Source: Dehalococcoidia bacterium | GTDB taxonomy: Bacteria > Chloroflexota > Dehalococcoidia > Lucifugimonadales > GCA-2712585 | Direction: 5' to 3' | Assembly (NCBI GenBank): GCA_965238215.1 | Contig: OZ250180.1 | Span: 1,765,524 to 1,829,523 of the forward strand | Length of the DNA stretch: 64,000 nt | Shown: one piece after another, positions 1 through 64,000 of the stretch | Position numbering within the stretch: position 1 is the first letter of the stretch | How the letters are laid out: each line of letters opens with the position of its first letter | The notes under the pieces: generated by a model | What the model was told of the DNA's origin: nothing | Seen by the model: the letters and a program-made list of their open reading frames with translations, nothing else | Database searches by the model: none | Program-made: the position numbers and the translations under genes

Positions 1-603
1 GACCTGAACCTGTTCAACGCCATCCGCGTCGCCGCCAACCCCAACTCCGCCGGTCGGGGCGTTCTCGTGGTGATGAACAACCAGATCCACAACGGGCGGG
101 ATGTTACCAAGACGGACCCCCTCCAAGTGGAGACCTTCAAGGACTCTGACACCGGACTCCTGGGCTACTGCGACCCCGACGGGCAGGTGGCCTTCTACCG
201 CTCAGTGGAGCGAAAGCACACGGTAAACACCCCCTTCGACGTGGAGAAGATGCCCGCGCTGCCCCGCGTGGACATCGTACCCACCTACGCCGGCGCAGAC
301 GAGATGTTGGTGAACGCAGTGCGAACCCACGGTTCCCCGGGCCTGATTCTGGCCGGCGTGGGCGGCGGGAGCGCCGCATCCCCGGCCCCGCGAGCCGCCA
401 TGGAGGCCATGAAGGACGGCATGACGGTTGTGCTGGCTTCCCGAACCGCCAACGGGCGGGTGGTGATGACTCACGGCAAGGAGCGGGACGGTTTCGTTGT
501 GGCCGACAATCTGCTCCCCCACAAGGCGCGCATTCTTCTGATGCTGGCCCTAACCGTCACCCAAGACCGCCAGGCCATCCAGCAGATGTTCTACGAATAC
601 TAG
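1..603 (+). CDS. L-asparaginase (type II family), N-terminus cut by window edge
   Basis: Frame 1 is open from nt 1 (DLNLFNAIRVAANPNSAGRGVLVVMNNQIH...). The GRGVLVVMN, RDVTKT, LPRVDIV and ILAGVGGG blocks fit the asparaginase family. Confidence 0.8.
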   Translation, partial: DLNLFNAIRVAANPNSAGRGVLVVMNNQIHNGRDVTKTDPLQVETFKDSDTGLLGYCDPDGQVAFYRSVERKHTVNTPFDVEKMPALPRVDIVPTYAGADEMLVNAVRTHGSPGLILAGVGGGSAASPAPRAAMEAMKDGMTVVLASRTANGRVVMTHGKERDGFVVADNLLPHKARILLMLALTVTQDRQAIQQMFYEY

Positions 604-629
604 CGAAGGCGTACCTCCCCATAGCCCCG

Positions 630-962
630 TTAGGAACTAGGCGGCCTGCGCTTTAGTTCCTTCTTCAATTCTTCGTTCTCTTGTCTGAGACGCTCTATTT
701 CCGCCTGTCGGCGCTCTTCTTTCTTGCGCCGCTCCTCTTGTCTCCTCAAGGCGTCCTTCAGTAGTCCGGAAATCAAGGCAATCACCCCCTTCGCATTCTG
801 AAAAACCGTTTTGCAGAATATCAGTACGTCCAGCAATACTCCTGTGCCGACCGCGATCGCAATGAAGCTAGTTGATGCGGATTCCGCTACAGCCATGACT
901 GTTTCCCACGGCCCATCAGCATCGTTTATCCATATCTCGTGCCATATGATGAACCCCGTCAT
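630..962 (-). CDS. hypothetical small membrane protein with highly charged coiled-coil tail
   Basis: 110-aa ORF. Hydrophobic segments are followed by RRQEERRKKEERRQAEIERLRQENEELKKELKRR. No family recognised. Lower-GC stretch. Confidence 0.45.
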   Translation of the reverse strand: MTGFIIWHEIWINDADGPWETVMAVAESASTSFIAIAVGTGVLLDVLIFCKTVFQNAKGVIALISGLLKDALRRQEERRKKEERRQAEIERLRQENEELKKELKRRPPSS

Positions 963-1365
963 TATGCTGACGCAGATGGTAAACAGTACCAGGTATTGCC
1001 TTCGCCACTGCCGCGAAACAGACCATAGCGGAACGCGCCCATCCTGATTGTTCGAGGTTACGATTGGGTAAACACGCTATTTCCCCGCCTATCCCCAGCG
1101 GCGGCTTCAACACTCGCTGGCAGACAACCGGCGCATTTTCCCTGCCGGTGTGATTCTATACTACCATTCGTGCATCGCCAATCGTCAAGAACCATCTACC
1201 CCACCTGGCGAGTCCACCGTCCCGCCGTCGCCCCACTTTTCCCCGTATGTCGTTCCCAGTTTTATGTTACCCCGACGCGCCTCTGGCTTATCATGAAGGC
1301 ACCTGTAAACATTCACGGAGAAGGGCCGCGGCCCGTAGCCTCTCGCTACCCGCCGCGGCCTCGGG

Positions 1366-2355
1366 GTGTGCGCTATGCTTCGAACGGGCTTCATATTCCT
1401 TGCGCTTTTGGGCATCTGCCTTCTGGCTGCCTGCGGTCCCAAGGACAAACGCGTCGTCTTCGTTTCTGAACGGGGCGGCGACCTGATGGCCTACACCATG
1501 GCTTCCGACGGCTCGGAAGTTTCCAGCCTACCCTCCGGCGGCGATGAAAGCGTCGCTCCTAGCTGGTCGCCCACTAGAAATCACGTGGCCCTACTCTCTG
1601 TTGACGACGAGGACTCCACCCTCCACATCCTCGCCCAGGAAGGCGACGACTGGGAATCCTGCACCGTCGACGAAGACCAGGTCCTGCACTACAGCTGGGA
1701 CCCCAAGGGAGAGCGCGTAGCCTTCTTGGTGGGAACCTCGGAGGATGCGGACGTCTTCATTACCGACGTGAAGTGCTCTACCGTAGAGCCTCTCACCTAC
1801 GATGGCGGAGCCATGACCTTGGGCAACTGGTCTGAAGATGGCGACTGGGTGGCCTATTCCATCTTGAGCGAGGACGACCAGGGTATATTTCTCCGCAATC
1901 CCAGCGGCGTGGACAGAAAGCGAATCAGCGACAAGGCCGCCACTCAGCTGGCCTATGCGCCCCGGGGCGGCGGCTTTGCCTTCATGACCCAAGACGACGA
2001 GGAAACCCGCATCTGGGCAACCGAAAAAGCCGACCAGCCTCCTGTCAGTATCACCAACCAGGCAGTCTCCGGCTCCACCTTTGCCTGGTCTCCCGACGGC
2101 TCCCGAATAGTCTTCGTCTCTGACCGGGACGGCGATCCGGAGATATATACCATGAAAGCTAACGGCTCCGACCTGCGGCAGCTGACCCAAAATGAGATTG
2201 CCGACACCCTGCCCTCCTGGTCTTCCAATGGGAAGCGTATAATCTTCGTTTCGGACCTTCACGGCAATGGGGAGATCTTCACCATGGACGACGACGGGTC
2301 CAACCAGCAGCGCCTCACCAAGAACGACTATAGCGACACGCAACCCCGCTGGTAG
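1366..2355 (+). CDS. TolB-like PD40 beta-propeller lipoprotein
   Basis: Lipoprotein-type signal peptide (LALLGICLLAACG) followed by repeated W-SPDG..IVF.SDRDG..EIY PD40 motifs. Confidence 0.8.
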   Translation: MCAMLRTGFIFLALLGICLLAACGPKDKRVVFVSERGGDLMAYTMASDGSEVSSLPSGGDESVAPSWSPTRNHVALLSVDDEDSTLHILAQEGDDWESCTVDEDQVLHYSWDPKGERVAFLVGTSEDADVFITDVKCSTVEPLTYDGGAMTLGNWSEDGDWVAYSILSEDDQGIFLRNPSGVDRKRISDKAATQLAYAPRGGGFAFMTQDDEETRIWATEKADQPPVSITNQAVSGSTFAWSPDGSRIVFVSDRDGDPEIYTMKANGSDLRQLTQNEIADTLPSWSSNGKRIIFVSDLHGNGEIFTMDDDGSNQQRLTKNDYSDTQPRW

Positions 2356-2446
2356 CCCCCGGGCCTGATTTCTGCGCAATTCCTGCACGTTTGCCCACCC
2401 TGTGGCATAATTTAACCCTTGGGCCTTCGCCACGTTGCCTTCTCAT

Positions 2447-2517
2447 TGCCCGGTGGTGCAGCGGTAGCACAGCGGACTTTGGATCCGCTGACCCTGGTTC
2501 GAATCCAGGCCGGGCAG
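2447..2517 (+). tRNA. tRNA-Gln (anticodon UUG)
   Basis: Hand-folded cloverleaf: acceptor TGCCCGG/CCGGGCA, D arm GTGC-AGCGGTA-GCAC, anticodon arm GCGGA-CTTTGGA-TCCGC, T arm CCTGG-TTCGAAT-CCAGG. 71 nt, CCA not encoded. Confidence 0.9.
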
Positions 2518-2665
2518 CTTTCCATTAACCTTCCCTTAACGTGCCCCAATCTCTGACGGGTATCCTTTGCTTTCTTGAGTCCGAGAAACAAAATGCTCGA
2601 ACATACCGAATCACAGTTTGCTCTTGAATCCAACCGACCGGCTCCCTGGGGTTGCCAAAGATAGC

Positions 2666-3331
2666 ATGCCGAAAGCTTTCTCCCTCAAGCCCCTAGCTGC
2701 CGAATTCGTCGGGACCTTCCTGCTGGTCTTCGTGGCCACCGGCGTCATCATGGCCAACGAGATTGCCGGCGGACAGATTTCCCATCTTGGAATAGGCCTC
2801 TCTACCGGCCTTGCAGTCACCGTCATCATCTTCGCCCTGGGCCACGTTTCCGGGGCCCACATAAACCCCGCCGTAACCTTCGGCTTTGCCCTCGGTGGAC
2901 ATCTGCCCTGGCGTACCGTTCCCGGCTACTTGATCGCCCAAATGGCCGGCGGAATTCTTGCCAGCGCCGTCCTACTTGTCCTGTTGGGCAGCGTGGCCTA
3001 CCAGGGCGCAAGTCTGCCCGCCGTGGGCACGTCCCAGGCCCTGGGACTGGAAGTCGTCCTAACCTTCCTGCTCATGCTGGTGATAGTCGCCGTGGCTACC
3101 GATTCCAAAGCCCAAGGGCAGCTGGCGGCTCTGGCTATCGGAGCGACGGTTGCCCTGGAAATCATCTTTGCCGGCACCCTCTCCGGCTCCTCCATGAATC
3201 CCGCCCGCTCCCTCAGCCCCGCCCTCGTCGGCTGGACCTGGACCGGCCAGTGGATATTCGTCGTCGGCCCATTGGTGGGCGCCGCGATTGCCGTCATATT
3301 CTACGGCTGGATTCGCGAGGATGATGACTAG
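2666..3331 (+). CDS. MIP-family channel (aquaporin/glyceroporin-like)
   Basis: Two NPA boxes (HINPAVT, SMNPARS) and six hydrophobic segments. ATG 2666 chosen inside the longer ORF 2618..3331. Confidence 0.9.
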   Translation: MPKAFSLKPLAAEFVGTFLLVFVATGVIMANEIAGGQISHLGIGLSTGLAVTVIIFALGHVSGAHINPAVTFGFALGGHLPWRTVPGYLIAQMAGGILASAVLLVLLGSVAYQGASLPAVGTSQALGLEVVLTFLLMLVIVAVATDSKAQGQLAALAIGATVALEIIFAGTLSGSSMNPARSLSPALVGWTWTGQWIFVVGPLVGAAIAVIFYGWIREDDD

Positions 3332-3393
3332 CGAGCTTCCGCCGTCTTCACAATTTCTTAGAATTTCTCATCCATAGTGAGCGGGATTACTTT

Positions 3394-3431
3394 GGAAGGG
3401 CGAAGCATCTTCTCTATGTGATCGCCCTTCC
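3394..3431. other. perfect 10-bp stem hairpin (GGAAGGGCGA / TCGCCCTTCC, 18-nt loop) between the aquaporin and efflux genes
   Basis: Read directly. It overlaps the first codons of the longest ORF (3418), which argues for a downstream start of the adaptor gene. Confidence 0.4.
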
Positions 3432-3507
3432 GGTTGCCACTAGGCAGCGCTTGGTCGATAATTTTAATAGGTCACACTTAAATGGACATCTTAACAGGAG
3501 AAACGGA

Positions 3508-5634
3508 TTGGGAGACGCAATAATTAACATCCTCAGGGGCCTCGGCATATGGCGAATGAGCCTGCTTCTCCTCCTGCTTCTGGCGTCCGCAGGGGCCGTC
3601 TACGGCGTCTATCTGTGGGTAGGCCAGGAAGAATCGGACACCCTTGAGGAAGACCAGCAGATAGTCGCCGTCGCCGAAGGGAATCTGGTCAACCAGGTCG
3701 TCATAAGCGGCAGCCTGCTGTTTCCCACGCGCGAAACTCTGAAGTTCGGCAGCAGCGGTGTGGTGGAGGATATCCGCGTCGAAGAAGGCGACTACGTGGA
3801 GGCAGGACAGGTCATCGCCGCCCTTGACGTGGAAACCCTGGCTACCCTTCGTCAGGAGATCGACGATGCTCGAGTGAAGATTCAGGACACCGAGCAGGTT
3901 ATCACCGACCTGAACAACTCTTTCACCGCCCTGGACGTGGTACTGGCCGAGGAGAAAATCGTCAAAGCGAGAGTTTCTCTAAGAGACGCCGAGGACGCGC
4001 TGGAGGATCTTTTCACCCTCCCTGATCTTGAAAATGAAATTGTCAGGGCGGAATCAGACGTGGAGAAGGTCAAGTTGGATCTGGCCAAGGCCGAGGACGC
4101 TTTGGTCAAACTGAACGCTGGCGCCGACCCCGACGACGTAGAACGGGCCGTGGCGAAGATAGATTCCCTTGAGGTTTCCCTGGAGAACGCCCAGCAGGAC
4201 CTCGCCCTCTTGGACGACGATTGGGATGCCAAGCTCGATGCCGCCGCGGATGTTCGGGACGACGCTCTAGCCGAATATCAAGACAAAATACTCAGCTATC
4301 TGGGCGCGGACGTTAGCCTCGAAGACTCCCTCCTCCCGCCACAGGAAATGCTGGCCCAATGGGGGACGAGCTTGGAGGCCCTGTTCACTCCCCCGCAGCT
4401 GGATTACTCTGACATTGCCGAACAACTGCAGCAGTTCCAGGAGGATCCCGACACCCCGTGGAGCGAGACTGTGATTCAAGGCTGGACCATATTCTTTGTC
4501 GGCTCCATCACCCCCGTTTGTGAAGAAGACGCAATCCTCGCTCCCTATCAGACCTGCATCAGCCGGGAGCTTGACCCTCTCTGGCAAGAGATCGATGAGG
4601 CCCGCGGCTCCCTGGACAACATTCAAAAGCAGTTCGCCGCCGCCCGCTCCAAGTCGGAGGAAGGCATCGGCAACATCGAGCAGTCCCTAACAGACGCTCA
4701 AACGGCCCTCGGCGGTCTTTTCGAGCCTCCCGACCCACTGGATGTGGAAACCGCCCGGTTCAACATCTTCCAGGCCCACCTGGCCTTGTCGGAGGCTAGG
4801 GAAAAGGTAGCTGACCTTAAGGAGCAGCTTCTGGAGAAGCCGGAGCCCATCGACGTGGAAGCTAAAGCCAAGGCCATTGAGTCCGCTCAAGCGTCCCTGA
4901 CTCAGGCGGAGGAGGACCTGCAATCCCTCTTTGCCCCGCCGGACCCGTTGGAGCTAACCCTGCTGGAAAGTCAACTGGTCACCGCTGGAATCGCCCTCGA
5001 CGCCGCCAAGTCCCGGCTAACATCCACCGTCGTCGTTGCCCCCTGGGGCGGCCTGGTGGCAAGCGTCGGCGTGGAGAAGGGGGACGAAGTCACCCGCAAC
5101 ACTGACGTGGTGGAGATTGTCGACCCCCTCGACGTGGAGGTGGACGGCATAATCGACGAGATTGACGTTCTTTCCGTTCATGTTGGCGACCAAGCCACGG
5201 TGCTCATGGACGCCCTCCCCGGGGAAATTCTAACCGGCGTTGTCTCCAGCATCGGCGCTGGCGCCACCAACCAACAGGGAGTCGTCACCTACCCCATCCG
5301 TGTGCGCATGAACGTTCCCGCAGCCCTCAACCTCATCGAGGGATTGAGCGCCGTTGCGGAAGTGGTCATCCAAGAGGAACGAGGCCTCCTCATTCCGGTG
5401 CAGGCCGTCATGGGCCGCTTCGACGCTCCCATCGTCCAGGTTATGGAGGCCGGCCTGATTCAGCAACGGGCCGTCACCCTGGGAATCAGCGACGACTTCT
5501 GGGTCATCGTCACCTCCGGCTTGGTCGAAGGCGAGCAAGTGGTGTTCCAGGCCCCCGAATCCTCGGGCTTCCAATTCGGCGGATTCCGTGGCGGCGGCGC
5601 CGGATTCATAATGCGCGGCGGGCCGGGCCGCTAG
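3508..5634 (+). CDS. HlyD/MacA-type periplasmic adaptor with greatly expanded coiled-coil insert
   Basis: N-terminal TM ([19 protein letters not shown]). Split lipoyl domain ([22 protein letters not shown] ... [20 protein letters not shown]) and a beta-barrel/MP domain. Sits upstream of an ABC ATPase and FtsX permease. TTG 3508 has AGGAG 7 nt upstream; ATG 3556 is also possible. Confidence 0.8.
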
Positions 5635-5651
5635 CGGCTGTCGCGCCCACC

Positions 5652-6338
5652 ATGATCATCCTCGAAGGGGTCTCCAAGGTGTACAACCTGGGCAGCGTAC
5701 AGGTCACCGCCCTCGATGGCGTGGACCTTTCTATCGCTCGCGGAGAAATGGTCGCGGTCATGGGCGTCTCCGGCTCCGGCAAGTCCACGCTGATGAACAT
5801 CATCGGCTGCCTTGACGTTCCCACCTCCGGCTCCTATTCCCTGGACGGCGAGGACGTGGGCGCGTTGGGTGACGACCAGTTGGCCTACATTCGTAACCGG
5901 AAAGTCGGCTTCGTCTTCCAGACCTACAACCTGCTGCCCCGTCTCAGCGCCCTGGCCAACGTGGAGCTTCCCCTCCTCTACGGGCGGGACCGGCGGCGGC
6001 GACGCCAACGCGCCCGAGAAGCCCTTGAGCACGTCGGCCTCGGTGACCGGATGCGCCACCGGCCCGCCGAGCTCTCCGGCGGTCAGCAGCAGCGCGTCGG
6101 CATAGCCCGAGCCCTCGTCAAAGAACCCGCCATCCTCCTCGCCGACGAACCAACAGGCAACCTCGACAGCCGTTCCAGCGAAGAGATTATCGATATTCTC
6201 ACCCGCCTTAACCGGGAGGAGGGCATCACTGTAATCGTCGTCACCCACGCCCCCGAGATAGCTGCCCGCACCAACCGAGTTATTTCCATGCTGGACGGGC
6301 GAATCGTGGGCGACAAAACCACGGAGTTGGCCCGCTAG
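5652..6338 (+). CDS. ABC transporter ATP-binding protein (MacB/LolD type)
   Basis: Walker [10 protein letters not shown], signature LSGGQQQRV, Walker B ILLADEPT. Confidence 0.9.
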
Positions 6339-7583
6339 ATGAACCCGCTGGACACCGCACGATCCGCCCTGACGTCCCTCTGGGCCAGTAAGCTCCGCTC
6401 CAGCCTCACCGTATTGGGCATCGTCATAGGCGTTGCCGCCGTCATCTCCCTCATGTCCATCGGCCGGGGAGCGCAAGCCTCCATAACCGAGACCATCCAA
6501 TCCCTGGGCACCAACCTCCTCTTCGTCCAGCCCGGCGCGTCCAGCTTTGGCGGCATCTTCTTCGGCCAGGGTTCGGCTTCCACCCTGACCCTGGAGGACG
6601 CCGAGGCCATTGCCGACTCTGCTGCAATTCCCTCTGTTTCAGCTGTGGCCCCGGAGTTAAGCACGTCCGGCCAGCTAGTCTACGGCAGGCAAAACACCTT
6701 CACTCAGGTTCTGGGCGTAACCCCCGAATATATGGACGTGCGTAACCTGGAACTCGCTACCGGCGCCTTCATCTCCGAGGGTCACGTGGTCAACCGCTCC
6801 GAGGTAATCGTACTTGGGTCCTTCGTTTCCGAGACCCTCTTCGGTCTCCGCGACCCCGTAGGACAGACCGTCAAGGTAAACGGTCGCCCCTTCACGATTA
6901 TCGGAGTGCTGGATTCCATGGGCGGCGGCCCCTTTGGCCTCTTTGACGACCAGGTCTTGGTGCCCATAACCACCGCCTACTACCGGCTCGCTTCCGAGCG
7001 CACCACCCAGGGGGACGTGACTGTCAACCTAATCAGCGTCCAGGTGCAGGACGAGTCCCTCATGGACCAAGCCGAGGCGCAAATCGCCACTCTCCTCCGT
7101 CTGCGCCACCGTGTGACGGGGGAAGATGACTTCACCATCAACAACCAGCAGGACACCCTGGAAACCCTGGAGGAGACCACCGACACTTTTGTAATGTTTC
7201 TCGGTGCCATTGCAGGCATATCCCTGCTTGTGGGCGGCATCGGCATAATGAACATAATGCTGGTCTCTGTCACGGAGCGCACCCGGGAGATCGGCATCCG
7301 CAAGGCTATGGGCGCCACCCGCCGAGACATCCTGGTGCAGTTCATGGCGGAGGCCATCGTTCTCAGCATCGGCGGCGGCGGCATCGGCGTTCTGGCGGGC
7401 GTGACCCTCTCCCGTCTCATCGATGGCCGTACCCTCTTTGGACAGGCCTTTGAAACGGTGTTCAGCGGAGATATCGTCATCCTGGCCCTACTTGTATCCG
7501 CCGCCATCGGCCTGTTCTTTGGCATCTACCCCGCCATGCGCGCAGCGCGGCAGCATCCCATCGACGCCCTGCGGTACGAATAA
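6339..7583 (+). CDS. ABC transporter permease, FtsX/MacB-like
   Basis: N-terminal TM, large periplasmic domain and C-terminal FtsX-type helices (REIGIRKAMGA motif). The start abuts the ATPase stop. Confidence 0.9.
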   Translation: MNPLDTARSALTSLWASKLRSSLTVLGIVIGVAAVISLMSIGRGAQASITETIQSLGTNLLFVQPGASSFGGIFFGQGSASTLTLEDAEAIADSAAIPSVSAVAPELSTSGQLVYGRQNTFTQVLGVTPEYMDVRNLELATGAFISEGHVVNRSEVIVLGSFVSETLFGLRDPVGQTVKVNGRPFTIIGVLDSMGGGPFGLFDDQVLVPITTAYYRLASERTTQGDVTVNLISVQVQDESLMDQAEAQIATLLRLRHRVTGEDDFTINNQQDTLETLEETTDTFVMFLGAIAGISLLVGGIGIMNIMLVSVTERTREIGIRKAMGATRRDILVQFMAEAIVLSIGGGGIGVLAGVTLSRLIDGRTLFGQAFETVFSGDIVILALLVSAAIGLFFGIYPAMRAARQHPIDALRYE

Positions 7584-7680
7584 GAGGGGAAGGTCCCGTC
7601 AGTATCGTGCAAATCTCACCGATAGTAGATAGACCACCCCAAACCCTTGGGGAGCGCCTTCCAAAGGAGAAGAAAATCTC

Positions 7681-8367
7681 ATGACAAAGTCTTTCGTGGT
7701 TGTAGCAGCCATATTCATACTGGTGGGAGGCAGCATCGGCGGGGCCTTCACCGGCGGCGTGATTCTGGGTCGAAACCAGGCGGAGAGCGAAGCCCCCGCC
7801 GCGGCCAACTTCGTTCCGCCCCAAGACTTCGCTGGCCAGGCCGCCGCTCTACGACAGATGGCGGGTCAGTTCCCCGCGTCAGGTGCAGAAGGCAGGGGTT
7901 CAACTGTCTTGCGAGAGGGATTCGCTGGAACTGCGGCGGGCCAAGACTCACTCTCGGCAGCCTCCGATTCGCCGACTGAAGCGCCCGCCTCCTCAGATGA
8001 CGCGGGCGCAACAGCCGGTGCCGCCGGACAGCCCGGCTTTTCAGGCTTTGGCCGCGGCCTGGGCCCCTTCGGCGGTGGAGGAGCAACCTTCGGGACCATC
8101 GATTCCATAGGCGAAGGCGTCGTAGTCATCAACACCCCCCAAGGCCCGGTGGAAGCCGCCATAAGCTCGGAAACGGTCATCCAGGTCTTCTCCGCAGGCG
8201 TACTAGACGACTTGGAGGAGGGTATGTCGGTCACGGTGATGGGCCAGGAAGATGCCGAATCCGGTAAGCTGGAGGCGATGACCGTAATCGTCCTACCCGG
8301 GGAAATGGGCGCGATGCCTGTCCTACCGGGATCCCCCAACCGTCCCCGAGGAGGCTTCCGTCCGTAG
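7681..8367 (+). CDS. hypothetical membrane-anchored Gly/Ala-rich protein
   Basis: AAAGGAG SD, N-terminal TM, long low-complexity linker and a small C-terminal beta-rich domain. No family recognised. Confidence 0.6.
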   Translation: MTKSFVVVAAIFILVGGSIGGAFTGGVILGRNQAESEAPAAANFVPPQDFAGQAAALRQMAGQFPASGAEGRGSTVLREGFAGTAAGQDSLSAASDSPTEAPASSDDAGATAGAAGQPGFSGFGRGLGPFGGGGATFGTIDSIGEGVVVINTPQGPVEAAISSETVIQVFSAGVLDDLEEGMSVTVMGQEDAESGKLEAMTVIVLPGEMGAMPVLPGSPNRPRGGFRP

Positions 8368-8387
8368 GGGCGGTTCGGGAACCGCCC
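8368..8387. terminator. GC-rich palindromic hairpin (GGGCGGTTC gg GAACCGCCC) between convergent stops
   Basis: Lies between stop 8365-8367 (+) and stop 8396-8398 (-). It belongs to the same hairpin module as 9729-9748 and the 40.5-kb array. No U-tract. Confidence 0.45.
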
Positions 8388-8395
8388 TCCCGCCC

Positions 8396-9490
8396 CTAGT
8401 CCCCCTTGGCTCCGGTAACGTCCTTGCGCTCGAAGCGCCAGAAGGCCGCGGCGCCCAGCGCCACCGTGTACGCCAGTATCACCAGGAAGTAGTGCATTGC
8501 CCCCAGGTCTCCGTCCGCTCTGATCCCAAGGGTCACCTGTATCACGTCGTCGTGGGCCATCCAGGCCGCCACGTTGGGCCCTAGAATGAAGTTGGCCACC
8601 GGCTCGAACCAGTCGAACAACTCGCTCAGTATGCCCGTCACTATGGCCTCTATCATGTAGTATCCCATCACTATGGCAATGCCGACGCCCGTGGAGGAGG
8701 TCAGAACGGCAAAGAATATGGCCAGCATCAGGTACGGCACGATCCCGTAGAACGTCTTGCCGAACACGATGAACGTCGTTGCCCACTCCCCTTCCGTCCA
8801 ATCCCCGCCCACGTGCCTCACCAGCACGGTGAACAGAAGGCTGGTCAGGACCAGCGCCAGGGCCGTCACCAGCAGGCCACCGGCGGCCACCGCCAGCAGC
8901 GTCACAACCTTGGATGTGAGGAATTTCCTCCGGGCCACTCCGCTAACCAGGCTGGTCCGGAGGGTGCCCCAGGAATACTCCGTACCCATCACCGAGGCGG
9001 CCAGGACCATCGTCAGAACAATGCCCATAAACGCCGCCGCACCCAGCCCGTTGGATATGCTGGCGGGCATGATGAAGAACTTCCGGCTCTCGCTCTCCTG
9101 CAGGCCGCTATCGTCTTCGCACACCGTGCTGAGATAATCCTCGATCTCCGCCATAACCTTCGCCCGGTCCTCCGGGGGAAGGGCTGCGACTGATTGCGGA
9201 ATACCTCCGTCTTGCAGTTCGTCGCAGGTGAAGCTCACCTCCACGGCACGACCTTCGGCGTCCGACGTCTCAATCCCGTAGACGACTTCGCCTTGAAAGG
9301 CGTCACCGGATATGTCGCCCCGATATATGAAGTAGCTGCTCACCACGCCAATTTGCGGGAACAGTACGAGGAAGGCCAGCAGGATCCACGGCATCCAACG
9401 ACGCCGCAGCTTAAACCACTCCCAGAGGCTGAGACGCAAGATGCCAAGGGACCAATCTGAAACGGCTCTCAAGGACGCCCTCCAACGCAA
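8396..9490 (-). CDS. ABC-2-type transporter permease-like membrane protein
   Basis: N-terminal TM, large extracytoplasmic loop and five C-terminal TM segments, typical of ABC-2 permeases. No adjacent ATPase. Confidence 0.5.
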   Translation of the reverse strand: MRWRASLRAVSDWSLGILRLSLWEWFKLRRRWMPWILLAFLVLFPQIGVVSSYFIYRGDISGDAFQGEVVYGIETSDAEGRAVEVSFTCDELQDGGIPQSVAALPPEDRAKVMAEIEDYLSTVCEDDSGLQESESRKFFIMPASISNGLGAAAFMGIVLTMVLAASVMGTEYSWGTLRTSLVSGVARRKFLTSKVVTLLAVAAGGLLVTALALVLTSLLFTVLVRHVGGDWTEGEWATTFIVFGKTFYGIVPYLMLAIFFAVLTSSTGVGIAIVMGYYMIEAIVTGILSELFDWFEPVANFILGPNVAAWMAHDDVIQVTLGIRADGDLGAMHYFLVILAYTVALGAAAFWRFERKDVTGAKGD

Positions 9491-9630
9491 ACGCTTTTAC
9501 CGGCCCGATACACTATGACATAATTGCCCTACCCAAACAACGACGCTTTCCCCACTGTCCTTCCGAACGCAGCGCGGCGCACCCCACACATGTCATAACT
9601 ATGAAGATAGCCCGTTCATCGCCTACAAAT

Positions 9631-10020
9631 CCCTTCCCCCTTGATGGGGGAAGGTTAGAGCCTGCCCTCGTGAAGACGGGGGATGGGGGTGAACCCAGTG
9701 CCCGACAATATTCTCCTTCCGTCCGTACGGGCGGTTCGCGAACCGCCCCCGTCCCCTACTGCCATCCCCCCATTGCCGTAAATCACCCTACCCTGCTACC
9801 CTTCCTGTGGGAAACCCATGCACCTTAACAAGACAACGCGCAAATTCACCCCAAAACGGACTCGTTTGCCCGACTTTTTTCAAACGAATCTCCACGCCTG
9901 AAACGATTAATTTCAGGCACGAATTCACTCCGATTCGATTTCCCTAACGAATCATTTCCACGCCTAGCCTCTCCAAAACGAATGCACCCTCTTCCCCCAA
10001 TCCAATCCCTACCCACCCCA
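9631..10020. repeat. mosaic intergenic repeat block (hairpin modules plus one copy related to the 196-bp unit at 39.5 kb)
   Basis: CCTTCCCCC-ttgat-GGGGGAAGG (9632-9654). cctgccctcgtgaagacggggg (9661-). GGGCGGTTCGCGAACCGCCC (9729-9748). tgccatccccccattgccgtaaatc... and aaacgaatc...ctgaaacgattaat match the 39456-39905 unit. Confidence 0.7.
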
Positions 10021-10219
10021 CGGCGCTTTCCACAAGATTTTTCCCTAGCCTACGCGCCTTTGAGAACAGCTATGGCCTTGCGAAAGTCATGCATCGGGAA
10101 GAAAATGGCGTTTGTCATAGCAATCACAACGGCGACCCTTCAGAATACCGGAAACAGCCAAGCATGGTGATTGGCTCCAACACCCTGATAGAATAGAAGT
10201 CCGCCAAAGCATCGTTGCC

Positions 10220-10906
10220 ATGAATGAACCAGAATCACCAATGAAGATAACCCCCCTCGGAGAACTCCAATGGTGGTCGCTGGAGGTTATCAGCGGCACC
10301 ATTCTGGCAATTGGTGTCGGCATCTTTGCCGGCCGCCAGTCCCTTGGGCTCGTCGTAACCTTCCTGGCCGCTGCTGCCGTTCTCCTCGGGGTCTTCCTCA
10401 TTGGCGCACTGCTTAGAAGGGTGGGGCATCGTCGGTCCACCATAATCGCCGCGCCGCCGGAACAGGTCTTCGACGCGGTGCTGACCCTGGCCGGCCACGG
10501 CGCCTTCCTACGCGCTCTCTGGGGTATTGCTTTGACGGTGGAGCGGCCCGCCAACGCCATCTTCCCCGACACTACCCTTGAGGGCATCTACAGCGTAGGC
10601 ACTGATCCTCTCAGCGTTTCCTCCTCCCGCAAGGGAGAATTAGCCCTGACTGTGGACGACGTCGAGCCTTCCCGAAAGCTGGTGCAGCACGCCGTCAACA
10701 AGTTCCGGGGGCGCACCACCCGCAGCGTTGGCGTGATTACCTTGGAACCCCACGAGGGCGGAACGCGGGTGACGGAACGAACGCGTCTGATCCTGCCCAT
10801 GAACGCCTCCCACTTTATCGGCGCGGTCTACTCCCGCATGGTTCTCCGCCACGCCTCATCAACCTTCCTAAAGGAACTGCAACGGGACGTGGAGCGCGGC
10901 GGCTAG
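10220..10906 (+). CDS. membrane-anchored SRPBCC (START/polyketide-cyclase-like) family protein
   Basis: Two N-terminal TM helices followed by an SRPBCC-like pattern (IIAAPPEQVFDAV ... ITLEPHEGGTRVT ... LKELQRDVE). Assignment rests on motif recollection. Confidence 0.55.
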   Translation: MNEPESPMKITPLGELQWWSLEVISGTILAIGVGIFAGRQSLGLVVTFLAAAAVLLGVFLIGALLRRVGHRRSTIIAAPPEQVFDAVLTLAGHGAFLRALWGIALTVERPANAIFPDTTLEGIYSVGTDPLSVSSSRKGELALTVDDVEPSRKLVQHAVNKFRGRTTRSVGVITLEPHEGGTRVTERTRLILPMNASHFIGAVYSRMVLRHASSTFLKELQRDVERGG

Positions 10907-10942
10907 ACACCAAACCTTAACCGCAACGCGTTGGAGCTTCTC

Positions 10943-10971
10943 TTGACATCCAAAGCTGCAATAGTTAGAGT
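10943..10971 (+). promoter_or_regulatory. candidate sigma70-type promoter for the coiled-coil gene
   Basis: TTGACA (10943-10948), 17-nt spacer, TAGAGT (10966-10971), about 50 nt upstream of ATG 11022. Confidence 0.4.
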
Positions 10972-11021
10972 ACATTTATGCTATTAAATGCAACAGATTC
11001 CCGCCCCACACAGAAACAAGA

Positions 11022-11357
11022 ATGGTCACGTTAGATGAACGAGTCAGCCGTTTAGAGGGCAAGATGGACTCTTTGGCGACCAAGGAGGATGTTGCAACCC
11101 TCCGGGCTGACATGATCGACCAGTTGGCAACCCTGCGCGCGGACATGACCGACCAGTTGGTAACCCTGCGCGCGGACATGACCGACCAGTTGGTAACCCT
11201 GCGCACCGACATGATGGAGCAGTTGGGGCAACAGCGGGCGGAGACAAAAGAGATGGAAGCTCGCATCATCGGGATGGAGGCTCGCATGCTCAAATGGACG
11301 ATGAGTACGGTTCTGGTCGGCATGGCTCTCGCAGTTACTGTCGGCATAGCCTTTTGA
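11022..11357 (+). CDS. tail-anchored coiled-coil protein with four 11-residue repeats (DUF1640-like architecture)
   Basis: MVTLDERVSRLEGKMDSLATKEDV, then 4 x (A/V)TLRADM(T/I)DQL, ending in a C-terminal TM (WTMSTVLVGMALAVTVGIAF). Confidence 0.7.
   Translation: MVTLDERVSRLEGKMDSLATKEDVATLRADMIDQLATLRADMTDQLVTLRADMTDQLVTLRTDMMEQLGQQRAETKEMEARIIGMEARMLKWTMSTVLVGMALAVTVGIAF
11094..11225 (+). repeat. 4 x 33-bp in-frame tandem repeat
   Basis: Units are 11094-11126, 11127-11159, 11160-11192 and 11193-11225. Units 2 and 3 differ at one base. Confidence 0.95.
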
Positions 11358-11412
11358 ATGGCATTCCCGATTAGCGGGTCCTGGCCAACCAACTTTAGTC
11401 ACACACGGAAAC

Positions 11413-11523
11413 ATGAACGCGTCCCATTTCATCGGCGCGGTATACTCCCGCATTGTGCTCCGCCGCGCCTCGTCCAGCCTCTTGCAGGAGCTGCAACGGT
11501 CGGTGGAAGGTGACTCACCCTAA
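11413..11523 (+). pseudogene. orphan duplicate of the 3' end of the SRPBCC gene
   Basis: MNASHFIGAVYSRIVLRRASSSLLQELQRSVEGDSP* versus the last 35 aa of 10220..10906 (MNASHFIGAVYSRMVLRHASSTFLKELQRDVERGG*). DNA identity is high over the first ~60 nt. Confidence 0.6.
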
Positions 11524-12116
11524 ATCCCTTCCCCCTTGATGGGGGAAGGTTGGGATGGGGGTACCCCCGCTTCGCAGGCCCGACGCAGAGCGGCCAAGGC
11601 CAGTTGCCGCACGTCTTCCGGCGGTGTCACAACCATTCCGTTGTCCATCGATATGGATGATCCGGCAGACAGCCTCTCCTTGGAAACCCATGTCCAGCCG
11701 GCGCGCAGCCCCTCCGTCCCATCCCCTTGTCTGTCCCGTAGCCGGCAGAAATAGATCAAGTCCACGTGCTCGTGGGGGCCTACCACCGGATCGTCGATAT
11801 CCTCCACCATGATCGTCTCCGGCGGGGGAATCTGCCTCGGATACGCAACATCCACCGGCAGATCCTTGGGGATGATCTCCGCCGAAATCCCCGTCTCCTC
11901 CAGGATCTCCCGCAACACGGTCGTCACAGGGTCTTCGCCGGCCTCCACGTGCCCCCCCGGAGGCAGCATTGCCTTTACCTTCGGGTGCCAGTGGAGGAGG
12001 ACCCGCCCACGGTGCGCAACGTAGCCGGTGGATGTGAAGTGGCGTTCGGTGGAACGTCCGCCCGACGGGACGCTACACAATACCGTCTTCCCGCAGCTCC
12101 CGCAGAGAGTCCTCAA
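11520..12116 (-). CDS. NUDIX hydrolase
   Basis: Nudix box GGHVEAGEDPVTTVLREILEETGI. The last ~10 codons (SPIKGEGI*) are encoded by the hairpin repeat at 11527-11549. Start uncertain. Confidence 0.8.
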   Translation of the reverse strand: MRTLCGSCGKTVLCSVPSGGRSTERHFTSTGYVAHRGRVLLHWHPKVKAMLPPGGHVEAGEDPVTTVLREILEETGISAEIIPKDLPVDVAYPRQIPPPETIMVEDIDDPVVGPHEHVDLIYFCRLRDRQGDGTEGLRAGWTWVSKERLSAGSSISMDNGMVVTPPEDVRQLALAALRRACEAGVPPSQPSPIKGEGI

Positions 12117-13422
12117 AGGCCTGTATAGTCCTGTCTATCTGCTCCTCAGTGTGGGCCGCCGATACCATGAACACCTGCCCCCCCATGACGTGGACGCCGT
12201 GGTTGAGCATAGCCTTGGTCAGATATCCGGTGCGCTTGCCCGTCATGGCGGCGCGCCTGTCCTCGTAGCTGATTACAGGGGCCTCGTAGTCCCCCGTGGG
12301 TTCCAGCCCCATTATGGGGTTGACCAGGGACGCGATGCCGTAGGCGAACCCGGGCACTTCCGACCGAATGAACGCTTTGTTGATCCCCGCCCTCAGACGG
12401 GCCGCCAGGGCGTCGGCCCGCTCGTTCACGGGCCTCTCCGCAATCATCTTCAGGCCAACGATACCCCCAATGGCCGTGGGCGGGTTGGCGTTGAAAGTCC
12501 CCCCCTGCCCGATGCGGCGGTGATTGTCCCAGTCCGGCTCACCCCTGAAGGACATCATCTCCATTATCTCAGCCTTGCCCCCAACGGCCGCTCCGGGCAT
12601 CCCGCCCGCAACAATCTTGCCGAAGGTCGTCAGGTCGGGCTCCACGTTGTACCGCACCTGGGCTCCTCCCTTGGAGATGCGGAACCCGGTGATGGTCTCG
12701 TCGAAGAGAAGCACCACGCCGTAGCGGGCCGTTACCTCACGAAGCTGCTGTAGGAAGGGGTCTGGCTGGAGGGGGAAGCAACTGTAGTGGGCGCCCGTAG
12801 GCTCCAGCATCACCACCCCAACCTCCGGGTCGTTCTTCAAGACCTCCTCCACCTCTTCGATGTTGGGGCGGACCACAATCACCATGTCGATGATGGCCTG
12901 GGGCACAGAGGCGGGCGGGGCGTTTCCCTGGGACGGCAGAGCGTACTCGTGCCAGCCGTGGAAGTGCTCCTCGAACTTGAGAATCTTCGGCTTGCCGTTG
13001 AAGGCCCGGGCCAGCCGAATAGCCAAATAGGTGGACTCAGTGCCGGAGTTGGTAAACCTTACCTGCTCCACTGAGGGCACCAACCGCATGATCGCGTCGG
13101 CCCACTCCATCTCAAAGGGGGTGTTGCCGCCCAAATGGGTGCCCTGGGCCACCTGCGACGAGATAGCGGCCACTATTTCCGGGTGGCTGTGGCCGTGGAG
13201 AAGCGCTCCGTTGCCCATTACGTAGTCGATGACCTCGTTGCCGTCCAGGTCGTACTTCACGCCGCCGTTGGCCCTGTTGAAGTAGACGGGGAAGGGCTCG
13301 GCGAACCGGTTCTGATGGGTTATGCCGCTGGGGAAGTAGCCCACGGCCTTCTGATATAGCTGGGCCGAGGCCGGAAACTTTTCAATGTAACGCTGGTCAA
13401 TGGCGGACACGATGCACCTCAC
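12073..13422 (-). CDS. class-III (GSA-aminomutase-like) PLP aminotransferase
   Basis: FTNSGTESTYLAIRLARA, DETITGFR and TFGKIVAGGMP motifs. 449 aa. Confidence 0.9.
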   Translation of the reverse strand: MRCIVSAIDQRYIEKFPASAQLYQKAVGYFPSGITHQNRFAEPFPVYFNRANGGVKYDLDGNEVIDYVMGNGALLHGHSHPEIVAAISSQVAQGTHLGGNTPFEMEWADAIMRLVPSVEQVRFTNSGTESTYLAIRLARAFNGKPKILKFEEHFHGWHEYALPSQGNAPPASVPQAIIDMVIVVRPNIEEVEEVLKNDPEVGVVMLEPTGAHYSCFPLQPDPFLQQLREVTARYGVVLLFDETITGFRISKGGAQVRYNVEPDLTTFGKIVAGGMPGAAVGGKAEIMEMMSFRGEPDWDNHRRIGQGGTFNANPPTAIGGIVGLKMIAERPVNERADALAARLRAGINKAFIRSEVPGFAYGIASLVNPIMGLEPTGDYEAPVISYEDRRAAMTGKRTGYLTKAMLNHGVHVMGGQVFMVSAAHTEEQIDRTIQAFEDSLRELREDGIV

Positions 13423-13521
13423 AACATTCGATTAGACCAATAGCTTACACCCAACACCCCATCAGGGAAAGTGGGCGCCCAAGCCGCCGTCCCTCGAATC
13501 GCCAGTCCCGTCTCAGAGGCG

Positions 13522-13956
13522 CTACGGTTTGCTTGGAACCGACAGAGACATGCTCCTGCTTGGACCATCCAATGTGAATACAAGCTCGCTCAAGATGTCC
13601 ATTCCGATGAGGGCCAACACGTTGTGTTGTTCCTGCAAAGGCAGCGACACAAAAGTGTTCGCTACGGTTATGTCCCATTCTGGAAGGTGGAGCAGCCCAG
13701 TAAACTGTCGAGCCTCGCGTCTTCCCGCCCCGCCTTGAATGGCCATGGTCGTACCCGTTTCCGGCAGATCCAGCGACAGCGCAAACCCCAAGTCCAGAAC
13801 GGAAACTTGTGCGCCGGTGTCTATCAGCATCGTACCGCTTCCATTAGGGGCGGAAGAACTAAGGCCTAAATTCCCAATGCTAACTTGAACGCCGTCTACG
13901 TTCCCAATAATTCCGTAAACCAGCCGCTGGTTGTTATAGATCCCGGACAGGCGCAC
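13522..13956 (-). CDS. retropepsin-like (clan AA) aspartic protease
   Basis: LIDTGAQ catalytic motif plus ALIGMDIL flap/dimer motif. About 144 aa, GTG start, lower-GC islet. Confidence 0.7.
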   Translation of the reverse strand: MRLSGIYNNQRLVYGIIGNVDGVQVSIGNLGLSSSAPNGSGTMLIDTGAQVSVLDLGFALSLDLPETGTTMAIQGGAGRREARQFTGLLHLPEWDITVANTFVSLPLQEQHNVLALIGMDILSELVFTLDGPSRSMSLSVPSKP

Positions 13957-14197
13957 GATTCACGCGGACGAACGGATGCGACGCTTGGAGAACATAGCCG
14001 ATGCGTTTAACTAGACACACCTGGTCGGACACCAATTTTAAGACGACTTCCGACGCCTCGCGGTTAGTGTCATATATGCCGACAAGCTTCTCCCTTGACA
14101 CAACCGCCCACTTGCCAAACGAGTTGGCTTCGAGCCCAACGCGAATCGTTTCATAAAAGGCGTTCTGCCGTTCCAGGGCATCTCTTCTATCTCGCAC
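13934..14197 (-). CDS. small hypothetical protein (DUF5678-like pattern) upstream of the protease
   Basis: AAGGAG SD 7 nt before GTG 14197. GKWAVVSREKLVGIYDTNREA pattern. Overlaps the protease start by 23 nt. Confidence 0.5.
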   Translation of the reverse strand: MRDRRDALERQNAFYETIRVGLEANSFGKWAVVSREKLVGIYDTNREASEVVLKLVSDQVCLVKRIGYVLQASHPFVRVNRAPVRDL

Positions 14198-14397
14198 GAA
14201 ATGTCTCCTTTAGCCTGCCTCCGAAAGTGTAATCCAAAACTGCCCGGTCATTCGCCTTGTTGGTCTATGAACGGTATTGGGCGGTTGGACTTCCTATCCG
14301 GCGTATCGAGATTCGTGCCGTGCGGCACGTTTTCCACCAACCATAGGCCCAAAGGCTTGCGAGGATTGACCCTATCCACTTTCTCTACCCCCACCCC

Positions 14398-15960
14398 TCA
14401 CCGCGCGTTATAAACGGAATGGGGACGCAGCTCCTCCGACACCGACCCGGCGTAGTATGCCTTCAGATGTGGTCGCACCTCCAGCGCCAGTTCCTCCAGC
14501 GCCAGTTCCTCGTCCGTCTGCGGCCTGTCCAGATTTGCCCGGATCTCCTTGTACAGAGCATCCTTATCCACCCGCGTCACCCGGCCCTCCCGCATCACCA
14601 CTTCCCCGTCTACAATCGTCATGTCCACGTCCACGCCCCGGGCCCTATGCACCAGCGCGTCCAGAATGGATACGTCCGGGTTCAGGTAGGGCTGGTCCAA
14701 CCGGGACAGACGCACAAGGGCCATGTCCGCCCTTCGGCCTGCCTCCAGCGTTCCCACCTGGCCGGCAAAGCCGCTGGCGTCAGCCCCGTTCTCCGTGGCC
14801 ATCCGAAACACCTGGGCCGGCGTTATCGCGTCGAACTCCACCGTCGGCAGCCGGTGAATCTTCAGCGCCAGCCGCATCTCCTGAAACATATCCTTGTCGT
14901 CGTTCATCCCCATGTCGTCGGTGCCGATGGCCACCGGAATCCCCTCCTCCACGAACCGGTGAACCGGCGCAATACCGGAGAGAAGCCGGAAGTTGGAGCT
15001 GGCGTTGTGGCACACAGACGCGCCCGATTCCTTAAACACCGCCATGTCCTCGTCGGTGACCCAAACGCTGTGTCCGCAGACAACGTCCGGCCCCAGAAAG
15101 CCGATATCCTGCAGGTGCTTCAACGGCGTCGTTCCGTAGATGCGCTGGCCGAAGAGCCGCTGGTAGACCGTCTCGGCGAGGTGTATATGGCTCGTTGTGT
15201 TGTACTTCTCCGACAGCCCCTTCAGCCCCATCAGTAGCTCGTCGGAACACCGCTGTACGTTCGTGGGCGCCGTGTTGATGATCGTCCGGGCGCTCGGCGG
15301 TCCGTGATACTTCTTGAACAGGTCCTCCGACTGTCCGATCATCTCGTCCACCGGCACATAGCTCTTTCCCATGAAGGCCTCGAAGCGACGGCCCAACTCC
15401 AGGGGGAGCTGGCGGAAAAACTCCTTCTCGCCGCCCCGGGGGCCCGCGATCATGGAGTTCTGGTCCTGCAGATTGGGGGCATAGGAGAGCCGCACCCCCG
15501 CGTCCTGGTACGCGCGAATCACTTTGTCCGTCGACACTTCGTCTATGGGCGCCGTGCCCCTGCCGGGCGTGTACATTATCTGTACCGTTGTCGTACCCGT
15601 CTCCAGCATGTCGATGGCCCCGTGCAGATGCTCCAGGTAAGGGTCCAGCTGACGAGAGCCTATGCGGCCAATGCCGGATAGTTCCAGGGGCGCGTGGGGG
15701 ACTCCCAGCTGTACGGCCGAAAATCCGACGTGGTCGTGGTCGTTGACCAGGCCGGGAATGACCACGTGGTCGGGTGAACCCACCATCTCCGCAAAAGGAT
15801 GATTCTCCTTCAACGACTGGTAGTCCCCAACGTCAACGATGCGTCCGCCTTCCTGATATACCGCTCCGTCGGTAATGATTATCGCGTCGTCAGGGCCGAC
15901 GACTTTGCATATGACGTACTTGCCTCTAACCAGCAGCGAACTCATCATTCGATCCCCCAT
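14398..15960 (-). CDS. amidohydrolase-superfamily aminohydrolase (chlorohydrolase/deaminase-like)
   Basis: VIPGLVNDHDHVG metal site, HIHLAET, HSVWV and AIGTDD motifs. Confidence 0.85.
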   Translation of the reverse strand: MGDRMMSSLLVRGKYVICKVVGPDDAIIITDGAVYQEGGRIVDVGDYQSLKENHPFAEMVGSPDHVVIPGLVNDHDHVGFSAVQLGVPHAPLELSGIGRIGSRQLDPYLEHLHGAIDMLETGTTTVQIMYTPGRGTAPIDEVSTDKVIRAYQDAGVRLSYAPNLQDQNSMIAGPRGGEKEFFRQLPLELGRRFEAFMGKSYVPVDEMIGQSEDLFKKYHGPPSARTIINTAPTNVQRCSDELLMGLKGLSEKYNTTSHIHLAETVYQRLFGQRIYGTTPLKHLQDIGFLGPDVVCGHSVWVTDEDMAVFKESGASVCHNASSNFRLLSGIAPVHRFVEEGIPVAIGTDDMGMNDDKDMFQEMRLALKIHRLPTVEFDAITPAQVFRMATENGADASGFAGQVGTLEAGRRADMALVRLSRLDQPYLNPDVSILDALVHRARGVDVDMTIVDGEVVMREGRVTRVDKDALYKEIRANLDRPQTDEELALEELALEVRPHLKAYYAGSVSEELRPHSVYNAR

Positions 15961-15982
15961 TACGTAATGACTTGGGTTGAGA

Positions 15983-17704
15983 TCAACGGCCCACCCACCA
16001 TTGGCCCCAAGCCGACTGGATGGCCTCTGGATCGAAGTCGTCGTTCAGAATAGCGTCAATGACCCGTGGTTCCCCGGAGGCCAGCGCCTCCCTCACAGCC
16101 GGCCTCAGCTCTTCGGGCCGCTCCACCCGGACCCCGTGAACACCGAAGGCCTTCGCCAGAGCGGCGAAATCCAGCGGGTGGTCGTAGAAGTCCATGCCTA
16201 TGTACCGACTCTGCCGCTCCCTTCCCGTGAGATAGCGGGCCATGTTCTCTCGCAGCACCTTGTAGCTGCCGTTGTTGCAGATAACGTAGACAACCGGAAT
16301 CTGATAGTTGACCGCCGTCCAGAGAGCCTGGATGGTGAACATGGCCGTGCCGTCGCCAATGATCCCCACCACCGGGCGATCGGGTGCAGCCAGCTTCATG
16401 CCCAGAGTTGCCCCCATGCCGAACCCCAAACTTCCGCCGCGGCCTCCCACCAAGGAACCGGGTTCATCGAAGTCCAGCGCTCCCATCAGGGCGCTGCGCA
16501 CGGTGATAGAGTCGTCGCACACCAGCACGTCAGGCGGAAGGGAGCGGCGAAGCTCCACGGCGAAGCGTTCGGGCGATGTGGGCGACTCGTCCCATCGTCG
16601 CTCTACCAACGCGTCGAAGACTTCCCCTCGTCGGCGCTTCTCCCGGGCAACGGCTTCTCCCCTCTCGCGGGCCGCCTCCGCTTCCGCAGCCGTCATCCTT
16701 TCCGAAAGTGTCTGGGAAAGCTGCTTCAGGCTGCCGGCGATGTCTCCCAGGACCCCCGCTGCCACGGGATAAGAACGCTGAATGTCCCAATCGCTGCAGT
16801 CCAGATGTATTAGCTTGGGTGGGCCGCTAAAGGTCGCCTCCGGCGTGGGTATGGACTGGACCATGACCTCGGTGCCCACCGCAAGAATAATATCTGCGGC
16901 GTCGAACCGTTCCTTCATATCCCGGTGCAGCCAGCTGGTATCGAAGGCGCCCATGTAGTGGGGGTGGGAACTTGGCATGTGCACTTCCGAGAAGCTGGTG
17001 GCGAACACCGGCGCGCCAATCTGCTCCGCCATACGGGCCACCAACGCCGGTGCTCCTAGAGACTGCGATACCCGGTCTCCCACCAGCATCAGCGGGCGTT
17101 GCGCCGTCGAAAGCAGCCGCGCCGCCCGCTCCACCGCCCGTGGGTCCGGCAGCACGCGGAAATAGTGGTCGACGGAGGGAGCTATATCCATCTCCGCCTC
17201 CCTGCTCATGGAGTCCCAGGCAAAGGACACGAAAACGGGCCCCGTGGGTGGCGTGCTGGCCACTTTGAAGGCCCGGCGCACGATGGCTGGCACGTCTTCC
17301 GGCGTGGTCACCTCTCCCGCCCATTTGGTGTACTCCCGCATGACGTTGACCATGTTGGAGTAGAGAGTCGGGTTGTGAAGCTGCAAGCTAGTGGCCGTCT
17401 GTCCTGCCGTTATCACCATGGGCGTGCCGCCCCTCCAGGAGTTGTACATGACGGCGATGCTGTTTGACACGCCCACGGAGATGTGGAAGTTCATGAAGGC
17501 GGGACGCTGGGTTATGCGGGCATACCCGTCGGCCATGCCTGCGGCCACCCCTTCAAAAAGACTGGTCACGTACTGGATGTCGGGGGCGTCTTGGAGAGCG
17601 TCAAGGAAAGGCAGCTCCGTGGTGCCGGGGTTGCCGAAAACGTACCGAACACCTTCGGCCCGCAGCATCTCCACCAGCGCCCGCTGCCCCGTCATCCGCG
17701 CCAC
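15983..17704 (-). CDS. thiamine-pyrophosphate enzyme (benzoylformate decarboxylase/acetolactate synthase-like)
   Basis: N-terminal GVRYVFGNPGTTELPF and TPP-binding GIIGDGTAMF...NNGSY motif. GTG start. Confidence 0.9.
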   Translation of the reverse strand: MARMTGQRALVEMLRAEGVRYVFGNPGTTELPFLDALQDAPDIQYVTSLFEGVAAGMADGYARITQRPAFMNFHISVGVSNSIAVMYNSWRGGTPMVITAGQTATSLQLHNPTLYSNMVNVMREYTKWAGEVTTPEDVPAIVRRAFKVASTPPTGPVFVSFAWDSMSREAEMDIAPSVDHYFRVLPDPRAVERAARLLSTAQRPLMLVGDRVSQSLGAPALVARMAEQIGAPVFATSFSEVHMPSSHPHYMGAFDTSWLHRDMKERFDAADIILAVGTEVMVQSIPTPEATFSGPPKLIHLDCSDWDIQRSYPVAAGVLGDIAGSLKQLSQTLSERMTAAEAEAARERGEAVAREKRRRGEVFDALVERRWDESPTSPERFAVELRRSLPPDVLVCDDSITVRSALMGALDFDEPGSLVGGRGGSLGFGMGATLGMKLAAPDRPVVGIIGDGTAMFTIQALWTAVNYQIPVVYVICNNGSYKVLRENMARYLTGRERQSRYIGMDFYDHPLDFAALAKAFGVHGVRVERPEELRPAVREALASGEPRVIDAILNDDFDPEAIQSAWGQWWVGR

Positions 17705-17722
17705 GCCGGCCTTAACCCCTCT

Positions 17723-17738
17723 CCCGCCGCAGGGCGGC
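17723..17738. repeat. left copy of a 16-bp exact direct repeat cccgccgcagggcggc bracketing the R-M islet
   Basis: Identical 16-mer at 19657-19672. This copy lies 19 nt upstream of the TPP-enzyme start. Confidence 0.85.
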
Positions 17739-17848
17739 TGAGTTTAACTGGTTTGCCGAGTTCGTATCAATCAATCCCCTTACCTCAATGGTATATACTG
17801 GCACAAACGCTGACAGTTTGACCAGCATTTGACGAGGACATATGCGCA

Positions 17849-18451
17849 GTGGCAATCGTTAGAAATGCTGTAGACAGGTCGAAGTTCAACCCATCCGCCC
17901 ATCTCCCCTACAACCTTCGCATCATGGATTTCGAGTCAACAATGCAGGATGTCTACGATTTCTTCTACGACGTGAACTCTCATCTGGTTGAAAGAGGTCT
18001 TGAACGCCTCGATGACATGCTTAGGCCGGCCATCATGTCCGGCGTTTTATCCGACATGATATCTGCAAGTCTGGCAAAGCATTCCCGTGTTCTTACGGAG
18101 AACAATTACTTCAACGGTCATCCGGACCTTGTTGTGCAAGGTCGATACGCTGGCAATTCCGCAAAAGCCGGCGCCCACGGAGGGGAAATAAAGACGACCA
18201 GGAAGCGTGGCGGCGCAGTGGACACCCACGGAGCACGGGAGCAATGGATGTGCGCATTCGTCTACACCGTAGACAACCAAACTGAGCCTGCTATTGAAAG
18301 AAAACCCATGACCTTCACGGAGGTTTACTTGGGGCACGTAACCGAAGATGACTTCCGGCGTAATCCTCGAGGCGAACTTGGCACTCGCACCGCTACGTTA
18401 GACCGACACGGCATTCGCAAGCTTAGGGAGCAATGGGTCTACCTAGCGTGA
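17849..18451 (+). CDS. type II restriction endonuclease (PD-(D/E)XK fold)
   Basis: GHPDLVV-x19-GEIKTT fits the PD...ExK motif. Convergent with, and 1 nt from, a DNA methyltransferase. Lower-GC islet. Specificity unknown. Confidence 0.65.
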   Translation: MAIVRNAVDRSKFNPSAHLPYNLRIMDFESTMQDVYDFFYDVNSHLVERGLERLDDMLRPAIMSGVLSDMISASLAKHSRVLTENNYFNGHPDLVVQGRYAGNSAKAGAHGGEIKTTRKRGGAVDTHGAREQWMCAFVYTVDNQTEPAIERKPMTFTEVYLGHVTEDDFRRNPRGELGTRTATLDRHGIRKLREQWVYLA

Positions 18452-18452
18452 G

Positions 18453-19607
18453 CTAATTGCGGCGATTTACTTCAAGCTCCGATAAGGGCTGAATGGCCTT
18501 GGTCGCCATGTCAAAGTAGTCCGGGTCCTTCTCAATCCCAATCGAATGATACCCGATGGCTTCAGCGGCTGCTAAAGTGGAGCCTGCGCCGGCAAAGGTA
18601 TCTACTATCACTCCTTCTCCCAGTGGGAGCGCACCTCTAACCAACTTCCGCATTAACTCTTGAGGCTTTAGGCTTGGATGGGGTGCGATGAGTTTCTCTT
18701 TCTTGCGTGTTGGGGTTGATCTAATTACGTCTCCGAATGGGTACTCATCCGACGGCCTCCGGAATCCCCCCGTCTTCCACCTCCTCAGATTATCCTGAAC
18801 CCGCCCATCCAACGGCTTGCGGAACATCACCCACGGCTCCCACATAGACCTTGGCATCACCGTCACGTTTCGGAATTCCTTCTCCGCCGCCTTGGGCCTG
18901 TCACCGCCGCGCATCGTCATTACTAGCCGTATTATGTCTCCCCTTCGCTCCAAACCGGCAGACGAAAGAGCGTCTGAAAGTATGTGGCTAAGCAACGGAT
19001 TCGAAGCCACTATCACATTTGCTCCAGGCGTCAATTTTGGAAGCAACATCGAGGCCCATACGAGGAAAAACTCTCGTAAATGTTCCTTTTGCGAAGGTGT
19101 CAGCGTGGTGAACCGGGGAAGCGGCGACCGCCTATGGCCGTCGAACGATGGCGGGATTCTCCAAACCCCACCCCTGCCATTTCTCAATTTACGCTGTTCT
19201 TTTTGCGTGTATTCGTACAGTCCGTAAGGAGGATCCGTAACGACGGCGTGAATGGAATTATCCTCTTGCCTATCCAGCCAGCTAAAGCAATCGTCGTGTA
19301 TTATTGTTGCATTCCCAAATCGAAAGGGAGGCTTCTGCTGAAATTCCGATGAGAGAAACTGTTCTTGTCTAATCGTTCCGAATTGCGAGGCTCTTATGCG
19401 GTATACGCCTCTAGCCTCCTTCACGAACAAATCCGGCGTGTTCAACCTCAAATATGAACGAATTGACGATTCGGGAGTGGGGCCGTTGACCTTAGAAACT
19501 CGCTGATATATGTGCTTGGCGGTTAGCCCTTCGGGTGCTACGCGTAGCACCTGAAGAATGGCATCGCGGACTTGACCCGGAGCGTTTCTCTTTCCATCTT
19601 CCGCCAT
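18453..19607 (-). CDS. beta-class DNA methyltransferase (N6A/N4C) with N-terminal winged-helix (HARE-HTH-like) domain
   Basis: Motif IV VVTDPPYG precedes motif I VDTFAGAGST (beta order). The N-terminal ~85 aa (LTAKHIYQRV...TPESSIRSYLRLNTPDLFVKEARGVYRI) look like a wHTH. Confidence 0.9.
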   Translation of the reverse strand: MAEDGKRNAPGQVRDAILQVLRVAPEGLTAKHIYQRVSKVNGPTPESSIRSYLRLNTPDLFVKEARGVYRIRASQFGTIRQEQFLSSEFQQKPPFRFGNATIIHDDCFSWLDRQEDNSIHAVVTDPPYGLYEYTQKEQRKLRNGRGGVWRIPPSFDGHRRSPLPRFTTLTPSQKEHLREFFLVWASMLLPKLTPGANVIVASNPLLSHILSDALSSAGLERRGDIIRLVMTMRGGDRPKAAEKEFRNVTVMPRSMWEPWVMFRKPLDGRVQDNLRRWKTGGFRRPSDEYPFGDVIRSTPTRKKEKLIAPHPSLKPQELMRKLVRGALPLGEGVIVDTFAGAGSTLAAAEAIGYHSIGIEKDPDYFDMATKAIQPLSELEVNRRN

Positions 19608-19616
19608 GGACTCTAG

Positions 19617-19638
19617 TTTAGACGTCTAGACGTCTAAA
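19617..19638. promoter_or_regulatory. 22-bp perfect palindrome TTTAGACGTCTAGACGTCTAAA just upstream of the methyltransferase start
   Basis: Read directly. It sits 9 nt from ATG 19607 and 1 nt from the hyuB stop. It is a candidate operator or hairpin. Confidence 0.45.
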
Positions 19639-19639
19639 A

Positions 19640-21403
19640 TCAAGTGTTCGTCTGCGCCCGCCGCAGGGCGGCGGTGGCAGGTCCGTCAACCTCGCCGGCA
19701 GCTTCGTCTATGACCACGCCGTAGGCCTCCCGGGCATGTTCCGCCGTCACCTTGCCGTTGCGCCAGTCCCACCACACCGCTTGCGGGTCACGCTCCAGGG
19801 GGTTGCCGTAGCCTCCGCCTCCAGGCGAGACGTGACGAAACACGTCGCCCTGTTTCAGGCTCGTGTTTATCTTAGTGGGTAACACCTCCTCCCCGTCGCC
19901 GGGGTTCAGCAGGTTCATAGATCCCCGGCCTGCCTTCCCGCCCTCCAATCCGTATGGCGGGAAGGCGCGGCGGTCCGACCGCCAGGTGATTGTCGCCTCA
20001 GGTGCCAGCACCTCCCACTCCCGCGCAAGGGCCAGCCCGCCCCGATGTCGTCCTGGACCTCCTGAGTCCGGCACATATCCGTAGCTTCGCAGACGAAGGG
20101 GCACCTGAGACTCTATTATCTCAATAGAAACGTTGGAAATGTTCGCGCCTACGCTGGCCACCCCGCCTCGCCCATCACCGTTGTTCCAGGCCCCGCGAAC
20201 GCCGAAGACGTTGTCGTAGAACACCCTGATAGTCCCGTCGGGCTGGAGGAATCCGAAACGTCCCGTGGAAGTCCCGCCCTCCGGCGCCGCGGCCACGCGT
20301 TCCGGGGCAACTTGGGCAAGAGCGCCCAACACCGCGTCTATAAGACGAAAAGACGTCACCCCGCGGGCGGCGCACGAGGCGGGATGCCGCATATTGGTTA
20401 TAGTGCCCTCTGGCGCAATCACCTCCACGGGACGGAAGCAGCCGGAGTTGTTGGGCATATCCTCCCCGATAGCGCACCTGATGGCGCAATAGGCCATGGC
20501 CTTGCTCTGACTCAACACGCAGTTGATGGCCCCGCGGGTCTGTGGGGAAGTCCCCGTGAAGTCCACCAGTGCCGAATCACCCTTTATATGCAGGGCCACC
20601 CGTATGGGAATAGGGTCTGTGCTCAACCCGTCCTCGTCTAAATAGTCGGTGAAATGGTAGACCCCGTCGGGCCAGCGTGAAATGCCCTGGCGGGTGATGC
20701 GCTCGCTGTAGTCCATTAGCTGGCGAAGGTAGAACTTCAGCGTTTCCGTTCCGTACTCGCTTACTAGGTCTAGGATCCCCCGGCTGCCCATTCCGCAGGC
20801 GGAAATCTGGCTGGCGAAATCGCCCATCACCACCTCTGGCGTACGGACGTTTAGCTGAATCATCTCCGCCAGGGTGGCATTCAGCTTGCCCTTGCCGTAC
20901 AGCTTCAGGGGCGGGATGCGGATCCCTTCCTGGTAAATCTCCGTGGAGTCGTGGGCCATGCTGCCTGGGGCCCGGCCACCCACGTCCATGTGGTGCACAA
21001 CCGTTACGGCATAGCCGAAGATTGCGTCCTCCACGAAGATGGGCGTAACGCAAAAGATGTCCGGCAGGTGCAGTCCGCCGGAGTAGGGGTCGTTCAGAAT
21101 TACCACGTCGCCGGGGTGTATGTCGCCGCCGAACCGGTCCAGAACGGCCCGTACGGCGTCAGGTATGCCGCCCATGTGGATGGGAATGGCCAACCCCTGG
21201 TCCAGCACGTCCCCGTTGGTGTCGCAAAGTGCTGCCGAAAAGTCGAAGGCTTGAGTCGTAGTAGGAGACCGGCCCGTACGCTGCACCGTCAACATCATCT
21301 CGTCGGTGATGGACTGTAGGGCGTTGCGAATGACCTCGAAGGTGATTGGGTCGAAGGGGTGCTCTCTCAAGACTCTTGCTCCCAACTTAGAACAACGTTC
21401 CAT
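19640..21403 (-). CDS. hyuB: hydantoinase B/oxoprolinase family protein
   Basis: 587 aa. DPITFEVIRNAL N-terminus and a typical HyuB block pattern. Follows hyuA with a 37-nt overlap. Confidence 0.9.
   Translation of the reverse strand: MERCSKLGARVLREHPFDPITFEVIRNALQSITDEMMLTVQRTGRSPTTTQAFDFSAALCDTNGDVLDQGLAIPIHMGGIPDAVRAVLDRFGGDIHPGDVVILNDPYSGGLHLPDIFCVTPIFVEDAIFGYAVTVVHHMDVGGRAPGSMAHDSTEIYQEGIRIPPLKLYGKGKLNATLAEMIQLNVRTPEVVMGDFASQISACGMGSRGILDLVSEYGTETLKFYLRQLMDYSERITRQGISRWPDGVYHFTDYLDEDGLSTDPIPIRVALHIKGDSALVDFTGTSPQTRGAINCVLSQSKAMAYCAIRCAIGEDMPNNSGCFRPVEVIAPEGTITNMRHPASCAARGVTSFRLIDAVLGALAQVAPERVAAAPEGGTSTGRFGFLQPDGTIRVFYDNVFGVRGAWNNGDGRGGVASVGANISNVSIEIIESQVPLRLRSYGYVPDSGGPGRHRGGLALAREWEVLAPEATITWRSDRRAFPPYGLEGGKAGRGSMNLLNPGDGEEVLPTKINTSLKQGDVFRHVSPGGGGYGNPLERDPQAVWWDWRNGKVTAEHAREAYGVVIDEAAGEVDGPATAALRRAQTNT
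19657..19672. repeat. right copy of the 16-bp direct repeat (inside the hyuB 3' end)
   Basis: Identical to 17723-17738. Encodes AALRR(A) of the HyuB C-terminus. Confidence 0.85.
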
Positions 21404-23484
21404 GCCTCGTCCCGGCTGACGCTGCAGCCGGGGGGCACGACTATGGTCGTATCGTACTCTTCAACGATGACGGGGCCGGGAATGGCATCGGAAGATAGAT
21501 GCCCCCGGGCGATTACCTCGGTTTCCATGAGGCCGAATTCCCGTCCGAAATAGGCCTTCCGCCGGCTCCTTGGCCCGGCTGAGTCATAAAGGGCGGCTCC
21601 CATGGCGCCCATGTCCAAGCTCGACGATGCTTCAATGTCGGGCCGTCCGACGACTCGAATGTTGGTCACCTCAACCGCTTCGCCGTCAGAACGGTAGCCA
21701 TAGGTGCGGTGGTGCTCCTGTCCGAAGGCTTCCTTCAGTTCCGGCATGGAGCCGGAGTCTGGCATGGGCACGGTCAACTCGTGGATCTGCGCGGCATAGT
21801 GTAGGTCTGCGTACCGGTGGAACGCCAGCCTATTCGGGTCGTACCCCTCTCGACGCAATACCTGGGACGCCTCGTTCTCTAACGCTGTGAATCCCGCCTC
21901 CAGACCGGAGTCCGCTCCGTCGCCCGTCATCATCATGAGGCTGCGAACGAACTCGTACTCCTGGGCCGCCGCCAAAAGGCCGAGGCTGCTGAAGAGCCCC
22001 GGCGCGGTGGGGACGATGACCCGGCTAATGCTCATCTGCCGCGCCAGAGCGGCGGCGTGGCACGGGCCGCTACCGCCAAAGGCCACCAGCGTGAAGTTCC
22101 GGGCGTCCCGCCCACGCTCCGTGGTCACCGAACGCATGGCCCTCGCCATAGAGGCATTGGCTACCACGTGAACGCCATAGGCCGCCTCCAGTATGGAAAG
22201 ACCCAGAGGACGGGCCACCTTTTCGTCAAATATGCGGCGCGCCTTCTCCAGATTCACCTTCAGCGACCCGCCCAGCAGGTATTCAGGGTTCAGATAGCCC
22301 AGCAGAACGTTGGCGTCGCTCGTGGTGGGTTCCTCGCCGCCCTGGTCGTAGCAGATGGGACCCGGCTCTGCCCCGGCGCTTCTCGGCCCCACCTGGAAGG
22401 AGCCACCCGCGTCCAGGGATACCAGGCTGCCCCCGCCGGCCCCCACCTCCGCCACGTCAACCGCTCGAACCATTAGCAGATATCCGCCGCCCTTGAGAAG
22501 CCTGCTGCCCTTGGAGATGGGCGCGCCGATTTCGTACTCCATCGACTTGTGGGGCTCTCCCTCCTCGATGACAGCTGCCTTTGTGGTGGTGCCCCCCATG
22601 TCGAAAGTCAGCAGGTTCGGCGTAGACAATTTCTTCGATAGATGCAACGCACCCGACACTCCCGCTACAGGCCCGGATTCCAACGAGAATACGGGCCGTT
22701 CTCCCGCTCTGTGAGAAGTCATCATGCCGCCGCTGGACTGCATCACCAGTATCGGAGCTTCTATTCCCATGGCGGAAACTCTATCCCGCAGCGACCTCAG
22801 ATAGGTGTTCATCACCGGCATCAGGTAGGCGTTGGCGACGGTGGTGCTGGTGCGTTCGTACTCACGAATGGCGCTCACAACCTCGTGAGAGAGGCTGACG
22901 AATAAATCGGGGTATTCGGCCCGGGCAAGCTCTCCGATGGCCCGTTCGTGCACCGGGTTGCGGTAGGCGTTGATGAGACACACGGCCAGGGATTCCACCC
23001 CTTCCGCCAGAAGCTGTTCGATCCTTCGTCGCACCTCGTCCAGGTCCAGAGGCGTCAACACCTGACCGGCGGCGTCCAAACGCTCCTCCACCTCCAGCCG
23101 AAGGTAGCGAGGGACTAGCGGGTCCGGCGGCGTGTAGAAGAGGTCGTAGAGGGTGGGAGTGCGAAGGCGGCGCACCTCCAGCACGTCTCGGAAGCCCTTG
23201 GTGGTGATGAGTCCAACCTTGGCGCCGCGGCGCTCCAATACGGCGTTGGTGGCGGCGGTCGTGCTGTGGCAAACCTCCACCACCTGGGAAGGCGAGACGC
23301 CTGCTTCTGCCAGCGCCTCGCTTATGCCCTTCATGATTCCCACTTCGTAGCGGCCTGGGGTGGAAGAGACTTTGCGCACCGCCAGCCGCCCGTTAGGGCC
23401 CGTAAGCACGACGTCCGTGAAGGTGCCCCCCACGTCGACGCCCAGCCGGTATCCTCTATGTTCAAGCAATGTCATAAGCCGCAA
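21367..23484 (-). CDS. hyuA: hydantoinase A/oxoprolinase family protein
   Basis: 705 aa. The YRLGVDVGGTFTDVV N-terminus is typical of HyuA. Confidence 0.9.
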   Translation of the reverse strand: MRLMTLLEHRGYRLGVDVGGTFTDVVLTGPNGRLAVRKVSSTPGRYEVGIMKGISEALAEAGVSPSQVVEVCHSTTAATNAVLERRGAKVGLITTKGFRDVLEVRRLRTPTLYDLFYTPPDPLVPRYLRLEVEERLDAAGQVLTPLDLDEVRRRIEQLLAEGVESLAVCLINAYRNPVHERAIGELARAEYPDLFVSLSHEVVSAIREYERTSTTVANAYLMPVMNTYLRSLRDRVSAMGIEAPILVMQSSGGMMTSHRAGERPVFSLESGPVAGVSGALHLSKKLSTPNLLTFDMGGTTTKAAVIEEGEPHKSMEYEIGAPISKGSRLLKGGGYLLMVRAVDVAEVGAGGGSLVSLDAGGSFQVGPRSAGAEPGPICYDQGGEEPTTSDANVLLGYLNPEYLLGGSLKVNLEKARRIFDEKVARPLGLSILEAAYGVHVVANASMARAMRSVTTERGRDARNFTLVAFGGSGPCHAAALARQMSISRVIVPTAPGLFSSLGLLAAAQEYEFVRSLMMMTGDGADSGLEAGFTALENEASQVLRREGYDPNRLAFHRYADLHYAAQIHELTVPMPDSGSMPELKEAFGQEHHRTYGYRSDGEAVEVTNIRVVGRPDIEASSSLDMGAMGAALYDSAGPRSRRKAYFGREFGLMETEVIARGHLSSDAIPGPVIVEEYDTTIVVPPGCSVSRDEAWNVVLSWEQES

Positions 23485-23603
23485 ACCGCCCGTCTATTAT
23501 ACAGGGTTCACGGGCTCAGGACGGGGGACTAAAGGTTGGCAATTGTGGCTAACTGGGGATGCCAAGAATTGCGAAGGTCCCATTGCATGACTGGCGCCTC
23601 TCA

Positions 23604-24035
23604 CTAAGGACTCAGACCTAGCCCTTTCTTGACCCTTCCAACAAGTACGTAGTTGCCTGGTTCGCCAGACATAAAGTCGGTGCCAATGACCCACATATCC
23701 ATAGGCGAAAAGCCGTACTTGCCCAGAAAGGCCGCCCCAGCCCGGTCTTGTAGGTCCTTCAGTCGCCGGTCCCAATCAGCACCCGGTCCACAGCCAGTAG
23801 GAGCATATCCACACCGGAGGAACTCGGGATCCGTGCGCATCTCCTGGAGTTCATCCCATAAAGCACGGGCCTCTCTACGCAGCGACTCCAAACGGGCTTC
23901 CTGGTTGGCATCCACTGAGGCTATTGTTTCTATTTTCACTGTCGGCTATGCAGTCGGATCTGTCGCCGTATCTGAACTCGACACTATTCCGGACAGTAGA
24001 ACCAGTATTACCAGCATCGAAAGGAATAATCGCAT
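23604..24035 (-). pseudogene. secreted/membrane hypothetical protein interrupted by in-frame TAG
   Basis: AGGAG SD 5 nt before ATG 24035. Signal-like MRLFLSMLVILVLLSGIV..., then TAG at 23948-23946, then the same frame continues for 113 codons. The downstream piece has no SD of its own. Confidence 0.45.
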
Positions 24036-24371
24036 TAGGACTCCTCTTGCGGCTCGGGATAAGGACGGACGAATGCTACTTAGTCCAACTAACGCGTGCG
24101 CCGACAAGTGGGCATACCGCACCCCACCCGCCCTATCGTGCACGTAGTTGCCCGACGGACTCAGTAGCATTGAGAGATTACAGAACGTAGGAGTGAACCG
24201 TCAAGTGATTTAGCTAAATTGTTCTGGACCTCACAATGTGTAGATAGCATAGCCCCGGCAACGTGGGGATTCTTAGTTAGACTGTCTTGGACATTGTCAA
24301 CCTGTTAGCGTGTCCGTATAAGGGCCAGCCATCCAAACTGAGATGCTACCACCGCCGCAACGAGCGACGGC

Positions 24372-25514
24372 TTAATAGCCCGGTATCGGTTCCTTCACCC
24401 CAAACCCTGTCAGTGGCAGCAGCACGCTCTCCGACTGCTGAATGTCTCCGTTGGCCAGCAGCTTCTCCAGTCCTCCCAGCACGATGGCCGACGTGGGTTC
24501 AACGATGATACCCTCCAGCGACGCCAGGGTCCCCTGCCACTCCAGAATCTTCTCTTCCGACACGGCCACGAAGCTGCCGCCAGACTCCTTGGCGGCTTCC
24601 TGCAGGCTGTGGGGTCGGGGCGGGTTGGTGACGCCAATGCCGTTGGCCCGGCTCGCCGCCTCGCCCTCGTAGGGAGTCCACTTCCGCCCTTGGAAGGCCG
24701 CAACTACCGGCTGGGTCTCCTCTGTCTGCGCCCCGTGCAGACGGGGCATTCGGTCAACCCGCCCGTCTTCAAGCATCTCGCGGAAGCCCCGCCACATGCC
24801 CTGGTAGATTGATCCGTTGCCTATGGGCACGATGATATGGTCGGGCAGGGGGGCCATCTGCTCCGCAATCTCGTAGGCCAGGGTCTTCAGACCCTCAATG
24901 AAGTAGATGTTCTGGCCGTAGTTCATGTGAAGAATGCCTGCGTCCTCCGCATAGCTCCGCGCCCCTTCGCTGCGGGCCGTCTTGCCCGCGCCCGCCCAGT
25001 GCATTTGCGTGCCGTGGAGGGCGATGGCGTGGACCTTCCGGCTGTCTGCGTTAGTCTCGTTGGCGAACCCGTGGAACCGGATGCCCGCCCGGGCGCAGTA
25101 GGCGGCGAAGGAATGTCCAGCATTCCCGCCGGTGGCGTCGGCAACCTCCGTGACACCCGTGTCCTTGAGTACCGACACCTGGACAGTGTTGCCCCGGTCC
25201 TTGAAAGAGCCTGTTGGGTTGAAATACTCCATCTTGGCGTTCAGGTTGGCTATCCCCAGACGCTCGCCTACCCGCGGCAGAGGCACCACGGGGGTGTTTC
25301 CTTCTCCCATCGTCACCAGGTTGGCCGGGTCGTTGATGGGTAGTGTCGGAAGATAGCGGGCAGTACCCTGCGCACCCGCGACTACGCGAGCCTCCGCCGT
25401 GGCCGGCGTGTCGTACCGGGCGTCCAGCAACCCGCCGCAGGACTCGCAAAAGAGCCGGTATTTGCTGCCGTCGTATTGGGCTTCACACTGTTCACAAATA
25501 AGAGAATAAGCCAT
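24372..25514 (-). CDS. threonine synthase-like PLP enzyme (fold type II) with N-terminal Cys4 ribbon
   Basis: CEQCEA...CESCGG followed by NPTGSFKDRG, which contains the PLP lysine. Confidence 0.75.
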   Translation of the reverse strand: MAYSLICEQCEAQYDGSKYRLFCESCGGLLDARYDTPATAEARVVAGAQGTARYLPTLPINDPANLVTMGEGNTPVVPLPRVGERLGIANLNAKMEYFNPTGSFKDRGNTVQVSVLKDTGVTEVADATGGNAGHSFAAYCARAGIRFHGFANETNADSRKVHAIALHGTQMHWAGAGKTARSEGARSYAEDAGILHMNYGQNIYFIEGLKTLAYEIAEQMAPLPDHIIVPIGNGSIYQGMWRGFREMLEDGRVDRMPRLHGAQTEETQPVVAAFQGRKWTPYEGEAASRANGIGVTNPPRPHSLQEAAKESGGSFVAVSEEKILEWQGTLASLEGIIVEPTSAIVLGGLEKLLANGDIQQSESVLLPLTGFGVKEPIPGY

Positions 25515-25658
25515 TTTTCACTCCTAATAATTCCAGGGGATGTCGGCCCCGGTTTTCCTCCACCGTCCCTCCGGTTAGAGGAGTTCACTGTAGCCCGCCT
25601 GCAAGAGTCTTAGCTGCGCTGGAAATAATACGAGGATACCCGGAATGTTAGGTGACGC

Positions 25659-26054
25659 CTACAGGCAGGCGACGCCCGCCCGCGAGCACTCCTCGTCCTG
25701 TTGGCCGGTGCCTCCGCCGACGCCGCACGCGCCGATGGGCCGGCCGTCCCGTATGATGGGCACGGCGCCCTGGCTCATTATCATGTGTCCTCCCTCGGCC
25801 ATCGCAATTCCCCGCATGATGGGATCGTCCGCCCTGACTTGTAGGGTCCCGCTGGTTAGACCGAATCCCACGGACGCTACCGCCTTGCCCTGGGAGCCAT
25901 AGGCGCTGGCCCAGGTTGCATCCTCCATCCGCTGGAAGGCCAGAAGCCTGCCTCCGGCGTCCACCACCGCAGCGCTGATCTTGATGTTGAACTCTTCGGC
26001 CTTGGCCAAGGCCCCTTCGATGGCTCGATTGGCTTCCGCAAGGGTTAAAGACAT
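25659..26054 (-). CDS. GlcG/HbpS-like (DUF336) heme-binding protein
   Basis: 131 aa. AVVDAGG.L.AF.RMD and GGGI.I..DG..IGA.GVSGG pattern. Confidence 0.8.
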   Translation of the reverse strand: MSLTLAEANRAIEGALAKAEEFNIKISAAVVDAGGRLLAFQRMEDATWASAYGSQGKAVASVGFGLTSGTLQVRADDPIMRGIAMAEGGHMIMSQGAVPIIRDGRPIGACGVGGGTGQQDEECSRAGVACL

Positions 26055-26180
26055 GGAATGCCCTCCTCGAAACGATGCTTAAACGGCCGCGCTTGACCGC
26101 GGCTGGAATGCCCGCAGTCTAAGGCCCGCCCGCCGCCCACGTCAACCTGAACCGGCTTCATGTGTCCCGCCGCCTGAGGC

Positions 26181-27221
<1,041 letters not shown>

Positions 27222-27395
27222 CTACCGGGGCGTAGTGTTGAAGTTCCCCCCTCTATTCTATAAAAGCAGCGCGGGTCTTTCCACTGCCCCCACCCATCCT
27301 GCCATTCTGAACGGAGTTGAAGAATCTCGTTGGGTAGGCCCGTTTCGGTATGATGGACGAAGGCGTCCTAGCGTTGACCTGCCCGAAATGGCTGA

Positions 27396-28427
27396 TTAGG
27401 GCCAGAGAGAGAGGGATTCCAGGGCCATGGTTTCCGGCAAGCCCAACATCAGATTCATGTTCTGCACCGCCTGCCCCGCCGCACCCTTCACCAGATTGTC
27501 GAGGCAGCTGACTACTATAAGCCGTCCCGTTCGCGGGTCCACCGTGGGGTATACGAGGCACAGGTTAGACCCCGTGGTCTGCTTGGTTCGAGGCGGCGAG
27601 TCGGTCACGTGGGTAAACGGCTCGTCGGCGTAGAACTCCCGGTAAGCCTCCTGCACGGCCTCCCGGGTTGTCGATGGGTCCGATAGAGGGGCGTAGCAGG
27701 TGGCAAGGATGCCCCGCGTCATGGGGATTAGGTGAGGAACGAAGGTTACTTTGGCGGTCTCCGAGCCGCCCAGGGCCGCCAGTTCCTGCGCAATCTCCGG
27801 CTGATGTCCGTGTCCTTCCAACCCGTAGGCCAGCACGTTCTCGTTGGCCTCGGCGAAGTGGTACATGGGGTTGGATGTGATGCTGCCCCGCCCCGCGCCG
27901 GAAATCCCCGACTTGGCGTCAATGATAGCGTCAAGGGCAACCAGACCCTCCCTGAATGCCGGCGCCAGGGCCAGGATGGACGCCTCCGGGTAGCAGCCGG
28001 GGTTGGCTATCAGCGACGCTCCGGCGATGCGACTCCGGTTAATCTCCGGCAGTCCGTAGACGGCGCGCTCCAACAAATGTGGCGCGGGATGGTCTATCTT
28101 GTAGGCTGCCTTGAACCCGGCTGCGCTGCGGATTCGGAAGTCGGCGGCGATGTCCACCGCCTTCATTCCCCCGTCCACCAGAGGGGCCAGGGCCGCCGCA
28201 CTGGCGCCGCTGGGAAGGCTGGAGAAAACAAAGTCTACGGACTCCTCCACCGTGGTCGTAATGGGCAGGTCTATGTCCCACAGGTGGGGCACGGCCTCCG
28301 GCAGCCGCTTCCCTGCGGCGCTGCGACCGGTGACAGACGCGATGGTCACTTCCGGGTGGTTGTGAAGAATTCGGGCCAACTCCGAGCCGGCGTATCCCGT
28401 GACGTTGATTATTCCTACCTTGGTCAC
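27396..28427 (-). CDS. argC: N-acetyl-gamma-glutamyl-phosphate reductase
   Basis: VGIINVTGYAGSEL and NPGCYP active-site motif. GTG 28427 chosen (GAGG SD) inside ORF 27396..28469. Confidence 0.9.
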   Translation of the reverse strand: MTKVGIINVTGYAGSELARILHNHPEVTIASVTGRSAAGKRLPEAVPHLWDIDLPITTTVEESVDFVFSSLPSGASAAALAPLVDGGMKAVDIAADFRIRSAAGFKAAYKIDHPAPHLLERAVYGLPEINRSRIAGASLIANPGCYPEASILALAPAFREGLVALDAIIDAKSGISGAGRGSITSNPMYHFAEANENVLAYGLEGHGHQPEIAQELAALGGSETAKVTFVPHLIPMTRGILATCYAPLSDPSTTREAVQEAYREFYADEPFTHVTDSPPRTKQTTGSNLCLVYPTVDPRTGRLIVVSCLDNLVKGAAGQAVQNMNLMLGLPETMALESLSLWP

Positions 28428-28518
28428 TGTTGAACCTCGTTTGGGAGTGACAAACAGTATAAGCCGCACTTCCCCGTGGGGTAAAGGCGGCGGCTATTAA
28501 AGGGCTACTGCAATTACA

Positions 28519-28555
28519 AACAACAAAAAGGGACGGCCCCTTTGAGAGGCCGTCC
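28519..28555 (-). terminator. Rho-independent terminator of the 28578..28916 gene
   Basis: GGACGGCC-9 nt-GGCCGTCC stem (28531-28555), followed on the minus strand by CUUUUUGUUGUUUG. Confidence 0.65.
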
Positions 28556-28577
28556 GCCGATACAATCTTCGGTGAGG

Positions 28578-28916
28578 CTAAGTCTTCTCGTACGGGGGAG
28601 CTTCGGTGTACTTCTCGCCCCTAGCTTCCGCTTCCTCTTTCCGCTTGAGCCAATTGCGCACCTGCTCATAGGCTTCAGCCTTCCCCTCAGCCTTTCCTTC
28701 TGCATATCGTCTTTTCAAATACCGTTCAGCTAGCATGATTCCACCTTCCACTATCAAGAAAGTTGTGGCCGTGCTGACAAAGACGGCGTTGGCCATTACT
28801 AACAGCACGGCTATCGGGTCAGGGTCCCTTAGTACCGCCACAATCAGCCAACCAATGAACTGGACCGTGAAGAGGATAATGAATATCCCTTCACGGTGCT
28901 TGGCTACAGGGGGCAA
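28578..28916 (-). CDS. hypothetical 2-TM protein with charged C-terminal helix
   Basis: 112 aa, two hydrophobic helices, then RRYAEGKAEGKAEAYEQVRNWLKRKEEAEARGEK. Has its own terminator. Confidence 0.55.
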   Translation of the reverse strand: MPPVAKHREGIFIILFTVQFIGWLIVAVLRDPDPIAVLLVMANAVFVSTATTFLIVEGGIMLAERYLKRRYAEGKAEGKAEAYEQVRNWLKRKEEAEARGEKYTEAPPYEKT

Positions 28917-29189
28917 AAGATATTCCCGTCAGTCTCGCCGCCGTTTAGTTTGTTGCTTAGATGAGTGGGCAAGTTCTCACGATTTCTCCTGGGATAATTC
29001 TAATAGCTTCTCTGTCCGTTCAGCCTTTCGGATGATGCGGAAATACTATGTTCATGCCTCCGGAGTGTCAACCAAGCCTCTATCTATAGTAACAGAGCTT
29101 GGGACGAATCGACGGAGGGACGTTGCCAGATTGCGTCAAGTTGGGGGGCCGGTTGTATACGGCGTTTGCGAAGTCCCTCACGGGTAACG

Positions 29190-29936
29190 TTACTTTGCCT
29201 TAACGGGCAGCTGGCTGGAGGGACAGCCAAAGGCAAGAACGCACTCGTCGCATCGGGGCCGGGGGGCCTTGCAGACTCGTCGTCCGTGGATAATCAACGC
29301 TGTGTGGAAAGCGTAGACCTGATCGGGCTCCACCATGACTTCCAGCAGGTCGTGGGCGGCGTCGGCGCTGACCTTCGGGCCGATGAGCCCCAGCCGCTTC
29401 GACACCCGGTGCACGTGGGTATCCACCGCCATGGCCGGCATGCCCAGGGAGAAGCACAGGATCACTGCCGCAGACTTGGGGCCGATCCCCGGCAGCTCGC
29501 GAAGCCACGCCTTGGCGTCTGCCAGCGGCATCTCCGCCAGGAAATTGAGGTCCAAGTTGCCCCGCTTCTCCAGAATGAGGTTCAGGATCCGCTTGATGCG
29601 AGGAGCCTTGATGCGAGCCAGCCCGCCCACGCTGATGGCTTGTGAGATGCGCTCCACGCTTCCCTCGGCCACGGCCTCGAGAGCGCCGAACTCCTCCATG
29701 AGACGACCAAAGGCCCTTCCAGAATTGATGTCGGAAGTGTGCTGCGAAAGGATAGTGAAGACGAGCTCTTCGGCAGGTTCGATGCGTCTGGCGTGCTCGA
29801 AGGGGCCGTAGGAGGGTCCCAGCAGCCCGATTATCTCCTGGGCGCTCAGGCTCTTTGGGGCCGGCTTCCTCCGACGTCGTTTGGTCGCAGGTTTCCGTGC
29901 CTTTGTCTTGGGCTTGGTATTGCTATTCCGTACCAC
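29190..29936 (-). CDS. nth: endonuclease III with Lys/Arg-rich N-terminal tail
   Basis: HhH-GPD (LPGIGPKSA, VDTHVHRV) and a C-x6-C-x2-C-x5-C [4Fe-4S] loop. N-terminus KPKTKARKPATKRRRRKPAPK. Confidence 0.9.
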   Translation of the reverse strand: MVRNSNTKPKTKARKPATKRRRRKPAPKSLSAQEIIGLLGPSYGPFEHARRIEPAEELVFTILSQHTSDINSGRAFGRLMEEFGALEAVAEGSVERISQAISVGGLARIKAPRIKRILNLILEKRGNLDLNFLAEMPLADAKAWLRELPGIGPKSAAVILCFSLGMPAMAVDTHVHRVSKRLGLIGPKVSADAAHDLLEVMVEPDQVYAFHTALIIHGRRVCKAPRPRCDECVLAFGCPSSQLPVKAK

Positions 29937-29994
29937 GATGGCCGGATTCTAGCACCCCCCGCAGAAGCGCTCAAGAGGGGTTGGGAGTTATGGG

Positions 29995-30426
29995 TTAAGC
30001 TACTGCGGGGTGCAGTTCCTGGATGCACTCAGTAATCATATCAGCGACGAGCATGGCCTCCGGCGAATCCCCCGGAGGCAAGCCGCCAATTAAGCTGTGT
30101 GAAAGGTCAGCCTCATGGGGAGGTCTGACCGCCTTGGGGTCGTGAACAAAGCTCAAGTATCTCGCCGCGACTAAAATGTGATTTCTCGTGTCGCCCACGT
30201 TCAGTTGAGCAAACCTCCCATTGGGCCTTATTGTCAATTGAATTAGACGCCTTACTTCGCCGAGTTGTTCCTTCTTGGTTTTTCCTTGGAAGTACTCCAG
30301 CCAATTGACAGAGACACCGTCTTAATCCCTCACGAACTCGGAGGCATTGACGATACCCTTTTGAACATTGCTGGGCTTCACGTAGCGGACTACGTGGTCG
30401 GAGTCTGGAAGTTCGTCTCCGGTCAC
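29995..30426 (-). pseudogene. hypothetical protein interrupted by in-frame TAA (second gene of a 2-gene islet)
   Basis: GTG 30426 overlaps the upstream stop (GTGA). VTGDELPDSDHVVRYVKPSNVQKGIVNASEFVRD, TAA (30324-30322), DGVSVNWLEYFQGKTKKEQ...RPNGRFAQLNVGDTRNH... all lie in one frame. Confidence 0.55.
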
Positions 30427-30920
30427 ACGCCCACCAGAGCATCGAGGTCAAATGCACGAATCTGTCGCTTTACACCTTCAAGGGTGTCGTGGCCAGCAAT
30501 CCTAGAAACGAAATCGTTGGCTGCTCTGCGTTTGAATATCACACATTCTACTTGCTGCTTGCCGAAGAACTGAATTCCAACGTGTCCCCCGTTGTCATCC
30601 TTCCACACGGCTCGATAATTGCCGCTGTCCGTTAGGAATACAGCCGCTTCATTCGTCATGGACGTTGAATATACAAAGTAGTAGAAATCTTGCTCCGACG
30701 CCGGATTAACCTCAGTATCGTCTTCAAGGGCGTATCCCTTGAGTTCCTTGATCCGGAGAGAATAAGCCTGTCGCACACCCTCAGAGGTCTTGCTCGGCGG
30801 GTCTTGCTTAGGCGCTAGTTTCCCTATCATGTCGATTTCCCCAAATCCGGCGTCTTTTGCAGTTCTCTTCAGCATACCACGATGATTGCCCGATTCCACT
30901 ACCTTTTGTGGAACGTCCAA
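30423..30920 (-). CDS. hypothetical protein (first gene of the 2-gene islet)
   Basis: 165-aa ORF, lower GC, coding-like. No family recognised. Confidence 0.5.
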   Translation of the reverse strand: MDVPQKVVESGNHRGMLKRTAKDAGFGEIDMIGKLAPKQDPPSKTSEGVRQAYSLRIKELKGYALEDDTEVNPASEQDFYYFVYSTSMTNEAAVFLTDSGNYRAVWKDDNGGHVGIQFFGKQQVECVIFKRRAANDFVSRIAGHDTLEGVKRQIRAFDLDALVGV

Positions 30921-31001
30921 CGCCCCACATAAGCATATATACCGAAAGAGTCGCGCGCAAAGCCTGTGACACGTCCGTGTGCCCCCACCAACCCCCGCTT
31001 G

Positions 31002-31010
31002 TGGTATATT
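31002..31010 (+). promoter_or_regulatory. candidate extended -10 (TGgTATATT) upstream of tldD
   Basis: TG at 31002-31003 and TATATT at 31005-31010, 40 nt before ATG 31051. The -35 is weak. Confidence 0.3.
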
Positions 31011-31050
31011 TTCAGTCTACCTTCTACCCTTGTAGGAACGGACTGCCGTT

Positions 31051-32421
31051 ATGAACGATGCTTTGCATGACCTCGTTGCCGACGCTCTCAAGGGGCACGA
31101 CGCCCAATACATAGAGCTGCGCGTCGACCAGAACCAGTCGTCGCACCTCCGCTACCGCGGGCGGGAGTTGGAGGAAGTCAACCGTACCACCACCGGCGGC
31201 GGATGCGTCCGCGCCCTAGCTGGTGGCGGTTGGGGCTTCGTTTCTTTCAACAGCCTCGACGGACTGCGGGACAAGGTCCGCTCCGCCGTCGCCAACGCCC
31301 GTCTGGTGGGCGGCGAACCCGTCACGCTTGCTCCGGTGGAACCTGTCGTCGATTGCATCAGCCCCACCGTTAAGAAAGACCCTTCCCTGATATCCCTTCA
31401 CGACAAGAAATCCCTGCTTGACCAGTACGTGGAGGAAATCTGGCGCGCCCCGGGCATCTCCACCTCCACCGTGGGCTACGGCGATGCCAAGCGCCGTCGC
31501 GTCTTCGCTACCTCCGAGGGTTCCTACGTCGACCAAACTGTTCTCGACGTGGTGATGCGTCTCAACGCCGTGGCGCGGGACGGCGCGGATGTCCAGCAGT
31601 CCGGCGTCAGCCTGGGCAGCGCCGGCGATTTTTCCGAGATAGAGGGCCTTCATGACGAAGCCGCTCAGGTGGGCCGCCGCGCCGTGGAACTACTAAAGGC
31701 CCCCCAGGTCAAAGGCGGCGAGTACACCGTTGTGCTGGAGCCGGTTCTGGCCGGAGTGTTCATCCACGAAGCCTTTGGACACCTCTCCGAGGCCGACCAC
31801 GTCTACGAGGACGATCGGATGAAGGAGATCATGGTCCTGGGCAAGCGTTTCGGCGGGCAACACCTCAATGTCGTCGACGGCGCCGCCGTGCCCGATCTTA
31901 GAGGCAGCTACGGCTACGACGACGAGGGCGTTCCTTCCACACGCAGCTATCTGCTCAAGGAGGGCGTCCTGGTGGGCCGCCTCCACTCCCGCGAGACGGC
32001 AGCCAAGATGGGCGAAGCTCTCACGGGCAACGCCCGGGCCATCGGCCCCCAGTTCCCGCCCATCGTCCGTATGACCAACACCTTCATCGAGGGTGGCGAC
32101 GCCTCCCCCGAAGAGATAATCGGCGATGTGAAAGACGGCTTGTATGTGGGCAACTGGTACGGCGGCATGACCAGCATGGAGCAGTTCACCTTCTCCGCCG
32201 GCGAGGCCTGGGTCATCCGAAACGGAAAGGTAGAGGAGCTTTGCCGCCCGGTGCTCCTCACTGGCAACCTCTTCACTACCCTGGAGAGCCTGGACGCCGT
32301 CGCCAACGACTTGAGCATGAACCAGGGCGGCGGCTGCGGCAAGGGCGGCCAATCTCCCCTGCCCGTGTCCAACGGCAGCCCCCACATCCGTATTCAGAGG
32401 TGTCTAATTGGCGGAAGTTGA
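31051..32421 (+). CDS. tldD: TldD metalloprotease
   Basis: HEAFGH zinc motif, 456 aa, followed by the pmbA paralogue. Confidence 0.9.
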   Translation: MNDALHDLVADALKGHDAQYIELRVDQNQSSHLRYRGRELEEVNRTTTGGGCVRALAGGGWGFVSFNSLDGLRDKVRSAVANARLVGGEPVTLAPVEPVVDCISPTVKKDPSLISLHDKKSLLDQYVEEIWRAPGISTSTVGYGDAKRRRVFATSEGSYVDQTVLDVVMRLNAVARDGADVQQSGVSLGSAGDFSEIEGLHDEAAQVGRRAVELLKAPQVKGGEYTVVLEPVLAGVFIHEAFGHLSEADHVYEDDRMKEIMVLGKRFGGQHLNVVDGAAVPDLRGSYGYDDEGVPSTRSYLLKEGVLVGRLHSRETAAKMGEALTGNARAIGPQFPPIVRMTNTFIEGGDASPEEIIGDVKDGLYVGNWYGGMTSMEQFTFSAGEAWVIRNGKVEELCRPVLLTGNLFTTLESLDAVANDLSMNQGGGCGKGGQSPLPVSNGSPHIRIQRCLIGGS

Positions 32422-33733
32422 CCGTATGCTTCAACAGGTGCTGGAGCAGGCCAAGGCCGTATCCGAGCAGGCGGAGGTCTTTCACCTTTCCGGCTGGAGC
32501 CGCCCTGTGGTCTTTGAGGCCAACCGGCTCAAGTCGCTGGTAGGCCGGGACTCCTCCGGCATGGCCCTGCGCCTCATCAAGGACGGGCGTGTGGGCTTCT
32601 CCTCCACCACCCACTGGGACGGCGCAGATACTCTGGTGGACAACGCCCTGGAGACGGCCCCCTTCGGTCCCGAGGCCGCCATGGACTTCCCCGGCCCCGG
32701 CAACTTCACCCCGGTGTCTCTCTACGACCCCGCCGTGGAGTCGCAATCCCTGGAAGACATGATTCAGCTGGGCCAGCGCCTCATCGACGGCATCCGCGCC
32801 GTGGAGCCGGAGCTTCTGTGCGACGCCAGCGTTTCCCGCAGCGTCTCCACCCTGCGGCTGCTGAACTCCAACGGCGCGGCAGCCGAATACACCAGGAGCG
32901 GCTTCTCCGCCCACGTCGGCGGCGCCCTCATCAAGGGCACGGACATGCTCTTTCTGGGAGACGGCGACCGCTCTTGCAGTCCCATTTCCGACCCGGAGCC
33001 TCTCGTGAGCTCCGTGCTCACACAGCTGGAGCGAGGGCGCGACATCGCCTCCCCCGCCTCCGGCGAATTGTCCGTGGTGTTCACCCCCCGCGGCGTGGTC
33101 GGCGCCCTCCTCTCCCCTCTGTTGGCGGGCTTCAACGGCAAGTCCATCCTTCAGGGTTCCTCGCCCCTCGTTGGCAAGCTGGGGCAGCAGCTGTTGGACG
33201 AAAGGTTCAGCCTCTGGGACGACCCGACCCTGGCCATGATGCCCGGCAGTCGTATGTGTGATGACGAAGCCGTTCCTTCCTCCAAGATGCCCCTCATCGA
33301 AGGTGGCGTCATTCGTAATTTCCTCTATGACCTGCAGACGGCGGGACAGGCCGGGACCGAAAGTACCGGCAGCGCCCACCGCGGACTCAACTCCCTCCCT
33401 TCCCCCGGCGTCAGCGTGGGCATCGTTCCCCCTGGCGACGTGGCCTTCGACGACATGATTGCGGACATTCAGGACGGCATAGTGGTGGAGCGGCTGTTGG
33501 GCGCGGGTCAGAGCAACATTCTGGCCGGTGAGTTCAACGCCAACGTCCTGCTCGGCTACCGCATCGAAAAGGGCAAGATCACGGGTAGATTAAAGAACAC
33601 CGTCATTAACGGCAACGTGTACACCGTCCTGAAGGAGCTGCGAGGCTTGGGCAGCGATACAACCTGGTTGGGAGGTTCTTTCAAGACCCCCAGCATCTAC
33701 TGCGGCGAAGTGTCCGTGGCTACCACAAACTAG
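32408..33733 (+). CDS. pmbA: PmbA/TldE
   Basis: TldD paralogue without the HExxH motif. TTG 32408 has a GAGGTG SD; ATG 32426 is an alternative. Confidence 0.88.
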   Translation: MAEVDRMLQQVLEQAKAVSEQAEVFHLSGWSRPVVFEANRLKSLVGRDSSGMALRLIKDGRVGFSSTTHWDGADTLVDNALETAPFGPEAAMDFPGPGNFTPVSLYDPAVESQSLEDMIQLGQRLIDGIRAVEPELLCDASVSRSVSTLRLLNSNGAAAEYTRSGFSAHVGGALIKGTDMLFLGDGDRSCSPISDPEPLVSSVLTQLERGRDIASPASGELSVVFTPRGVVGALLSPLLAGFNGKSILQGSSPLVGKLGQQLLDERFSLWDDPTLAMMPGSRMCDDEAVPSSKMPLIEGGVIRNFLYDLQTAGQAGTESTGSAHRGLNSLPSPGVSVGIVPPGDVAFDDMIADIQDGIVVERLLGAGQSNILAGEFNANVLLGYRIEKGKITGRLKNTVINGNVYTVLKELRGLGSDTTWLGGSFKTPSIYCGEVSVATTN

Positions 33734-33751
33734 CGGGTTTACAAGCAAGTC

Positions 33752-34675
33752 ATGTCCCTAGAACTGTGCCTAGAGGCCATCCGGTCTCCCGAGGAAACCC
33801 CGGCCAACTCCCTTCTTTACCATCTGAGCGACCTGTCCGCTTCGGATGTGGTGGACTTCGCCTCTGCGTGGAGGAACGCTCCGCCTAACGGGAAAGTTCC
33901 TATTGTGGACAGGCTCATTAGCTTGAGTCAGGACAGGACGGAGTTGGACTTCAGCGCCGTCTTCCGTCGATGCCTCCGGGACGAAAACGAAGAAGTGCGT
34001 CGGCGGGCCATTGAAGGGTTGTGGGAAAACGAGGAACGGCGGCTCATTTCGCCCCTATGCAAGCTTCTGGCCCACGACCCTTCGCCGGCGGTTCGGGCCG
34101 CCGCGGCAGTAGGCTTGGGCAAGTTCGCCGAGCTTGCCCAGCTGGACAAACTGCTCCGGAAGGACGGCCTTCGCATCGAGGCTTCCCTGCTTGCCGTGCT
34201 GCAAAACAATACGGAGGATATGACGGTGCGCCGCCGCGCCTTGGAGTCCGTGGCCGTCTTTAATTCTCCCAAAGTGGACGCGTTCATCCGGTGGTTCTAC
34301 GACAGCGATGACCTGACATTGAAGGGCAGCGCCCTCTACGCCATGGGCCGGACCGGTGAAACTCGCTGGCTGGAATGTCTGGTGCGGGAAACCCGGAGTC
34401 CCAGCCCGACCCTGCGATTCGAGGCGGCCAACGCCTGCGGTCAGCTGGAGGAGGAGGCCGTCGTTCCCCACCTGATACCACTCATGGAGGACGAGGACCT
34501 GCAGGTGCAGCTCGCCTCCATCAGAGCCGTGGGAGCCATCGGAGGCTCATTGGCAAAGAAGGCCCTGCGTCGGTGCATCAAGGAGGGGGACGGGGCCGTG
34601 GAGGACGCGGCCCGGGAGTCGCTGGAAACGGTGGACGCCATGGTGGACGTTTACAGCTTCAACTACCTCCGGTGA
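33752..34675 (+). CDS. HEAT-repeat protein
   Basis: Repeated ...VRRRAIEGL..., DPSPAVRAAAAVGLG and SPSPTLRFEAANACG helical repeats. Confidence 0.75.
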   Translation: MSLELCLEAIRSPEETPANSLLYHLSDLSASDVVDFASAWRNAPPNGKVPIVDRLISLSQDRTELDFSAVFRRCLRDENEEVRRRAIEGLWENEERRLISPLCKLLAHDPSPAVRAAAAVGLGKFAELAQLDKLLRKDGLRIEASLLAVLQNNTEDMTVRRRALESVAVFNSPKVDAFIRWFYDSDDLTLKGSALYAMGRTGETRWLECLVRETRSPSPTLRFEAANACGQLEEEAVVPHLIPLMEDEDLQVQLASIRAVGAIGGSLAKKALRRCIKEGDGAVEDAARESLETVDAMVDVYSFNYLR

Positions 34676-34701
34676 GGGTTGGGGTTTCGGCCAACCTGGC
34701 T

Positions 34702-35142
34702 CTACCTGGTGCTATATTCGCCGATCCAGTGCAAGTTTCCAATGGTTGGGCTAGCTATTCGGTGGAACCTCCGGTCTGCGGTCCACAACTCACAGCCAAA
34801 CTCCTCCGCAAGAGCAACGTAATGCGCGTCGTAGACCGCCCCCTGGTTAAGCCTGCTCGCCAATTCTATCGCCCTTACGTGAAGATTCGGGCTATGATGA
34901 AACTGTAGCCGAGACCCAAGAAGGCGCGTTATCATGAGCGCGCCTTCACTGATGCTGAACTCGCCACGAAGTACCCGCCTATGAAGGACATTGGCCACCT
35001 CGAATGGCATTAGAAACGGTGCTATTCGGGTAACGTCTTGTGCGACCCAGGATTCCAAAAGGGCGTGGGCTTTGTCTGAGTCCTCCTCCTCGACCAGCCA
35101 CTTGACTGCCAGACTTGCATCGATAACGACAAATCCGCTCAC
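34702..35142 (-). CDS. vapC: PIN-domain toxin VapC
   Basis: VVIDASLAVKWL N-terminal Asp and later acidic residues. 4-nt overlap with the upstream antitoxin. Confidence 0.85.
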   Translation of the reverse strand: MSGFVVIDASLAVKWLVEEEDSDKAHALLESWVAQDVTRIAPFLMPFEVANVLHRRVLRGEFSISEGALMITRLLGSRLQFHHSPNLHVRAIELASRLNQGAVYDAHYVALAEEFGCELWTADRRFHRIASPTIGNLHWIGEYSTR

Positions 35143-35441
35143 GCGCGGCCCTCTATTTGGGCATCCCTAATCCGGCGGGCCTCTCTGATCAACTCTGCGG
35201 AGTCGCCTGGCAATCTCTTGCCCTTGAAAATCTTCATGCGCAGCTCTGCAAACATTTCGTGGTCCGGCTTGCGGGATAAAAGTCCGGGCCTCCCGTTGGC
35301 CTCATCCTTGGTCAACTCTTTCTCGATGACCGTCTGGCAGTATCCACGTACGCTGAGTCCCTTGAAATCGGCAACGACCTTCAGCCTTTGTTGAAGGTCG
35401 GGATCCAAGTCCAGGGTAAGCTTAATCTTTTTGTCTTGCAT
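35139..35441 (-). CDS. vapB: ribbon-helix-helix antitoxin VapB
   Basis: KIKLTLDLDPDLQQRLKVVADFKGLSVRGYCQTVIEKEL RHH pattern. Coupled to the PIN gene. Confidence 0.7.
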   Translation of the reverse strand: MQDKKIKLTLDLDPDLQQRLKVVADFKGLSVRGYCQTVIEKELTKDEANGRPGLLSRKPDHEMFAELRMKIFKGKRLPGDSAELIREARRIRDAQIEGRA

Positions 35442-35525
35442 GGCCTATGGCTCTCAAGGTAGTCAGCGGCATTTAACTCTATGGGATATGCGGAAATGCG
35501 TCAATGCGCGCTGGATGTGGAGGGG

Positions 35526-36554
35526 CTAATAGAATAAGTTCGTCAGCCCATATAGCTCCATGTCCAATTCGTGGGTCTTCCCCCGGAATTCCTGCAGACT
35601 CGTCGTCGTAATTTGCCCGCCCCGCAAGCCCACCATCACGCCGAAATTCCCTGCCTGCACCTCCTCCACCGCTGAAACTCCCAGACGCACTGCCAGCACC
35701 CTATCGAAAGCGGAAGGGCTGCCCCCACGCTGCACGTGACCCAAGACCACCTCCCGAGTCACGAAGCCCGTACGTGCCTCTATCTCTCTGGCCAGCCGGT
35801 GGCCTATCCCGCCCAGGCGGACGTGTCCGAACTCGTCCAACTGGTCGCTGCTTGTCACTTCCTCCCCCCAATCGGCGCACTTAGCTCCCTCCGACACCAC
35901 CACAATGCTGAACATCTTCCCAAACTCTTCATGCCGCCGCCTCAGCCTCTGTAACAGCCCCGTTAGTGAAAAGGGCTGCTCCGGTATCAGCACTGCGTCC
36001 GCCCCTCCTGCCAGGCCGCCAACCGTTGCCAACCAACCGGCGTGTCTACCCATTACCTCCACCACCATGATCCTATCGTGGGCTTCCGCGGTGGGATGCA
36101 GCTTGTCCAGGGAATCCTTGACCACTTCCACAGCCGTATCAAACCCGATGGAATAATCTGTGCCGTAAAGGTCGTTGTCGATGGTCTTGGGAATGCCCAC
36201 CAGATTCACGCCTTCCTCGGACAGCTGGGCCGCCACCCCTAAGGTATCCTCGCCGCCGATGGGCACTAGCGCATCCACCCCAAGCTTCTCCAGTTGACTC
36301 CGCACCGTTGCGGCTCCTCCATCCCTAGAATAGGGGTTGGTGCGAGATGTGCCCAGAATGGTGCCGCCGTGATAGAGGATGCCTGAAACGGCCGGGGCGT
36401 CCAACTGCGTCCACGAGCCCGTCATAGCCCCCAACCACCCGTTGCGGAATCCGATGACCTCTATGCCCTCCGCCACGGCCTTCCGGGTAATGGCGCGAAT
36501 AGCCGCATTCAGGCCGGGGGCGTCTCCCCCTCCCGTCAAAACTCCGATACGCAT
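35526..36554 (-). CDS. pfkA: ATP-dependent 6-phosphofructokinase
   Basis: MRIGVLTGGGDAPGLNAAIRA and PKTIDND motifs. GGGGAGG SD before ATG 36554. Confidence 0.9.
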   Translation of the reverse strand: MRIGVLTGGGDAPGLNAAIRAITRKAVAEGIEVIGFRNGWLGAMTGSWTQLDAPAVSGILYHGGTILGTSRTNPYSRDGGAATVRSQLEKLGVDALVPIGGEDTLGVAAQLSEEGVNLVGIPKTIDNDLYGTDYSIGFDTAVEVVKDSLDKLHPTAEAHDRIMVVEVMGRHAGWLATVGGLAGGADAVLIPEQPFSLTGLLQRLRRRHEEFGKMFSIVVVSEGAKCADWGEEVTSSDQLDEFGHVRLGGIGHRLAREIEARTGFVTREVVLGHVQRGGSPSAFDRVLAVRLGVSAVEEVQAGNFGVMVGLRGGQITTTSLQEFRGKTHELDMELYGLTNLFY

Positions 36555-36686
36555 GGCAAACCTCCCCAAGAGCGTTCATGTCGAGGCAACGAATCCACGC
36601 CGCAACACCCATGATGATAGATGGAACCACACTTGCAATTCTATTAGGGCGGCGGCGGGTTTAATCCATTGAACCCTGGACGTCCT

Positions 36687-37325
36687 TCAGTTGGCGGTGA
36701 CTTCCACCCTAAGGCTAAGGCCCACGGCCCTGAGGGCCTTCTGCACCAGGTTCATGTGGGAGCGGTGGTCCGGATTTGTGAGCTTGCGCACAGCGGACTC
36801 GCTAACGCCCAGCCTCTGGGCCAACCCAACCTTGGTTATGCGCTGTTTCTTCATGGCCGAGTAGAGGGCGAGTTTGGCGGCGATGACCGGCGGCACCGGA
36901 ACCGATACCTGACCGTCTGTCGCGGTACCGGGAGTCGGGATGTCCCACTTCTCGTGGACGTATCCGGCAAGGGCTACGGCGAGGGCATCCTCCGCCAGCG
37001 CCAGCGCCTCATCGCGGTCACTACCGCCAGTGATTGCCTCGGGCACGTCAGGGAAAGTGGCGACAACCCCTCCGTCTTCGTTGGGGGTCAACTGGCATGG
37101 ATAGGCGTAAATCATGGTCCGGAACTCCCTCCGGTCGATGTTCAACTGACGCAGCATGGCGGCCAACATGCCCTTCCCCAGTTCGCCGCGCTTCACTGTG
37201 GTGAACCGGCTGCCTAGGTAGACCCTGCCATGATTGCCCTTGCCATGTGCTGGGTCAAAGCGGAATGCTTGTCCTGTCCTGCGGGCGTAGCCTCGTGCGC
37301 GTCTTATGAACTCGCGGCTGGTCAT
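36687..37325 (-). CDS. HicA toxin - HicB antitoxin encoded as one continuous ORF
   Basis: Residues 1-70 are HicA-like (GKGNHGRVYLGSRFTTVKRGELGKGMLAAMLRQLNI). Residues 71-212 are HicB-like (MIYAYPCQLTPNEDGGVVATFPDVPEAITGGSDRDEAL...) plus a C-terminal XRE-type HTH. There is no stop between them. An internal GGAGGGAG SD precedes ATG 37115. Confidence 0.8.
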   Translation of the reverse strand: MTSREFIRRARGYARRTGQAFRFDPAHGKGNHGRVYLGSRFTTVKRGELGKGMLAAMLRQLNIDRREFRTMIYAYPCQLTPNEDGGVVATFPDVPEAITGGSDRDEALALAEDALAVALAGYVHEKWDIPTPGTATDGQVSVPVPPVIAAKLALYSAMKKQRITKVGLAQRLGVSESAVRKLTNPDHRSHMNLVQKALRAVGLSLRVEVTAN

Positions 37326-37334
37326 GGGGTATCA

Positions 37335-37352
37335 TCGCACCTTATAGTGCGA
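37335..37352. promoter_or_regulatory. inverted repeat TCGCAC-n6-GTGCGA around a TATAAG box, 10 nt upstream of the hicAB start
   Basis: Read directly. It is a possible HicB-HTH operator overlapping a -10-like hexamer, which would give a near-leaderless mRNA. Confidence 0.3.
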
Positions 37353-37416
37353 ACGGCAAATTGAGAGATGAGCAATGCTCGTGTAATATCGGGGTTCCCT
37401 GTTGTCAATGCCATTG

Positions 37417-37445
37417 TTGACCCACGGCATCCCCCTTGGTAGTAT
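37417..37445 (+). promoter_or_regulatory. candidate sigma70-type promoter of the comDE-like operon
   Basis: TTGACC (37417-37422), 17-nt spacer, TAGTAT (37440-37445), about 55 nt upstream of ATG 37499. Confidence 0.45.
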
Positions 37446-37498
37446 GAGCAAACATCGTTCCAGCTATAATGAACACCACCACTGCAGGAGAGAAAATC

Positions 37499-38005
37499 AT
37501 GGAGCAGGCCGAAACTGTCCTTCACCCCCAGGCTATAATCTCGGAACTCAAGAAGAACGGCATCACCCACGTTGTGTGGCTTCCCGACAGCGAGACCAAC
37601 TTCATGTACGATCAGTTGTTGGCGGAACCCTCCCTGAAGTTGGTTCCCGTTTCCAGGGAGGGAGAGACCATGGCCATCGCCGCCGGCCTCTGGGTAGGCG
37701 GCAAGAAGCCCGTGGCCCTCATTCAAAACACGGGCATCTTCGAATCGGGCGACTCCATCCGCGGCTTGGGTCTCGACGTGGACCAGCCCCTGGTAATGCT
37801 GGTGGGTTATCGAGGCTGGGACCGGCACGGCATCAGCCGCGACTCCGCCGCCAAGTACACGGAGCACATCATCCACGCTTGGGGCATCAACTACTACCTG
37901 GTGGAGACGGACGATGATGCCGACCGCATCTCCCTGGCCATGAACGAGGCCGAGCGGGACACCAAGCCCGTGGCTGTACTGGTCGGCACTGAATTCGGCG
38001 CTTAG
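37499..38005 (+). CDS. comD: sulfopyruvate/phosphonopyruvate decarboxylase alpha subunit-like (TPP enzyme, PYR domain)
   Basis: ITHVVWLPDSE...VSREGETMAIAAGLW...ALIQNTG pattern. GCAGGAGAG SD. Confidence 0.75.
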   Translation: MEQAETVLHPQAIISELKKNGITHVVWLPDSETNFMYDQLLAEPSLKLVPVSREGETMAIAAGLWVGGKKPVALIQNTGIFESGDSIRGLGLDVDQPLVMLVGYRGWDRHGISRDSAAKYTEHIIHAWGINYYLVETDDDADRISLAMNEAERDTKPVAVLVGTEFGA

Positions 38006-38085
38006 GAATTTTTCGGGCCTGAATTATCACCCTCTTTGGGAGAAAACGCAGGTTTGGGAAGTATTCGGCCCGTAGGAGAAAAAGA

Positions 38086-38673
38086 ATGATAGATAATCTG
38101 GAAGCCTGCCGGGTCATTGAGCAGAACAGGAACAACGCCATCGTGGTCACTACCATGGGCGCCGGTAACCCGCGCTTCGGCTGGCCCGTGGTCTCCCAAG
38201 ACGAGGCTCTGGACGTGCCTGTCGGCGGCGCGATGGGCAAGGCGTCCTCCTTCGCCCTCGGTCTCGCCCTCGCTCAGCCCGACCGCAATGTCCTCATCCT
38301 CGATGGGGACGGCAGTCTGGTAATGAACCTGGGCACCCTTACCACCATCAGCGAGACGGCGCCGTCCAACCTCTATCATTTCGTCTTCGAAAACGGATGT
38401 TACGCCGTCACCGGCGGCCAGCCCATCCCCGCCGATGGCAAGGTGAGCTTCAAGGAGATGGCGGCGGGAGCCGGCTACGCCGCCGCCTACGAATTCGACG
38501 ATCTGGAAGATCTGGCAAGCGGCATAGGGGATATTCTCCAGAAGCAGGGGCCTATCATGGTTAACCTGAAGATAATTCCCGAGATTGAGAACAGCCCAAT
38601 TAACCTGCGCCCCAGGCCCAAGCGAAACACTTACGGGGCGGTGCAGGAACTCCGGCAGGCCCTGTCCGAATAG
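38086..38673 (+). CDS. comE: sulfopyruvate/phosphonopyruvate decarboxylase beta subunit-like (TPP-binding PP domain)
   Basis: GAMGKASSFALGLALA and LILDGDGSLVMNLGTL (GDG...N TPP/Mg motif). Confidence 0.75.
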   Translation: MIDNLEACRVIEQNRNNAIVVTTMGAGNPRFGWPVVSQDEALDVPVGGAMGKASSFALGLALAQPDRNVLILDGDGSLVMNLGTLTTISETAPSNLYHFVFENGCYAVTGGQPIPADGKVSFKEMAAGAGYAAAYEFDDLEDLASGIGDILQKQGPIMVNLKIIPEIENSPINLRPRPKRNTYGAVQELRQALSE

Positions 38674-38687
38674 GCGGCCCCGCCCCA

Positions 38688-38882
38688 ATGCTCAAGTCCA
38701 CGCTGACCGCCGTGTTCGCCCCCCTGCTGGGTATGCTGACCATGGGCGGCGGTTTCTATCTTCTCTACCTTGCCTTCCTCGACGGACGGCCCCTCCCCGG
38801 CTTCGGCGGCGGCATTCTCATCTTCCTTGGCGCATGGCTGATGGCGCGGGCCCGCCGCGCTCCCGAACGTCCAATCCCTTGA
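38688..38882 (+). CDS. small 2-TM membrane protein (hypothetical)
   Basis: 64 aa with two hydrophobic helices. Its stop overlaps the next start (TTGA). No clear SD. Confidence 0.4.
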   Translation: MLKSTLTAVFAPLLGMLTMGGGFYLLYLAFLDGRPLPGFGGGILIFLGAWLMARARRAPERPIP

Positions 38883-39445
38883 TACCCGCTCCTGAAGCTG
38901 CCCGCCTGATTCATGGCCGTCGGCGAGACGCCGTCGTCGTATCAACCTCGACCGCCCTGCGCCACTGGAGCGCCGTTTCAAATCGCAGGGAGCTGGACGT
39001 GGACATGACCGACTGCCAGGACAAGGCCGCCGATGTCGCACTGGGCATTTCCCTTGCCAGGCCCGAAGCCAAGGTGCTCATCCTGGACACAGACGCCGCC
39101 CTCCGCACCAACCCCGGCGCCCTTCTCACCACCGCCGCCTCCGCGCCGCCCAACCTGGTGCATTTTCTCTTGGAAGACGCCGGCTACCGCTCCACCGGCG
39201 GGTCCCCCATTCCCGGCATCAGCGACACGAACTTTGCTGCCCTGGCGGACGAGGCGGGTTATTCGTCGGTGCACCGGATAGATGACCTCGAAGACCTGGC
39301 CCTATCCCTGGAAGACATTCTTTCGGAGAGAGGCCCCGTCTTCGTTTCCATAAAGGTCATCCATCACACCGACCCTCCCCCCTATCCCGCACGTACCCTG
39401 GCCGAATCCCTGGCCGAAGTGCAGAAGGCCCTCGCCTCCCGCTAG
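38879..39445 (+). CDS. ComE-like paralogue with a degenerate TPP-binding motif
   Basis: Aligns with 38086..38673 along its whole length, but GDGS is replaced by TDAA (LILDTDAALRTNPGAL) and GAMGKAS by TDCQDKA. TTG 38879 chosen within ORF 38585..39445. Confidence 0.6.
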   Translation: MIPAPEAARLIHGRRRDAVVVSTSTALRHWSAVSNRRELDVDMTDCQDKAADVALGISLARPEAKVLILDTDAALRTNPGALLTTAASAPPNLVHFLLEDAGYRSTGGSPIPGISDTNFAALADEAGYSSVHRIDDLEDLALSLEDILSERGPVFVSIKVIHHTDPPPYPARTLAESLAEVQKALASR

Positions 39446-39455
39446 CCCCTACCCT

Positions 39456-39905
39456 CCCGTGTCCTCGCGTCGAGAGCTTGCCCCCGCGAAGGCGGGGGGC
39501 GGGGACCCATCCCCAGTGCCATCCGACCATTGCCATAAATCCCCCTTCACTGCTACCATCCCCCCATGAAAACCCACCCGCCTCAGTTGCACCCATCATT
39601 CGTTTCCACCACAGAAAAAAACGAATCCCCCTGAAACGAATAATCCCACCCCCCGTGTCCTCGCGTCGAGAGCTTGCCCCCGCGAAGGCGGGGGGCGGGG
39701 ACCCATCCCCAGTGCCATCCGACCATTGCCATAAATCCCCCTTCACTGCTACCATCCCCCCATGAAAACCCACCCGCCTCAGCTGCACCCATCATTCGTT
39801 TCCACCACAGAAAAAAACGAATCCCCCTGAAACGAATAATCCCACCCCCCGTGTCCTCGCGCGAGAGCTTGCCCCCGCGAAGGCGGGGGGCGGGGACCCA
39901 TCCCC
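39456..39905. repeat. 2.3 tandem copies of a 196-bp unit
   Basis: Units start at 39456, 39652 and 39848. The two full copies differ at one base (cagttgc vs cagctgc). Each contains the hairpin GCCCCCGC-gaag-GCGGGGGC. Confidence 0.95.
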
Positions 39906-40007
39906 CTCCCCGTAGGAGCGTCCCTTGTGGACGTCCGCTCTCTCAGCAGTCGGCCGAATGTGTTAGCATTAAACTAACTAGTTCGCTTCATCCGTAGGGG
40001 GTCTGTC

Positions 40008-40460
40008 ATGGAATGTCCACGCTGCAAGGGCCACGATTTGATGGTGCGAGACCATCTCGGCATTGAGGTAGACGCCTGTAGAAACTGCCAAGGCATGTGG
40101 CTGGACTACCAGGAATTGGACCAGCTGGAAGATCGTGTATTGGACGATGACTCTGTGAAGGGCAGTATGGTCTACGCCCAACGGGCCAGCGACATCTCCT
40201 GCCCCAAGTGTGCCCGGCGGATGACAACCTTCAACTACAGGGCCTACGACCTGCCTATCGACTTCTGCGTGGACGGCCACGGCTTTTGGCTGGACGCCGG
40301 CGAGGAGAAGCGGGTGCTGGAGCTCATGAAGAAGCGTATCAAGGACCTGAAGCGGGTCTCGTCCGCCGAGGGCGAGTGGGCCAATTTCCTGAAGGGGTTG
40401 GCCTCCGGTAAGTCCTCCTCCGGAGGGCTCATGGGCAAAATCAAAGGCTGGATCGCGTAA
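40008..40460 (+). CDS. double zinc-ribbon protein (zf-TFIIB-like x2)
   Basis: CPRC...CRNCQGMWLD and CPKC...CVDGHGFWLD repeats, with a basic/Gly-rich tail. Confidence 0.75.
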   Translation: MECPRCKGHDLMVRDHLGIEVDACRNCQGMWLDYQELDQLEDRVLDDDSVKGSMVYAQRASDISCPKCARRMTTFNYRAYDLPIDFCVDGHGFWLDAGEEKRVLELMKKRIKDLKRVSSAEGEWANFLKGLASGKSSSGGLMGKIKGWIA

Positions 40461-40530
40461 TAGTAGCCGGTCTTCGCCCTCGCCACCCAGCCCGTAGGGG
40501 CGACCCTTGTGATCGCCCTCCCACCCCCAG

Positions 40531-40850
40531 CCCGTAGGGGCGGTTCGCGAGCCGCCCGCTTCCTCTCTTGTCCTCGCGAATAGCCTGCCCTCGTGAAGAC
40601 GGGGGCGGGGACCCATCTTCTCCCCCCGTAGGGGCGGTTCGCGAGCCGCCCGCTTCCTCTCTTGTCCTCGCGAATAGCCTGCCCTCGTGAAGACGGGGGC
40701 GGGGACCCATCTTCTCCCCCCGTAGGGGCGGTTCGCGAGCCGCCCGCTTCCTCTCTTGTCCTCGCGAATAGCCTGCCCTCGTCAAGACGGGGGCAGGGAC
40801 CCATCTTCTCCCTCTCTTAGGGGCGGTTTGCGAACCGCCCTTCTCTCGTC
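40531..40850. repeat. about 3.4 tandem copies of a 94-bp unit
   Basis: ccgtaggggcggttcgcgagccgccc...tgtcctcgcgaatagcctgccctcgtgaagacgggggcggggaccc recurs at 40532, 40626 and 40720, with a partial copy at ~40818. Lies between convergent genes. Confidence 0.95.
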
Positions 40851-40879
40851 CATTCCCCCCGAATCAGCCCTCTTCAGGC

Positions 40880-41568
40880 TTAAGCCTGATTTAGCAGCCC
40901 TCGCACCGTCCTGAAGACCTCGTCGAACATCTCCCTGGTGAGCCGGCCTGTCTGGGTGTTCTGCTGGCTGGGGTGATAGGAACAGACCAGAACCCTGCCG
41001 TCGGGCATCTCGTGGATCACGCCGTGGCCGAACTTGGGCCGGGGCGAAGGAGGCGTCTGCCCCTTTTCCCGCAGCAACCGCAGATAAGCGTCGAAGGCTA
41101 TCCGCCCCAGCGCGACCACCACCCGTACGTTAGCCAGCAGGTCTATCTCTCGCAGCAGGTACGGCTGGCAGTTGGCCAACTCCTCCCGCAGGGGCTTGTT
41201 TTTCGGCGGGGCGCACCGAAGGGCCGCTGTGATAAAAGCCCCCTTCAGCGACTGACCGTCGCCGCGATGCGTTGACTCTGGCTGAAGCGCGAAGCCAAAT
41301 CGATGCAGCGCGCCAAAGACCCAGTCGCCGCTGCGATCTCCGGTGAACATCCGCCCGGTGCGGTTGCCGCCGTGGCCGCGGGAGCAAGTCCCAGAAGCAT
41401 CACCTGAGCGTTGGGGTCGCCGAAGGCGGGTAGGGGCTTTCCCCAATACTCCCAATCGGCGTACATCCGCCGCTTCTTCCGGGCTACTTCCTGCCGGTAT
41501 TCCGTCAGCCGGGGGCAGCGTGTGCAGCCGATTATCCGTTGTTGCAGCTTCTCCAATTCTGTCATCAT
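40880..41568 (-). pseudogene. family-4 uracil-DNA glycosylase with a 1-nt frameshift
   Basis: N-terminal part (41245..41568: CTRCPRL...LLGLAPAA) and C-terminal part ([16 protein letters not shown]...SYHPSQQN) lie in different frames. One C appears to be missing in gcggcc|acggc at ~41373-41378. Confidence 0.8.
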
Positions 41569-41680
41569 GGCCGCAGTTGACTATACTTGCCGGTATGCCG
41601 GGGGGCAAGGCTGGGACGCCGTCGGACCATCCTCGCCGGACTCCCATGCACTGGGCTGTAGAATTAAGGAGGATAGGCTT

Positions 41681-42058
41681 ATGACCATGCAGGAGAAGAA
41701 AGAATACCTGGAGGAAATGACTCGAAAGCGGGGCTACGTTCTGGAGATGCACCGCATTATGGCGGCGGAGGACTTCGAGTGGGTGAAGAAGTACGATCCC
41801 TTCCTGGAAGCCACGTACACGAGTCAGCGGCTGTTGGACAGGAAGACCAAAGAGCTTCTGCAGATCGTCGTGGAGGCGGCCCTGCGGGCCGACGTGGAGC
41901 AGATTCAGGCCCACGTGGAAGTGGCGCTGAAGGAAGGCGCGACGCCCCGGGAAATTCTGGAAGCGTTGCAGGCCGTAGCCATGCCCATGGGAATGCTGGC
42001 CTTCCGCCGGGGGCTTCAGGCGTGGGCCGCGGCAGTGAAGCCGGAAATGGTGGAGTGA
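41681..42058 (+). CDS. carboxymuconolactone decarboxylase (AhpD-like) family protein
   Basis: AAGGAGGA SD before ATG 41681. LDRKTKELLQIVVEAALR...EILEALQVA pattern. The longer ORF from 41411 was rejected. Confidence 0.75.
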   Translation: MTMQEKKEYLEEMTRKRGYVLEMHRIMAAEDFEWVKKYDPFLEATYTSQRLLDRKTKELLQIVVEAALRADVEQIQAHVEVALKEGATPREILEALQAVAMPMGMLAFRRGLQAWAAAVKPEMVE

Positions 42059-42065
42059 GCGCCCG

Positions 42066-42311
42066 CTAAGACGCTCGTTGCCGGAGGCTCCCCACCCCCG
42101 GCTGGCAATGCCCACATCCAGCGACGTTTTTGGCGGGGGTGTTCAGGGCCTGTTCTATGGCGGCATCTACGCTGTCAAATGAACCGAACCATCGGTTGTC
42201 GTCTTTCCGAGTTCCTTTAATCCCTTGACCGTGGTTGCAAAAGCGGCAATCCCCATCGTGGACGCGCGCTCGTTTTGTCGGTGAATCCTCGTAAACCCAA
42301 AAGGTCTTCAA
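42066..42311 (-). CDS. stand-alone ~80-aa Cys4 domain protein (uncharacterised)
   Basis: LKTFWVYEDSPTKRARVHDGDCRFCNHGQG...WFGSFDSVDAAIEQAL...GCGHCQP. It is a paralogue of the C-terminal 80 aa of the upstream dehydrogenase. TTG start is tentative. Confidence 0.55.
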   Translation of the reverse strand: MKTFWVYEDSPTKRARVHDGDCRFCNHGQGIKGTRKDDNRWFGSFDSVDAAIEQALNTPAKNVAGCGHCQPGVGSLRQRAS

Positions 42312-42328
42312 ACCCTTACGCTCTCTTC

Positions 42329-43666
42329 CTATGGGCTCCGCTGCCGGAGGGTCCCCACCCCCGGTTGGCAAACGCCGCATCCGGCCACGTCTACGGCGCG
42401 GGTGTCCAGCACCTGTTCGATGGCCGCATCTATCCTTGTGAAGGGTCCATACCATCGACCGCTCGGCGCCGTCGAATCGTGGAGCCCTTGACCGTCGTTG
42501 CAGAAGGAACATTCGGCCACGTGGATACGCGCCCGGCGTCTCGGCAAGTTTTCGTAAACCCACCAGGTCTTTGAGGCGGCCTCTCCCCGTCCGTCCAGAG
42601 CCTGCAGCGCCGCGTCCCCCACCTCCTCCGTGGATGCGCCTCCGCCCAGGTCCGGCGTAAGCGCCTCTCCAGCTTCCAGAGTCTCGACCACCGCCCTTTC
42701 CAGCGCGGCGGCGGCGTCTTCCTGCCCCAAATGCCGGACCATCATCGCGCCCGAAAGAATCATCGCCAGCGGATTGGCCACCCCCTTGCCCGTGATGTCC
42801 GGCGCGCTCCCATGGACGGGCTCGAACATGGAGGGAAACCGGCGCTCCGGGTCTATGTTGCCACTGGCGGCCAACCCCATGCTGCCTGTAATAATCGCGC
42901 CTATGTCCGTCAGTATGTCGCCGAATAAATTACTTGCCACCACCACGTCGAAGTCCTCCGGCCGGCGAATGAAGTCCATGCAGGCCGCGTCCACCAGCAG
43001 CGACTCCGTGGCCACGTCCGAAAACTCTCGGGCCACCTCTTCGAACACCCTGTCCCAGAGCACCATCCCGTACCCCATGGCGTTGGACTTCGTGACCGAT
43101 GTCACCTTCCCTCGTCGGCCCGGTTGCTGGGCTAACTTAAAGGCGAACCTGATGACCCGCTCGCAGCCGTGGCGGGTGAACACGGACGTCTGGGCCGCCA
43201 TCTCCTGGGGCGTGCCCTCGTAGTGAAAGCCGCCCACGTTGGCGTATTCGCCCTCGGTGTTCTCCCGGATGACCACCATGTCGATGTCCCGCGCCTTCTT
43301 GCCGCTGAGGGGTGATCTTACACCCGGGTAGAGCAGGCTAGGCCTCATGCACACGTACTGGTCGAAGCCGCGGCGGATGGGCAGCAGCAGGTTGTTCAGG
43401 GTCACGTGGTCGTGAATCTCCGGGTGTCCCACTGCGCCGAAGTAGATGGCGTCAAAGGGCCGAAGAGTATCCAGCCCGTCTTCCGGCATCATGCGTCCGT
43501 GCTGGAAATAGTAGTCGGACCCCCAGGGCATGTGGGTAAACTCCCAGCCGAAGTCGAAGCGCCGTCCCAGTCCATCAAGGACGCGCAAGCCCTGGGCAAT
43601 GACCTCAGGGCCGATGCCGTCTCCGGGTATGACCGCAACCCGATAGGTGGTCAATTTCCGATCCAA
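42329..43666 (-). CDS. tartrate dehydrogenase/decarboxylase (isocitrate/isopropylmalate DH family) fused to a C-terminal Cys4 domain
   Basis: VIPGDGIGPEV, IRENTEGEY and NLFGDILTD motifs over ~360 aa, then an extra KTWWVYENLPRRRARIHVAECSFCNDGQG...GCGVCQP. Confidence 0.85.
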   Translation of the reverse strand: MDRKLTTYRVAVIPGDGIGPEVIAQGLRVLDGLGRRFDFGWEFTHMPWGSDYYFQHGRMMPEDGLDTLRPFDAIYFGAVGHPEIHDHVTLNNLLLPIRRGFDQYVCMRPSLLYPGVRSPLSGKKARDIDMVVIRENTEGEYANVGGFHYEGTPQEMAAQTSVFTRHGCERVIRFAFKLAQQPGRRGKVTSVTKSNAMGYGMVLWDRVFEEVAREFSDVATESLLVDAACMDFIRRPEDFDVVVASNLFGDILTDIGAIITGSMGLAASGNIDPERRFPSMFEPVHGSAPDITGKGVANPLAMILSGAMMVRHLGQEDAAAALERAVVETLEAGEALTPDLGGGASTEEVGDAALQALDGRGEAASKTWWVYENLPRRRARIHVAECSFCNDGQGLHDSTAPSGRWYGPFTRIDAAIEQVLDTRAVDVAGCGVCQPGVGTLRQRSP

Positions 43667-43735
43667 CGCTCGCGGTTGACGGGTGGCTGTAGACGCCCGC
43701 CCGCCCCTTGGCGACTCTTCAAGCGCTTCATAAAT

Positions 43736-44923
43736 CTAAGCAGCGGCGAGCGTCTTGCTCGCGGCGGCCACACCGGCTCCTGCCGGGACCTCATAGCCCT
43801 CCTTGGGCAGAATCTCCTCAAGGGCCGAGAGTAGCAGCAGCAGGTTTGCGCCGGTGCTGGCCTCTCCCATCAGTCCGATGCGCCAGATCTTACCGGCGAA
43901 CTGTCCCAACCCACGGGAAATTTCAACGAGATAATCGTTAGCCAACCGTGCACGTACCCGGGCTTCGTCAATCCCCTCGGGGATGGCCACGGGGGTAATC
44001 TGGGCTAGCCGGTGATTCTCGTCGGAGATCACGGAAAGGCCCAATGCCTCCAGGCCAGAGCGAAGCGCCGCGGCATTTCGCTGATGTCGCTCGTATCGCG
44101 AAGCCAACCCCTCGTCCAGCACCACCCTCAGGCCCTCGTAGAGGGCGTACAGGCTGCTTATGGGCACAGTATGGTGGTAAACATGGTCTTTGCCCCAGTA
44201 CTCGGCAATTTGGGGGATGTTCAGATACCACGTAGATGGGGGTGCGCTGCGGTTGTTCATGGCCTCCAGCGCGGCCTGGCTGACGGCAACGGGCGCAAGC
44301 CCCGGTGGGCAGCTGAGGCACTTCTGCGACGCGCTTGAAACGTAGTCGATGCCCCAATCGTCTACGGCCACCTCGCTTCCGCCGAAGGACGTAACCGCGT
44401 CGACGAAGAACAGAGCATCATGCTCCTTTGCCATGCGGGACACTTCTGTTAGTGGCTGGCCGATGCCCGTGGAGGTCTCGGCGTGGACCATGCCGACGAG
44501 CTTCACCGACTTGTGCTTCTTGAGCTCGGCCTCTATGGCTGCGGGGTCCAGGGGTTTCCCCCACTCGCCCTCGACGGTGATCACCTGAGCGCCCTGGCGC
44601 CTGGCCATCTCCACCATGCGCTGGCAGAAGAAGCCGTAGGAGCCTATGATCGCCACGTCCCCGGGTTCCAGCAGGCTGGCCATGCCGGCCTCAATGCCCG
44701 CCGAGCCTGTGGCTGATAGGGCCATGGTCAGAGATTCCTGGGTCTGGAACACTTCCGAAAGCATAGCGGCTATGCCGTCGATGACGGGTATGAAGACGGC
44801 CTCGCCGTAGCCGACGACGGGGGTTTGCATGGCTTTGTAGACACGCGGATGGACGTTGACGGGGCCGGTGCTGAGTAGCACCCTGGCCGGCATGTTTAGC
44901 TCTGGATAACTATTCTGGACCAT
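43736..44923 (-). CDS. class-V aminotransferase (alanine-glyoxylate/serine-pyruvate type)
   Basis: SASQKCL PLP-lysine block. 395 aa. Confidence 0.9.
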   Translation of the reverse strand: MVQNSYPELNMPARVLLSTGPVNVHPRVYKAMQTPVVGYGEAVFIPVIDGIAAMLSEVFQTQESLTMALSATGSAGIEAGMASLLEPGDVAIIGSYGFFCQRMVEMARRQGAQVITVEGEWGKPLDPAAIEAELKKHKSVKLVGMVHAETSTGIGQPLTEVSRMAKEHDALFFVDAVTSFGGSEVAVDDWGIDYVSSASQKCLSCPPGLAPVAVSQAALEAMNNRSAPPSTWYLNIPQIAEYWGKDHVYHHTVPISSLYALYEGLRVVLDEGLASRYERHQRNAAALRSGLEALGLSVISDENHRLAQITPVAIPEGIDEARVRARLANDYLVEISRGLGQFAGKIWRIGLMGEASTGANLLLLLSALEEILPKEGYEVPAGAGVAAASKTLAAA

Positions 44924-45135
44924 CTGCTCTCCCTTATTTTTCCCTTTTCACACCAGCGAAGAGGGTTGATAGTCGGCCCTCTTCGCCCGCACCTGCGACA
45001 AAGCAAGATGCCCTAGTCTTGGGGAATGGCGCCCCCACTTTGGCCATCACCGATGCTCTAAGTTGGTGGGGCACTAGGCTTGCACAGCCTATCAGCGAGG
45101 TTTAGGGGTGTCAAGGAAAGGAGGAGAACGCCCAT

Positions 45136-46572
45136 CTATCTGATGGGACCCTTGAGAACCGCCGGGCTCAGCTTGCGCGGTATCAGTCGGCCGTGGCTCG
45201 TATCTCCCATGAACCGCCCGTCCTTCACCACAACCCTACCGCGCAGCGTCACTACCGTGGGCCAACCCTGCACCTCCCAGCCCTCCCACGGGTTATAGTC
45301 CCCCAGATGTAGGTCGTTCATCGAGAGGGTCTTCCGCGCGTTGGGGTCCATTACGACGATGTCTGCGTCGCTGCCCGCTGATATAGCGCCCTTCCGAGGG
45401 TAGAAGCCCAGGAGCTTGGCCGGGTTCGTGGAAGTGATGGCGGCGTATCGCTCCAAGGACATTCCTTGCTTTACCACCCCTTCCGAGTAGGCAACACCCA
45501 TGCGTATTTCAATGCCGATGTTGCCGCCCTGCACGTCCACCACCGTGCGACCCTTTGTCTTGTCGGCGTAGCTGGTGCCGATGGCGTCGGTTGCCAGGAT
45601 GTTCAGGTCTCCCCGTGTCAGCCCATCCCAGAGCCGCAGCCTATCCGTCTCCGACTTGGTGGAGGGGTAGGTGTGGTACTTCATGCCGTCATGTTCCTTG
45701 TAGTTCTCGGAGTTAAAGGAACAGTAGAGAAGAATAGTCTCACCGTCCACGGGGTGCCCCTTGGCCCTCGACTCGGCGATGGCGTCCACACCCTCGCTCG
45801 CGCTCGTGTGAACGATGTACATGGCGGCGCCGGTGTGCTCCGCAACTATTATGGCCCGACGGACCGCCAGGTCCTCCGATAGGTTTGAGCGAATCTTGGG
45901 CAGATAGTGCCAGGCCCACTCCTCCCGCTCCCGCGCCAGCTCGTAATTCCACTGGACCACTTCGTCGTCCTCGGCGTGAATGGCCACAATGCCGCCGTGC
46001 TTCGCCGCCTGCTCCATGACTGATACCAGCTGTCCGGTGCTTATCATCGTTATTGGCCGGTTGGGTCTGGGCGCGTGGTTGGTGGTGTAGACCTTGATGC
46101 TGGGAAAACCGGCGTCTATGAGTTCCCTGATCCGGGGGATATTTCGCGTCGTGGTGGAAGGGCCGTGAAAGCTGCAATGGAAGGAGTAGTCGATGTACAT
46201 CCGCCCCGGGAACAGATCAGCGTGGGTGTGCACCGCCTCCAGAACGTCGTCGCTACCGGGTTGAGTGGCTATGGCGAAGTCCATCATGGTGGTCGTGCCG
46301 CCCCACAGCGCTGCCAGCGACAGATCTTCCGGGCCCGCAGTGGTAGTGTCTCCCCAGATCCCATCCCGGTGGGGAAATCCCACGTGGGTGTGAGCCTCAA
46401 CGCCGCCCGGAACAACCAACTTGCCCGTTGCATCGATGATTTCGATGGCCTCGCTGCCCAGTGAGCCGGGCAATACTACGCCGACTATCTTTTCGCCTTG
46501 GACGGCCACGTCCCACTGGCCCACGCCGGTGGGAGTGACCACCTGTCCGCCTCGAATGAGCAGGTCTAGCAT
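45136..46572 (-). CDS. dihydropyrimidinase/D-hydantoinase
   Basis: PGGVEAHTHV HxH site, carboxylated-Lys block SIKVYT. 478 aa. Confidence 0.9.
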   Translation of the reverse strand: MLDLLIRGGQVVTPTGVGQWDVAVQGEKIVGVVLPGSLGSEAIEIIDATGKLVVPGGVEAHTHVGFPHRDGIWGDTTTAGPEDLSLAALWGGTTTMMDFAIATQPGSDDVLEAVHTHADLFPGRMYIDYSFHCSFHGPSTTTRNIPRIRELIDAGFPSIKVYTTNHAPRPNRPITMISTGQLVSVMEQAAKHGGIVAIHAEDDEVVQWNYELAREREEWAWHYLPKIRSNLSEDLAVRRAIIVAEHTGAAMYIVHTSASEGVDAIAESRAKGHPVDGETILLYCSFNSENYKEHDGMKYHTYPSTKSETDRLRLWDGLTRGDLNILATDAIGTSYADKTKGRTVVDVQGGNIGIEIRMGVAYSEGVVKQGMSLERYAAITSTNPAKLLGFYPRKGAISAGSDADIVVMDPNARKTLSMNDLHLGDYNPWEGWEVQGWPTVVTLRGRVVVKDGRFMGDTSHGRLIPRKLSPAVLKGPIR

Positions 46573-46634
46573 CGGCGCCTCCTAGCTTCCCGCAATCTGG
46601 GTGTCGCGCAACGGTGAGATACTGCGGGTACGGA

Positions 46635-47177
46635 CTAGAACTCTCCCGAAATGAAGCTGACGGCGATCTCCCGCCGCGCTTTCTCGTCGAAGCCCACACC
46701 GTCGGCAATCCTCAACCCAGTGTACACCATAACGTAGGTGCTGAAGTGCTCCTCCCGCACCTCCGCAGAGTCGGGAAAAATTGGCATGTAGCTGCCCACC
46801 GTGTCCAGCAGGTCCCGACGCAGAGCGGCGGTCCGCTTGGGCGAAAGAAGCCGCTCGTGCTCCTCGAATTCTCCGTTTCCGACGATAACGCTCTCCTGCC
46901 GCTCCAGGGCTACCCGCACGTTGGCGGTGAGAACCAACGACCCGCCGGACTGCTTGATATCCAATTCCAGCCGCCGCCGGTCCACGGGAACATAGTTGGC
47001 CAGAAGTAGGATGATGTGATTCCGTAAATCCAGCAGGGCGTCGGCGGTCATGGTAGTCCTGTCCTGCAGCATGACGGCCTTCAACCTATTGTGGGCATCC
47101 TGCCTGCTTGCCTTCCTCTTCTCGAAGACTTGCTTGACCATGACGCCCACGTTGTCCAGGGCCTTGGGCCGCTTCAT
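46635..47177 (-). CDS. minE: MinE with an extra ~88-aa C-terminal domain
   Basis: VKQVFEKRKASRQDAHNRLKAVMLQDR...LLDLRNHIILLLANYVPVDRRRLELDIKQSGGSLVLTANVRV aligns with full-length MinE. The ORF continues another ~88 aa. The ORF opens at 47336 (65-nt overlap with minD); ATG 47177 was preferred. Confidence 0.7.
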   Translation of the reverse strand: MKRPKALDNVGVMVKQVFEKRKASRQDAHNRLKAVMLQDRTTMTADALLDLRNHIILLLANYVPVDRRRLELDIKQSGGSLVLTANVRVALERQESVIVGNGEFEEHERLLSPKRTAALRRDLLDTVGSYMPIFPDSAEVREEHFSTYVMVYTGLRIADGVGFDEKARREIAVSFISGEF

Positions 47178-47271
47178 CTTCTCACGCAGTTCGGCTATGG
47201 AGGGAGCTTTCTTGGCTATCTCCTTCAGGCCGTCGACGGCGGGCGGCTTCTTGACCAGGTCTTTTAGGGCT

Positions 47272-48090
47272 TCAAACCTTGGCGCCCACTGGTCTCTTGA
47301 ACCCCACCATCCTTTTGATCCACGTGAAGATGCCATAGCTTACCTCCAGCTTTAGCATGGGAACGTCCTCTCCTTCTATCCGGGCCGCCACACGGCGGAA
47401 GGCCTCTCCGGCGCTGGAGCGACTGTCATGTACTGCGGGCACACCCCGGTTGCCTGAAACCACTATCTGTTCGTCTTCCGGTATGATGCCTAGGAGAGGA
47501 ACGGAGAGGAGGTCCAGAATGTCTTCGGTAGTCATCATGTCGCCGCGGCGTACCATGCCGGGGCGCACTCGGTTGATAATCAGTTCGGGCTTCGTAAGGC
47601 CGGCGGCCTCGATGAACCCGATTACACGGTCGGCGTCGCGGATGGCCGCCACGTCCGGCGTGGTGACTACGATGGCCCTGTCCGCGGCGACCATGGCGTT
47701 CCTGAATCCCTGCTCGATGCCGGCGGGGGAGTCGATAAAAATGTAGTCGAAATCTTCCTTCAGCTTGTCGCAGAGTTCCTTCACCTGCTCGCCCGTTACC
47801 GCATTTTTGTCCCGGGTTTGGGCAGCGGGAATCACGTATAGATTCTCTGTCAGCTTGTCTCTAATCATCGCTTGTTGGGTTTGGCATACGCCCTCTATGA
47901 CCTGCACCAGGTCGTAGATTATGCGATTCTCCAAGCCCATTATGACGTCCAGGTTTCTCAGGCCGATGTCTGCGTCGATGAGAACAACCCTCTTGCCCCG
48001 GAGGGATAGGGCCGAACCCACGTTGGCTGTGGCCGTGGTCTTGCCCACACCGCCCTTGCCTGAGTTTACAACGTATACCTGACCTTGCAT
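47272..48090 (-). CDS. minD: septum site-determining ATPase MinD
   Basis: Deviant Walker A GKGGVGKTT and a C-terminal amphipathic helix. Confidence 0.95.
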   Translation of the reverse strand: MQGQVYVVNSGKGGVGKTTATANVGSALSLRGKRVVLIDADIGLRNLDVIMGLENRIIYDLVQVIEGVCQTQQAMIRDKLTENLYVIPAAQTRDKNAVTGEQVKELCDKLKEDFDYIFIDSPAGIEQGFRNAMVAADRAIVVTTPDVAAIRDADRVIGFIEAAGLTKPELIINRVRPGMVRRGDMMTTEDILDLLSVPLLGIIPEDEQIVVSGNRGVPAVHDSRSSAGEAFRRVAARIEGEDVPMLKLEVSYGIFTWIKRMVGFKRPVGAKV

Positions 48091-48455
48091 GGCTATTCTC
48101 CTTCCTCAATTGAGCCCGCGTACGGAAGAGCCGCGACAAATGCCTTCATCCACCGGACAGATCACCCTTGAGCGCGTGCGATACTGTATCCAGCCGTCCC
48201 GGTGGACGGCGAGATTGGCGGCGCAACGTTCATGGTTGCCATCGGACTCCCGGCGATTTATTGGGGGTTTGGAAGCGGGCCACCTTGCTTCGGAACATTC
48301 CCCAATCTCAATCCGTACGTTTGGTTGAATTCCCTTTTTTCCCGTCTGCTCATCGAGCCAAGAGGCAAACCCTCTCGTCGGCAACTTCCGCCACCCTTCT
48401 CCCCCTTTTGGGGGGCCAACTTCGGAGAGGTTTCGTCCTCTTGACGCTATGGTAA

Positions 48456-48486
48456 ATTATCGTGAATTCATGCCCATTATTGTCAA
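48456..48486 (-). promoter_or_regulatory. candidate promoter far upstream of minD
   Basis: On the minus strand: TTGACA (48486-48481), 19-nt spacer, GATAAT (48461-48456). This would give a ~355-nt leader. Confidence 0.25.
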
Positions 48487-48663
48487 TAAGAACTGGTACG
48501 ACTTGCGACCAATATCTCATTCGGATTACTAGAAAAACAGGCGAAATTATTGCCAGCCAGAGGCCGTCAGTGGTAGTTTAGCGCACCGGATAGTCGAGGC
48601 TTAGCGCCAATAAGAAGAAACGCGGCGGCTATGGATGTGTGATACGCAGGGTCGGCAGAATCG

Positions 48664-49578
48664 TCAGAACAACCGGCGCCTTAACCGCGCCGCTTTCAGC
48701 GACAGCCGAGACCGGGGCCGCAGGTGTTCTGTCACGTATCTGGCCATCTCCGGCCCGCCGAACACCCACGATGCCCGCAACCCCTTCAACCCCTCGGCGT
48801 CCGGTTCACCGCCCTCGGGCGTCGTGAACCTTCGGAAGGCATCCCAACTCTTGCCGCCTCGCTGACGGTAGAGAGCGGCGCCCCCGGCTTCTGTTACCAG
48901 CGTTATTCCGCCGGCCACGTCCCACACCCACGGGCTGGTGAAGATGGCGTACTGGATGACCCCGCTGGCGGTCATGGCCAACTCGTAGGCCACGCTGCCG
49001 GGGCTTCTAAGTTCGCCGATGCGACCCTTCAGCCCTTTCTTCTGGTGGTAGAGGGCAGCAAAGGAGCCTGGAAACACTGTTATCCTCCCCCGTTGAGGTC
49101 TGGAAGCCGCGTACACCCCTATGGCCTTCCCGTCTTGAAAGGCGCCGTTCCCCCTCCGTGCGTGGTACACGCTGCCGTCGCTGCGCGTGGGCGATGGGGT
49201 GAATATGCAGCCAAGAACCGGCTCTCCCTTGTACAACACTCCTACCGAAACACCGAACACGGGAAGGCCGTTCAGGTAATTGACCGTGCCGTCCAAAGGG
49301 TCCAACACCCAGATGAAGTCCGACGACTCCGAGTCCACCTGCGAACCCTCCTCTGCCAGCACGCCGTGGTCGGGATACTCCTTGAGAATGGCTTCACGGA
49401 GGAATTCCTCGCTGCGACGGTCGGCGTCGGTAACGGGGTTGGTGTTGCCCTTGGACTTATACTCGACTACGAGGGGCTTACGGAACTGTTCCAGCAGAAT
49501 GCTTCCTGCCCGGCGGGTAATATCCACGGCAAAGGATTCCATCCCCGAAAGCTGCCGGTCTAGGATTTTGTCACTCAT
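48664..49578 (-). CDS. inositol monophosphatase family protein
   Basis: WVLDPLDGTVNY and WDVAGG motifs. Confidence 0.9.
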   Translation of the reverse strand: MSDKILDRQLSGMESFAVDITRRAGSILLEQFRKPLVVEYKSKGNTNPVTDADRRSEEFLREAILKEYPDHGVLAEEGSQVDSESSDFIWVLDPLDGTVNYLNGLPVFGVSVGVLYKGEPVLGCIFTPSPTRSDGSVYHARRGNGAFQDGKAIGVYAASRPQRGRITVFPGSFAALYHQKKGLKGRIGELRSPGSVAYELAMTASGVIQYAIFTSPWVWDVAGGITLVTEAGGAALYRQRGGKSWDAFRRFTTPEGGEPDAEGLKGLRASWVFGGPEMARYVTEHLRPRSRLSLKAARLRRRLF

Positions 49579-49605
49579 TCCGGTGGTCGCGGCGGCGGGG
49601 CGCCG

Positions 49606-50505
49606 TCACCCAATCACTGAAGGCTGCAACTCTCCGATGAGCTGCATCAACTCGTCCCGGGTCGTCTCGTCGATGGGGCCGGCGGGATGCCGCACTTGAG
49701 CCGTGGCAATAAGGCCTCGATGCTTCACCGCCTCCTTGCGAATGCTCAGGTTTATCCCCTCCTGGTTTTCAAAGAGAATCAGCGGCAGGAACTTGTTGAA
49801 CATCTCCATCGCCCGTTGGTGGTCTCCTTCAAAGTAGAGGTTTATGACTTCCACCAGCGCCTCCGGATAAGCGAAGCCTGTCATCGCGCCGATGCCTCCC
49901 CTGCGCAACTCGTCCAGCAGCATCACGCCCCCCAGTCCCCCAAAGATCCCCAACCGGTCACCCGTGATCCGCCGAATGTTGGTTATCTTGTTGGGCGTGG
50001 GCGGGTCCTCCAGCTTCAGGTACCGGAAGGAGGGTATGGCCTCCGCCAACTCTGCCACGAATTGGGGCGACATGTGCACTCCCGACGCCTGCGGGAAGTC
50101 CTGCACCACCAACGGTATCTCTATGGAGTCTGCGATGCGTTGGTAGAAGGCGGTCACTGCGGCGGGGTTGGGCTTTGCCAAGGGGGGCGGCGACACCATT
50201 ACCGCAGCGGCGCCCATCCGCTCGGCTTCCCTGGCCCGCTCCACCGCGGCGTAGGTGCTGGCCGCCGTGGTTCCCACCGTCACCTTCAAACTTCCGGCGG
50301 CCTCCATCACCCGCTCCAAAATAGCCGGCCGCTCATGGTCCAGCAGCCGGCGCCACTCCCCCATTTCGCCCAGAACCACCACCCCCACGCAGCCCGTGGT
50401 TGCGGCCTTCTCCACCACCGGGCCAACGGAGTCCAGGTCCAATTCCTCGTTCTCGAAGAAGGGCGTAACCAGCATCCAGTGCATACCGCCGAAGGGGTCC
50501 GTCAT
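49606..50505 (-). CDS. dihydrodipicolinate synthase/N-acetylneuraminate lyase family protein
   Basis: TPF...D.......V......G..G....G..GE pattern. 299 aa. Confidence 0.8.
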   Translation of the reverse strand: MTDPFGGMHWMLVTPFFENEELDLDSVGPVVEKAATTGCVGVVVLGEMGEWRRLLDHERPAILERVMEAAGSLKVTVGTTAASTYAAVERAREAERMGAAAVMVSPPPLAKPNPAAVTAFYQRIADSIEIPLVVQDFPQASGVHMSPQFVAELAEAIPSFRYLKLEDPPTPNKITNIRRITGDRLGIFGGLGGVMLLDELRRGGIGAMTGFAYPEALVEVINLYFEGDHQRAMEMFNKFLPLILFENQEGINLSIRKEAVKHRGLIATAQVRHPAGPIDETTRDELMQLIGELQPSVIG

Positions 50506-50619
50506 ATTCTTTCTCCTAGCTGATAATCTACGGCAGTCGCAGATAGATACCCATCAGACGCACTTGCCGTATAATCTAGACAATCTCCCTAGCTGCAAAT
50601 CTGCGGCAATCGCCTAGGC

Positions 50620-51249
50620 CTAGCCGCCTACGAAAAGCGCTGCGTTGGAAGAGGACGAATCCCGGCTGGAGAGCAGCACCACTCCCTCGGCCACCTCCTC
50701 CGCATTCGAGGAACCGGCTTCTAGCCGAGACACCACCACGCCGGAGCCGCTGACCTCCCGCCCCAGAGCGCTGGTGAAGCCGCCAAGGGCCTGTTCTGCT
50801 GCGCCGCCCGCCGTTCCCGGCCCGAAGGGCGACACTATGGAAATAACGTGGCCTTGCCCGCGCTCCTTCATTCCCGGCACAACGGCCTTGCTGAAAATGA
50901 AAGCGGCCTTCGCCTTGCTGATAGCCGCCTGCTCCCACTCGCCCACGTCGGCATCCTCCAGGGACTTGTCCAGAGTCAGCCCGGAAGCGTTCACCAGGAT
51001 GTCCACCGGCCCCAGAATCGCCTCCACGTTAGAGAGAATGTGCCTCACGTCCGATTCGTCCAGCAAGTCCCCACGGACGGGCAATGCGTCGCCGCCAAAG
51101 GTTTCCACAGTCCTGAGCACCCTCTCCTGAACGCCGGCCGCCCCTTCCACTGCCACTTTCGCCCCTGCCCGCGCCAGGGCCACCGCTACCTCACTCCCCG
51201 GCTCCTCGCTTGCTCCCGTTATCAGTGCCACTTTGCCTTGTAGAGACAT
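50620..51249 (-). CDS. SDR-like protein lacking the catalytic Tyr/Lys
   Basis: GKVALITGAS and NASG are present, but the YxxxK region reads [22 protein letters not shown] before ATG 51249. Confidence 0.6.
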   Translation of the reverse strand: MSLQGKVALITGASEEPGSEVAVALARAGAKVAVEGAAGVQERVLRTVETFGGDALPVRGDLLDESDVRHILSNVEAILGPVDILVNASGLTLDKSLEDADVGEWEQAAISKAKAAFIFSKAVVPGMKERGQGHVISIVSPFGPGTAGGAAEQALGGFTSALGREVSGSGVVVSRLEAGSSNAEEVAEGVVLLSSRDSSSSNAALFVGG

Positions 51250-51365
51250 CTCTCCCCCTTGCTTGCTGTAATTTAGGTTCCGGTCCGAAAGACCGCGAGC
51301 CTTTTCTGTTTTGCTGTTCAGATATCCGAGTTCGCTAGTGCCGTGAGATGGGTCGTTGCTCTCAA

Positions 51366-53024
51366 TCACCAGCCTACGGCGCATCCGTCCTTTCTCGGGT
51401 CCGACCCTCCGGTCAAGACGTCCGATTCCGGGTCTCGCTGGATTATCTGGCCCCCACCGAACAATACGCCAGCGCCTCCGCTGTTCGGCGTGATGCGGTG
51501 TCCTATGGCCCGCAGCCCGTCGATAACCTCTTGCGGAACGTCCCGTTCCAGTGTAGTGGTGCCGTCCAGGTTCACGTTGAACCTACGCGCGTCTAGAGCC
51601 CCTTGCGGGTCTAGACCGAAGTCGACCATGTTTGCCATTACCTGCAGATGTCCTTGGGCCTGGTGGAAGCCGCCCATAACGCCGTAGCTGAGCCAAAGGT
51701 CTCCGCCGCGAGTAGCCAGGCCGGGAATGATGGTATGGAAGGGTCGCTTCCCCGGCGCTAGGGCGTTGGGATGATCGGGGTCCAGGAAAAAGTTGCTGCC
51801 CCGGTTCTGAAGGGCGATGCCGGTGCCGGGAGCCACCAGCCCGGTGCCAAATCCGTGAAATAGGCTGTTGATCAGGGAGCAGCCATTGCCCTGTCCGTCG
51901 ACGCAGGTGACGTAAACAGTATCTGAGCCGCCCAGGCTGGAATCGTAGGGCGCTTCCGCCATGGCGCGGTTCGGTGAAATAAGGGCACGGCGTCCCGCGG
52001 CGCGTTCCTTGGAAAGCATGCCGCCGATGGGCACCTCCACGCTGCGGGGGTCCGCCACGTACCGGAAGCCATCGGCGAAGGCCAGCCGCATAGACTCGAT
52101 GAGGTGATGGTAGGTTGCCACCGACTGGAACCCCATGCCTGGTAAGTCGAATCCCTCGGCAATGTTCAGGGCCATGAGGGCGTTGATGCCCTGGCCGTTG
52201 GGCGGGCACTCCCAGCAGGTAACGTCCCGGTAGGTCGTGCTTATGGGTTCATCCCACGTGGATACATGACTGGCAAAGTCTTCTTCGGCTAGCCAGCCCC
52301 CCCGCTCCTGGACGTACGCGGATATGCGGCGGGCCGGTTCTCCCAGGTAAAAGGCGTCTCTTCCCCCTTCAGCGATGGCAGCCAGAGAGCAACCCAGCTC
52401 GGTCAGGCGGATGACCTCTCCCGTCCGGGGCGCTCGACCGTCGAGCAGAAGCTCGCTACCGGAGGGATATCGGGTTAGCTTGGGCAGTCCGGCGGCGAAT
52501 GCAGATGCAATGATCGGCGACACGGGATACCCAGTCATTGCGTACTGAATAGCCGGGGCCAGCACATCCGATAGAGGCATAACCCCGCACTCTTCAATGA
52601 GGGTGTGCCAGCCGTCCACGCAACCGGGAACGGTGACGGCGTAGGATGAAAGGGTGGGGATGTAGGTATATCCCTGGCTGTGAAGCTCCTCCAAGTTGGC
52701 GGCGGCGGGAGCGCGGCCGCTGGCGTTCAGCGCCCGTATGCTCTTGTCTGAGGCGTTCCACACCAGCGCGAACAGGTCGCCCCCGATGCCCGTGGACATG
52801 GGTTCCACCACGTTCAAGGCCGCCGCCGCCGCCACTGCCCCGTCTACGGCGTTGCCGCCCTTCATCAGCATCTGAAGGCCCGCCATGGCCGCCAGCGGCT
52901 GGCTGGTGGCCACCATTCCGTGGGTGGCGAGGGCTGGAGAGCGGCGTGAGTTGAACTGCAAAGGCTCTATCCTCCGAGGACTGCGTTGTTGGGCAGACGA
53001 CTTGGCTTCTGCGTCAATCTCCAA
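51366..53024 (-). CDS. ggt: gamma-glutamyltransferase
   Basis: Autoprocessing-site region GGSDTVYV plus PGKRPFHTI and SDPRKDG motifs. Confidence 0.9.
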   Translation of the reverse strand: MEIDAEAKSSAQQRSPRRIEPLQFNSRRSPALATHGMVATSQPLAAMAGLQMLMKGGNAVDGAVAAAAALNVVEPMSTGIGGDLFALVWNASDKSIRALNASGRAPAAANLEELHSQGYTYIPTLSSYAVTVPGCVDGWHTLIEECGVMPLSDVLAPAIQYAMTGYPVSPIIASAFAAGLPKLTRYPSGSELLLDGRAPRTGEVIRLTELGCSLAAIAEGGRDAFYLGEPARRISAYVQERGGWLAEEDFASHVSTWDEPISTTYRDVTCWECPPNGQGINALMALNIAEGFDLPGMGFQSVATYHHLIESMRLAFADGFRYVADPRSVEVPIGGMLSKERAAGRRALISPNRAMAEAPYDSSLGGSDTVYVTCVDGQGNGCSLINSLFHGFGTGLVAPGTGIALQNRGSNFFLDPDHPNALAPGKRPFHTIIPGLATRGGDLWLSYGVMGGFHQAQGHLQVMANMVDFGLDPQGALDARRFNVNLDGTTTLERDVPQEVIDGLRAIGHRITPNSGGAGVLFGGGQIIQRDPESDVLTGGSDPRKDGCAVGW

Positions 53025-53091
53025 GACGCGCCGCGCCGCTACAGATTATGACATAGCCCCCCAAGTAAGGAAAGACCGCCCACGGGTTGAC

Positions 53092-53457
53092 TTAAGTGGT
53101 CGCTCCCAACAGCCCCTCAACCATGTCCACAAACTCCTCGACTTCTCGGAGCCGGTCGTTGACAAAATCCACGGAATAGCCGTTCTCATAAAAGTTCACG
53201 TGCAAGAGGTTAGCTCCACTGAATAGGGACCCCAACTTTGGGTCAGAGGTCTCGCGGTACAACCTGTCGACACCGCGGTGTAAGGCATAGTGGCTGTTGT
53301 GTTCCCATCCCCGGTTCTCCGCAATGGCCTTGACCATTTGGGCCGCTGCACCCCAGCCCTTTTCGGAAGCCTGGGCCAAGTCGTCCTTCGCGAGCTCTTC
53401 ATACGCCTGAGCCAGAAACACCCGGCTCTGCTCTCTGTATGTGGTAGTTCGTTGCAC
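53092..53457 (-). CDS. PaREP1/HEPN-like helical protein, copy A
   Basis: YREQSRVFLAQAYEEL...ASEKGWGAAAQMVKAIA..RGWEHNSH...LHVNFYEN pattern. GTG start. Confidence 0.6.
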   Translation of the reverse strand: MQRTTTYREQSRVFLAQAYEELAKDDLAQASEKGWGAAAQMVKAIAENRGWEHNSHYALHRGVDRLYRETSDPKLGSLFSGANLLHVNFYENGYSVDFVNDRLREVEEFVDMVEGLLGATT

Positions 53458-53503
53458 TATTTGTGCCTTCCGATCAATCAGTATCAGCGATATCGCAGCA
53501 ACA

Positions 53504-53533
53504 AATGTACGCTCTTAGAACCTTCTACGTCAA
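53504..53533 (-). promoter_or_regulatory. candidate promoter of copy A
   Basis: Minus strand: TTGACG, 18 nt, TACATT. The same architecture precedes copies B and C. Confidence 0.4.
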
Positions 53534-53626
53534 CAGGCCGCGCTCGTTTCATGCCATTGGGATAGTGTCGTTGGCCTATGGAAGTCTGCGCGCCATGCAT
53601 GAGCTGGTTCTTGGAATATCCCTGTC

Positions 53627-54004
53627 CTAATGTTGTAGCGTCGCTCCCAACAGCCCCTCGGCCTTGTCCACGAATCGCTCAACCTGCCGGAGGTTATTAC
53701 CAATGGTATCGCTCGTGTATGCGTTCTCGTAGAAATTGACGTGAAGGGAACTGCCGCCGTTGAAAAGATTCGCCAACTCCGCGTCGCCGGTCTCCTGGTG
53801 CAGCAAGTCAAGCGCTCGATAGATATCCCTATTACTATGATGAGACCATCCTCGCTTCTGGGCGATAGCCTTGAGCATCTGGGCTGTTGCGCCCCACCCT
53901 TTCTCGGATGCCTGGACAAAGTCGCCCTTGGCAAACTCTTCGTACGCTTGGGCCAGCAGCACCCGGCTCTGCTCTCTGTAGGTAGTAGTTCGTTGCAATT
54001 TCAA
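53627..54004 (-). CDS. PaREP1/HEPN-like helical protein, copy B
   Basis: 125 aa. About 65% identical to copy A by eye and ~90% to copy C. Confidence 0.6.
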   Translation of the reverse strand: MKLQRTTTYREQSRVLLAQAYEEFAKGDFVQASEKGWGATAQMLKAIAQKRGWSHHSNRDIYRALDLLHQETGDAELANLFNGGSSLHVNFYENAYTSDTIGNNLRQVERFVDKAEGLLGATLQH

Positions 54005-54044
54005 CGCCTTTCGCCTGGCTAGAAATGCCGGCTCCGTTGCAACA

Positions 54045-54074
54045 AATGTACGCCCCCAACAGCCCCTGCGTCAA
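54045..54074 (-). promoter_or_regulatory. candidate promoter of copy B
   Basis: Minus strand: TTGACG, 18 nt, TACATT. Confidence 0.4.
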
Positions 54075-54167
54075 CAAGTTGTATTCGTTTCATGCCAATG
54101 CGGTAGCGTCCTGGATCCGAAGGAAATCTATGCGCGATGTGGAGCAGGCTCTAGGTAAACCGCTGGC

Positions 54168-54544
54168 CTAGGCTTGGGGCGTAGCGCCCAACAGTCCCTC
54201 GGCCCTGTCTACGAATCGTTCAACGTCCCGAAGGTGGTCCTCCACAGTATCCCCAGTGTAGGCATTCTCGTAGAAGTTGACGTGAAGGGTGCTGCCCGCT
54301 CGAAATAAGGTCGCCAACTCCGCGTCGCCGGTTTCCTGGTGCAGCAAGTCAAGCGCTCGATAGATATCCCTATTACTATGATGAGACCATCCTCGCTCTT
54401 GGGCGATAGCCTTGAGCATCTGGGCTGTTGCGCCCACCCTTTCTCGGATGCCTGGACAAAGTCGCCCTTGGCAAACTCTTCGTACGCCTGGGCCAGCAGC
54501 ACCCGGCTCTGCACTCTGTAGGTAGTAGTTCGTTGCAATTTCAA
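54168..54544 (-). pseudogene. PaREP1/HEPN-like copy C, frameshifted
   Basis: ORFs 54209..54544 and 54168..54437 together equal copy B. A CCCC run in copy B (53891-53894) is CCC here (54433-54435). Confidence 0.6.
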
Positions 54545-54584
54545 CGCCTTTCGTCCGGTGAGAAACGCCGGTCTATTAACAACA

Positions 54585-54613
54585 AATGTACGCCCTCAGT
54601 CTCCCCCCGTCGA
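54585..54613 (-). promoter_or_regulatory. candidate promoter of copy C
   Basis: Minus strand: TCGACG, 17 nt, TACATT. Confidence 0.35.
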
Positions 54614-54766
54614 CAGGTTGCGTACGTTTCATGCCAATGGGGTGGCGTCCTGCGACACATCTGGGGAGCTTGTCCCTTGGGGTGTAAGCCGACACCCACG
54701 CCCGACGCCCGGCGGTGTTAAAATAGACCCCGCGCGCCTCTAAAAGGAGCGCGTTGGAGGCTGCAG

Positions 54767-55669
54767 ATAAAAATTACCGAAATTCTGAAGAGGAAGCGTA
54801 CCCTCTCTTTCGAGTTCTACCCACCCAGGACCCGGACGGGTATTCCAGCCGTCTTTCGGGCCATCAATCGGCTCGCCGTCTTCAACCCGGACTTCATCTC
54901 CGTCACCTACGGCGCGGGCGGTGTAACCCAGACCTTCACCGAGGAGATAGTCACCGGAGTCAAGGAAAATACCGACCTGCTGCCGATGGCCCATCTCACC
55001 TGCGTCGGCCAGACCAAAGATGAGATTCACGGCGTGCTCACTCGCCTGGAGCAGGCCGGCATAGAAAACGTCATCGCCCTCCGAGGAGACCCGCCTCGGG
55101 GCCACTCGAACTTTGTCCCAGCTAAGGGAGGATTCAGCCACGCAACAGACCTCATCCGCCACGTAAGCCAGAACTTCTCCTTTGACGTCGCCGCCGCCTG
55201 CTACCCCGAGGGACACCTGGAGTCACCGAGCCTGGAACGGGACTTGGAGTACACCAGGCTGAAGTTGGAAACGGGGGCTAGCTTTCTGATAACCCAGCTT
55301 TTCTTCGACAACGAGTTTCTCTATTCATTCATGGATAGGGCCAGAAGAGCAGGCATCAATGCGCCGGTTCTGGCTGGCATTCTGCCCATCCTGAACACCC
55401 AGCAGATCCGCCGGTTTACCGCCCTATGCGGCTCCACCATCCCGCGGGAAATTAACATAAAGCTGGACCGTCTGGCCGACGACAAAGACGCGGTGCGCGA
55501 ATTGGGCATCGAGATAGCCACGGAGCAGGTGCGGGAGCTTCTGAGTTGGGGCGTTGACGGCATACACTTCTACGCCCTTAACCGTAGTTACTCCATATCC
55601 AGGATTCTCACCAACCTGGGCTTCCCCCAGACTTCCCTGCCGCCCGACAAGGCGACAGAGGGCGTGTAG
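54767..55669 (+). CDS. metF: methylenetetrahydrofolate reductase, apparent ATA start
   Basis: The frame is open from 54722. (I)KITEILKRKRTLSFEFYPPRT...SVTYGAGG...LRGDPP matches the MetF N-terminus. No ATG/GTG/TTG occurs before residue 74. GGAGG (54756-54760) lies 6 nt before ATA 54767. Confidence 0.85.
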   Translation: MKITEILKRKRTLSFEFYPPRTRTGIPAVFRAINRLAVFNPDFISVTYGAGGVTQTFTEEIVTGVKENTDLLPMAHLTCVGQTKDEIHGVLTRLEQAGIENVIALRGDPPRGHSNFVPAKGGFSHATDLIRHVSQNFSFDVAAACYPEGHLESPSLERDLEYTRLKLETGASFLITQLFFDNEFLYSFMDRARRAGINAPVLAGILPILNTQQIRRFTALCGSTIPREINIKLDRLADDKDAVRELGIEIATEQVRELLSWGVDGIHFYALNRSYSISRILTNLGFPQTSLPPDKATEGV

Positions 55670-55685
55670 TGTCGTGGAATAGGAA

Positions 55686-56927
55686 TTGACCAGGACTCTG
55701 GAGGAAGAACTCGTCCACAGGCTGCAGACAGAGGGCAGAATCACCTTTGCCCAGTTCATGGATTTGGCCCTCTATTGGCCCCGCGGAGGTTACTATCGCG
55801 GCCCGTCTCCCACGGGAGCAGAGGGCGACTTCTACACCGCCCCCGGCGCCCATCCCGCCTTCGGCGCCCTCTTATGCCTGCAGCTCTACCAGATGTGGCG
55901 TTTGCTCGAAAGTCCCCACCCCTTCTGGGTCGTGGAGGCGGGCGCCGGCAGCGGCCTTCTCTGTCGCGACGTTGTGCGCTTTGCCCCCGCCCTCCCCAAC
56001 GATTTCCACCGCTTCCTCCAATGTCTGTGCTTGGACCCTTCAACCGGCCCCTCTGCCGACCTTCCGGCACCCTCGCCCGTCAACGCTGAAGGGAGCGTAC
56101 ACGCCTTGGCGACCGATGGCCTCCCCCTTGCCGGTGTCGTTGGCTGCATCCTGTCTAATGAGCTGTTGGACGCCCTTCCCGTGCACGTCGTCGAAAGACG
56201 CGACGGGCGGCTTCTTGAGGTGTACGTAACTCTCCGCGACGGCTGCATCGTTGAGGAGATGGACGAACCCTCCACGCCGGCCCTGCATCGTCGATTGGAG
56301 AGCCTTGGCATCGAACTTGCGGAGGGCCAGCGAGCGGAAGTGAATCTGGCCATGACCTCGTGGCTTTGTGATGCCGCCCAAGCCCTGAAAAGAGGCTACG
56401 TGGTCACCATCGACTATGGCCGGGAGGCCGTCGAACTCTATTCCCACGAGCGATTTCGCGGCACCCTCACGACTTTCTACCGGCACACGCAAACTGACAA
56501 TCCCTACGTTCGCGTTGGACGGCAAGACATGACGTCCCAGGTGGATTTCACCACCCTAAAGCGCCTCGGAGAGGGGTATGGGCTGTCCAATTTGGCCTAT
56601 CTCACCCAGGGTAGGTTCCTCTCCAACCTGGGCTTGCGGAGGTGGATCGCTAGGCTGCCGGCCCTTGGGCTGGCGCAGCCGCAGCGGGACGCCAACCGAA
56701 TGGGAATGCTGCAACTCATACGTCCCGTCGGTATGGGAGACTTCAAGGTCCTCGTCCAGGCTAAGGACGTCCCCGATGCTCCGCTTTGGGGCGTTCAACC
56801 ATCTGCTGAGTTGGGAAGCCTGGCCCAACTGCTTGACCCGCCGCTGCTGACGGACCGTCACGTGCCCCTGCTTCAGGGACGGTATCCCTTCTACGGTGCC
56901 GACGTGATGGACTTCGGCCCTCGCTGA
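55686..56927 (+). CDS. MidA/NDUFAF7-like class I SAM-dependent methyltransferase (DUF185)
   Basis: ITFAQFMDLALYWPRGGYY...GDFYTAP..HPAFG and SNELLDALPVH motifs. Confidence 0.85.
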   Translation: MTRTLEEELVHRLQTEGRITFAQFMDLALYWPRGGYYRGPSPTGAEGDFYTAPGAHPAFGALLCLQLYQMWRLLESPHPFWVVEAGAGSGLLCRDVVRFAPALPNDFHRFLQCLCLDPSTGPSADLPAPSPVNAEGSVHALATDGLPLAGVVGCILSNELLDALPVHVVERRDGRLLEVYVTLRDGCIVEEMDEPSTPALHRRLESLGIELAEGQRAEVNLAMTSWLCDAAQALKRGYVVTIDYGREAVELYSHERFRGTLTTFYRHTQTDNPYVRVGRQDMTSQVDFTTLKRLGEGYGLSNLAYLTQGRFLSNLGLRRWIARLPALGLAQPQRDANRMGMLQLIRPVGMGDFKVLVQAKDVPDAPLWGVQPSAELGSLAQLLDPPLLTDRHVPLLQGRYPFYGADVMDFGPR

Positions 56928-56952
56928 ACTCCGACCACCGTAGCCCCAAAGT

Positions 56953-57522
56953 CTAGGTTTGCGGCGTTGGGTTCAGCCCCAAACGAGGAGCCACCGGCTT
57001 TAGGCTCTCAATGACGAAGGCGATGTGTTCGTTCAGGTCCAACTCCATCTCCGCGGCGCCGTTGATGATGTCCTCCCTGATCACGTCCTTGGCGAACCGC
57101 TTGTCCTTGAACTTCTTGCGGACGCTGCGAGGTTTCAGGTCACCTAAGCTCTTGCCCGGCCGCACAAGGGCAACGGCTCGGATGAACCCCGATAGCTCGT
57201 CCACCGCAAAGAGGGTCTTCTCCATAAGGCTGTCTCGAGTGAGTCCCGTATGGTCGCCGTGGGTCAGAACTGCCCGCACGATGTGCTCCGGGAATCCCGC
57301 TTCCCGCAGCAGGCCCGCGCCGAACATTGGGTGCTCCTCCGGCGTTGGGCAGATCTCCCAGTCAAAGTCGTGCACCAGCCCGGCAATCCCCCACTCCTCC
57401 TCGTTCTCGCCGTACTTGCGGGCATAGCCCCGCATGGCCGCCTCCACCCCTAGGAGGTGTCGCATCAGCACGTCGGTCTTCACGTGGAGCTCCAAAAACT
57501 TGAGGGTGCTCTCTCTATTCAT
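56953..57522 (-). CDS. HD-domain phosphohydrolase
   Basis: H...HD (GLVHDFDWE) ...H..D pattern. 189 aa. Confidence 0.8.
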   Translation of the reverse strand: MNRESTLKFLELHVKTDVLMRHLLGVEAAMRGYARKYGENEEEWGIAGLVHDFDWEICPTPEEHPMFGAGLLREAGFPEHIVRAVLTHGDHTGLTRDSLMEKTLFAVDELSGFIRAVALVRPGKSLGDLKPRSVRKKFKDKRFAKDVIREDIINGAAEMELDLNEHIAFVIESLKPVAPRLGLNPTPQT

Positions 57523-58393
57523 CGTTTTCCCTCCCTTTCTCAGAGGATTGGATTGACGAAGCCACGGGCCGCGGCTCGCACTTTCGAGCGGTCGTGATGA
57601 ATCCGGTGTGCGCCACCATCCGATGGTCCGGCCTCATGCTCTTCTCCGACACGTGCCACGAACGTAGCATAAGCTCCACCGTCTCCACCAACTGGAAAGC
57701 CCCGTGGTTCTGAAGCGCCCCATTCAGCCGGTGCACCTGGAGTGTCGTCGGCAGGAAGCTCAGGAAAATGCCCCCCGGCGCCAGCGATTCGGCGGCGCTG
57801 TCAACCACCCTCCACGGCTCCGGCAGGTCCAACGTCAGCCGGTCCACCTCCCGTTCCTCGATGCCCTCGTAGATGTCCGCCTCCCTAACGTTGAAGGCCG
57901 ATCCTCGGGGCAGAAGGGGACGAATCCTTTGCATCGACTTCTCCGCCTGTCCCGGGCGGATTTCGTAGGATGTGACGCTGCCCTCCGGTCCCACGGCGCG
58001 CAGCAACGCCATGGTCAGCGCCCCTGATCCAAAGCCTCCCTCCACCACCCGCGCTCCCGGGAATATGTCGCCCAACATCAGTATAGCCCCCACGTCCTTG
58101 GGGTAGATGACCTGGGTCGCCCGCTTCATCTCCAGGATGTAGTCGGCAAGGGTGGGCTTCAAAGCGAGAAACCGATGGCCGCTGTTGGTCTGGAACCACT
58201 CCCCCGGCTGCTGGCCGATGATGGCCCGGTGCTCCAGGTAGCCCATGTGGGTATGGAAGGTGCCTTCCTCCCGGAGGTGCAGCAAATAGCGCCGCCTCTT
58301 ACGGTCGATGAGAAGGGCAAGCCCTCCGTCCCGGAAGGGCCCGCGGGGGTCGTCTCCCTCCAGGGGCGCGGCCATGGACGCCTCAGTCATCAC
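57515..58393 (-). CDS. trmI: tRNA (adenine-N1)-methyltransferase (TrmI/GCD14 family)
   Basis: QVIYPKD and VVEGGFGSGALT SAM motif. Confidence 0.85.
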   Translation of the reverse strand: MMTEASMAAPLEGDDPRGPFRDGGLALLIDRKRRRYLLHLREEGTFHTHMGYLEHRAIIGQQPGEWFQTNSGHRFLALKPTLADYILEMKRATQVIYPKDVGAILMLGDIFPGARVVEGGFGSGALTMALLRAVGPEGSVTSYEIRPGQAEKSMQRIRPLLPRGSAFNVREADIYEGIEEREVDRLTLDLPEPWRVVDSAAESLAPGGIFLSFLPTTLQVHRLNGALQNHGAFQLVETVELMLRSWHVSEKSMRPDHRMVAHTGFITTARKCEPRPVASSIQSSEKGRENDE

Positions 58394-58411
58394 ACACTCC
58401 GGCGTGACCCT

Positions 58412-58879
58412 TTAACTCCCCAATTTGTCCAACTCCCCCAGGATCTCATCCGGTGTGGGCAGGGAACCCGGGGCGTACTCTCGGCGGAACTTCACCGTAC
58501 CGCCCTTGTCTACGATAATTATCGCCCGTCGGGGCGTCCCGATGGCGTCGTTGAATAGACCGTAGTCCCTGGACATCTGACCGTGGGGGTGGAAGTCCGC
58601 CAGCAGGGGGTACTGAACGTCCCCCATGGATTCCGACCATGCACGATGGGAATGTTGACTGTCGCAGCTGACGCCCAACACCTGGGCGTCTCTCTCCTCA
58701 AACTGGGCGTTAGCCCCGTTGAATGAGGAGACTTGGTTCCCTCAACCGCCTGTGAAGTCGAAGACGTGAAAGGAGAGGACTACGTCCTTCTGTCCTCTGA
58801 ACTGGCTGAGCGACACCTGGTTGCCCGACTGGTCGGGCAGGGTGAAGTCTGGCGCTGATTGTCCGATTTCGGCTGTCAT
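58412..58879 (-). CDS. AhpE/BCP-like peroxiredoxin with in-frame UGA (probable selenocysteine) at the peroxidatic position
   Basis: Two same-frame ORFs (58742..58945, 58412..58681) are separated only by TGA 58744-58742. The joined product is a full Prx with FDFTGG[U]GNQV. A SECIS-like hairpin lies downstream. Confidence 0.8.
58694..58730 (-). promoter_or_regulatory. SECIS-like mRNA hairpin
   Basis: It starts 11 nt after the UGA. CUCCUCA/UGAGGAG lower stem, UUC bulge, AAC/GUU, G.A mismatch, GGGC/GCCC, UAAC loop. Confidence 0.6.
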
Positions 58880-58979
58880 AGTTTTGTGAAATCCTCCTGT
58901 CGATGTGGGGCGACGATGCTCCGTCGCCAAGGGTTGGCGTGGCATTGGGCTTCTGGATCGTGCCCGCGGGTTAGGCCGG

Positions 58980-59360
58980 CTACTTCCGGTACGCTTCCGG
59001 GGGTTCCCCCTCCACGTACGTTGTATTCTGCATGCCGTCGCTGACGGGGAAGAAGGCCAGCGTCACGGCGGTCCCTTCGCCGGAGGCGGTGAATCCGTGG
59101 GCAACGCCCTTAGGTATCACCATGGTTTGGTTGGCCAAGACGGTGGCCTTGTCTTCGCCGATGCGCCCTTCCACCTGGCCCTCCAGCACGGTAATTAGCT
59201 CGTCCACCTCGTGGATGTGCAACGGTGCGCCGGCCCCGGGCTCGATGGTGCTGTAATGGAGGGTGCAGTCCACACCCTGATCCATGCCAGCCACCGACCA
59301 CACCCGGTAGTTGGGCCTCCACGGTATCTCTTGGGCTTCCTGGTGATCAACTATGGACAT
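58980..59360 (-). CDS. cupin-domain protein
   Basis: G.PLHIHEVDE...G...I.....IPKGV.HGF cupin motifs. Last gene of the gcv transcription unit. Confidence 0.75.
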   Translation of the reverse strand: MSIVDHQEAQEIPWRPNYRVWSVAGMDQGVDCTLHYSTIEPGAGAPLHIHEVDELITVLEGQVEGRIGEDKATVLANQTMVIPKGVAHGFTASGEGTAVTLAFFPVSDGMQNTTYVEGEPPEAYRK

Positions 59361-59364
59361 GGCT

Positions 59365-60831
59365 CTACTCCTTCCGCTCCCACCTCAGGTCGGGCCGTCG
59401 GGCCGCCTGCGCTTCATTCAACCGACGCACCGGCGTCGTGTGGGGCGCGTTCTGTACTAGTTCTGGGTTCTCCGTGGCCTCCCGGTCGATGGCGTTCATC
59501 GCCTCTATGAACTCGTCCAGGGTCTCTTTACTTTCGGTCTCCGTCGGCTCGATTAGCAGGGCCTCGTCCACCGTTAGAGGGAAGTACATCGTCGGCGCGT
59601 GGAAGCCGTAGTCCAGCAAACGCTTGGCCGTCTCCAAGCCCCGCACCCCCTTGGCCTTCTGCCAGTTGGCCGAAAGCACGACCTCGTGCATGCACGGGCG
59701 ATCGAAGGGCAGTAGATACTTGTCCTTGAGTTTGGACAGCAGGTAGTTGGCGTTGAGAACGGCGTTTTCGCTGACTTGCTGCAGTCCGGCGTCCCCCAGG
59801 GTGCGGATGTAGGTATAGGCTCGAACCAGCACGCCGAAGTTGCCGTGGGACGCCGACACCTTTCCGATGGTCTTCTCCGGCGTGGCGAGAACAAACCGTT
59901 CCTGACCTGCGCCGTCTCGTTGCTGCACCACCGGCGCCGGCAGGTAGGGCTGGAGAATGGGCTGGGCGCAGACGGGGCCGGCACCGGGGCCGCCCCCGCC
60001 GTGGGGCGTGCTGAAGGTCTTGTGCAGATTCAGATGCATCACGTCGAAGCCCAAGTCGCCCATCTTCACCCGGCCCAGCAGCGCGTTCATGTTTGCGCCG
60101 TCGGCGTAGACCAACCCCCCCGCCTCGTGAATCAGGCGGCAGACCTCAACAATCTGCTGATCGAAAAGGCCCAACGTGCTGGGAAGGGTTATCATCATTC
60201 CCGCCAGGTCAGGCGTGGCCTCCCGCTTGAGGGCTTCCAGGTCGCAGTTCCCGTTCTCGTCGGTGGGTATCGATACCACCCGGCAGCCTGCCATGGCTGC
60301 GGATGCGGGGTTAGTTCCGTGGGCGCTGTCGGGTACCAGCATCTTCAGCCGACCGCCGTCGCCACGCTCCCGGTGATACTTCTGCACCATGAGAACGCCG
60401 CATAGCTCGCCCTGGGCCCCGGCCAGGGGCGCCAGGCTGGCGGCGGCCATGCCCGTAATCTCTGCTAGGTAGTCCTGAAGATGGTGCATCACTTCCAGCG
60501 CCCCCTGGACCTGGGCGGCGGGCTGGAGAGGGTGTATGGCGGCGAATCCGGGAAGGAACGCCACTTCGTCGTTGACCTTGGGGTTGTACTTCATGGTACA
60601 GCTGCCAAGGGGGTAGAAGTGAGTGTCGATGGAGAAATTCATCCGGCTAAGGTTGGTGAAATATCGAACAATCTCGGGCTCTGTAATCTCCGGCAGGTCC
60701 ACTTCCTCCCGCAGCATATCCGCACTTGGCAGGGGCTGCTCCGGCACGTCGAGGGCCGGCAAAACCGTCCCGACGCGACCAGGGACGCTGCGTTCCATCA
60801 GCAGGCGGCGGTGATTCTCCATCTGGTTCAT
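59365..60831 (-). CDS. gcvPB: glycine dehydrogenase (decarboxylating) subunit 2
   Basis: FYPLGSCTMKYNP and HLNLHKTFSTPHGGGGPG (PLP lysine) motifs. Confidence 0.95.
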   Translation of the reverse strand: MNQMENHRRLLMERSVPGRVGTVLPALDVPEQPLPSADMLREEVDLPEITEPEIVRYFTNLSRMNFSIDTHFYPLGSCTMKYNPKVNDEVAFLPGFAAIHPLQPAAQVQGALEVMHHLQDYLAEITGMAAASLAPLAGAQGELCGVLMVQKYHRERGDGGRLKMLVPDSAHGTNPASAAMAGCRVVSIPTDENGNCDLEALKREATPDLAGMMITLPSTLGLFDQQIVEVCRLIHEAGGLVYADGANMNALLGRVKMGDLGFDVMHLNLHKTFSTPHGGGGPGAGPVCAQPILQPYLPAPVVQQRDGAGQERFVLATPEKTIGKVSASHGNFGVLVRAYTYIRTLGDAGLQQVSENAVLNANYLLSKLKDKYLLPFDRPCMHEVVLSANWQKAKGVRGLETAKRLLDYGFHAPTMYFPLTVDEALLIEPTETESKETLDEFIEAMNAIDREATENPELVQNAPHTTPVRRLNEAQAARRPDLRWERKE

Positions 60832-62162
60832 CGGCTAAACTCCGAAAGCGCTCCCACCAGGGCCTCTATCTCCTGGCGCGTGTTCATCTCCGTAACGCAA
60901 ATAAGCATGCAGTTGGGCATGACGTGGCTGATGTCCAGACCACCAATAATCTCGCTCTCCAGGAGCCGTCGGTTGATGACGTTGGGGCTGGCCGGACACT
61001 TCACCACAAATTCTTTGAAGAAGGTCCCGCGGATTGGGAAGGAGTATCCCGCCACCCGTCCTATAAGCGACGCTGCGTAGTGCGCCTTGTGGTAGCAGAG
61101 CTCCGCAAGCTGTCGCAGCCCCTGCTTCCCCAGGGCGGATGTGGCGATGGCGCTGGCCAGGGCCAGCAGCGCCTGGCTTGTGCAGATGTTGCTGGTGGCC
61201 CGCTCTCGTCGGATGTGCTGCTCCCGGGTCTGTAGGGTTAGCACGTAGCCCGTCTTACCCTCGATGTCTACCGTCCGACCGACGATGCGACCGGGCATCT
61301 GGCGGAGATACTTCTTGCGGGTGGCAAAAAGGCCGATGAAGGGCCCACCGAAGCTCATTGGCACACCCAGGGCCTGCCCCTCGCCGGTGATTACGTCTGC
61401 GCCGAACTCCCCGGGCGGACGGAACATCCCCATGGCCACCGGGTCCGTCGAGACCACCAGCAGGGCGTCCCGTTCCTGGGCGGCCACTTTGTGGGCGGAT
61501 AGGTCCTCCACGTAGCCAAAGAAATTGGGGTACTGGGTCAGCAGGCAGGCGGCTCCCTCGGGCAGGCGGGGCCGAACTGAGTCTAGGACGGTGACCTTCA
61601 ACCCTTGAGGAAGGGCGTAGGTCTCCACCACCTCTCGGTAGGTGGGGGAAACGGTGTTGAGTACACAGATTTCCTCCCGCCCTGTGATCCGACAGGCCAT
61701 GAGGGCTGCCTCTGCCAGGCTGGAGGCTCCCTCGTACATGCCGTCGTTGGCCACCTCCATCCCCATGAGGCTGCAAATCATGGTCTGAAACTCGTAGGCC
61801 ACCTGCAGGGTTCCCTGGCTGGCTTCCGCCTGGTAGGGCGTGTAGGAGGTCAGGAACTCGCCACGAGTTATGAGGGGCTTCACTATACTGGGTATGAAGT
61901 GGTTGTACACTCCGGCCCCTAAGAACGACGCATATTCCCCGGCGTTCCTGTTGGTCCCCGCTAGGGCCTCCAATTCCGCGCGCAGCTCCAGTTCGGACGT
62001 GGGTGGCGGTATGTTCAGCGACGGGCTTCGATGCTCAGCGGGTATGTCCTCGAAGAGCCGGTCGATAGAGTCGATACCCATCGCTTCCAACATCTCCTCG
62101 CGCTGCGCGGGGGTGTTGGGCATATAGTGGGACTGGAAGGGCACGGAACTGTTGGCGCTCAC
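60828..62162 (-). CDS. gcvPA: glycine dehydrogenase (decarboxylating) subunit 1
   Basis: HYMPNTPAQREEMLEAMGI and YTPYQAEASQG motifs. Start uncertain (GTG 62162, GTG 62144 or ATG 62123). Confidence 0.9.
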   Translation of the reverse strand: MSANSSVPFQSHYMPNTPAQREEMLEAMGIDSIDRLFEDIPAEHRSPSLNIPPPTSELELRAELEALAGTNRNAGEYASFLGAGVYNHFIPSIVKPLITRGEFLTSYTPYQAEASQGTLQVAYEFQTMICSLMGMEVANDGMYEGASSLAEAALMACRITGREEICVLNTVSPTYREVVETYALPQGLKVTVLDSVRPRLPEGAACLLTQYPNFFGYVEDLSAHKVAAQERDALLVVSTDPVAMGMFRPPGEFGADVITGEGQALGVPMSFGGPFIGLFATRKKYLRQMPGRIVGRTVDIEGKTGYVLTLQTREQHIRRERATSNICTSQALLALASAIATSALGKQGLRQLAELCYHKAHYAASLIGRVAGYSFPIRGTFFKEFVVKCPASPNVINRRLLESEIIGGLDISHVMPNCMLICVTEMNTRQEIEALVGALSEFSR

Positions 62163-62164
62163 CG

Positions 62165-62557
62165 TTAGTGGGCCTCGGACTCCAGAAAGGCTTCGTACTC
62201 CTCCGCCGACAGCAGGTTGGTCATCTCCGCGTCCGCGTTTTCGGCCTGCACCTTCACCATCCATCCTTCGCCGGTGGGGTCGTCATTGACCAGCTCCGGC
62301 TGACCCTCCAACTGCCCGTTGGTCTCCACAATCTTGCCGCCGATGGGAGCGAAGAGGTCGGAAACGGCCTTCACCGATTCAATTTCGCCCAGCTTCTGAA
62401 ACTGCTTCACCTCGCCGCCGGTGCTGGGCAACTCCACGTACACCACGTCTCCCAACTGGTCTTGGGCGTAGTGGGTGATGCCCACCACAACCAGACCCGG
62501 GGACTCTACCCGTGCCCATTCGTGCTCCTTGGAGTACCTTCTGTCCGTGGGGTTCAT
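62165..62557 (-). CDS. gcvH: glycine cleavage system H protein
   Basis: YSKEHEWARV and lipoyl-lysine block ESVKAVSD. Confidence 0.9.
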   Translation of the reverse strand: MNPTDRRYSKEHEWARVESPGLVVVGITHYAQDQLGDVVYVELPSTGGEVKQFQKLGEIESVKAVSDLFAPIGGKIVETNGQLEGQPELVNDDPTGEGWMVKVQAENADAEMTNLLSAEEYEAFLESEAH

Positions 62558-62635
62558 CTCTCTACCGCCGTTGGAAGGTTGCGACAAAGACTGGCCGATC
62601 CGCGGCGTTCTTTATGCTTGAGGTGCTCATCCGTC

Positions 62636-63739
62636 TTACTGTCTCTTGTAGAAGGGGAGGGTGGTAACACTGGCTGCCGTCGGTCTTCCCCTAATGTCAA
62701 TTTGAAGGCTCTGGCCCTCTTCGAACCACCGCCGCTCAACATAGCCCATGGCTATATTCCTGTCAAGAGTTGGGGAGTAGCTGCCGCTGGTAATCCGGCC
62801 CACCGGTTCCCCCTCGCCCAGGATGGCGTAGTCGTGCCGGGGGATGCTCCGGCCCTCGGAAAAAAGGCCCACCAAGGCCCTCTCCATGCCCTGCTCCTTC
62901 TGGCGCCGGAGGGCGCCGGCGCCCGCGAACTCCTTGCGCAGGCGAACGAAGCGGCCCAGCCCGGCCTCCAACGGCGTGGTGGTCAGGTCGATGTCGCTCC
63001 CGTGCAACGGTAGGCCCGCCTCCAGCCGGAGAACGTCCCTCGCGCCCAGGCCGCAGGCCGCCATTCCGCCATCATTGAGGGCCTCCCAAAGGTCTGCACC
63101 GTCCCGGGCGTCCGACACGATTTCAAAGCCGTCCTCCCCCGTGTAGCCCGTCCGCCCGACGAAGACGCTGCGCCCCAGCACAGTGGCTTCCATGCTGCTG
63201 AAGAAGCGGAGGCCGGAGGGGGTTTCAGGACTCATGCCATCCACAATGGACGCCGCGTCCGGTCCCTGAACGGCAATCATCACCGTGTCGATGGTAACGT
63301 CCTCCAGAGTCGTTTGAGAAAAGCGTTCGCTCCGCCACCGCTCAAGCCAGTCAACCACGGCGGTACGATTGGAGGCGTTGCAGATGAGCAGATACCGGTT
63401 ATCTTCCAGCCGGTAGGAGACGGTGTCGTCCATAATCCCCCCATCCTCGTTGCAGATGAGAGAGTACCGGGCGCGGCCTTTGCGTAGGTTGCCGATGCGT
63501 CCCGTCTGAATCCACTCCATCAGGTCCGTAGCCTGGGGGCCGGAAACGTAGATGCGCCCCATGTGGGAAACGTCGAATATGCCGCCCTTCCGTCGAACGG
63601 CGTTTGCCTCGGCAAGGATGCCGGCGTACTGCACAGGCATCTCCCAGCCGGCAAAAGGCACCATTCGTCCCTTGAGGTTCAGATGGCTCTCGTACAGAGC
63701 CGTTCTCATTTCAGTTACGCCGCCACTGGATTCAGCCAA
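62636..63739 (-). CDS. gcvT: aminomethyltransferase (glycine cleavage T protein)
   Basis: TALYESHL...GRMVPFAGWEMPVQY and GYTGEDGFEI motifs. AAGGAGGTG SD before TTG 63739. Confidence 0.95.
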   Translation of the reverse strand: MAESSGGVTEMRTALYESHLNLKGRMVPFAGWEMPVQYAGILAEANAVRRKGGIFDVSHMGRIYVSGPQATDLMEWIQTGRIGNLRKGRARYSLICNEDGGIMDDTVSYRLEDNRYLLICNASNRTAVVDWLERWRSERFSQTTLEDVTIDTVMIAVQGPDAASIVDGMSPETPSGLRFFSSMEATVLGRSVFVGRTGYTGEDGFEIVSDARDGADLWEALNDGGMAACGLGARDVLRLEAGLPLHGSDIDLTTTPLEAGLGRFVRLRKEFAGAGALRRQKEQGMERALVGLFSEGRSIPRHDYAILGEGEPVGRITSGSYSPTLDRNIAMGYVERRWFEEGQSLQIDIRGRPTAASVTTLPFYKRQ

Positions 63740-63823
63740 ATTCCTTCACCTCCTTGTGAAAACAGATCTATCGGCCAAGGTGGGGCCGACGCACACCATG
63801 TTCAGCTTCGCCTGGGAACTGTG

Positions 63824-63999
63824 GTTATTCACTCCTGACTCCCCGGACGATGATGCCGTTGTGCGCCATCCCTTCAAGGATATCGTCAACATAACGCGGC
63901 TCCACCAGAACGCTGTCAGCCGTCGTAGTCCTATCGGGGCCGCTGGTGTAAGTCTCAAGCCACAACTGCCCGGCCGCGCTCACGGAGCGCAACTCCACG
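63824..63999 (-). CDS. 3' end of an unidentified gene running off the window
   Basis: Open frame with high GC3: ...VELRSVSAAGQLWLETYTSGPDRTTTADSVLVEPRYVDDILEGMAHNGIIVRGVRSE*. It is absent from the ORF track because it has no start in the window. Confidence 0.5.
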
Positions 64000-64000
64000 G

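Follow-up and report, generated by a model that had tools for sequence, protein, structure and literature searches.

A HicA–HicB fusion in a Dehalococcoidia genome, very probably derived from a two-gene hicAB operon by loss of a stop codon

In type II toxin–antitoxin systems, the labile antitoxin is degraded and the stable toxin is freed. A toxin and an antitoxin encoded as one uninterrupted reading frame raise the question of how, or whether, the toxin could ever be released. The original prediction posed this question for an ORF in the 64,000-nt stretch of Dehalococcoidia DNA analyzed here (hereafter the window), in which a HicA-like toxin runs straight into a HicB-like antitoxin, and it treated the fusion as a departure from the canonical two-gene hicAB.

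As an architecture, the fused form was already in the literature. HicA contexts have been sorted into 14 classes (Gerdes, 2024, mBio 15:e03293-23; PMC10865869), among which Class 3 is hicAB with an HTH-bearing HicB, and Class 11 is a monocistronic fusion of HicA, HicB and a DNA-binding domain (DBD) of the HTH or RHH type. Class 11 is known from AlphaFold2 models, and its examples include KPW96986.1 (RHH) and WP_243550782.1 (HTH; Gerdes, 2024; PMC10865869). For the window, the question becomes whether the ORF is a dedicated single-chain system or a two-gene operon that lost its stop.

The fused reading frame and its two modules

Both the ORF list and the sequence gave a single 212-aa frame without a stop at the junction, where the codons read ...CGG AGG GAG TTC CGG ACC ATG ATT TAC..., so that the claim of an uninterrupted HicA–HicB ORF held. 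The frame was composed of a HicA module (residues 1–68), an R69–T70 linker and a HicB module with a C-terminal HTH (residues 71–212; Table 1). The original prediction had recognized the HicA-like part correctly and had extended it to residue 70. The canonical HicA stops at F68, and R69 and T70 of the fusion correspond to the old stop codon and the spacer codon and are no part of HicA.

The native hicB start codon is found at 37115–37113. A Shine–Dalgarno (SD) sequence had been placed about 10 nt upstream of this internal ATG, and the spacing proved to be 9 nt. Both the SD and the ATG were unaltered in the window, and the motif (A/G)(A/G)GGA(G/C)TT(C/T) before the stop was kept in nearly all related loci. 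The proposal that the locus could make free HicB as well as the fusion is plausible, as one ORF here retains the native internal signals of hicB. An exact look-up of the 212-aa protein in the public collection returned no record, and no further samples with this allele were found.

Table 1. Features of the fused hicAB locus, in positions of the window.
Feature	Coordinates	Strand	Basis
Putative -35 box TTGCCG (TTGCCA or TTGTCA in the clade consensus), 17 nt upstream of -10	37354..37359	(-)	Cross-locus conservation
Perfect palindrome TCGCAC-TATAAG-GTGCGA, putative HicB operator, overlapping promoter spacer and -10 box	37335..37352	(-)	Clade conservation
Putative -10 box GATGAT (clade consensus GATAAT), 5 nt from hicA ATG	37331..37336	(-)	Cross-locus conservation
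212-aa HicA-RT-HicB fusion ORF, counting the TGA stop at 36687-36689	36687..37325	(-)	ORF list, sequence
HicA toxin module, codons 1-68, full length of the clade's standalone HicA	37122..37325	(-)	Homologues, PF07927, AlphaFold2, Foldseek
G28-K29-G30-N31-H32 turn, putative catalytic His32 and essential Gly30	37230..37244	(-)	Alignment, B. pseudomallei HicA data
hicB Shine–Dalgarno GGAGGGAG, within HicA codons 65-67, 9 nt upstream of hicB ATG	37125..37132	(-)	Sequence
Junction: CGG (R69) at the ancestral hicA TGA position, ACC (T70) as the one-codon spacer	37116..37121	(-)	87-locus comparison
HicB antitoxin module, 142 codons from the native ATG	36690..37115	(-)	PDB HicB matches, standalone homologues, dN/dS
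N-terminal toxin-binding domain of HicB (residues 71 to ~135), with a partial RNase H-like fold	36921..37115	(-)	Pfam, E. coli HicB alignment, AlphaFold2
HicB C-terminal HTH DNA-binding domain, residues ~155-205	36711..36863	(-)	Weak HTH_3, E. coli HicB alignment

The HicA module had 118 homologues, nearly all of which were standalone proteins of 68 aa with the C-terminus ...REF. In profile searches, 30 of 48 family members matched the Pfam family HicA_toxin (PF07927) at E ≤ 0.01 (best 1.4e-6), no other family was matched, and the module of the window itself reached 19.6 bits (E = 1e-3), the gathering score being 27. The homologue P0231 had a precomputed PF07927 match and was called HicA by JGI. 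HicA of this clade is divergent, and most of its members fell under the Pfam gathering score.

AlphaFold2, run on the HicA family alignment, gave a confident model (pLDDT 92.3) of an alpha-beta-beta-beta-alpha, dsRBD-like fold (helix 3–17, strands 21–24, 32–37 and 40–45, helix 51–60). In a Foldseek search of this model against the PDB, the best matches were 5yrz_B (prob 1.00, TM 0.65/0.75), 4p78_C and 6hpb_C, which are HicA chains in the solved structures of three HicAB complexes; generic dsRBDs came next. A profile search of the PDB with the clean HicA alignment found no HicA structure. By sequence and modeled fold together, residues 1–68 are HicA-like.

The turn G30-N31-H32 sat between predicted beta strands 1 and 2. 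Among 79 distinct HicA sequences, G30 was present in all 79 and H32 in 97%, and position 31 was Ser in 78 (99%) and Cys in one, which makes the Asn of the window unique. In B. pseudomallei HicA, the equivalent G22 and H24 are required for toxicity, and S23A stays toxic (PMC3969222). The S31N exchange was considered as an inactivating change and was rejected on the basis of that equivalent substitution. Otherwise the module appeared intact. It was full-length with an ATG start, and it kept F21, G28, K29, H32, L58 and Q60, which did not vary in any of the alignments, as well as the nearly invariant D24, G30 and G33.

From M71 onward, the protein matched the E. coli HicB structures in a phmmer search of the PDB (6u0i_A, E = 2.4e-19, query residues 71–206; 6hpb_B, E = 1e-18, query residues 74–206), and these matches covered the HTH. 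Pfam HicB_lk_antitox was found over residues 75–134 at 22.9–24.2 bits, under its threshold of 27. The HTH region (residues 155–205) gave a weak Pfam HTH_3 match and weak NCBIfam matches of the HipB/Y4mF type. Almost all of the best 120 homologues were standalone proteins of 142 aa, with identities up to 94%; these homologues carried HicB-like_2 (PF15970), and some were named HicB by their sources. The dN/dS of hicB against the relatives of the window was ~0.15, which indicated purifying selection. By these matches, residues 71–212 are a genuine HicB with its HTH at the C-terminus, as had been claimed.

An AlphaFold2 model of the whole fusion reached a pLDDT of 71.6 and a pTM of 0.59, with residues 51–71 below 50, values too uncertain for a statement on the docking of HicA onto HicB in cis over so short a linker. 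The HicB N-terminal domain in that model had a pLDDT of 79–90.

Promoter and operator of hicA

The promoter and the operator were identified through conservation across loci. The clade promoter consisted of a -35 box, a 17-nt spacer, a -10 box and a start codon 6 nt further on, with TCGCAC-N6-GTGCGA lying within the spacer and overlapping the -10 box. The half-site GTGCGA was found in 65 of 76 distinct upstream regions, and the palindrome was perfect in 30 and had one mismatch in 26. The -10 box was GATAAT in 38 of 65 loci, and the window's GATGAT was a unique variant. In 57 loci the start codon followed the -10 box after 6 nt, and six loci, of which the window is one, had 5 nt there.

The promoter of the window scored 8/12, which is the clade median. 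A generic promoter scan, which needs 9/12, reported no promoter for hicA, and the palindrome, with arms of 6 nt, was too short for an inverted-repeat search set to at least 8. Autoregulation is known for Class 3/4 hicAB (Gerdes, 2024, mBio; PMC10865869). By analogy, we infer that the hicA promoter is autoregulated by HicB. With the hicA ATG only 5 nt away from the -10 box, the hicA mRNA is probably leaderless or nearly so, and the translation of hicB would be driven by its SD. The regulatory region looks functional, and therefore the fusion ORF is probably expressed.

Stop codons and the fate of hicA in related loci

A HicA alignment recovered 130 loci from one-per-species genomes and JGI metagenomes, and six more came from protein look-ups. 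The clade that includes the window consisted mostly of metagenome-assembled genomes of Chloroflexota, Dehalococcoidia and Caldilineaceae, with a few from Binatia and Acidimicrobiia. Its layout was nearly invariant, ...(A/G)GG GAG TTC / TGA / NCC / ATG..., with hicA and hicB in one frame; distant relatives (identity ≤55%) had other spacers and frames. As to whether orthologous loci are fused or have a stop and a start, two genes were usual, separated by TGA and one codon before the ATG, in a common frame.

A census was made of the 87 distinct loci in which hicA and hicB share the frame and are 6 nt apart. The stop, TGA or TAA followed by one codon and ATG, was kept in 80 loci and was absent from seven. 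The codons in its place were CGG in the window, CGA in L013, CAA in L054, CAG in L099, TCA in L071 and CAA in both L003 and L004. Where the stop was kept, hicA was intact in 74 loci and broken in six (five lineages). Where the stop was lost, hicA was intact in two loci, the window and L013, and broken in five (four lineages). L054 and L099 had internal stops in hicA; L071 had lost GKGSH by deletion and had a stop and a truncated hicB; L003 and L004 had a frameshift in hicA. Thus, hicA was broken in four of the six stop-less lineages. With L003/L004 and L005/L014 each collapsed to one lineage, stop loss and a broken hicA were strongly associated (Fisher odds ratio ~30, p = 8e-4), an association that fits either order of the two events, stop loss before the death of hicA or after it.

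A third intact fusion, L002/P0002 (211 aa, 62% identical), came from a sub-group with a 3-nt spacer. The nearest neighbors of the window and of L013 all carried TGA, and each of the three intact fusions was isolated among neighbors that carry stops. This indicated that the intact fusions arose independently. Among 1.84 billion representatives, an exhaustive HMMER search detected 3478 relatives, which were overwhelmingly HicB-only, and the few representatives spanning the junction were mostly visibly degenerate. Among the surveyed loci, lineage-wide maintenance of the fused state, as in CapRel-SJ46 or EzeT, was not seen, and there was no fused clade.

Four loci (L005, L014, L001, and L006) shared the neighborhood of the window, namely split TPP-enzyme genes, hicAB and phosphofructokinase (PFK), at ~93–95% nucleotide identity. 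L005 (long-read) and L014 (Illumina SPAdes) had in common an additional A (+1) in hicA codons 7–8, which truncates HicA, and they retained TGA GCC. In L001 and L006, unrelated DNA took the place of hicA and its promoter (window ~37129–37404), up to the hicB SD. The hicB gene was intact in all four. The comparison reads as loss of hicA by three different routes at this one chromosomal site, with hicB retained.

The CGG of the window differed from L001 (TGA ACC) by two substitutions, one T-to-C and one A-to-G, and the window differed from L005 (TGA GCC) at three positions within 4 nt (37121, 37119, and 37118). Two substitutions in the old stop suggest that the fused state persisted for some time without further lesions in hicA. 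That the true genome has TGA and an ordinary two-gene hicAB, CGG being an artefact of sequencing or assembly, would agree with the absence of the exact protein from the public collection and with the low-coverage long-read origin of some related contigs, but it is very unlikely, because the change consists of two base substitutions and not of a homopolymer indel, and because sense codons recur at the stop position in independent assemblies from different technologies, such as L004 (SPAdes) and L013.

Between the window and L005, dS was 0.02 in hicA and 0.30 in hicB. A recombination breakpoint at the junction was considered and set aside, as the divergence of hicA in a 100-nt profile lay in the same range as that of the flanking genes. 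It is hicB and the intergenic regions that have diverged further in this pair.

Stop loss, tethering and the known fused systems

The ORF is very probably a stop-loss derivative of a canonical hicAB operon. The simplest path of the substitution would be TGA to CGA to CGG. Because hicA and hicB were already in one frame, a substitution in the stop would have joined them at once. Transcription would start from the conserved promoter under the palindromic operator. Ribosomes entering at the hicA ATG would make HicA-Arg-Thr-HicB of 212 aa, those entering at the unaltered internal SD and ATG would make free HicB, and the coupling of termination and reinitiation at TGA-NNN-ATG would be lost. Each HicA would be covalently bound to an antitoxin/repressor moiety. 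Being linked in this way, HicA could neither outlive nor outnumber HicB, and the RNase would therefore most likely be permanently neutralized. The locus would act as a hicB repressor gene with a disarmed toxin domain, and fusion would be one route of hicA loss beside frameshift, nonsense mutation and deletion, with hicB kept.

On balance, we favor the explanation that this is a sporadic stop-loss Class 3 hicAB, in which the toxin is most likely tethered and neutralized or is at an early stage of decay. We infer that both products are expressed, that neutralization takes place in cis and that the fusion is degenerative and not adaptive. The idea of a dedicated toxin release, for example by proteolysis, found no support in the compared loci: the change is a substitution in a stop codon, the intact fusions are isolated, stop loss is tied to a broken hicA, and the nearest relatives at the chromosomal site of the window lost hicA by frameshift or deletion.

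A functional single-chain toxin–antitoxin protein, that is, a genuine Class 11 member, is still conceivable, given an otherwise intact HicA, a perfect palindrome and a typical promoter score. HicB would then inhibit HicA in cis, as in CapRel-SJ46 or EzeT, until some trigger activated the toxin, for instance a phage protein or a protease acting on the HicB part or on the linker, and free HicB from the internal start would provide repression and buffering. We consider this unlikely. The architecture is that of the published Class 11, but no clade of fused orthologues accompanies it and the intact fusions stand alone among two-gene relatives. The Gly30/His32 turn, the other (nearly) invariant HicA residues, the promoter and the operator are all kept, whereas stop loss is strongly enriched where hicA is dead and the window's nearest relatives lost hicA by other means. 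That the fused state is viable is implied by at least two further independent intact fusions (L013 and L002), and the two-step codon change implies that it lasted a while; however, the linker is the old stop codon plus one spacer codon, and no evolved linker was seen. In its narrower form, a working and newly arisen single-chain HicAB, whose HicA is kept inactive in cis and is released or activated by a trigger, for example protease cleavage near the R-T junction or a phage factor that displaces the HicB domain, with free HicB as repressor and buffer, this is quite doubtful. If it were true, the clade would show the conversion of Class 3 into Class 11 by a single point mutation.

Alternatively, the fusion may be a neutral and very recent polymorphism, with HicA fully active and controlled in trans by an excess of free HicB, so that the locus would behave as a near-normal hicAB. 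Unaltered hicB translation signals and an otherwise intact HicA would suit such a state, and hicA, having no SD and being probably leaderless, is likely translated less than hicB. However, a tied HicA would not be freed by selective degradation of the antitoxin, which makes normal toxin–antitoxin behavior hard to retain, and a codon two positions away from TGA speaks against a very recent single event. We hold this to be distinctly improbable. It overlaps with the favored stop-loss explanation, and the main difference is whether the tethered HicA is still active.

By domain architecture, the ORF belongs to Class 11; by descent, under the favored explanation, it would be a Class 3 operon that differs in one codon. 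Like the Class 3 system of E. coli K-12 (HicAB; 6HPB, 6U0I), it has a small dsRBD-like HicA with Gly-x-His followed by HicB-HTH, the HicB N-terminal domain is partially RNase H-like, and a palindromic operator lies in the promoter; all close relatives of the window are two-gene operons, as in Class 3. Unlike Class 3, the window has CGG in place of the hicA stop, and its cistrons are joined. Further differences are that HicA of its clade is divergent, that the two genes are in a common frame and 6 nt apart, and that hicA is apparently leaderless. With Class 11 (HTH subclass) it shares HicA, the HicB RNase H-like domain and a C-terminal DBD in one polypeptide, a likeness judged by architecture. 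In contrast to Class 11, the fusion in the window is traceable to the loss of one stop codon from an operon that is canonical in other respects, it retains the internal start signals of hicB, so that its coding potential is not strictly monocistronic, and it forms no fused lineage.

CapRel-SJ46 and EzeT have been proposed as a functional analogy for fused HicAB (Gerdes, 2024; PMC10865869). As in the window, a toxin and a neutralizing domain are there in one polypeptide. The families are unrelated, and their activities are tRNA pyrophosphorylation and that of a kinase, compared with the HicA RNase of the window. CapRel-SJ46 and EzeT are established and conserved single-chain systems with experimental support. 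In contrast, this locus gave no sign of trigger sensing, and the pattern of its evolution suggests decay.

Taken alone, the locus matters little, as fused proteins of this kind have been catalogued before and its toxin is most likely disarmed. What the compared loci contribute is a path from Class 3 to Class 11 by one mutation in an in-frame clade, together with the link of that step to the decay of hicA. In this Chloroflexota-centered clade, a fused toxin–antitoxin protein is one point mutation away, and fusions recur, mostly beside the decay of the toxin gene. The two-gene form, the intact fusion and the decayed fusion would make a natural trio for the question of tethering. These observations suggest that some database entries of the Class 11 type may be passing intermediates of stop loss and not dedicated systems.

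Genes flanking hicAB

The hicAB locus of the window adjoins a thiamine-pyrophosphate (TPP) enzyme that is encoded in separate ORFs. This split-subunit layout was kept in the syntenic relatives L001 and L005, in both of which the gene at the position of the 286-aa ORF of the window has a second TPP_enzyme_C domain. About 1.2 kb downstream of hicAB, a further toxin-antitoxin-like gene pair was found between the phosphofructokinase gene (PFK) and a HEAT-repeat gene. It comprises a gene for a VapC-like PIN-domain protein and a preceding small ORF, which had no Pfam match and whose 3′ end overlaps the start of the PIN-domain gene by 4 nt. The segment holding this pair had no alignment to L005 or L001, and therefore it looks like a variable insertion at this position.

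Features observed in the window and in related loci
Feature	Locus	Position (strand)	Length	Remark
Split TPP enzyme	Window	37469-39445 (+)		
N-terminal TPP-binding domain ORF	Window	within 37469-39445 (+)	178 aa	PF02776
C-terminal TPP-binding domain ORF	Window	within 37469-39445 (+)	195 aa	PF02775
ORF after the TPP-domain ORFs	Window	38585-39445 (+)	286 aa	
-10 box to hicA start region	Window	37326-37336 (-)		
hicA	Window	37122-37325 (-)		
hicB	Window	36687-37115 (-)		
Segment unaligned to L005 and L001	Window	~34672-35525		
Toxin-antitoxin-like pair	Window	34702-35441 (-)		
PIN-domain protein, VapC-like	Window	within 34702-35441 (-)	146 aa	PF01850, E = 3e-10
Small ORF preceding PIN-domain gene	Window	within 34702-35441 (-)	100 aa	
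DNA in place of hicA and promoter	L001	~1994-2987	~1 kb	
tRNA_anti-like OB-fold protein	L001		139 aa	first-listed ORF of the replacement DNA
Hydrophobic protein	L001		116 aa	other ORF of the replacement DNA
DNA in place of hicA and promoter	L006	upstream of 1045	~1 kb	
Additional hicAB pair	L003	1778-2502		88-aa HicA, 152-aa HicB

Start and end of the hicAB reading frames

In ~65 related loci, the conserved -10 box ends just 5-7 nt before the start codon of hicA, and this spacing implies that the predicted hicA mRNAs are leaderless. The start codon was ATG in 36 loci and GTG in 28; in several otherwise intact loci, codon 1 was ATC, ATA, ATT or AAG. [quoted passage not shown]

Replacement, divergence and duplication of modules

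In L001 and the syntenic relative L006, other DNA stands in place of hicA and its promoter. The boundary of the replacement falls exactly at the hicB SD, and the remaining sequence reads ...GGAGTTC TGA ACC ATG. Between the window and L005, the synonymous divergence was ~0.30 for hicB and ~0.02 for hicA; per 100 nt, hicB and the intergenic stretches differed at 7-24 positions, compared with 2-7 positions in the metabolic genes that flank the locus. The higher divergence of hicB could reflect either its faster evolution or its allelic exchange. In L003, the decayed hicAB copy that lacks the stop is preceded, at a distance of ~500 bp upstream, by an additional, apparently intact hicAB pair whose genes overlap by 1 nt. 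The two copies in L003 form a tandem of hicAB modules in which one is degenerating.

Follow-up and report, generated by a model that had tools for sequence, protein, structure and literature searches.

Rubredoxins and generic zinc ribbons are small, β-rich domains that contain two C-x2-C knuckles and occur free or fused to many enzymes. DUF6233 (PF19746) is a family of 59 positions, which none of the papers in the searched library mentions. Zinc-binding anti-sigma (ZAS) factors carry the motif H-x3-C-x2-C within an all-helical fold. The N-terminal zinc domain of Escherichia coli Ada (Ada_Zn_binding)—a small sheet combined with a helix—and domains of the AP2/integrase-arm type, with a three-stranded sheet and a helix, serve as models for the reading of DNA. 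The ligand spacing of Ada, [C/H]-x3-C, helix, C-x2-C-x-P, is the same as in the domain described here; its four Cys ligands include the methyl-acceptor Cys38, in whose place the latter has a His. BsaP, a helper of BioB, is a small Cys-rich protein for which an Fe-S cluster has been proposed (PMC11099021).

Ordinary tartrate dehydrogenases (TDHs) are 353–357 aa long and tail-less, whereas the clade of the TDH described here adds ~85 aa at the C terminus. The gene lies in the window, i.e. the whole stretch of 64,000 nucleotides of Dehalococcoidia DNA that was analysed, and its features are collected in Table 1. The host enzyme belongs to NCBIfam TIGR02089 (tartrate dehydrogenase), which is matched over its full length above the equivalog cut-off (residues 7–356, 477.9 bits versus 470.4); residues 10–352 match Pfam Iso_dh (E 1.3e-95), and homologues carry the name tartrate dehydrogenase in JGI and NCBI. 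Both ORFs are located where the original prediction had placed them, and the tail that it had described does extend for ~80 aa beyond a complete TDH. As the TDH portion is whole in itself, the tail presumably plays no part in TDH chemistry. The closest orthologues are called as 436–441 aa, so that translation of TDH may begin a few codons after the TTG at 43666. Exact look-ups of the TDH and the aminotransferase of the window returned no match, probably owing to differently called start codons.

Table 1. Features of the TDH locus and its two domain copies (positions in the window)
Feature	Position	Strand	Remarks or basis
Hydantoinase/dihydropyrimidinase-like amidohydrolase	45136..46572	-	Upstream of TDH; identity by reading the translation
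Class-V aminotransferase	43736..44923	-	Upstream of TDH; identity by reading the translation
TDH ORF	42329..43666	-	445 aa: whole TDH plus ~80-aa tail
TDH catalytic part (tartrate dehydrogenase/decarboxylase), residues 1–357	42596..43666	-	Iso_dh and TIGR02089 matches
Linker between TDH and tail, residues 358–364 (LDGRGEA)	42575..42595	-	Between the TDH and domain profile matches
Copy 1, C-terminal tail domain on TDH, residues ~365–445	42332..42574	-	Family profile and orthologues
Copy 1 ligand-type codons	His 42521-42523; Cys 42509-42511, 42500-42502, 42377-42379, 42368-42370	-	
TDH ORF stop (TAG)	42329..42331	-	
17-nt spacer gaagagagcgtaagggt, including a purine-rich stretch that resembles a Shine-Dalgarno sequence	42312..42328	-	Direct reading
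Copy 2, free 81-aa paralogue (TTG start at 42311, TAG stop)	42066..42311	-	Family profile; BLASTP versus copy 1
Copy 2 ligand-type codons	His 42258-42260; Cys 42246-42248, 42237-42239, 42114-42116, 42105-42107	-	

The tail and the free copy are tandem paralogues, as had been proposed, and align by BLASTP without a gap (46 of 79 residues identical, 58%, E 1e-36), a likeness far above chance. Against the profile of the family, copy 1 is matched at 42356..42577 (E 9e-27) and copy 2 with E 3e-28. A scan for promoters and terminators, uninformative in itself, returned no such site between the two ORFs, and the free copy is probably cotranscribed with TDH. The order hydantoinase, aminotransferase, TDH with tail recurs in two related genomes (L059 and L121), and this upstream block (43736..46572) keeps its synteny wherever TDH carries the tail. 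A neighbouring uracil-DNA glycosylase gene in the window looks frameshifted.

The domain belongs to a large family that is without a database model. Throughout 92 domain sequences His18, Cys22, Cys66, and Cys69 are invariant, and Y7, C25, G28, G30, W41, G43, and A51 are nearly so, Cys25 being present in 91. The ligand pattern is kept across about 150 diverse relatives, which bears out the original prediction of an uncharacterised Cys-rich mini-domain of ~80 aa with putative zinc binding. Of the two CxxC pairs proposed therein, the second (C66/C69) stands, whereas the first is not strict and the invariant His18 belongs to the signature as well. Three repeats in one relative (P0030) lack Cys25 and retain His and three Cys, so that the metal may be held by His-Cys3 instead of a strict Cys4 set. 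Both the ligand set and the metal, most probably zinc, are deduced from conservation alone.

Modelled by AlphaFold2 with the 92 sequences, the free copy adopts a small β-sheet with one helix (pLDDT 93.4, pTM 0.83); the two window copies alone gave an unusable model (pLDDT 46). The predicted fold starts with two N-terminal strands (WVYE and ARVH), followed by a knuckle loop, H-x3-C-x2-C-N-x-G-x-G, and a third strand, W-x-G-P-F, after which one helix leads to a C-terminal C-x2-C-x-P knuckle. Herein, the metal would tie the loop after strand 2 to the C-terminal knuckle, bringing His18 and Cys22 (and Cys25) together with Cys66-x2-Cys69.

As the original prediction had anticipated, the domain cannot be placed in a named family. 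No model of Pfam, NCBIfam, PHROG, or PADLOC matches it at threshold: PADLOC (anti-phage defence) gave zero matches, and the PHROGs only phrog_4298 with one copy (E 0.0067). PDB sequence searches returned nothing meaningful, a Foldseek comparison of the model with PDB and BFVD nothing at E<=0.001, and the domain is undescribed in the papers found by searching for DUF6233, the N-terminal extension of Hyphomonas ATP synthase β, and Swt1-HEPN with a Zn-ribbon. The sub-threshold likeness to DUF6233 involves 36 of the 92 sequences, with best E-values of 8.1e-6 for the domain only and 3.3e-6 for full proteins (window copy: 18.1 bits, E 0.003); member scores of 14–20 bits stay below the gathering cut-off of 27.6 bits. 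The matches of different members are co-linear with the model: positions 8–34 match the A-R-x-H-x3-C segment in some members and positions 30–54 the helix and C-x2-C-x-P in others, the two segments never appearing in one alignment. Two elements of the domain are extra to DUF6233, namely the WVYE strand at the N terminus and the insertion C-N-x-G-x-G ... W-x-G-P-F.

The following family assignments were rejected. Rubredoxin has two C-x2-C-G knuckles about 30 aa apart and an Fe(Cys)4 centre. In the present domain, by contrast, 40 residues, including a strand and a helix, separate the knuckles, a His is invariant, and P0030 does without the second Cys of its first knuckle; none of the 92 members matches the PF00301 profile at E<=0.1. 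The best Foldseek neighbours, GIY-YIG (I-TevI) and MbtH-like chains, have a three-stranded sheet and a helix in common with the model, but none is significant (GIY-YIG 1mk0, E 1.1, TM 0.30; MbtH-like chains, TM 0.39–0.48; many GIY-YIG homing endonucleases in BFVD, E 0.085–1). The catalytic Arg/Glu/Asn of GIY-YIG are missing from the conserved columns by eye, and the domain is not itself a GIY-YIG nuclease since it occurs fused to such nucleases; the MbtH signature was not seen by eye either. Ada_Zn_binding lacks a profile or significant fold match to the domain, whose first ligand is His: the Ada-DNA structure 1zgw is Foldseek rank 3 (E 3.4, TM 0.30), and the hhalign alignment spans the helix and the C-terminal knuckle in 27 columns (prob 5%). 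For AP2, hhalign aligns a strand-helix unit with W-x-G-x-F..A over only 16 columns (prob 41%); full-length profile likeness is lacking, and folds of the AP2/integrase-arm type are absent among the Foldseek PDB matches. Neither Ada_Zn_binding nor AP2 yields a Pfam match among the members. The DnaJ motif CxxCxGxG was considered and rejected as a family assignment, as was ZAS, whose motif spacing is present in a predicted fold that is β-rich and not helical. The BsaP model is matched by one of the 92 members at chance level (E 0.004), and its Cys spacing differs.

An exhaustive profile search, which alone found these relatives, puts the family at 806 representative clusters with a cut-off of E<=1e-3 and at 106 with E<=1e-10; a word-indexed search for homologues of the free copy returned none. 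Of 146 instances of the domain, 78 stand alone, whereas in the others it lies at the C terminus (39), at the N terminus (18), or inside the protein (11). Two to three tandem copies occur in 8 of 147 proteins, and adjacent paralogous genes in the window and in L059, L064, L076, L051, and L015. Fusion partners include HEPN_Swt1 (8+3 proteins), GIY-YIG (about eight by eye, one by Pfam), TIR, integrase, HTH_17, ankyrin, SPFH, pentapeptide, Amdase, cupin, and ATP synthase β, the latter in 21 alphaproteobacterial species. PD-(D/E)xK-like N termini were noticed by eye on some members. The survey of partners and neighbours suggested in the original prediction thus reveals a widespread and promiscuous domain, beyond what could be seen in the window. 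Next to no members were found among phage records, plasmids, and IMG/VR (the strict pattern found none in 50,697 phage records or in IMG/VR), and a phage origin was dropped for this reason. In our preferred reading, which we hold to be about evenly balanced between right and wrong, the unit of ~75–80 aa is an autonomously folding, metal-stabilised accessory domain, i.e. a portable, noncatalytic binding module that works in pairs.

It is unlikely, to our mind, that the domain is instead a nucleic-acid–binding one, in which a zinc-braced sheet and helix would read DNA or RNA and target nucleases, recombinases, and (moonlighting) enzymes. Several partners—HEPN_Swt1, GIY-YIG, integrase, HTH_17, and the PD-(D/E)xK-like N termini—act on nucleic acids, one copy (L011) lies on the N-terminal side of a tyrosine recombinase, the place of arm-binding domains, the median net charge of the domain is +3, and some stand-alone copies adjoin integrase, GmrSD, or methylase/HNH genes. 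The Ada spacing, the rank of 1zgw, and the AP2 strand-helix alignment point the same way, but these structural and profile matches are all insignificant and have no counterpart in Pfam. Furthermore, such a function leaves the fusions to ATP synthase β, TDH, Amdase, cupin, SPFH, and ankyrin unexplained, the ~60 stand-alone copies adjoin mostly ordinary metabolic genes, and the absence from phage records and IMG/VR by the strict pattern speaks against it.

A second alternative, which appears quite unlikely, is that the Cys4/His site binds Fe or an iron-sulfur cluster, as in rubredoxin or BsaP, and carries electrons or iron/sulfur; the subfamily in the SUF operon would then represent the ancestral role. 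In five Dehalococcoidia species (L012, L030, L039, L062, L077) a stand-alone copy with a signature of its own, DVRDCxxCAP, lies between sufC and sufB/sufD; rhodanese (two neighbours) and FdhD (one) adjoin other stand-alone copies, five potential ligands are conserved, and BsaP provides a precedent (PMC11099021). However, this SUF linkage accounts for only ~5 of ~60 stand-alone loci, rubredoxin and ferredoxin profiles find zero matches, the BsaP match is at chance level, and the P0030 repeats retain only His and three Cys. ATP synthase β, HEPN, GIY-YIG, and TIR have no need of a redox partner, and the NADH of TDH could not reduce such a centre without a flavin.

A redox-sensitive zinc switch, from which thiol oxidation would free the zinc and alter the activity or assembly of the fused protein by analogy with ZAS, is improbable. 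The H-x3-C-x2-C spacing is exact in 91 of 92 members, a second C-x2-C is present, and a single switch could suit partners as diverse as enzymes, toxins, and ATP synthase; yet this motif resemblance is its sole basis, and ZAS proteins are all-helical compared with the mostly β model.

The fusion itself, which the original prediction had called unusual, is found on TDH in five further Dehalococcoidia genomes (L059, L064, L074, L076, L121) and in the 14 closest TDH protein clusters (83–95% identical), whereas all TDHs of <=80% identity lack the tail; it is confined to one narrow Dehalococcoidia clade. Tail orthologues in these genomes show 78–89% aa identity with dN/dS of 0.07–0.17, and orthologous free copies in L059, L064, and L076 show dN/dS of 0.11–0.21, i.e. 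both are under purifying selection. In L064, the free copy is identical to the tail over its final 58 aa, and the two copies undergo gene conversion. That the fusion stems from the loss of a stop codon or from misassembly, and that the free copy is a decaying duplicate, is so improbable as to be ruled out by the orthologue comparison: the frameshifted-looking glycosylase gene indicates that local sequence errors or pseudogenes exist in the window, but six independent genomes (complete MAG chromosomes among them) and the 14 clusters have the fusion in frame, the free copy of L059 has the same TTG start and 17-nt spacing, and both copies have the low dN/dS given above. The fusion and its free twin are hence a selected feature and not an error.

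In the preferred reading of a paired, metal-stabilised module, the domain would have been joined to the C terminus of TDH within the narrow clade and duplicated in tandem 17 nt downstream, with selection and gene conversion maintaining and homogenising both copies. The module would act in pairs or small oligomers, the tail and the free copy forming a two-domain unit that is encoded elsewhere as a tandem repeat in one polypeptide, and this unit may tether or regulate the enzyme via some partner. Pairing cannot be obligatory because L121 and L074 keep the tail with no adjoining free copy and most family members are single-copy and stand-alone. Given the variety of partner domains, one shared function may not exist.

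A more far-reaching idea, which we consider doubtful, is that of a hitherto unrecognised, widespread metal-binding adaptor, with a fold without a solved relative, that core machinery has enlisted time and again for regulation or tethering and that answers to one common signal or partner. Its hosts would be the F1 ATP synthase β of a group of marine Alphaproteobacteria, the SUF operon and TDH of Dehalococcoidia, and, in other organisms, RNase, DNase, and TIR effectors; the common element might be a signal such as cellular thiol or metal status, or a shared docking surface.

Hundreds of protein clusters share this confidently folding domain, which has neither a database name nor a studied protein. 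Defining it would annotate many "hypothetical" proteins of 70 aa and would flag unexplained extensions on two well-known enzymes. It raises the questions of whether Hyphomonadaceae possess an ATP synthase with three zinc domains tethered to its crown or two β isoforms, whether the SUF operon of Dehalococcoidia contains an unrecognised small accessory factor, and why one module is found across HEPN, GIY-YIG, and TIR effectors.

Profile comparison marks the long ORF as a complete tartrate dehydrogenase (TDH): residues 10–352 match Pfam Iso_dh (E 1.3e-95), and residues 7–356 match NCBIfam TIGR02089, where the score of 477.9 bits exceeds the equivalog threshold (470.4). The last ~80 residues lie beyond both matches and form the tail. 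By sequence, the host enzyme is itself an ordinary TDH to which one further domain, separable from catalysis, has been added. A 17-nt spacer separates it from the downstream free copy, which shares 46 of 79 residues with the tail in an ungapped alignment (E 1e-36). Re-reading of the ORFs, the profiles, and the pairwise alignment agree with the coordinates and sequences of both ORFs in the original prediction.

Elsewhere in the window, visual inspection of a CTRCPRL motif points to a family-4-like uracil-DNA glycosylase, divided over two frames; its orthologue at locus L121 is a single intact ORF of 228 aa. Either the gene is a pseudogene with a frameshift, or the sequence contains an error. 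Two GC-rich tandem-repeat arrays, with units of 196 nt (about 2.3 copies, 99–100% identical) and 94 nt (3–4 copies, 98–100% identical), flank a zinc-ribbon gene.

Coordinates of the features in the window and at related loci (L numbers, genome loci from the DNA-pattern scan)
Feature	Location	Strand	Remark
TDH+tail ORF	42329..43666	minus	445 aa
Tail	42332..42574	minus	
Free-copy ORF	42066..42311	minus	81 aa, TTG start
Uracil-DNA glycosylase	40880-41568	minus	N-terminal part in ORF 41245..41568, C-terminal part in 40880..42115
Its orthologue	L121 623..1309		
Tandem-repeat arrays	39453-39905, 40528-40864		
Zinc-ribbon gene	40008..40460		150 aa
Tail/free-copy region with signs of gene conversion	L064 1399-1883	minus	
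suf-operon copies	L012 3300-3527, L030 4891-5109, L039 3027-3263, L062 4983-5198, L077 7450-7668		
ATP synthase beta fusions	L021, L026-L028, L037, L040, L049 (5807-7588), L060, L061, L073, L078, L081, L083, L096, L100, L107 and others		

A degenerate DNA pattern for W-V-Y-E-[ND]-x8-H-x3-C-x2-C, run against a single genome from each prokaryotic species, matched at least 119 loci. Five Dehalococcoidia MAGs (L059, L064, L074, L076, and L121) also carry the TDH+tail gene and share with the window a block of hydantoinase, class-V aminotransferase, TDH+tail, and a convergent CMD-like gene. When the entire ORF served as protein query, the closest 14 clusters (83–95% identical) measure 436–441 aa at a query coverage of 97–99%; among the matches listed, all full-length TDH clusters at ≤80% identity measure 339–383 aa (mostly 353–357) at a coverage of 76–82%. 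Because of this sharp break and the recurrence in five MAGs, the tail is read from sequence as a derived trait confined to one narrow clade of TDHs. The orthologue comparison rules out a lost stop codon and refutes an artefactual fusion, whose probability is close to nil; the fusion is genuine, as originally predicted.

Pairwise Nei-Gojobori estimates of dN/dS are 0.07–0.17 for the tails (78–89% amino acid identity) and 0.11–0.21 for the free copies (58–63%, synonymous sites near saturation). Hence, the domain is under selection. The free copy occurs in the window, L059 (with the TTG start and 17-nt spacer of the window), L064, and L076; it was not found beside the TDH+tail gene of L121 and L074. 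In L064, a closer relative of the window, the free copy ends in 58 residues that are 100% identical to the adjacent tail, and the differing N terminus keeps free-copy residues, a sequence pattern that indicates gene conversion between the two.

When 1.84 billion representative proteins were searched exhaustively with a profile, 806 clusters matched at E≤1e-3, 106 of them still at E≤1e-10, with three repeat-protein false positives among the top 150. The consensus reads Y-W-V-Y-E-N-x5-A-R-V-H-x3-C-x2-C-N-x-G-x-G-x~10-W-x-G-P-F-x5-A-x~14-C-x2-C-x-P. All 92 sequences keep His18, Cys22, Cys66, and Cys69, and 91 of them also have Cys25. Since three repeats of protein P0030 do without Cys25 while keeping the other four ligand-type residues, the predicted metal site may be His-Cys3. 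The AlphaFold2 model from the 92-sequence alignment (pLDDT 93.4, pTM 0.83) consists of strands 4–9, 14–19, 39–45, 62–65, and 75–77 and a helix 48–56; the domain is predicted to fold autonomously. HEPN or SPFH fusions (P0017, residues ~190–245, and P0110) contain a second, shorter relative, YWLNMDS..LHKGSCGHV..KWKGF..RRCGDCF, which has neither the C-N-x-G-x-G loop nor the second Cys and hints at a broader superfamily built on a His-Cys3 core.

No Pfam, NCBIfam, PHROG, or PADLOC model is significant for the domain, no sequence relative was found in the PDB, and Foldseek against PDB and BFVD gave no match at E≤0.001. Its weak best matches are the I-TevI GIY-YIG domain (E 1.1, TM 0.30) and MbtH-like chains (TM 0.39–0.48); an Ada-DNA complex follows at E 3.4. 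The nearest family and sole recurrent profile signal is Pfam DUF6233, a family of unknown function, with sub-threshold similarity in 36 of 92 members. Pieced together from different members, the matches are co-linear (the A-R-x-H-x3-C segment on model positions 8–34 in some, helix and C-terminal knuckle on 30–54 in others, never both in a single alignment), and the domain has an extra strand as well as an inserted loop and strand. We take the two to be distant kin and do not count the domain as a member. Its ligand spacing is shared by the N-terminal zinc domain of Ada, and zinc ribbons and rubredoxin share general features; no membership test run assigns it to any of these families. No describing paper was found in the parts of the literature consulted. 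On sequence grounds, it is a small domain with a His/Cys site, presumably braced by metal, and a distant relative of a DUF, in line with the cautious earlier statement that it fits no named family.

Among 146 near-complete instances, 78 lie in proteins of ≤110 aa, 39 are C-terminal, 18 N-terminal, and 11 internal. The domain often occurs in two or more copies, within one chain (two or three in tandem in eight proteins) or in neighbouring genes. A survey of fusion partners, proposed originally, shows it to be portable: Pfam partners are Swt1-like HEPN (8 proteins), ankyrin repeats (5), Band_7/SPFH, TIR, pentapeptide repeats, and DUF7662; GIY-YIG-type C termini and PD-(D/E)xK-like N termini were recognized by eye; and the genome scan adds single fusions to an Amdase-family enzyme, a cupin, a tyrosine recombinase, and an HTH_17 domain. 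An Ala/Pro/Lys-rich linker joins it to the N terminus of ATP synthase beta in 21 species of Alphaproteobacteria (Hyphomonadaceae, Ponticaulis, Parvularculaceae, and relatives). The fused gene of Ponticaulis profundi is atpD of the atpA-atpG-atpD operon; as the canonical Met and a Shine-Dalgarno-like sequence persist inside the long ORF, long and short AtpD isoforms are both possible. Several ~70-aa stand-alone members (P0155, P0159, P0164, P0208, and P0212) bear the JGI name 'F-type H+-transporting ATPase subunit beta', probably a systematic mis-annotation transferred from fused AtpD genes. The many nuclease or recombinase partners and a modestly basic character argue for a nucleic-acid-binding module; we consider this unlikely, as neither structure nor profile comparison links the domain significantly to Ada or AP2, and its fusion to ATP synthase and to TDH would stay unexplained.

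The scan places the domain mainly in Dehalococcoidia and Alphaproteobacteria, with some Actinomycetota and Binataceae. None of 50,697 phage records contains a member of the family, and one of 72,556 plasmids does; a strict pattern has no match in 2.9 million viral contigs. As for gene neighbours, likewise suggested for survey, the two ORFs closest to each of about 60 stand-alone copies are of mixed kinds, with one recurrent arrangement: in the SUF iron-sulfur assembly operon of five Dehalococcoidia species, sufC and sufB/sufD enclose a copy that has its own C-terminal signature, DVRDCxxCAP. Two arguments, this subfamily and the precedent set by small Cys-rich helpers (PMC11099021), speak for an iron or iron-sulfur/redox centre, which we regard as somewhat less probable still. 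A ZAS-like redox zinc switch, with motif spacing as its one argument, is improbable.

Of five metagenomic contexts, two are ordinary and three mobile or defence-type: the first of these three has N6_N4 methylase, HNH, and an integrase fragment; the second combines HsdM with a transposase and a CAP12-type TIR protein; and the third has integrase, SMC-like ATPase, and GmrSD. Some Dehalococcoidia genomes hold several domain genes close together (ankyrin fusions and free copies), L015 and L042 share contig CBDESW010000040.1, and L011 and L016 share chromosome OZ253555.1. In one Dehalococcoidia genome, near-identical copies beside a tyrosine recombinase at two places hint at spread with a mobile element.

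We favour, at roughly an even chance, a non-catalytic binding module whose fold would be braced by a structural metal, probably zinc, and in which the window tail and free copy would pair up as the equivalent of tandem repeats elsewhere. Obligatory pairing is less probable, since the TDH+tail gene stands without an adjacent free copy in L121 and L074. The set of proteins to which this domain is fused is unexpectedly wide and of interest.

Follow-up and report, generated by a model that had tools for sequence, protein, structure and literature searches.

An AhpE-like peroxiredoxin gene with UGA at the peroxidatic position, a probable selenoprotein gene split in annotation, in Dehalococcoidia

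The minus strand at 58879..58412 of the window (the whole 64-kb stretch of Dehalococcoidia DNA that was analysed) harbors one peroxiredoxin gene, AhpE-like by sequence comparison, in which an in-frame TGA occupies the codon of the peroxidatic cysteine. The gene is considered to be functional and its peroxidatic residue to be selenocysteine (Sec), within the motif VxxxTxxU, with a probability of about 0.92. It is very probably a further member of the known Sec-peroxiredoxin family, mis-annotated in the databases. The first-pass annotation had suggested a probable selenoprotein split by the ORF caller, and this suggestion is now supported by the cysteine found in the TGA column of homologues, the recurrence of TGA among relatives and a hairpin that is linked to the TGA forms.

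A single reading frame and its active site

The region 58879..58412 forms one frame of 155 codons, with a sole in-frame TGA at 58744-58742. The features of the gene are as follows.

58412..58879, minus strand: peroxiredoxin gene, AhpE-like, AhpC/TSA family, with U as codon 46 (PF00578, E 1.7e-35)
58893..58898, minus strand: AGGAGG, Shine-Dalgarno-like, 13 nt 5' of the ATG, with a putative function in initiation
58877..58879, minus strand: start codon ATG; homologues start at the same place, with M-[TSP]-A-E-[IV]-G
58742..58744, minus strand: UGA as codon 46, the peroxidatic one, predicted to encode Sec; placed by alignment with Cys homologues
58414-58412, minus strand: the gene's own stop, TAA, read from the sequence

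The two listed ORFs, 58742..58945 and 58412..58681 on the minus strand, share this frame, and the TGA is the only stop between them, in agreement with the earlier reading, whose read-through sequence was reproduced exactly. Translated from ATG 58879, the read-through product matched Pfam AhpC-TSA over residues 5-131 (122.1 bits against a gathering cut-off of 26, at the E-value given above), which corresponds to a complete peroxiredoxin, and it also matched Redoxin. On the evidence of the alignment, the true start is ATG 58879 rather than the ATG further upstream that opens the listed ORF, since all relatives begin there and the AGGAGG element lies 5' of it.

Gene callers divide the locus in two, with 45 and 89 residues. 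This division would be genuine if the UGA were a real stop followed by re-initiation at GTG 58681, with the hairpin found downstream of the UGA serving mRNA stability or translational coupling; the presence of the GTG 20 codons downstream and the two ORFs called by annotators agree with such an arrangement. However, the protein sequence encoded by codons 47-66, the stretch separating the TGA from the GTG, is conserved, and these codons are stop-free in all loci and specify the active-site helix. The thioredoxin fold would be incomplete in either fragment, since the Pfam match extends over residues 5-131, and the break falls precisely on the column of the catalytic Cys. A genuine split gene is implausible and is given hardly any weight.

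The residues discussed below in relation to catalysis are encoded at the following positions.

58765-58763, minus strand: Val39 codon, at the canonical Pro position (motif VxxxTxxU)
58751..58753, minus strand: Thr43 codon of the TxxU motif (T43-G-G-U46), Thr in 106 of the 106 Sec forms listed
58664..58666, minus strand: Cys72 codon (LGVSCDS), the only cysteine of the protein, present in many relatives but not in all
58526..58528, minus strand: Arg118 codon, the peroxiredoxin active-site arginine, from an invariant alignment column

Among sequences of solved structures, the seven best matches in the PDB were all AhpE, six of them from M. tuberculosis (Rv2238c/MT2298), with E-values from 1.9e-28 to 2.5e-26, and the next group, from E 2.8e-20, consisted of 2-Cys peroxiredoxins. 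The term AhpE-like, which the first-pass annotation had already applied, is therefore accurate as far as sequence relationships go, the closest similarity being to AhpE and not to the Prx1/AhpC, BCP/PrxQ, Tpx, Prx5, or Prx6 groups. The nearest solved structure is that of M. tuberculosis AhpE (Rv2238c; PDB 1XXU, 1XVW, 4X0X, and 5C04), the alignment covering residues 4-140 with a single gap. The two proteins have in common a length of ∼153 residues, the FTGxC/U context and the conserved Arg. As FHVFDFTGG[U]GNQ aligned over FHPLAFTGICQGE, the TGA corresponds to the peroxidatic Cys45 of the mycobacterial enzyme. The same column was occupied by an invariant Cys in all 50 of the 50 full-length Cys homologues aligned, which bears out the earlier placement of the TGA at the catalytic Cys, and Arg118 was invariant among the aligned relatives as well as in these 50 homologues.

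The M. tuberculosis enzyme combines Cys45 with the proline of the PxxxTxxC motif, whereas the present product would combine Sec with Val. The conserved Pro of the PxxxTxxC(U) motif, at least 90% conserved in the 50 Cys homologues, is absent here and Val39 takes its place, which counts against the Sec-peroxiredoxin reading. Among the matches listed, 28 of the 106 Sec forms had V, I, L, or A in place of this Pro, vs. 1 of the 63 Cys forms. The Pro-replaced cases group in Chloroflexota, and phylogeny may account for the pattern; owing to this clustering, we do not claim a causal link between the Pro change and Sec. A second difference concerns Cys72, as M. tuberculosis AhpE has Val where the present product has this residue. 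Cys72 is located in the strand after the active-site helix; many Dehalococcoidia Sec forms have it, and others carry ISTD, MSVD, or LSAD at this place. Cys72 is a possible candidate for a resolving residue.

Distribution of TGA and Cys codons among relatives

A scan of one genome per species yielded 80 loci, in which the codon concerned was TGA in 48 and TGC or TGT in 32, the latter mostly from Actinobacteria. Metagenome contigs and individually fetched loci were added later, giving 169 related loci in all among those listed: 106 with TGA, 63 with TGC/TGT, and 0 with TAA/TAG. Thus, the relatives listed carried no sense codon other than Cys at this position. Relatives from the metagenome scan were distant, with identities of ≤51% among the matches listed. 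The TGA forms were distributed over Dehalococcoidia and other Chloroflexota, Deltaproteobacteria, Beta- and Gammaproteobacteria, Acidobacteriota, Planctomycetota, and Bacillota, and the alignment of all sequences was gap-free from the TGA/Cys codon to the conserved QVLG.

The closest genome match was a Dehalococcoidia MAG (L001), with a protein 95% identical and DNA ∼91.5% identical over syntenic blocks. Between the two genes, the 45 codons before the TGA contained eight changed codons (5 synonymous and 3 non-synonymous), and the 89 codons after codon 66 contained 22 (18 synonymous and 4 non-synonymous). These counts show both halves of the gene to be, by all appearance, under purifying selection. 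The 20 hairpin-bearing codons contained only one change, situated within the loop.

These observations bear on the view that the locus is a pseudogene, or that a sequencing or assembly error created a TGA inactivating an ordinary Cys-peroxiredoxin. The splitting of the locus into 45 and 89 residues by gene callers would fit such a view, as would the lack of visible Sec machinery in the window. Against this, the same codon is TGA in 106 independent loci listed from several phyla, with frames otherwise open and never with TAA or TAG; purifying selection appears to act on both halves; and the hairpin described below goes with the TGA. With TGA recurring at one and the same codon in so many otherwise open frames, inactivation or error is for practical purposes excluded and retains a negligible probability.

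The hairpin downstream of the UGA

A SECIS-like hairpin was found within the coding sequence, directly past the UGA, composed of the following elements.

58693..58731, minus strand: SECIS-like hairpin, beginning about 10-11 nt past the UGA; recognized by its stability, the contrast of Sec and Cys forms, and a stem kept in the clade
58731-58724 / 58700-58693, minus strand: lower stem, in which CUCCUCA (58730-58724) pairs with UGAGGAG (58700-58694)
58720-58718 / 58703-58701, minus strand: AAC/GUU stem, from the minimum-free-energy fold
58716-58713 / 58708-58705, minus strand: GGGC/GCCC stem, from the minimum-free-energy fold
58712-58709, minus strand: apical loop UAAC, 29 nt from the UGA

The coordinates and stems proposed in the first-pass annotation proved correct, as this hairpin is identical to the minimum-free-energy structure predicted by ViennaRNA (-28.6 kcal/mol, z -2.4 relative to dinucleotide shuffles). 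RNA structure could be told apart from coding constraint by resampling synonymous codons for the 18 residues of the hairpin according to the codon usage of the window. Of 3000 such recodings, 1.8% folded as stably as the real hairpin (z -2.3), which thus surpassed 98% of them.

The segment from +11 to +56 was compared between Sec and Cys loci, dereplicated from the matches listed. The TGA loci (n = 78) showed a mean z of -2.50, with 65% below -2, vs. a mean z of +0.25 with 5% below -2 in the Cys loci (n = 40; Mann-Whitney p 1.5e-13). A matched case within one phylum is useful because the Sec and Cys groups differ in taxonomy: in Acidobacteriota, the Sec forms L024, L038, L048, and L072 had z-values of -3 to -4, whereas a similar Cys form, L059, had a z-value of +0.6. 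It is the TGA forms, and not the Cys forms, that characteristically have a hairpin following the codon.

Conservation of the lower stem was evident at close range. In the clade of the window (15 sequences), RNAalifold recovered the lower stem 14-21:45-52, and pair 21:45 was A-U in four sequences and G-C in seven, the changes being at synonymous third positions of Ser and Phe codons. Across all 49 first-round sequences, RNAalifold gave no single in-register consensus structure, which counts against the Sec reading; it is attributed to the register of the hairpin varying among subfamilies. Bacterial SECIS elements usually vary in register and sequence. When the structure of the window was imposed on the same 49 sequences, 54.6% of cells were paired vs. 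49.2% in shuffled ones, a modest excess that was likewise counted against, and 83 cells were changed on both sides vs. 50 expected.

The formal consensus for bacterial SECIS (bSECIS) elements specifies an apical loop of 3-9 nt with G as its first or second nucleotide, an upper stem of 4-16 bp, a distance of 16-37 nt from UGA to loop, and a free energy of ≤ -7.5 kcal/mol, and a subset of bSECIS elements departs from this model (PMC13188914). [quoted passage not shown] The earlier statement that spacing and size are as expected for a bacterial SECIS thus stands for spacing, loop size, stem, and energy, and falls short in the loop G. No alternative fold with at least four contiguous pairs and the loop G was found in the window, L001, L002, or L167-L169, and the nearest relatives share a GGC-YAAY-GCC apex, likewise devoid of loop G. 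As implemented here, the bSECIS criteria accepted 75% of Sec forms and 78% of Cys forms. Since the model does not separate Sec from Cys loci, it was not used as positive evidence, and it is here neither strong support nor strong refutation. The window searched against Rfam at gathering thresholds yielded one tRNA-Gln only; around the hairpin, matches at E up to 10 were at chance level. The hairpin shares its placement, inside the coding sequence and directly following the UGA, with the E. coli fdhF-type SECIS and the bSECISearch model, but it has no sequence similarity to the fdhF-type element.

If the established bacterial pathway applies, the hairpin at 58731-58693 would act as a bacterial SECIS and recruit SelB-GTP-Sec-tRNA(Sec), and the ribosome would place Sec at UGA46 without terminating. 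The resulting enzyme of 155 residues would reduce hydroperoxides through a selenolate/selenenic-acid cycle assisted by Thr43 and Arg118, and it may be re-reduced by an external thiol partner in the manner of AhpE or through Cys72.

A more far-reaching proposal, which we regard as tentative and rather unlikely, is that the Dehalococcoidia branch represents a functionally distinct variant with a non-canonical SECIS class, a Pro-less active site, and a gained Cys72. If it were true, the GGC-YAAY-GCC apex without loop G would imply a different SelB-RNA recognition, the loss of Pro, seen almost only in Sec forms, could possibly result from selenium relaxing the need for a Pro-shaped pocket, and Cys72 could serve as a selenenylsulfide partner.

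Decoding of UGA, database records and genomic context

TGA is also in use as an ordinary stop in this genome, terminating 12 of the 44 Pfam-supported genes in the window, and a genome-wide reassignment of TGA is thereby excluded. The genes selA, selB, and selD and a tRNA-Sec were not found within the 64-kb window, which is counted against the Sec reading; the only tRNA seen there is the tRNA-Gln. Pfam annotation of 50 ORFs of the window revealed housekeeping functions, such as the glycine cleavage system, TrmI, cupin, GAPDH, PFK, MinDE, and hydantoinases, and two scans of the window for other split or UGA-containing genes gave no further credible selenoprotein candidate. A motif scan of all fetched loci located selA in a Dehalococcoidia relative with a 2.34-Mb chromosome and a Sec-peroxiredoxin gene (L007), at L007:17754-19106, 8 kb downstream of the latter (TIGR00474, 550 bits vs. 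a cut-off of 268). Close SelA homologues were numerous in assemblies of Dehalococcoidia, Chloroflexota, and SAR202. Dehalococcoidia MAGs with 46-49 selenoproteins are reported in the BSepDB paper (PMC13326102).

Two classes of database records were encountered among homologues. In the first protein search, the close homologues were proteins of 87-104 residues covering only the C-terminal 55-66% of the query, and the DNA of this shortened class showed a separately called AhpC-TSA piece of 45 residues ending just upstream. The second class comprised proteins of full length whose catalytic column is occupied by Trp (P0001-P0012). In the DNA of two of these, the Trp codon is an in-frame stop TGA (L081:395-397 and L082:150-152), and the genes fail to give the database product under code 11. 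For these reasons, the Trp is an artefact of gene calling with TGA as Trp. Such calling arose on short contigs.

These Trp residues are the main argument for supposing that the UGA is read as a standard amino acid, either by reassignment (Trp or Gly) or by selenium-independent read-through (near-cognate or Cys); in addition, Sec at UGA46 is a residue that we infer. Opposed to this are the origin of the Trp residues in TGA codons, from which code 11 does not yield the database product, and the termination of 12 of 44 well-supported genes of the window by TGA. A peroxidatic Trp or Gly would, moreover, be expected to abolish catalysis, Cys being invariant in homologues, and a hairpin tied to the TGA is the hallmark of recoding that depends on SelB. 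Decoding as a standard amino acid is considered very improbable, and Sec is retained as the preferred reading.

The PrxU model NF040737 gave 63.8 bits on the gene product vs. a cut-off of 270, and no NCBIfam model reached its cut-off on it. PrxU of Eubacterium acidaminophilum, which this model represents, likewise has Sec at the peroxidatic position, but the present product is not a PrxU equivalog, as its match is confined to part of the 233-position model. PrxU is a longer, Prx1/AhpC-type enzyme. Pipelines accordingly leave the gene split, there being neither PrxU equivalence nor an NCBIfam model at cut-off. Hundreds of records would be mended by a model built specifically for the AhpE-like TxxU branch.

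Sec-peroxiredoxins with TxxU are abundant bacterial selenoproteins, also in metagenomes of marine and other origin; they have textbook standing, established for two decades, and for this reason the scientific gain from one more member is small. The family is an accepted one, with experimental verification in E. acidaminophilum (PMC13188914, PMC1794560, PMC1088965), the biochemical work being cited in PMC13188914. The Sargasso Sea set contained 43 Sec-peroxiredoxin genes (PMC1088965), a survey of 2006 listed 12 genes and inferred that Cys had changed to Sec five times (PMC1794560), and one of 2016 listed 91 genes in 78 organisms (PMC5029168). The gene in the window resembles the TxxU family of the Zhang/Gladyshev surveys in the AhpC/TSA fold, in the predicted Sec for the peroxidatic Cys, and in the hairpin directly after the UGA. 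It differs in belonging to an AhpE-like branch in Dehalococcoidia, with Val for the canonical Pro and a loop without the consensus G. The practical gain is in annotation, as databases hold the gene as fragments, one of 45 and one of 87-103 residues, or with a spurious catalytic Trp. The locus also marks this Dehalococcoidia genome as a candidate selenium user. The set of 106 Sec vs. 63 Cys loci among the matches listed provides clean natural data for SECIS evolution inside a coding region, and it also serves the study of the Pro-to-Val change accompanying Sec.

The gene is flanked by two neighbours on the same strand.

58980..59360, minus strand: cupin-domain protein, upstream neighbour, from Pfam and synteny
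57515..58393, minus strand: TrmI/GCD14-type tRNA methyltransferase, downstream neighbour, starting 18 nt past the peroxiredoxin stop

The order cupin, Sec-peroxiredoxin, TrmI (57515-59360) was kept in several relatives (L165, L167, L168, L169, and L170), and the short distance between the peroxiredoxin stop and the TrmI start suggests co-transcription.

Some minor observations were made elsewhere in the window. At 17849-19607, an ORF without family match and an N6/N4 DNA methylase gene had a G+C content of 0.52-0.53 and a GC3 of 0.56-0.58, the GC3 of their neighbours being clearly higher (0.74-0.81); these genes may be horizontally acquired. An ORF of 121 residues at 53092-53457 matched the 'archaeal PaREP1/PaREP8' family (E 3.7e-21), an unusual match for a bacterial genome. 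The MTHFR ORF at 54986-55669 matched profile positions 74-287 only, and its real start is therefore probably upstream. Conversely, the 233-residue MinE-domain ORF at 46635-47336 matched at residues 77-142 only, and its listed start is probably too early.
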